Origin: Bugula neritina
Taxonomy: Eukaryota; Animalia; Bryozoa
NCBI GenBank assembly: GCA_964035545.1
Contig: CAXIUT010000046.1
Coordinates: 1-17,933 of the forward strand
Direction: 5' to 3'
Length of the DNA stretch: 17,933 nt
A program made the translations under genes and the position numbers. The number at the start of each line of letters is the position of its first letter. The first letter of the stretch is position 1. This document shows, in pieces, positions 1 through 17,933 of the stretch. The notes under the pieces are model-generated. The model saw nothing but the letters and a program-made list of their open reading frames with translations, did not search any database and was not told the origin of the DNA.

Positions 1-98
1 CCCAACCCCAACCCCAACCCCAACCCCAACCCCAACCCCAACCCCAACCCCAACCCCAACCCCAACCCCAACCCAACCCCAACCCCAACCCCAACCCC
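1..98 (+). repeat. Left telomere, (CCCCAA)n
   Basis: Tandem C4A2 hexamers from base 1, with one C3A2 variant near 70-76. This is the Tetrahymena/oligohymenophorean-type repeat, with the C-rich strand 5' as expected for a left end. Confidence 0.98.
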
Positions 99-178
99 TC
101 TAATTTGACTGTAAATAGTGTAAAATAGACATGATGATGATTATGATATGTTTATGGTGATATTTTTTATGTGAATAA

Positions 179-676
179 TCAATATCCTTGTTTTTTGAGG
201 TTGGCTGCTAGGTCTTCTACTCTTTTGTTGAGGTCTCCTGGGTTTTGAGCTTTTCCGTTTTCCATTTTGTTGGTGATGTTGAAGGTACCGATCAAGAAGT
301 AGTTAGTGGTAGTAGCGATACATCCTCCTCCGTTGGCCTATATTATCAAAAAAGTTACTTTTTTAAGGTAGATCAGATTTTGGGCTTAATCGACGTTGAC
401 AGCATAGTATTTCTGGTTGTAGAGTCTGAGTCCTGCTGGGTGTTTGGTTCTTCCGTTGTTGGACATGGCCTAGATGAAGTTAGCTCCTTCATCGACTACG
501 ACTTTATGAGTTTTTTCTAGATCGTTTTAATCTTCCACATCAAATTCGTAGGAAGGGAAGGCTTGGATGGGGAGGTTAGTTGCGCAGATGGCTCCGTTCT
601 TAGCTACAATGTAAGCTGTTTCTGCTACTCCTCCGCTAGTCAAATAATCAATATATTGCTTGTACACTTCAGCCAT
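179..676 (-). CDS. Profilin, ~158 aa, one 21-nt intron (338-358)
   Basis: With UAR=Glu: MAEVYKQYIDYLTSGGVAETAYIVAKNGAICATN...GLRLYNQKYY...IYLKK|ANGGGCIATTTNYFLIGTFN...QNPGDLNKRVEDLAANLKKQGY-TGA. Closely resembles Tetrahymena profilin as I recall it. Confidence 0.93.
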
Positions 677-887
677 AAGATATCTTTATTAAATAAATCT
701 TGATCATGATTATAGATAACTTTATTTAAGAGAAATACAAAATCACCTAATCAACATCTTTAAACCTCCTATCTAATCTCAATAGCTTAAATATCAAATA
801 TTTGAACTCTTTATTGATTCGATGAATTCAACAACTGCATTTAAACTCTAATTTGATATATTTTTATCATCAGATAATCAATAAGAT

Positions 888-1527
888 ATGGCTGAAGAGC
901 AAGTAGCTATAAAGCTGGTGGTCGTGGGCGACGGATCGGTCGGTAAAACTTGTCTACTTATCAGGTATATCTTATACTTCTTAGTTATACTCAGGATCGT
1001 TTTCCAACTGAATATGTACCCACTGTTTTTGACAATTATTCTGCTACTGTCAAAGTTGATGGAAAAATGGTTACTCTTGGTCTTTGGGATACTGCTGGTC
1101 AGTAGTAGTACAATCGTTTGAGACCTTTGGCCTATCCGAATTGTGATGTCTTTCTTATTATCTTTTCAGTCGTAGAACCATCTTCTTTTGTTAATGCTAG
1201 AAAAAAAGTATTCATATTACTATAAAGTGGTATCCTGAGTTACAGGAGAACGTAGGTAATGTGCCTAAGATATTTGTTGGTAACAAGATCGATTTGAGGG
1301 ATTAGTATGCCATGTACAAGAAAGATCCAAAGGAGGCTCCTATTATGCGCTAGACAGCTAGAAAAATAATAGAATAGGAGTTTCAGTGTAAGTACATGGA
1401 GTGTTCTGCTTTGACTCAAGAAGGATTGAAGGGAATATTCGATGAGGCAATGAGAATAGTGATTCAGAAGAAAGCAAAGCCAATAGTGAAGAAGAAACAA
1501 GATAGTTCTTTCTGCAATTTGATTTGA
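888..1527 (+). CDS. Rho-family (Rac/Cdc42-like) small GTPase, 199 aa; introns 965-984 and 1208-1227
   Basis: Motifs [42 protein letters not shown] and ECSALTQ, plus a polybasic tail and CAAX box CNLI before TGA. Two 20-nt GT-AG introns restore the frame. Confidence 0.96.
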
Positions 1528-1636
1528 TTGAAATATCTATGATATAATAGTATAATAGTAATAAATGATTGAGTTAGAATGGTTTGGACGTGGATGTTTG
1601 AATTTAATATTAATAATTAATTATTTAACACCACAA

Positions 1637-1992
1637 ATGAAATACCTTGCTGCTTATGCTTTGCTTGCCCTCTCAGGCAAAAAAGATATCAGTACTATCT
1701 ACTCTATCCAGAATCTGCAGATGTTAAAGCTCTACTTTCAAGCATTGGCGCCCAGTCAGCTGACGAAGATATCACCCGAGTCATCGAAGCTCTTAAAGGA
1801 AAAAATATCAACGACTTGATGAATGAAGGACAAAAGAAGATTGGAGCTTCTAGCGGACCAAGTGCTGCAGGTGCTAAGAAAGATGCTCCTAAAGCTGACA
1901 ACAAGAAAAAATAATAACCCAAGAAGCAAGCTCCACCTCCTCCCAAGGAAGAAGTCGCTGAGGAAGAAGATCTCGGAGATCTCTTCGGCTGA
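1637..1992 (+). CDS. RPLP2: 60S acidic ribosomal protein P2, 111 aa; intron 1692-1711
   Basis: N-terminus MKYLAAYALLALSG, then LKGKNINDLMNEG, an Ala/Lys/Pro hinge and an acidic tail EEEDLGDLFG-TGA. Confidence 0.93.
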
Positions 1993-2134
1993 GTGATTAT
2001 CAGTCTTATTTAAATATTCATCACTATGCTTTGTCTATGCTTGTTATTTAGACAATTCTTTGACTAATTACAAATATTGATGATAATTTGATTAGGATTA
2101 TGATAATATTACATAATAGATCAGTTTCAGAAAC

Positions 2135-4090
2135 ATGGACGACTAGTTTATGAAGTATCTTAGCGAAGATGGAGTGGGTCAGGTTATTTCTCAGGGATTT
2201 GCTGATTTGTATTCTTGTAAGCCTCAGGCTCCTGTTAGGTATTTGGCTAATTGGTTTAAAAAGTATTGTAGTAACCAGGAGGAAATCAAACGTCTAAAGG
2301 AGCATTAGGTATTTAAAAGTAGAAGATGGAAGAAGAGTTAGTGAAAGAGAAGGAAGCCGAGAGGAAGAGAGAAGAAAAGCAACAATAGAATAAGAGATGG
2401 ATGGACTAATTGTAAGAGTTTAAAATTAAAATATAAAATGAATAGTATCACAAATAAATGCTTTTGCATGACTTTCCTGAATTTATTGAGAAACGACTGA
2501 AGTTATCAGGAGTCTATGTAGGTTTTAAAAAATATCCACCTATTAAAATTAAAGATAATGATGATGATTTCGATGCTCATCTCGATAAAAATCAATCTAA
2601 AATTATCTACTATATGGGCTCATCAGCTTCTCAAGCTGCATTGATGTTGGGTCAGTAGTTGTCACTTGAGAAGGGTGTTACTGGTGCTGCTTTGAATTTA
2701 TCTTTGGATGATCCTTAACCCAACTAATAAGGAGTGGTAGAACAGAAAGATAAGTATGTTTATGTGCCAAATGTAGTTAAAAATTAGAGTATGCACTTTT
2801 TTAGATTACCTAAGTTGGGTTCTTTTATGGCGATTCCTTTGGTTTATCAGGCTTATATTCATGAAGATATTTTCAATGTGGCGCTTTAGGCAAGGATCAA
2901 GTATCTTGCTGAGTTGTAGGAATTTTAGAAGGCTAAGGCTGAGGCTTTGAAGGAAATTTAATCGTAGATCCAGAATGCTGAGCAGAGGTTGTAGGAGGCA
3001 AAATAGAAAGGAGATGAGCCTGGAGCAGAAACAGCCAAAGCTGACTTAGAAGAGTCAACTAAAAAGTAGCAATAAAAATCAGCATAAAAATTTGAATAGA
3101 AGATAGATTTGCCAACAAAGAAGAAATAGTATGTGGTTTGTATTGACACATTGGGTCAGGACCGTGAGATCTCGAAAGTTCATCAGTAGTGGTTGGTGGA
3201 TATGGTTCGTTATTTTAGAAATTGTTGGTAGAAGAAATCAAAGGAGCTGCTTTACAAAGATGTTGAGTATCAGATTGGTATTCAGCAGGGTCAGTAGAAG
3301 AGTTACTAGGCTTTGGTTGATCATTTGTAGAGATGTACTGACTTGCCATCGGATGTGAGGACTGGAATCGACTAGCTCTAAGATGAGTTATTGAAAGATT
3401 ACAAGCGTAAGAGTTACTAGTTGGATGCATTGAGGAGAGAGTTGAGAGATAATCCTGTATATCTGAATAACTTTTGCTTTCTTAAAAATTTCAGAGTGAT
3501 GAAATTTAAAGGATTGATCCAAATCTTGTTGTATTTATTGGGTCATAAAAAACATGAAATCAATCGACCGAGTACTAATGATATGATATAGATAAGACTA
3601 GGCTGGACTGGAAGAAGGTGAAGTCAACTTGTTTTGAGAGTTAAACATTTAATGCATTGATAGATTTTCAATCTGAAGGTCCTAAGCCTGAATAATTTGC
3701 ATATTATTCCAAGCCTAAATTCATTGCTGAAAATTGTATTTAAATATTTATGTAGTAACTAAATACTAGGAGGCAGATGTATATAAATTCAATATCGGAT
3801 TGGGTGTTCTTTTGACATTGGCTAAGAAGACAGTAGCTCATCGTGTTTGCAATGTTGAGGTGCGAAGGGCTCAGAAAGAGAAAGATCGATAGACCATTCG
3901 TAAACTGATCTAGTAGAATGAGAAGATAGCTGAGGAGAGAGTGAATGGTTTATAGAAGTACAAAGGCGAGTTGACTCCTGAATAATTATAGGCATTTAAG
4001 GAATAGACTTGGCTGGAGACTTATGATTTGGAGAATGCTCCTAAGTAGATTCCTGAAGATGTGGTTGAGGATATTGATAATGATTACTGA
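2135..4090 (+). CDS. DPY-30-motif protein with GAF-like central region (radial spoke RSP2-like ciliary protein); introns 3572-3591 and 3736-3755, plus an unresolved frame junction near 2309-2325
   Basis: N-terminal YLSEDGVGQVISQGFADLYSCKPQAPVRYLANW is a DPY-30/RIIa-type motif. It is followed by coiled coil, GAF-like elements (KGVTG...YVPNVVKN..MHFFRLPKLGSFMAIPL...YVVCIDTLGQDR) and a C-terminus PEDVVEDIDNDY-TGA. The RSP2 label is inferred from the DPY-30+GAF architecture. Confidence 0.72.
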
Positions 4091-4116
4091 TGTCCCAATA
4101 ATATTAATAACCATTG

Positions 4117-4578
4117 ATGAACGAAACATAGAAGTATCTAAATAGCATTCTGAACAAACGGTTGGGTTCAGTTGTCAACCAATCTGCTTTCCCTAATAAT
4201 GCAGGCACTGTTGCTAGAATACCTTTGCAGGAGTAAGAAGTGGCTAAAATGCCAACTGTTTTCAGGAAAAAACATGAGACAGTTATTATGGAGCAAAAAA
4301 GTATGGCCAGGGATTCAGTGGCTATGACGATTGTTGAGGATAAGATGGAGAGTAGAGAGAATGATCGGGAGCCTGTGGAAAATCATCGAGTGGAGTATAT
4401 GGCCATATCGAAACGGCTGACCAAAAAGCAGAATGAAGAGTATACCAGTTAGGCTGTAGATATTGATAAATACGAGACCAAGAAAGAGTTATCCAAAAAT
4501 AGAATCGAAGAAGAGTAGTTACGTGGAACAGTTGGAGGCAAAACTAAACGTAAAAAAATATTTTAGGAATTTGCTTGA
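4117..4578 (+). CDS. Hypothetical protein, 153 aa, charged
   Basis: ATG to TGA open frame under UAR=Glu (MNETEKYLNSILNKRLG...KRKKIFEEFA). It includes track ORF 4240..4452. No family recognised. Confidence 0.7.
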
Positions 4579-4704
4579 TTATATTGGTATTTTGTTCAAA
4601 ATCATTGTAGTATAGTACTCTGATAGATAGCTATTAATGATAGTAGAAAATAAGTAAAAGCTAGATAGTTAATACTTTTGATGGATGATAAGTAATAGAA
4701 GAGA

Positions 4705-5979
4705 TCAATTACTCATGAACTGGTTGTAGTTGAGATCTTATTTTTTGAGGAAAGCTTTGGCTTATTCTTCTTTGACTACACCTGTTATTTTATTTCCTGT
4801 ATATTTGAGTCGATTGATCTTTTTGAGGTGTTCGAACTGTGCATAGAAATCTAGACTATGATGATTCTTTAGTTTTTATTTTTAATTCTTATTGACTTGG
4901 GACTAAATCGAATCTGCAATAGCAATAATTCTATTGACATTATGTTTTCCTATTTTGAAATCACTGCGTTTGATATCTTTGTTTCTATTATTAGTTCTGC
5001 TTTTATAATCCTGGAATCGTCTCTTATCTTACTTCTAGTGATAGTAATCTGCCAAATGGATGCTAGTTAGAATCAGGTTAGGATAATACTATAAATTATT
5101 GTTTACGTCTAATACTTACTAGTTGTCTAGGGCATTCATTTTTCTTTTTATAAAATTCTAATCTGAAGGACCGTGTTCTCTTACATGTTGGATCACCTTG
5201 CTAAGGTCGCCTATGTTGATAAGATAACTTAGAGATCTATGGATGTTTTTTTATTATAGACTTTGGATGGTTCCCTAGGCAACTGATCTAGCTATTACTT
5301 TCATCTTTTATAAATTGAATTCGATGTTGTCGAATGATGCTTTTATTTGAATACTTAGTGTTTTAGTACATTTTTATAGTTAAGATTGTGGTACTCTTTA
5401 TTTGTAGTGATCTTTGAAGGCTTGTTCTACAGCTTTGAATATGATCTTTTAAAACTATTCTACTGGTTTGGGCATACAGAATGATATCATGGTTCTGAAG
5501 GGTAGTTCTAGAAGATATTATTTCTTCAAAAAATTAATGCCACAGAATATAAAGCTCAAACGAAATGGAAATTATCGCTGGCAGGCAGCGTAGAACGCAG
5601 GTATGAAAGTCTAACTCATAACCATTTATTCGATATTGTCCATGAATACATAGAGGTTGTCAAGGTAGTTGATTAGACCAGAATTATTTGCTATCAACTT
5701 TTTCATTTAGTTTATCCAGGAATCCAAGTTAAGAGGAGAATTAGGTTTTTAGAATCTGGCTTTTTTTCCATTCAGATATTTATTTAGTTCTACATTGAAC
5801 AACTTGAGAAAGTTAGACTTTTTATTAGCAAGAGTGCAGTTGATCTACAGGTAAGGTACGTCGTTTTTGTCCAGTAAAGAGTGGATAAGAGTAGTTTTTC
5901 CTGAGGCTTTTTGTCCATAGAGTATGAAGGAGACATTGGCTCTGAGCAGTCGTACTATAACTTATGGTTTGGGAAGCAT
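4705..5979 (-). CDS. ORC5: Origin recognition complex subunit 5-like AAA+ protein, 424 aa
   Basis: Walker A FILYGQKASGKTT, VPYLEINC, Walker-B-like YVFMDNIE. The C-terminal LILTSIHLADYYHEKEDKRRF and NRIIAIADSI resemble the ORC5_C motifs AYLAS.N....D.R.F and RLLAI. The 425-codon frame is uninterrupted. Confidence 0.75.
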
Positions 5980-6136
5980 GTTTTTGCGGGGTTTATTTAT
6001 ATATTTGAATTATGTGATTAGGCTAAATAATTATAAATCATCATTCAATATCATTTATAGTTTGTTGATATTGATTGATGATCAGTATTAGATCATATCT
6101 ATTGATGGTTATTTAGAATAGTTAGTCTATAATTGA

Positions 6137-7560
6137 ATGTTTTCTGATCGATAACTTCAATCTTTTCCACCAAAAACTCTTCATCTTATTCAAAATGGTC
6201 ACCCATAAAATCTATTCTCTTAAACCTTCACTAAACCTCTTACTCGCAAGTAGTTGGAGTCGCTTTGTGATCGACGTTGGAAACAACAGAAAAATAAACA
6301 TCTACGACTGTTTAGTATAGAAGGAGTATAGATCATGGAAGAGTAGCTGCAATATGTTCGTAATAATGCTAGAATTTATATCAGTCGTGGTATTGTTAAT
6401 GATATGTAGGGTAGGATTTCGATAGTAATAGAAATTTTGGAGAATATCAGTTGATATAGCAATTGGGTGAGGGGGGATTCGGTCGAGTTTGGTTGTCGAA
6501 AAGTAGTATAAATCAGTAGATGGCAGCAATTAAAATTCTAAAACTATAAAAAATATGTAAAACTGTCAATCATATAGCTGGTACCAGAGATATCGACATG
6601 TTATTTCGTTAAGTATAAACTCTAAAAGTACTATCTCATACTAACATCGTCAAAATTATAAATTGTTATGCTTTATCTAATATGCAGTTGGTGGTGGTGA
6701 TGTAGTATTTATCTGGAGGCGAGTTGTTGAAGATGTTGAAGTAGAAGGGGAGATTTGACTAGTAGACTGCTTTGAAGATATTTGTGCAGATAGTCAATGC
6801 GGTTGCTCATTGTCATCGGTAGGGGATTATTCATCGTGATCTTAAATTGGAAAACGTGTTGTTTTAGAATAGAGAACAGATGAAAGTCAAAGTGGCTGAT
6901 TTTGGTATTTCTGGAGTAGCTGATAGTTTCAATCCTGATATTGATATTGGAACTTTAAAATATATGGCTCCTTAAGTCCTAAATAGAACTTAAAAAAATA
7001 ATAGTACAGCAGTTGACATATGGGCTTTAGGTGTTATTTTGTATTGTATGGTCTATGGAAAGTTACCTTTCTCGTAAAGTAGTAAAAGTGCGACCATCCA
7101 AACCATCATCAAAGGTCAATTTGCCTTTCTCAATAATAAATATGTAGTCTCAAACTAATGTCAAAATCTTATCAATGCTATGTTAACAGTAGATCCCAAG
7201 GCACGTCCGTCCATTCACTAACTGCAAAGTTATCCTTGGATGCAAGGAATTCGTTAAACTTTTTAAGATAGAGTCATCTAGACTGAAATAGAATAGCCTC
7301 AATCGCCATCACCGGCACGTTAGAGACGCAAGTTATCAGGTCTTCCTCGCAAGACTGTGATTCCTAAGCGATTGTAGAGGTAGAAGGAGTAGGTGATGTA
7401 GTAGTTGAGGAATATGAAGGGTAGTCGTGGTAGGCTGCCTCGTTCTGATTCAAAATTTAGATAAAGTTCTCCTAGATACATGATGAATATTCGTTGTAAG
7501 TAGTAGGAGGGCCGAGGTATAAAGCGTCGTAGATCTTTTATATCTTCATTATGGAAATGA
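6137..7560 (+). CDS. CAMK-group (AMPK/MARK-like) Ser/Thr kinase with N-terminal KHA/ubiquitin-like domain; intron 6390-6409, possible 21-nt intron 6557-6577
   Basis: Motifs GEGGFGRV, AAIKIL, MEYLSGGEL, HRDLKLENVL, DFG, GTLKYMAPE and DIWALGVILY. The N-terminal RLFSIEGVEI...IYISRGEDFD module precedes the kinase domain. Confidence 0.93.
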
Positions 7561-7629
7561 ATCATTTTGATTTTATTCTAACTTTTTATTTTTGTTTGTT
7601 TAGAATAATATAATCGCTGAATAGAACAC

Positions 7630-8178
7630 ATGTCATTTTTCAATCTTTTCAAAAAGGTAGAACCCAATATAACAAACAACCCAGATCTTGATAGCACTTT
7701 CTTCAATATGAACGTTAAACAGTTGCCTAGCAATTTTGCTCAATCTCTTATGGACCTATAGATGAAACTATAGTTCGCATAGACCTATGAGTTGGATGTT
7801 GTTCGTTAATTGAACTAGTTGTATCGAAAGGGAATTTAATATTATGTTCATCATGATCCTAAGAAAGCAAAACACTTTCAAAGAAAACTTACATCACTAC
7901 TATCTAATCCTCAAACCTTGACTCTTTTTGATAAAAAACCTCAAGAACCACAAACTCAACACTACCAAAAAACACTAAGAAGCTAGATAGGAGATTTTCA
8001 TGCCCAATCTAATGCTCTAGTAGCCCAAATGATTGAAGGATCATAACTTAAAATATAAAAAACGGGAAGGATAGTAAACCAGCAATTAATAGACCAATAG
8101 AGCCGATTGAAGAGTCGTTTGGCTTCTCGAAGTAGCAGTCGTCAAGCTAGAAATAAGAAGGCATTTTTATCTCCATGA
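7630..8178 (+). CDS. Hypothetical helical protein, 182 aa
   Basis: ATG to TGA open frame under UAR=Glu, MSFFNLFKK...ELNELYRKGIEYY...KHFQRKLTSLLSNP...KAFLSP. Confidence 0.75.
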
Positions 8179-8209
8179 TTTTATAGTAAAATAATAAAGA
8201 GAAAAGATA

Positions 8210-9235
8210 TCACTAGTCATCATTTTATTATCGTCCATAGATGTGTTATAATTTTTGTTATAGCTCAATAAGGAAGGAATCTTGTTTATATCTGTTAGCT
8301 TTATTTTATTTCTTTATGTGTCTCATAGCTTGTTCAATTGATAGCTCACTATCTGAATTATTTAGTTAAATAGTTTGGATTTAGCTGTGTTTTCTGTTGG
8401 TTGGAGTGTTTTCATGTGGTTTTTGTTTTTATGATTACTATGTTGTTTTTATTGTTTTTTTGAATGAACATTTGTTCTCTATTAAGTTGTTTTAGTTGTT
8501 TTATGATTTTTTATTTTTTCTAAAAAATCCTTGACTATTTTGATTTCCTTAACTTTTTTGTTTGAAAAATGATGGACTTTTCATTCCTACGACTCTTGAT
8601 TGAACATTTTGTCTGCAACCTAAGGGAAATTGACTCATAGCCATCATTCCTTTATTAGGAGTACTCTTTATAGAAGTATCAGGAGTAAATCCTTTTCCTG
8701 GAGATCCTTAGAATTTCGATTATCTATTTCTATTTCGATAAAATTTACCATTAACATCTTGATTTATTTCCATTCTATTTGGACTGTTCGCGAAGGTATG
8801 ACTATACCTTGACGTAGGACTGGTAAACTGAAAAGATTTGGGTGATTGGTAGTGATTGGGACTGAGGTAGGACTGGTGTGTGGGTGTGAAAGTGCTATAT
8901 AAACGTTGATGGTTGTTGTTATTTTGAGGATATTGTGGATATTATGGATATTGAGGTTGGTTGTTGTACATGTTGGGTGTTATTGATATGCTTTAGCTGG
9001 GTCTATGGGTGTGATTGAAGTTGTGATTGGGTGTATATGAGTAGCGTTCAGTGACGGGTTGTGGTTAGCTGTTTCCAATGAAGGAATGTTGGATCTAAAA
9101 TTGATAGTTATGTACATTCATGACTGCTTCTAGTTGCATTTTGAGCATAGTGTTTTATCTTTTGAGGTTTGTTATTGTTTAGTTACTAACTTGGTTGATG
9201 GCTACTGGTTGCCAGAGTACTTGTGAAGGCTGCAT
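8210..9235 (-). CDS. Hypothetical low-complexity protein (Q/N/P/S-rich, many SP/TP sites); probable 21-nt intron 9095-9115
   Basis: Open from ATG 9235 to TGA 8210 under UAR=Glu. It has a short N-terminal coiled coil (LKRENTMLKMQLE), YPQ-type repeats and a helical acidic C-terminus (FLIELEQKLEHIYGREENDDE). Confidence 0.7.
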
Positions 9236-9383
9236 TATTAGAAAAATATTCTATTTTTCCATAAATCATATCATAATTTTTTAATGATTTCTATTGATGA
9301 AAGATAAATAAAATTTTGTTCTATCATTTTCTCCCTTAAAAATCAAATATTGAATGATGATAATTAATAATTGTAACTTCGTT

Positions 9384-9905
9384 ATGCAAGGTTCCAATAA
9401 CACATTTACTCGTACAGCTAAAAACAGTCTGTATAAGACCAATAACCAAGAATATGGTACTCCTTGGGTGCAGAGCAATCAGAGGCCGGAGCAGACCAAC
9501 ATCAAGAAAGACACGATTCCCACGTATTCTGAGATAGTGGGTTCTTTGCAAGATTTCAGACGTACTTAGAGATTGATTAAAAAAAAAGTGTTGTATGAGA
9601 AGTTGTAGCAGGAAGGAGTGGATCCTCATAGTGAGAACAAACGCTATCAGAAAAGCACTCAATTTCATGTGACTAAGGGTTACGAAGAGTATCCAAAACA
9701 TGGAGTAAATGTTGGCAATGTGATGTACCATACAAACAACATGAACTATGGATCTAATAAACCTGCCTAGTTCTAAATTCAGGATAAATACCATCCATGT
9801 AATAGCAACTTTACTCGATCTTTCAATGGAGGCCCGAATAGGTTCAATGGACTCAATACTGTCAAAACAGTTAGTGGAGTTCATTCTAGTTTGAATGATA
9901 TGTGA
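9384..9905 (+). CDS. PIERCE1/PIERCE2 (DUF4490, FAP182-like) ciliary microtubule inner protein, 173 aa
   Basis: MYHTNNMNYGSNKPAEFEIQDKYHPCNSNFTRSFNGGPNRFNGLNT matches the family pattern YrTtN..YG...P...e.P..y.P....F.......g..r..gLNt. A second YKTNNQEYG motif lies near the N-terminus. Confidence 0.75.
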
Positions 9906-10146
9906 TCCCTCATTAATACTTTTTTTTTACACTACAATAAAATTAGAACAGAAAAATTTAATATCAAGTAATGGGGGGCATAATAGGAAGGGAGAGATAA
10001 TATAGAAGGAAGCGAGTATGAGATGAGATGGGTTGAAGTAAAGGTTTATGTTGATTTTTGTTTGAATATATCATGTATTAATGTTTTTTGATGTATTGGA
10101 TATGTTCTTAAATGCATGGTAAAAAGTACGACTCATATAATATTTA

Positions 10147-11037
10147 ATGTAATTGATCAAAAGATCATCAATTCTTTAAAAAGATGAGGAATATCATTGC
10201 AATGAGTCATTTGCTAGCTGTTGGCCATAGGTTGATAATGGTTCTATTGAGATAGAAGCATAAAATGATGTGAATGGATCTAATCACCCTTAATCCTTTT
10301 GCTATATTCCTGAATGGGAATTAAGTCCTCCACTTATGGACATTCCTGAACAGCCTAGACCTCAAAAATATCAGAACTTGTCCCCTGAAGAAGCTGAACA
10401 GTGTGACAAGTTCTTGACCTTTGATGCTAGTTCTCCTTAGCCGATTATATCTTAAAGATTAAAAGAAGAAGTTGTTCAAGAAGAGGAATCTCATAACATT
10501 CAAAACTCTTTCTCAACATTGAATTCTTAATTTAGTGAGAATAGGGAGTAATTGAATAATTCTTCTGAAGAGAATTGTTCTCTTTTCAAGGCAGAGAAAA
10601 AGAGACGTCTAAGAAACCAGGAAAAAGATTATTCAGGCCAGGCAGACAAATTCAGAAATCATTTTCCTAATATTGTCAATAGAGTGGTTAAAATGATGAT
10701 CAATGATTGTTAGGGATTGATTCAGAAGATGTTTAAAAAGATAGGAGAAGATTATGAAGAGTTTTAGACAAAATGTCTTTAACTTATGAAGAAGAATTGT
10801 AGTTGTGAGAACTTTTCTTTGTTCTATGATTCTCTAAGACCTCATCCTTTGCTGATGAAGATCTTTATGAGGACTTTTGAACGATTCTTAAGGAAAAAGT
10901 ATTCAGTGCTGTTGTTGAAAACTGGAAGGGCTAGTGATAAGGATGGCTACTTCTGGATAAAAAATACCAAAGCCTTATGGTTTGAGGAATAATATTCTCT
11001 CGAACAACAATTATGGGCCTCGAAAAGGACATAATGA
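10147..11037 (+). CDS. Hypothetical protein, 296 aa: acidic/disordered N-terminal half and basic helical C-terminal domain
   Basis: Open ATG to TGA frame that includes track ORF 10786..10992. The C-terminal domain reads KFRNHFPNIVNR...FERFLRKKYSVLLLKTGRASDKDGYFW. Confidence 0.75.
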
Positions 11038-11119
11038 TATTCAATAGCTTATCATCTATACTAATCAACTTTCAACAAACGAATTTCATTCGCGAAGAAC
11101 TCATATCAAAATAATAGAC

Positions 11120-11891
11120 TCAAATATATATTTTCAAATATCTTTATCTAAGCATTTCCTGCAAAACAGATTGTTTCATTCTTCCAGAACTGGCCAAATC
11201 TACTTCATTCAGCATCTACCTATTTTTTTTATTGAAAAAGGTTTTAATTTGAACAGCCAAGTGAGTGAATGTCCTTGAACTCTTTTTTAATCCCAACTAA
11301 AATAAGCTAACTAATACCTTTAAATAGCAATAAACTAAACATTCTTACTAAATGTCATACATGCTAGATCTTAAAAATCATTGATATAATTGCCTTATAG
11401 CATCAATTCTGCCAAATATTTACAATTCATTTTGGTCAACGGTCGAATACTAACCATTTAGTTATGTGCTATTTATCTATCTAAATACATATCCTCAATT
11501 TTTATAGAATGGGGGCATTGATTTTGCTGAGTCCTTCGATATTTCGAATGTTATTGACTTCTTCACTAAACATCTATTACATAAATTCAAGTAGACTAGA
11601 TTGTCAAAAGATATGCCTGATATATGTCTGACCACTCCTTCATTGTATGTCATTTCTATTTTAGGAGAGAATCATACAAATTGATAATCTTTCGACTTAG
11701 CTCTTTACCATCATCATGAAAATTAAATCCCATTTTTGCTATTGGTATTGTTTGTGTTCTTGAATATAGATAAAATCACATATTTTCCAGTTGTTTTTGT
11801 TCAGTATTCTCATAATAGTCATAGTAAACAGTTGTACTTGTTGTTTGTATTTGTTTCTATCAAATAGAGAATTTCCCATACATGTATTCAT
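11120..11891 (-). CDS. Leucine-rich repeat protein, ~222 aa; introns 11656-11677, 11561-11580, 11469-11488, 11297-11317, 11200-11219
   Basis: After splicing: FDNLVYLNLEVNNIRNIEGLSKINAPILEKLRISHNEMVSIRPLTKMNCKYLAELMLEGNYINDFEDL, i.e. LxxLxLxxNxI repeats. The spliced length is divisible by 3 and ends in TGA. Confidence 0.82.
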
Positions 11892-11913
11892 TGATAATTA
11901 TAATATGACATGA

Positions 11914-12792
11914 TCATTGTTGCTTGCATTCTGGCTTCTATATCTCTTTCTTTACCTTCTTCTTTGGATTTATGCCCTACACCTATGAGTCGTCATCCTC
12001 GGCTTAGAGGTCCACTGGGATATCGTTTTTTGTCATGTAGAAGTAAAGGGAATTGCAGTAGTCTCGGTATAGTTAGTTTGCTAGACTGACTGCTTCTTGG
12101 TTGTCTGTTTTCGGGTCGAATAAAACAGTGAATACTGAAAGAGGATTCTTTTATCCTTTGAAATTAATTTTATCTCTATTTACTTAACAGCATAACTAAT
12201 TATCTTTGACAAAGTTTTTAACTTCTATGTTAAGAACGGTATTGCTAAATATTTCTGGAGGTTATTTGAATTTGAAGGTCAATTTGATGTGATTACTATC
12301 TCTATCTTAGTTGAGTAGTTGGCATTGGAAGGAGCTAATTTGACCAAAAGCATCAATATCTTATTCTAATTCGATGAGTCCGGAGTTGATGTAGACGATT
12401 TGCCAGTAGTTATCAAGAGCTTTGACTTTTTATTTACTATTTTTATGATTTTTAACTTATCCTGAGACGACTTATCCGATTTATTGATAGATGGGATGTT
12501 TCAACAACTCATATTTATCTTTTATGAGGTTGATTTCTTATCTCATTTTTAAATCTGTCTAAAGTTATTATTTTTTAAGACTATAAAGAGCTAGCCATGC
12601 CATCTTTTACTATGGAGAACCCTATTGTGTTTGTGTGCCTATGATCTCAAGTAAATCTAGTTGTTATTTGTTACGTTATTATGAATCTGATTCATTGTTG
12701 CCCAGTAACATATCTTAGTCATCTTCTTCGAGTTATTATTAAGGTTAAGGTTATTTTTGTTTTTTTTGTGGTTTTGTTTGTTTTGATGGCAT
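11914..12792 (-). CDS. NAP1: Nucleosome assembly protein (NAP1 family histone chaperone), 292 aa
   Basis: Acidic N-terminus, a long dimerisation helix (INLIKDKYELLKHPIYQEIGEVVSGE), LDNYWQIV...EEDIDAF...IKLTFKF...FSNTVL, SLYFY, an acidic tail and a terminal KPECKQQ (the NAP1 prenylation motif). Confidence 0.88.
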
Positions 12793-12934
12793 AATTTAAT
12801 TTATTTATAGGCGCATTAAATAAACTAATATATGTCAATAATTAGTCAACAAATCAAATACTTATTCAATAACATTTTTTTTAGTTTTTGATATCTTTTT
12901 ATCACTTATAATTCAAAAGAATAAAATTATCAAA

Positions 12935-14380
12935 ATGTAATCCTCAAAACTCCAAACTCTTCTAGCAATATAATCAATGATCCAATCAACTGATGAACTT
13001 CCTCACAATCATTGTTAATGTTACCATTGTGTTCTTAATACGAAACCATTGACTAAAATATTAGCTCCTCGATAGGTCTCACAAAAATAAAAAATAATGG
13101 GCAACACTAAAGCTTACTAATTTGTACTAAAATAAATGACCAAAGGATTTGCAGGTAGATCGCTTGTTCCAGATGTTTTTATTGTTTCAGATTCTGTCAT
13201 GGTCTATCAAGGCAAAGGAAATGGAAGACCCAGAATTAAAGAGCATCAAACCAATATGGATGCTAAAAAACATTTTTAGGAACAAAGAAGAAGAGGTGTA
13301 ACTGGACTAGGAATATCTCAACTTATGGTGAGCTCTATTTTTACTATTCCTGAGTAGTCAGGTGTTAATACTGGTCCTACTACAAAGCAACTTCAAAAAG
13401 AGGTGTCAATATTGGCTTATCATGATGGTACATAGCAAATATTAACCTAGGCTCTTCTGAGTAAGATCTTGGGCAAAAGAAAAAACGATCCTAGTTGGTA
13501 AGGAGTATCTCATTTGCTTTTACTTCCTCCTGAAATGCGTTCTCCATTGAATAAAGTCAGACATGAATACATCCGTTCAGCTGATACTTTGCCATAACTG
13601 ACTCCATTGATTGAAAAACTAGCTTTACAGTTGGATAGTATAGAATAAAATAACATGTTAAGAGGAGTTAGTCGTTTGTAGAATAATAAATTGAGCTATC
13701 TGAAGGTGTAATAATAATAAGAAATGGAGTCATCGATAAATCCTTAAAGGTTGTGGTAGACTTCAGTTCGTAAGACAAAATCGATGATAATACCTAAACG
13801 TAATAGTTCTGTGATGGTTTAATAGATGAAGCCTGAGTATATAAAAAGTGCTTGTTTATAATTGGTGGCTTTTATTGAAGTAACTGCATTTATTCGGATC
13901 TTGAAAGCTGATTTTTAGTTTTTTAAAGCCAATAATAAACTGTATCTTTCCAATATTCTCAATTTTATCTATTAGGAAATAGAAGGATAGCAGTTGACGA
14001 TGGTTCATGATCGATATCGCCCTATGTAGTAGATACAGTTGAAAGAGGTGGCTGCTAAGAAGCAGGAGCTGGATTAGTTGTAGGCGAGATAGTTGTGGAA
14101 GATATGTGGAAATATGATTAAAGAATCTTTGGAATTGAGGAAGGTGGAGTTGAAGTTAGAGAGTTATAAGGCACCATCTGAGTAAACTAGACTTAAAATA
14201 TTTATGAAAATATTTCCAGATTTTAAGGTCTAAAAGATATTTTAAAGTATCAATTGGAAAAATTAGTTAGGTTCTTTTATTTCATAAAGTAAATTGAAGA
14301 TCAATAAAGTTATTCGAGAAGATTAAGGAATAAGAATATTGAGGAGATTTGGAATATAATTCAGAAGAACTTTTCATTGA
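12935..14380 (+). CDS. Hypothetical protein, 481 aa
   Basis: 482-codon ATG to TGA frame under UAR=Glu with an N-terminal HNHCECYHC cluster. No family recognised. Confidence 0.78.
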
Positions 14381-14457
14381 TTTTTAGATAATTTAAACAT
14401 TTATAAATATTTTATCAAATAAACAAAAGTAAATTAAGCAATATATACAAAGTAAAA

Positions 14458-15668
14458 TCATTCTTTCTATGGGATATCTGTTACAAGAAAGGAAGTATTC
14501 CCGAAATCCTCTCTAATCGGATTAAAACTGCTTTTAGTTTGTGCCCAACTTTCTAAACTAAATTCTCCAATAAATTCATAAGATTTAACTACTTTAGCCT
14601 ACTTATTTAATACTTGTTTGTGCATTTGAGAGAGTAATCCAAAATCTACTGGAAAAAATATATCAGCTTATCCTCTTTTAACTAAATAGTTCTCATAATC
14701 TGTCTTCTACTAGCTTTTATAGCCTTTGCGGGAGACGATGGGAGCATTGATTCCTGGAACAGTCGTGACTAATCTATCGAAATCACTGATGACTAGATGG
14801 CAGTTGGGTATGTTTTTGTTCATTGACTTGAGTAGTTGTAGGAGGTATGTGGGAAGGAAAAGATCTTTGGAGTTGGTATTTATTTTTTTTATCATTTTGT
14901 TGACAAAAAATTATGCTATTTTATCCATGAAGGGTTGTTTTATGACTTATGAACGATCAAGAGATTGATACATTTTTAAACACTACTTTATGAGTGGATC
15001 TTTATCTATATTTTATTTAGATTATTGATTGTTTTAGATATTAACAACAGAAAAATCTTCATATTTTTTAGTTTATTAATTCCAAATGGCTTTATCATGT
15101 GGTAAATTATCGAGTACTTAAAAGAATAATACAAAGCATGATTAATTTTCTTTGTAATTAGAGATATCTTGATTAATGATTTTGATTTGTTTGTTTTTGA
15201 TAAGTGAAGGAAAAGATTTGGACAGCTTTTGTTAAATTCTTTTACATAGAGAAGGTGATATTTCTACTATTGAATATTCTACTAAAGGTAGTAGTTATCT
15301 TTTGAAGTTACTGAAAAAATATAAAATTGATTATGCTGCACTACCTGTCCCAGCACCCGCTTATACTATCTTTATTTTTTGTTTTTTGTTATATCTCTAA
15401 TGTGCCTATACTAGATATCTTGCTATGGTCATTCCATAGTATGGTTTAAAGATTTCACAGGGTGTTAGCCAGGCATTTTTTGGATATTTTTGGATTAGTT
15501 ATTTTTGGTAGTCATCGTAGCCGATGAGTTGATTGAAGTTTATGGGTGAGGAGAGTTATCCTACTTGGAAGTCTGTATGAGTTGGTGGTTACTAGATTTG
15601 CAGAAGTAGCCTTGAGTTGGATGGTAGAGGCGATCGTAGATGTAGTGTCTTAGAGGTACTAATCGCAT
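14458..15668 (-). CDS. NDUFAF7/MidA-family SAM-dependent methyltransferase, 396 aa; intron 15573-15592
   Basis: Motifs RHYIYDRLYHPTQGYF, WLTPCEIFKPYYG, motif I IVEAGAGTG, VEISPSL, FEVLDNLPHD, SDFD, GINAPIV, ADIFFPVDF and NPIREDFGNTSF. Confidence 0.88.
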
Positions 15669-15678
15669 TATATTTAAT

Positions 15679-16905
15679 ATGGAATTAACCAACGAACAAC
15701 TAGCATAGCAAATCAAAAGGTTAAAAAATTAACAACTCTACAAACAAACCATGATCGATAGTATTGTTGCTACTGATCCTGAAATCAAAGCTATGAGAAA
15801 AAAAATCGATGCTTCTTATACGAGTAAATAACGAGCTAAACAAATAACTGAAAAACAAGTGAGAACTTTAGAAGAAAAGAGTTAAGAATCTCAAAAAGAA
15901 GCTTAGATGTTGATGGCTGCTAGAGAAGAGATGCAAAGAAGAGAAGCTCAGAGGAGAGCAGTTCTTTAAAAAGAAAAATAGATCCAACAGATTCAAAATT
16001 CTCAGATGCTTAATCGTAGAGAATATGAAGAGGAAGCCCGTCGAGAGTACCTAAAAGAGAAAGGAATAGTCGATAGATAATATCAGAAAATGGTGTAGGA
16101 CTAACGAGCCAAAATGGAGGTATAGTAAAAAAAGAAAAAAGAGCTGTATGAGGCAATGAAAGAGCAGTTTAAACTTAAGGAGGAGATCAGATTTGAGGCT
16201 TAAGTAGCTGATCGACAGTAATTGGAGAAGATAGCGCAGTATCAGAGTCGATTGGATGGAAGAGACAAATTACAAAAGATAGAGATGCAGAAGAAATAGA
16301 AAGAGAAGGAAGCGATATATTTGAAGTTGAAGGCTGCGGATGAGTAAAGGAAAAAGGAAGTTGAGAGGTTGTAACAAATGAGAATGGAGTATTATCAATT
16401 TATTAAAGAAGAAGAACTGGATAAGAGAGAATTAGAGGAACAGCAAAAGAAAGATAGGTTTAGAAGATTGCTACAAGAAGCAGCAAAAGAACAGAAAGAG
16501 ATGAAGTAGAGACAGAAACAATAGGAACATTATTTGTAGTAACAATTCAGGATAAGAATGCTGGAAAGGATGGCATAACAATAAAAATTGTAGCAACTAG
16601 CTCGTGAGAAGAAGAGAATGAAAGAGTTATAGCATAAAAAGGAGGTTTAGAGACTGTGGCAGATCAAATTGTAGCAATACCGATAGATCAAAGAGAAATA
16701 GCAGAGATAGATAGAATAGAAAAGACTAATAGACCTTTGGCGTATTAGGATAGTATAGCAATAGAAATAGAAGATTCTTCGAGAGCACGCTCCTAATTTG
16801 ACAGGATTTTTGCATCCAGATTTGATTTAGCGAGCAAGGATAGTGGCAAACTACCATCCTTAGAATCCTCAGAATCCGGACTACTTATCAAGATATAAAC
16901 AATGA
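15679..16905 (+). CDS. MNS1: MNS1 (trichohyalin-plectin-homology domain) ciliary coiled-coil protein, 408 aa
   Basis: PEIKAMRKKIDASYTSKERAKQITEK resembles MNS1 ELRELEKKLKAAYMNKERAAQIAEK. The C-terminal IVEQEKEKILREHAPNLTGFLH resembles EEERLKLLKEHA..LLGYLP. The rest is E/K/R/Q coiled coil. Confidence 0.8.
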
Positions 16906-16950
16906 TATTATTCTTGCTATATGAAGATCTATTAGAATGAAGTTGTATCA

Positions 16951-17278
16951 TCAGTTGTGACTGAGGTATGCTTTTATTTATTGTTAGCAGTTGCCTCCTT
17001 TCTTGAGACATTCGATGGATGCTTTTCTTCGTTCTGCATCGACAGGGTTTAGTTGTCTATGTGGCGTTAGGGGTACAGTCGATGGAAGCAGTCGATGAGG
17101 GAAATGGCTGCTTATTTAGCGATTTATGGTTCGATGTGTTTTCCGATGGGAGTTGAGCGGAGAAGACTGAAGTCTTGTCTTTATTGTTTGCAGTTTTGGT
17201 TGGCTTTTATCGCTGCTACTAGCAGGTCGAATCTTGATGGAGAGGACTGTACTTTTGGTCTTGAGTGCGAGATGCCAT
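16951..17278 (-). CDS. Small 95-aa protein, degenerate CX9C/CHCH-like (NDUFA8-like, probably mitochondrial intermembrane space); introns 17233-17252 and 17057-17076
   Basis: Two 20-nt GTA...AG introns give MASRTQDQKFDLLVAAIKANQNCKQERQDFSLLRSTPIGKHIEPEIAKEAAISLIDCFHRLQLNPVDAERRKASIECLKKGGNCEQEIKAYLSHN-TGA. The gene model is solid, but the family call is tentative. Confidence 0.62.
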
Positions 17279-17331
17279 GAGATATTATTAATTATGCATT
17301 TGAGATAATAGATGATATTATTTAATATTAA

Positions 17332-17586
17332 TCAAAGAAAGGATTCTTTCTATTAGTTGTCCAAGTCGGTGATATTTATTTGTAGTATAAAAAATGATAA
17401 AAAAGGAGGGTTTATTCTTAAAGTTATTTAGCTTTTATTCATTTAAATTTCTAACTAATATAATTAGTGTTTTTAATTTATCAAAGAATTTTATTATTTA
17501 TTTAATAAGTTTGTTTCTTTTAACGCTTTAACTATTCCTTCTTCTTTTGCTTCTATTCTGTCGAAGTGGTCATATTTCTCTTCCAT
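17332..17586 (-). CDS. Possible subtelomeric 84-aa acidic ORF
   Basis: MEEKYDHFDRIEAKEEGIVKALKETNLL...DLDNEEKESFL-TGA is open under UAR=Glu. The region is very AT-rich and no motif is recognised. Confidence 0.35.
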
Positions 17587-17648
17587 TAGTTTAAAATACA
17601 AAATAATTTTCCAAGAATATTGAAAAGACTTTAATCACTATTAATGGT

Positions 17649-17716
17649 TTGGGGTTGGGGTTGGGGTTGGGGTTGGGGTTGGGGTTGGGGTTGGGGTTGG
17701 GGTTGGGGTTGGGTTG
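17649..17716 (+). repeat. Internal telomeric tract (TTGGGG)n, about 11 units
   Basis: G4T2 hexamers ending in a G3T2 variant, followed by unique sequence. Same orientation as the terminal telomere. Confidence 0.97.
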
Positions 17717-17820
17717 TGAAAGAACTTTTATTTAAAAGCATAAAGAGTAAAGTTATGACTTCAAGCAGAAAAGACTTAAAGGATGGCAATGGTTATTAGT
17801 TATATTAAACGTCAATGTGA
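17716..17820 (+). pseudogene. Orphan 3' gene fragment between the two telomeric tracts
   Basis: Reads VKELLFKSIKSKVMTSSRKDLKDGNGYELYETSM-TGA directly after the internal telomere, followed by a T-rich 3'-UTR-like stretch. Confidence 0.4.
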
Positions 17821-17857
17821 TTTTAGTTTTATTTATTGTCTTATTGAATTTGAGTAT

Positions 17858-17933
17858 GGGGGTTGGGGTTGGGGTTGGGGTTGGGGTTGGGGTTGGGGTT
17901 GGGGTTGGGGTTGGGGTTGGGGTTGGGGTTGGG
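17858..17933 (+). repeat. Right telomere, (TTGGGG)n
   Basis: Tandem G4T2 repeats run to the end of the window. Confidence 0.98.

Follow-up and report, generated by a model that had tools for sequence, protein, structure and literature searches.

A telomere-capped ciliate minichromosome in the Bugula neritina assembly very probably reads UAA and UAG as glutamate

The window analyzed here is the entire 17,933 nt of contig CAXIUT010000046.1 (positions 1 to 17,933, forward strand) in the Bugula neritina assembly GCA_964035545.1. Direct reading of the sequence shows a left telomere of C4A2 repeats (1..97) and a right telomere of G4T2 repeats (17858..17933); a further tract of G4T2 polarity is found near the right telomere at 17645-17712. 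Telomeres of the C4A2 kind are typical of Oligohymenophorea, and hundreds of small contigs in the same assembly are capped with the same repeat. The window is a complete, telomere-capped small ciliate chromosome inside an animal assembly.

Pfam searches on short stop-free pieces gave sub-threshold matches only and were replaced by read-through family searches. At the left end, a profilin-like gene lies on the minus strand (179..676; TGA stop at 179-181). Its translation contains in-frame TAA and TAG, and its C-terminal piece matches Pfam Profilin over profile positions 86-127 of 127 (E 7e-5), reaching the last profile position. On the plus strand follows the model of a Rho/Rac-family GTPase of 199 aa (888..1527) with exons 888-964, 985-1207 and 1228-1527, two introns of 20 nt each, in-frame TAG at 1103, 1106, 1303, 1351 and 1375, a CaaX box (CNLI) and TGA at 1525-1527. 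Two pieces of it match PDB chains of Rac1/Cdc42 with E 1e-15 and 1e-9, flanking residues 62-63. The gene model for the acidic ribosomal protein P2 (1637..1992, plus strand) has a 20-nt intron at 1692-1711 and a TAA-TAA pair at 1912-1917 in the acidic hinge, and its C-terminus ...DLGDLFG is followed by TGA. Next to it, one or more long ORFs (2135..4090, plus strand) carry dozens of in-frame TAA/TAG in translation and end in TGA; the Dpy-30/RIIa-type docking motif at their start reaches E 0.0014, which is under the Pfam cut-off.

A Ser/Thr protein kinase gene (6445..7560, plus strand; TGA stop at 7558-7560) matches Pkinase with 198.6 bits, and the match contains 8 TAG and 8 TAA with no TGA. A small PIERCE1/2-like gene (9384..9905, plus strand), whose translation has in-frame TAG and TAA and a TGA end, matches PF14892 with E 0.0024, again under the Pfam cut-off. 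The minus strand holds a Methyltransf_28 (NDUFAF7/MidA-type) gene (14458..15429; TGA stop at 14458-14460), which translates into a match to PF02636 of 99.2 bits over profile positions 1-240 of 249 with 5 TAG, 14 TAA and no TGA. Finally, a TPH-domain (MNS1/trichoplein-type) coiled-coil gene (15751..16905, plus strand; TGA stop at 16903-16905) matches PF13868 with 98.7 bits over profile positions 4-350 of 352. The match contains 19 TAG, 13 TAA and no TGA; the gene has the TAA at 15829-15831 plus 31 other in-frame TAA/TAG. Together, the four domain-supported genes for Rho, the kinase, Methyltransf_28 and TPH/MNS1 contain 72 in-frame TAA/TAG and zero TGA.

TGA stands immediately after the family-defined C-termini of Rho, P2, profilin and the eRF1 of the same ciliate, and every long ORF of the window ends in TGA, just as the earlier note had said of its gene models. 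More than 1,000 domain-aligned codons of the window are free of TGA, and the ciliate eRF1 likewise has none in frame, while as plain trinucleotides TGA and TAG are equally common on the plus strand (461 versus 411). The placement of TGA at gene ends supports UGA as the probable terminator.

Seven TAA/TAG codons had been singled out in the earlier note as glutamates. All seven are in frame exactly where they had been placed, and the identities proposed for the Rho, kinase and MNS1 genes are borne out by the PDB, Pkinase and TPH matches given above. The TAG-TAG pair at 1103-1108 comes after ...LWDTAGQ and corresponds, by the PDB matches, to residues 62-63 of Rac1/Cdc42, which we take to be Glu-Asp. 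In the kinase, TAA 6610 lies within LFR-x-V (alphaC), TAG 6703 within VVM-x-YL (hinge) and TAA 6973 within YMAP-x-VL (APE). TAA 15361-15363 and TAA 15118-15120, both on the minus strand, lie within KIV-x-AGAGTG and LFF-x-VLDNLPHD of Methyltransf_28, and TAA 15829 lies within TSK-x-RAK of TPH/MNS1; for these last three sites the support comes from the domain matches.

For the kinases, we built the reference profile from 68 standard-code giant-virus kinases. TAA 6610 falls on the alphaC Glu column (E67/68) and TAA 6973 on the APE Glu column (E62/68), so that both named TAA sites are indeed family glutamates. In the column of the hinge TAG 6703, Glu prevails (E45/68) alongside Asp (D17/68). A further TAG at 6760 sits on a mostly-Glu column (E36/68). 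Beyond the window, TAG takes the place of the alphaC and APE Glu in two sister kinases. More than 100 kinase domains on small contigs contain 1-20 in-frame TAA/TAG each, with scores up to 256 bits, and TGA occurs in only 6 of them; on the large host contigs most kinase matches lack any stop codon. A scan of giant viruses gave 0 loci with the CDK piece and 1 locus with the eRF1 alignment.

With the window alone, the kinase profile only weakly resolves TAG as Glu (0.54) from Lys (0.45), because the giant-virus reference kinases are rich in Lys. What speaks for TAG = Glu within the window is the two kinase columns (hinge and E36/68) and residues 62-63 of Rho. A Codetta-like likelihood test covered 58 sites in kinases, H+-PPase and eRF1 (TAA n=36, TAG n=22). 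The H+-PPase on C54 contributed six usable in-frame stops, which are weak alone, after exclusion of two apparent TAG at intron ends. The test assigns Glu to TAA with a posterior above 0.9999 and to TAG with 0.99998. The log-likelihood advantage of Glu is +36.2 (TAA) and +24.1 (TAG) over Gln, +18.4 and +10.9 over Lys, and +84 and +53 over Tyr. Applied to the smaller kinase and H+-PPase set, which had no eRF1 sites, the method gave the right amino acid for 41 of 48 well-sampled sense codons.

We compared the ciliate eRF1 (C314) with 28 metagenome eRF1s that are free of stops. Four Glu columns, each E28/28 or E27/28, are hit by TAG, and three (E28/28, E28/28 and E27/28) by TAA; among the invariant Glu sites hit are E55 and those of FEPFKP, RMEKRH and GGENG. 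Of 13 such ciliate TAA/TAG sites, 8 are Glu in the host eRF1. At 6 of 15 sites, TAA/TAG stands opposite non-Glu residues in standard-code species (R, Q, P, K, S and one weak E). The clade to which the ciliate eRF1 belongs has mainly Glu or Asp at five of these six, and at the sixth (node 332) its orthologues show codons for Asn, Thr, Ala, Val, Ile and Lys, neither Glu nor Asp. This clade comprises 12 diverse sequences, all with the UAR=Glu code, nested among other recoded ciliate-like eRF1s. Where one of the 12 orthologues has TAA/TAG, the others show GAA/GAG most often (46-56%), followed by TAA/TAG (33%) and GAT/GAC (about 10%), with CAA at 2% and AAA at about 0%. This substitution profile is that of GAA and GAG themselves.

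The same protein bears on termination. In its N-domain the GTS loop is one residue shorter, RASQIKD stands for TASNIKS and YNCDSRF for YLCDNKF. These changes, which affect the GTS loop and the NIKS and YxCxxxF motifs, are common to the clade. Such an altered eRF1 may have lost recognition of UAA and UAG. The UGA-specific eRF1 postulated in the earlier note is borne out in part: all three stop-reading motifs are altered, but UGA specificity as such is not readable from the sequence. The suppressor tRNA-Glu(UUA/CUA) postulated alongside it likewise finds partial support. We found two tRNA(CUA) genes, on the sister minichromosomes C10 and C256. Their acceptor stem (TCC..GGA) is Glu-like, their D arm is GGTTAGGA, and their identity to the sole ciliate tRNA-Glu(UUC) found is 55-63%, other isotypes being as close; overall sequence identity does not assign them to any isotype. 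No tRNA(UUA), and no UUA version of the suppressor tRNA body, was found in this partial assembly. A tRNA-like UUA match on host contig C5 was set aside for its poor structure. The tRNA(CUA), together with an unseen tRNA(UUA), would presumably be charged by GluRS.

Three independent kinds of evidence, namely the invariant Glu columns, the 58-site likelihood and the codon interchange in 12 orthologues, support the central claim of Glu for both UAA and UAG with UGA as the sole stop. We are highly confident, on sequence evidence, that the window is a ciliate macronuclear minichromosome in an animal assembly that uses the table 30 code with UGA as terminator. UAA and UAG would accordingly serve as ordinary glutamate codons beside GAA and GAG, and UGA would terminate. 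The chromosome itself, with its C4A2 telomeres and 20-nt introns, was presumably co-assembled with the genome of an animal host. The assembly of 216 Mb is animal, with about 96% made up of the standard-code host, and about 300 small contigs represent the ciliate cobiont. The window and the eRF1 contig co-occur in the same sequencing runs, none of which is recorded as RNA, and the labels of the runs with ciliate sequence name three different organisms. Running Codetta over the full assembly, as proposed in the earlier note, would be misleading and miss the reassignment, because the standard-code host dominates.

Which ciliate is this? A search of the assembly with a universal pattern for the 18S 3'-end matched host rDNA only (C6 and C135, whose copies are 99.95% identical). 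We consider the organism likely to be a peritrich. The best-placed competing view, which we nonetheless judge unlikely, holds that UAR=Glu with UGA as stop here belongs to a non-peritrich, either by independent origin or as part of a much wider clade. It draws on the absence of ciliate rDNA from the assembly, on protein databases that gave no taxon for the relatives, and on the fact that none of five relatives looked up traced back to SRR1768437 or SRR1768423, the two known transcriptome runs of peritrichs. Against it, the code has been reported among ciliates for Peritrichia only, with a single origin proposed there (PMC10553269), and the diverse 12-sequence eRF1 clade, all with the code, fits an old and widespread group. 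The three organism labels among the runs also fit an epibiont or cobiont lifestyle. Peritrich genomes reportedly show narrow intron-length distributions (PMC13685798), with which the fixed 20-nt introns are compatible. A ciliate outside Peritrichia that represents a second origin or a far larger unrecognised clade, marked by the eRF1 GTS-loop deletion and found across many metagenomes of freshwater, wastewater and marine origin, appears quite improbable to us. If it were true, it would mean convergent evolution of a rare code.

The remaining alternatives concern the code itself. In a context-dependent code of the Condylostoma or Blastocrithidia kind, UAA/UAG would mostly mean Glu and yet terminate some genes. 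This would be helped by the fact that exact gene ends are fixed for four genes only, but all four are TGA, every long ORF of the window ends at TGA, and the domain-aligned codons lack it, so that we regard such a code as very unlikely.

Glutamine for TAA and TAG, the common ciliate code of table 6, is the most frequent reassignment among ciliates and the presumed ancestral state of Oligohymenophorea (PMC10553269), and one eRF1 TAA does fall on a mostly-Gln column (Q18/28). However, the clade itself has GAA at this sole Gln column, CAA is rare opposite TAA/TAG when compared with GAA/GAG, kinases and eRF1 alike have both codons on invariant Glu columns, and the likelihood favors Glu over Gln by +36 and +24. 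Glutamine is scarcely credible here. The split code of Oligohymenophorea sp. PL0344, with UAA = Lys and UAG = Glu, is equally hard to credit. It has been reported from a related class (PMC10553269), and the Lys-rich reference kinases lend Lys some likelihood at variable columns; but TAA replaces the alphaC Glu in two kinases and the APE Glu in two, it falls on E28/28 columns of eRF1, its likelihood favors Glu over Lys, AAA/AAG is found opposite TAA in about 0% of cases, and the introns measure 20 nt here compared with a median of 57 nt in PL0344. The distinction from both codes, drawn already in the earlier note, is thereby confirmed by likelihood, Glu columns and orthologue interchange. Two further codes were rejected: the Mesodinium code (table 29, UAR = Tyr) by the likelihood of Glu over Tyr, and the Blastocrithidia code (table 31, UGA = Trp) by the lack of in-frame TGA in the window domains and the ciliate eRF1. 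Broken standard-code genes, that is, pseudogenes or assembly errors, have nothing but the in-frame stop codons in their favor and can be dismissed, as these stops are TAA/TAG only, concentrate on Glu columns, are kept as TAA/TAG/GAA/GAG in orthologues, and occur in more than 100 kinase domains scoring up to 256 bits.

The finding leaves knowledge of genetic codes unchanged, and its value is practical. Annotation with the standard code or table 6 would mistranslate or truncate the roughly 300 ciliate cobiont contigs. The telomere-to-telomere minichromosomes may moreover become a resource on the genome of a ciliate with UAR=Glu, with eRF1 and the suppressor tRNA genes among its contents.

The code is real yet already known, since 2003, and carries NCBI table number 30. 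This peritrich nuclear code (Sanchez-Silva et al. 2003) is known from Vorticella, Opisthonecta, Carchesium, Campanella and Trichodina. The ciliate shares with the known peritrich code UAA = Glu and UAG = Glu (PMC10553269, PMC11687900, PMC4695839), and UGA as the only terminator. Possibly new, or else already on record for peritrichs, are the eRF1 GTS-loop deletion, the mosaic tRNA(CUA) and the multigene minichromosomes with 20-nt introns. The table 6 code (ciliate/dasycladacean/Hexamita) has UAA/UAG as sense codons, UGA as sole stop and NIKD-type eRF1 changes in common with ours, the amino acid being Gln there and Glu here. PL0344 (PMC10553269) shares UAG = Glu, tRNA(CUA) genes and the UGA stop, and differs by UAA = Lys, where we read Glu, and by its longer introns. 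Finally, the Blastocrithidia code (table 31; PMC12153298) shares UAR = Glu, but belongs to a trypanosomatid that reads UGA as Trp, whereas here, in a ciliate, UGA would be a stop that is absent from the coding domains.

The window makes up one entire contig (C55, 17,933 bp). Both of its ends, read directly, are telomeric, with C4A2 repeats at 1–97 and G4T2 repeats at 17858–17933, and about 15 genes lie on both strands. In the assembly (216 Mb, 321 contigs), the contigs C1–C9 are large and chromosome-scale (13–36 Mb for the seven with lengths listed) and contain tRNA genes of metazoan type and rDNA arrays, and their eRF1 and kinase genes are free of in-frame stops. Among the small contigs listed, many show the window's telomere repeat at their ends and internally; across the whole assembly the telomere pattern gave 8,260 matches. 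From the two telomere caps, the host-type large contigs and the capped small contigs we therefore conclude that the window is a complete ciliate macronuclear minichromosome, co-assembled with an animal host. Code inference on the whole assembly, as the earlier note had proposed, would be swamped by host sequence. Sequencing runs from three studies, which bear the labels of three different organisms, contain nearly all of the window, and a marine plankton metagenome contains a small share of it. A further G4T2 tract at 17645–17712 has the polarity of the terminal tract, from which it is separated by a gap of 145 bp. The contigs C10, C11, C14 and C15 also carry several internal telomere-repeat tracts each, all of one polarity. 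Such tracts might mark alternative sites of telomere addition, or minichromosomes that the assembly fused.

All seven TAA/TAG codons that the earlier note had named were confirmed, in frame and in the contexts it described. The Rho-family GTPase (888–1527) was modelled with 199 residues, two introns and a CaaX box CNLI followed by TGA, while the ribosomal protein P2 has one intron and ends with ...DLGDLFG and TGA. The three modelled introns (965–984, 1208–1227 and 1692–1711) are all exactly 20 nt long and of the form GTA...AG. Both stop-free Rho pieces flanking the TAG-TAG pair hit the same chains of Rac1 and Cdc42, one covering residues 23–61 and the other 64–96, and the pair therefore occupies residues 62–63, which are Glu-Asp in these proteins (DTAGQEDY). 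A read-through family search of the window gave matches to Pkinase (198.6 bits, 8 TAG and 8 TAA inside), Methyltransf_28 (99.2 bits, 5 TAG and 14 TAA) and TPH, the MNS1/trichoplein domain (98.7 bits, 19 TAG and 13 TAA). Together with Rho, these domains hold 72 in-frame TAA/TAG and zero TGA in about 1,050 aligned codons, with a TGA trinucleotide frequency in the window comparable to that of TAG. The in-frame TAA/TAG pattern is real and far beyond chance. Additionally, Pfam matched a profilin-like gene (179–676) and, below threshold and in short stop-free pieces, a Dpy-30/RIIa-type docking motif protein (2147–2305), a P-loop NTPase (5848–5961) and a PIERCE1/2-like ciliary protein (9384–9905).

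TGA directly follows the family-defined C-terminus in four genes, namely Rho (CaaX box), P2 (acidic tail), profilin, where the match extends to profile position 127 of 127, and eRF1. In the small contigs, assembly-wide, more than 100 kinase-domain matches contain 1–20 in-frame TAA/TAG each, and only six of them any TGA, which may reflect introns or frameshifts. These four termini, together with the absence of TGA from the window domains and its rarity in kinase domains, support the proposal that UGA would be the only stop.

For the residue at TAA and TAG, homologues with the standard code were gathered as DNA, and the ciliate codons were entered as X in the alignments. Against a profile of 68 giant-virus kinases (80 loci gathered), the TAA at 6610 meets the Glu column of alphaC (67/68 E) and the TAA at 6973 that of APE (62/68 E), while the TAG at 6703 meets a hinge column with 45 E and 17 D and the TAG at 6760 one with E in 36/68. 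In two more kinases of this ciliate, on C256 and C314, TAG stands at the alphaC and the APE Glu. The ciliate eRF1 on C314 (17036–18349, minus strand; L058:5037–6350) comprises 437 codons, 11 of them TAA and 7 TAG, and its reading frame closes with TGA. Host eRF1 exons show Glu at 8 of its 13 compared TAA/TAG sites. When 28 eukaryotic eRF1s without in-frame stops, taken from metagenomes, served as the profile, E was found in 27, 28, 28, 28 and 24 of 28 sequences at TAG columns and in 28, 23, 27, 28 and 19 at TAA columns. In kinases and eRF1 combined, 16 TAA/TAG sites fall on columns with 80% or more agreement among the references, and the residue is Glu at 15 of them.

Eleven metagenome eRF1s (L143–L148, L150–L153, L155) with 71–81% identity to the ciliate eRF1 likewise contain in-frame TAA/TAG and zero TGA, and each of them singly inferred Glu for TAA. 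In the 12 orthologues, the codons opposite TAA/TAG are GAA/GAG (46–56%), TAA/TAG (33%) and GAT/GAC (about 10%), the same profile as opposite GAA or GAG. By this substitution test, which uses no outside profile, TAA, TAG, GAA and GAG behave as synonyms. At five ciliate sites where standard-code species have R, Q, P, K and S, the clade mainly uses GAA/GAG/GAT/GAC, and these are therefore lineage-specific acidic residues. Three other metagenome eRF1 loci (L156–L158) have in-frame TGA besides TAA/TAG and a second-frame match over residues 76–131, suggesting either a frameshift site or another ciliate lineage that reads UGA as sense.

A Codetta-like likelihood over sites from the kinases, the H+-pyrophosphatase on C54 and eRF1 gave a posterior for Glu of > 0.9999 for TAA (36 sites) and 0.99998 for TAG (22 sites). 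In the control on kinase and H+-pyrophosphatase sites alone, the procedure assigned the correct residue to 41 of the 48 sense codons represented by five or more sites; the errors were conservative swaps, attributed to the Lys-rich viral reference set. Against Lys, which the split code assigns to UAA, Glu was favored by lnL +18.4 for TAA and +10.9 for TAG, and AAA stands opposite TAA/TAG at about 0% in the orthologues. Gln (table 6) trails by 36.2 and 24.1, with CAA opposite at 2%. Tyr is dismissed at 84 and 53. The conserved Glu columns, the likelihood and the orthologue substitutions thus bear out the earlier claim that UAA and UAG both encode Glu.

The GTS loop, the NIKS region and the YLCDNKF motif are the eRF1 elements that read the stop codon. 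In the N-domain of the ciliate eRF1, three motifs invariant among eukaryotes (GNGTSM, GTASNIKSRV and YLCDNKF) are altered: the GTS loop has lost one residue, TASNIKS has become RASQIKD, and YLCDNKF reads YNCDSRF. All 12 members of the clade share the loop deletion together with the variants KAxxIKD and Y[N/S/Y]Cxx[K/R]F. Because the altered motifs are these stop-reading elements, one may reasonably infer an eRF1 restricted to UGA; of the UGA-specific factor once predicted, the altered motifs are observed and the specificity itself is presumed. Of the suppressor tRNAs expected with it, candidates for one anticodon were found: two tRNA(CUA) genes lie on telomere-capped contigs, C10 (L056:6788–6859) and C256 (L057:3981–4052), with 75% mutual identity. 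No tRNA(UUA) was found in the assembly, where the ciliate is only partly represented, so that this is not evidence of absence. The C10 gene has the acceptor end U1-A72, C2-G71, C3-G70 and the GGTTAGGA D arm, as in tRNA-Glu. In both genes the acceptor stem and D arm are tRNA-Glu-like, and overall tRNA-Glu(UUC), with one gene on C54, is no nearer than other isotypes; the C10 gene is 63% identical to this ciliate tRNA-Glu(UUC) and 74% to host tRNA-Lys in a comparison set without ciliate tRNA-Gln. A poorly paired tRNA-like sequence with a UUA anticodon on the host-scale contig C5 (L037:1468–1542) is probably a pseudogene or chance match. The contig C73 (L010, L043, L044; 70.6 kb, about 19% G+C in sampled locus L043) carries a repeated segment besides tRNA-like genes whose anticodon loops are unusual, and is probably ciliate mitochondrial DNA. 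C214 (L002, L013; 65 kb), where at least 11 tRNA genes are tightly clustered, resembles organelle or bacterial-cobiont DNA rather than the nuclear DNA of a ciliate.

The window and the eRF1 contig have telomere repeat and G+C content in common and occur in the same sequencing runs of three studies. The frame junctions of the C54 H+-pyrophosphatase are compatible with short introns; intron lengths were measured in the window. An 18S pattern search found no ciliate 18S in the assembly. In the eRF1 tree, the ciliate lies inside a diverse clade with the Glu code throughout; this clade has a single sequence (L149) as its sister, and other recoded eRF1s of ciliate-like type branch next. Narrow intron-length distributions are reported for three peritrich genomes (PMC13685798). 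Among ciliates, UAR=Glu has been reported for Peritrichia only, with a single origin inferred there (PMC10553269, PMC11687900, PMC4695839). We consider it likely that the ciliate is a peritrich. Its code is the already known table 30, and the finding would gain weight only if the ciliate turned out not to be a peritrich.
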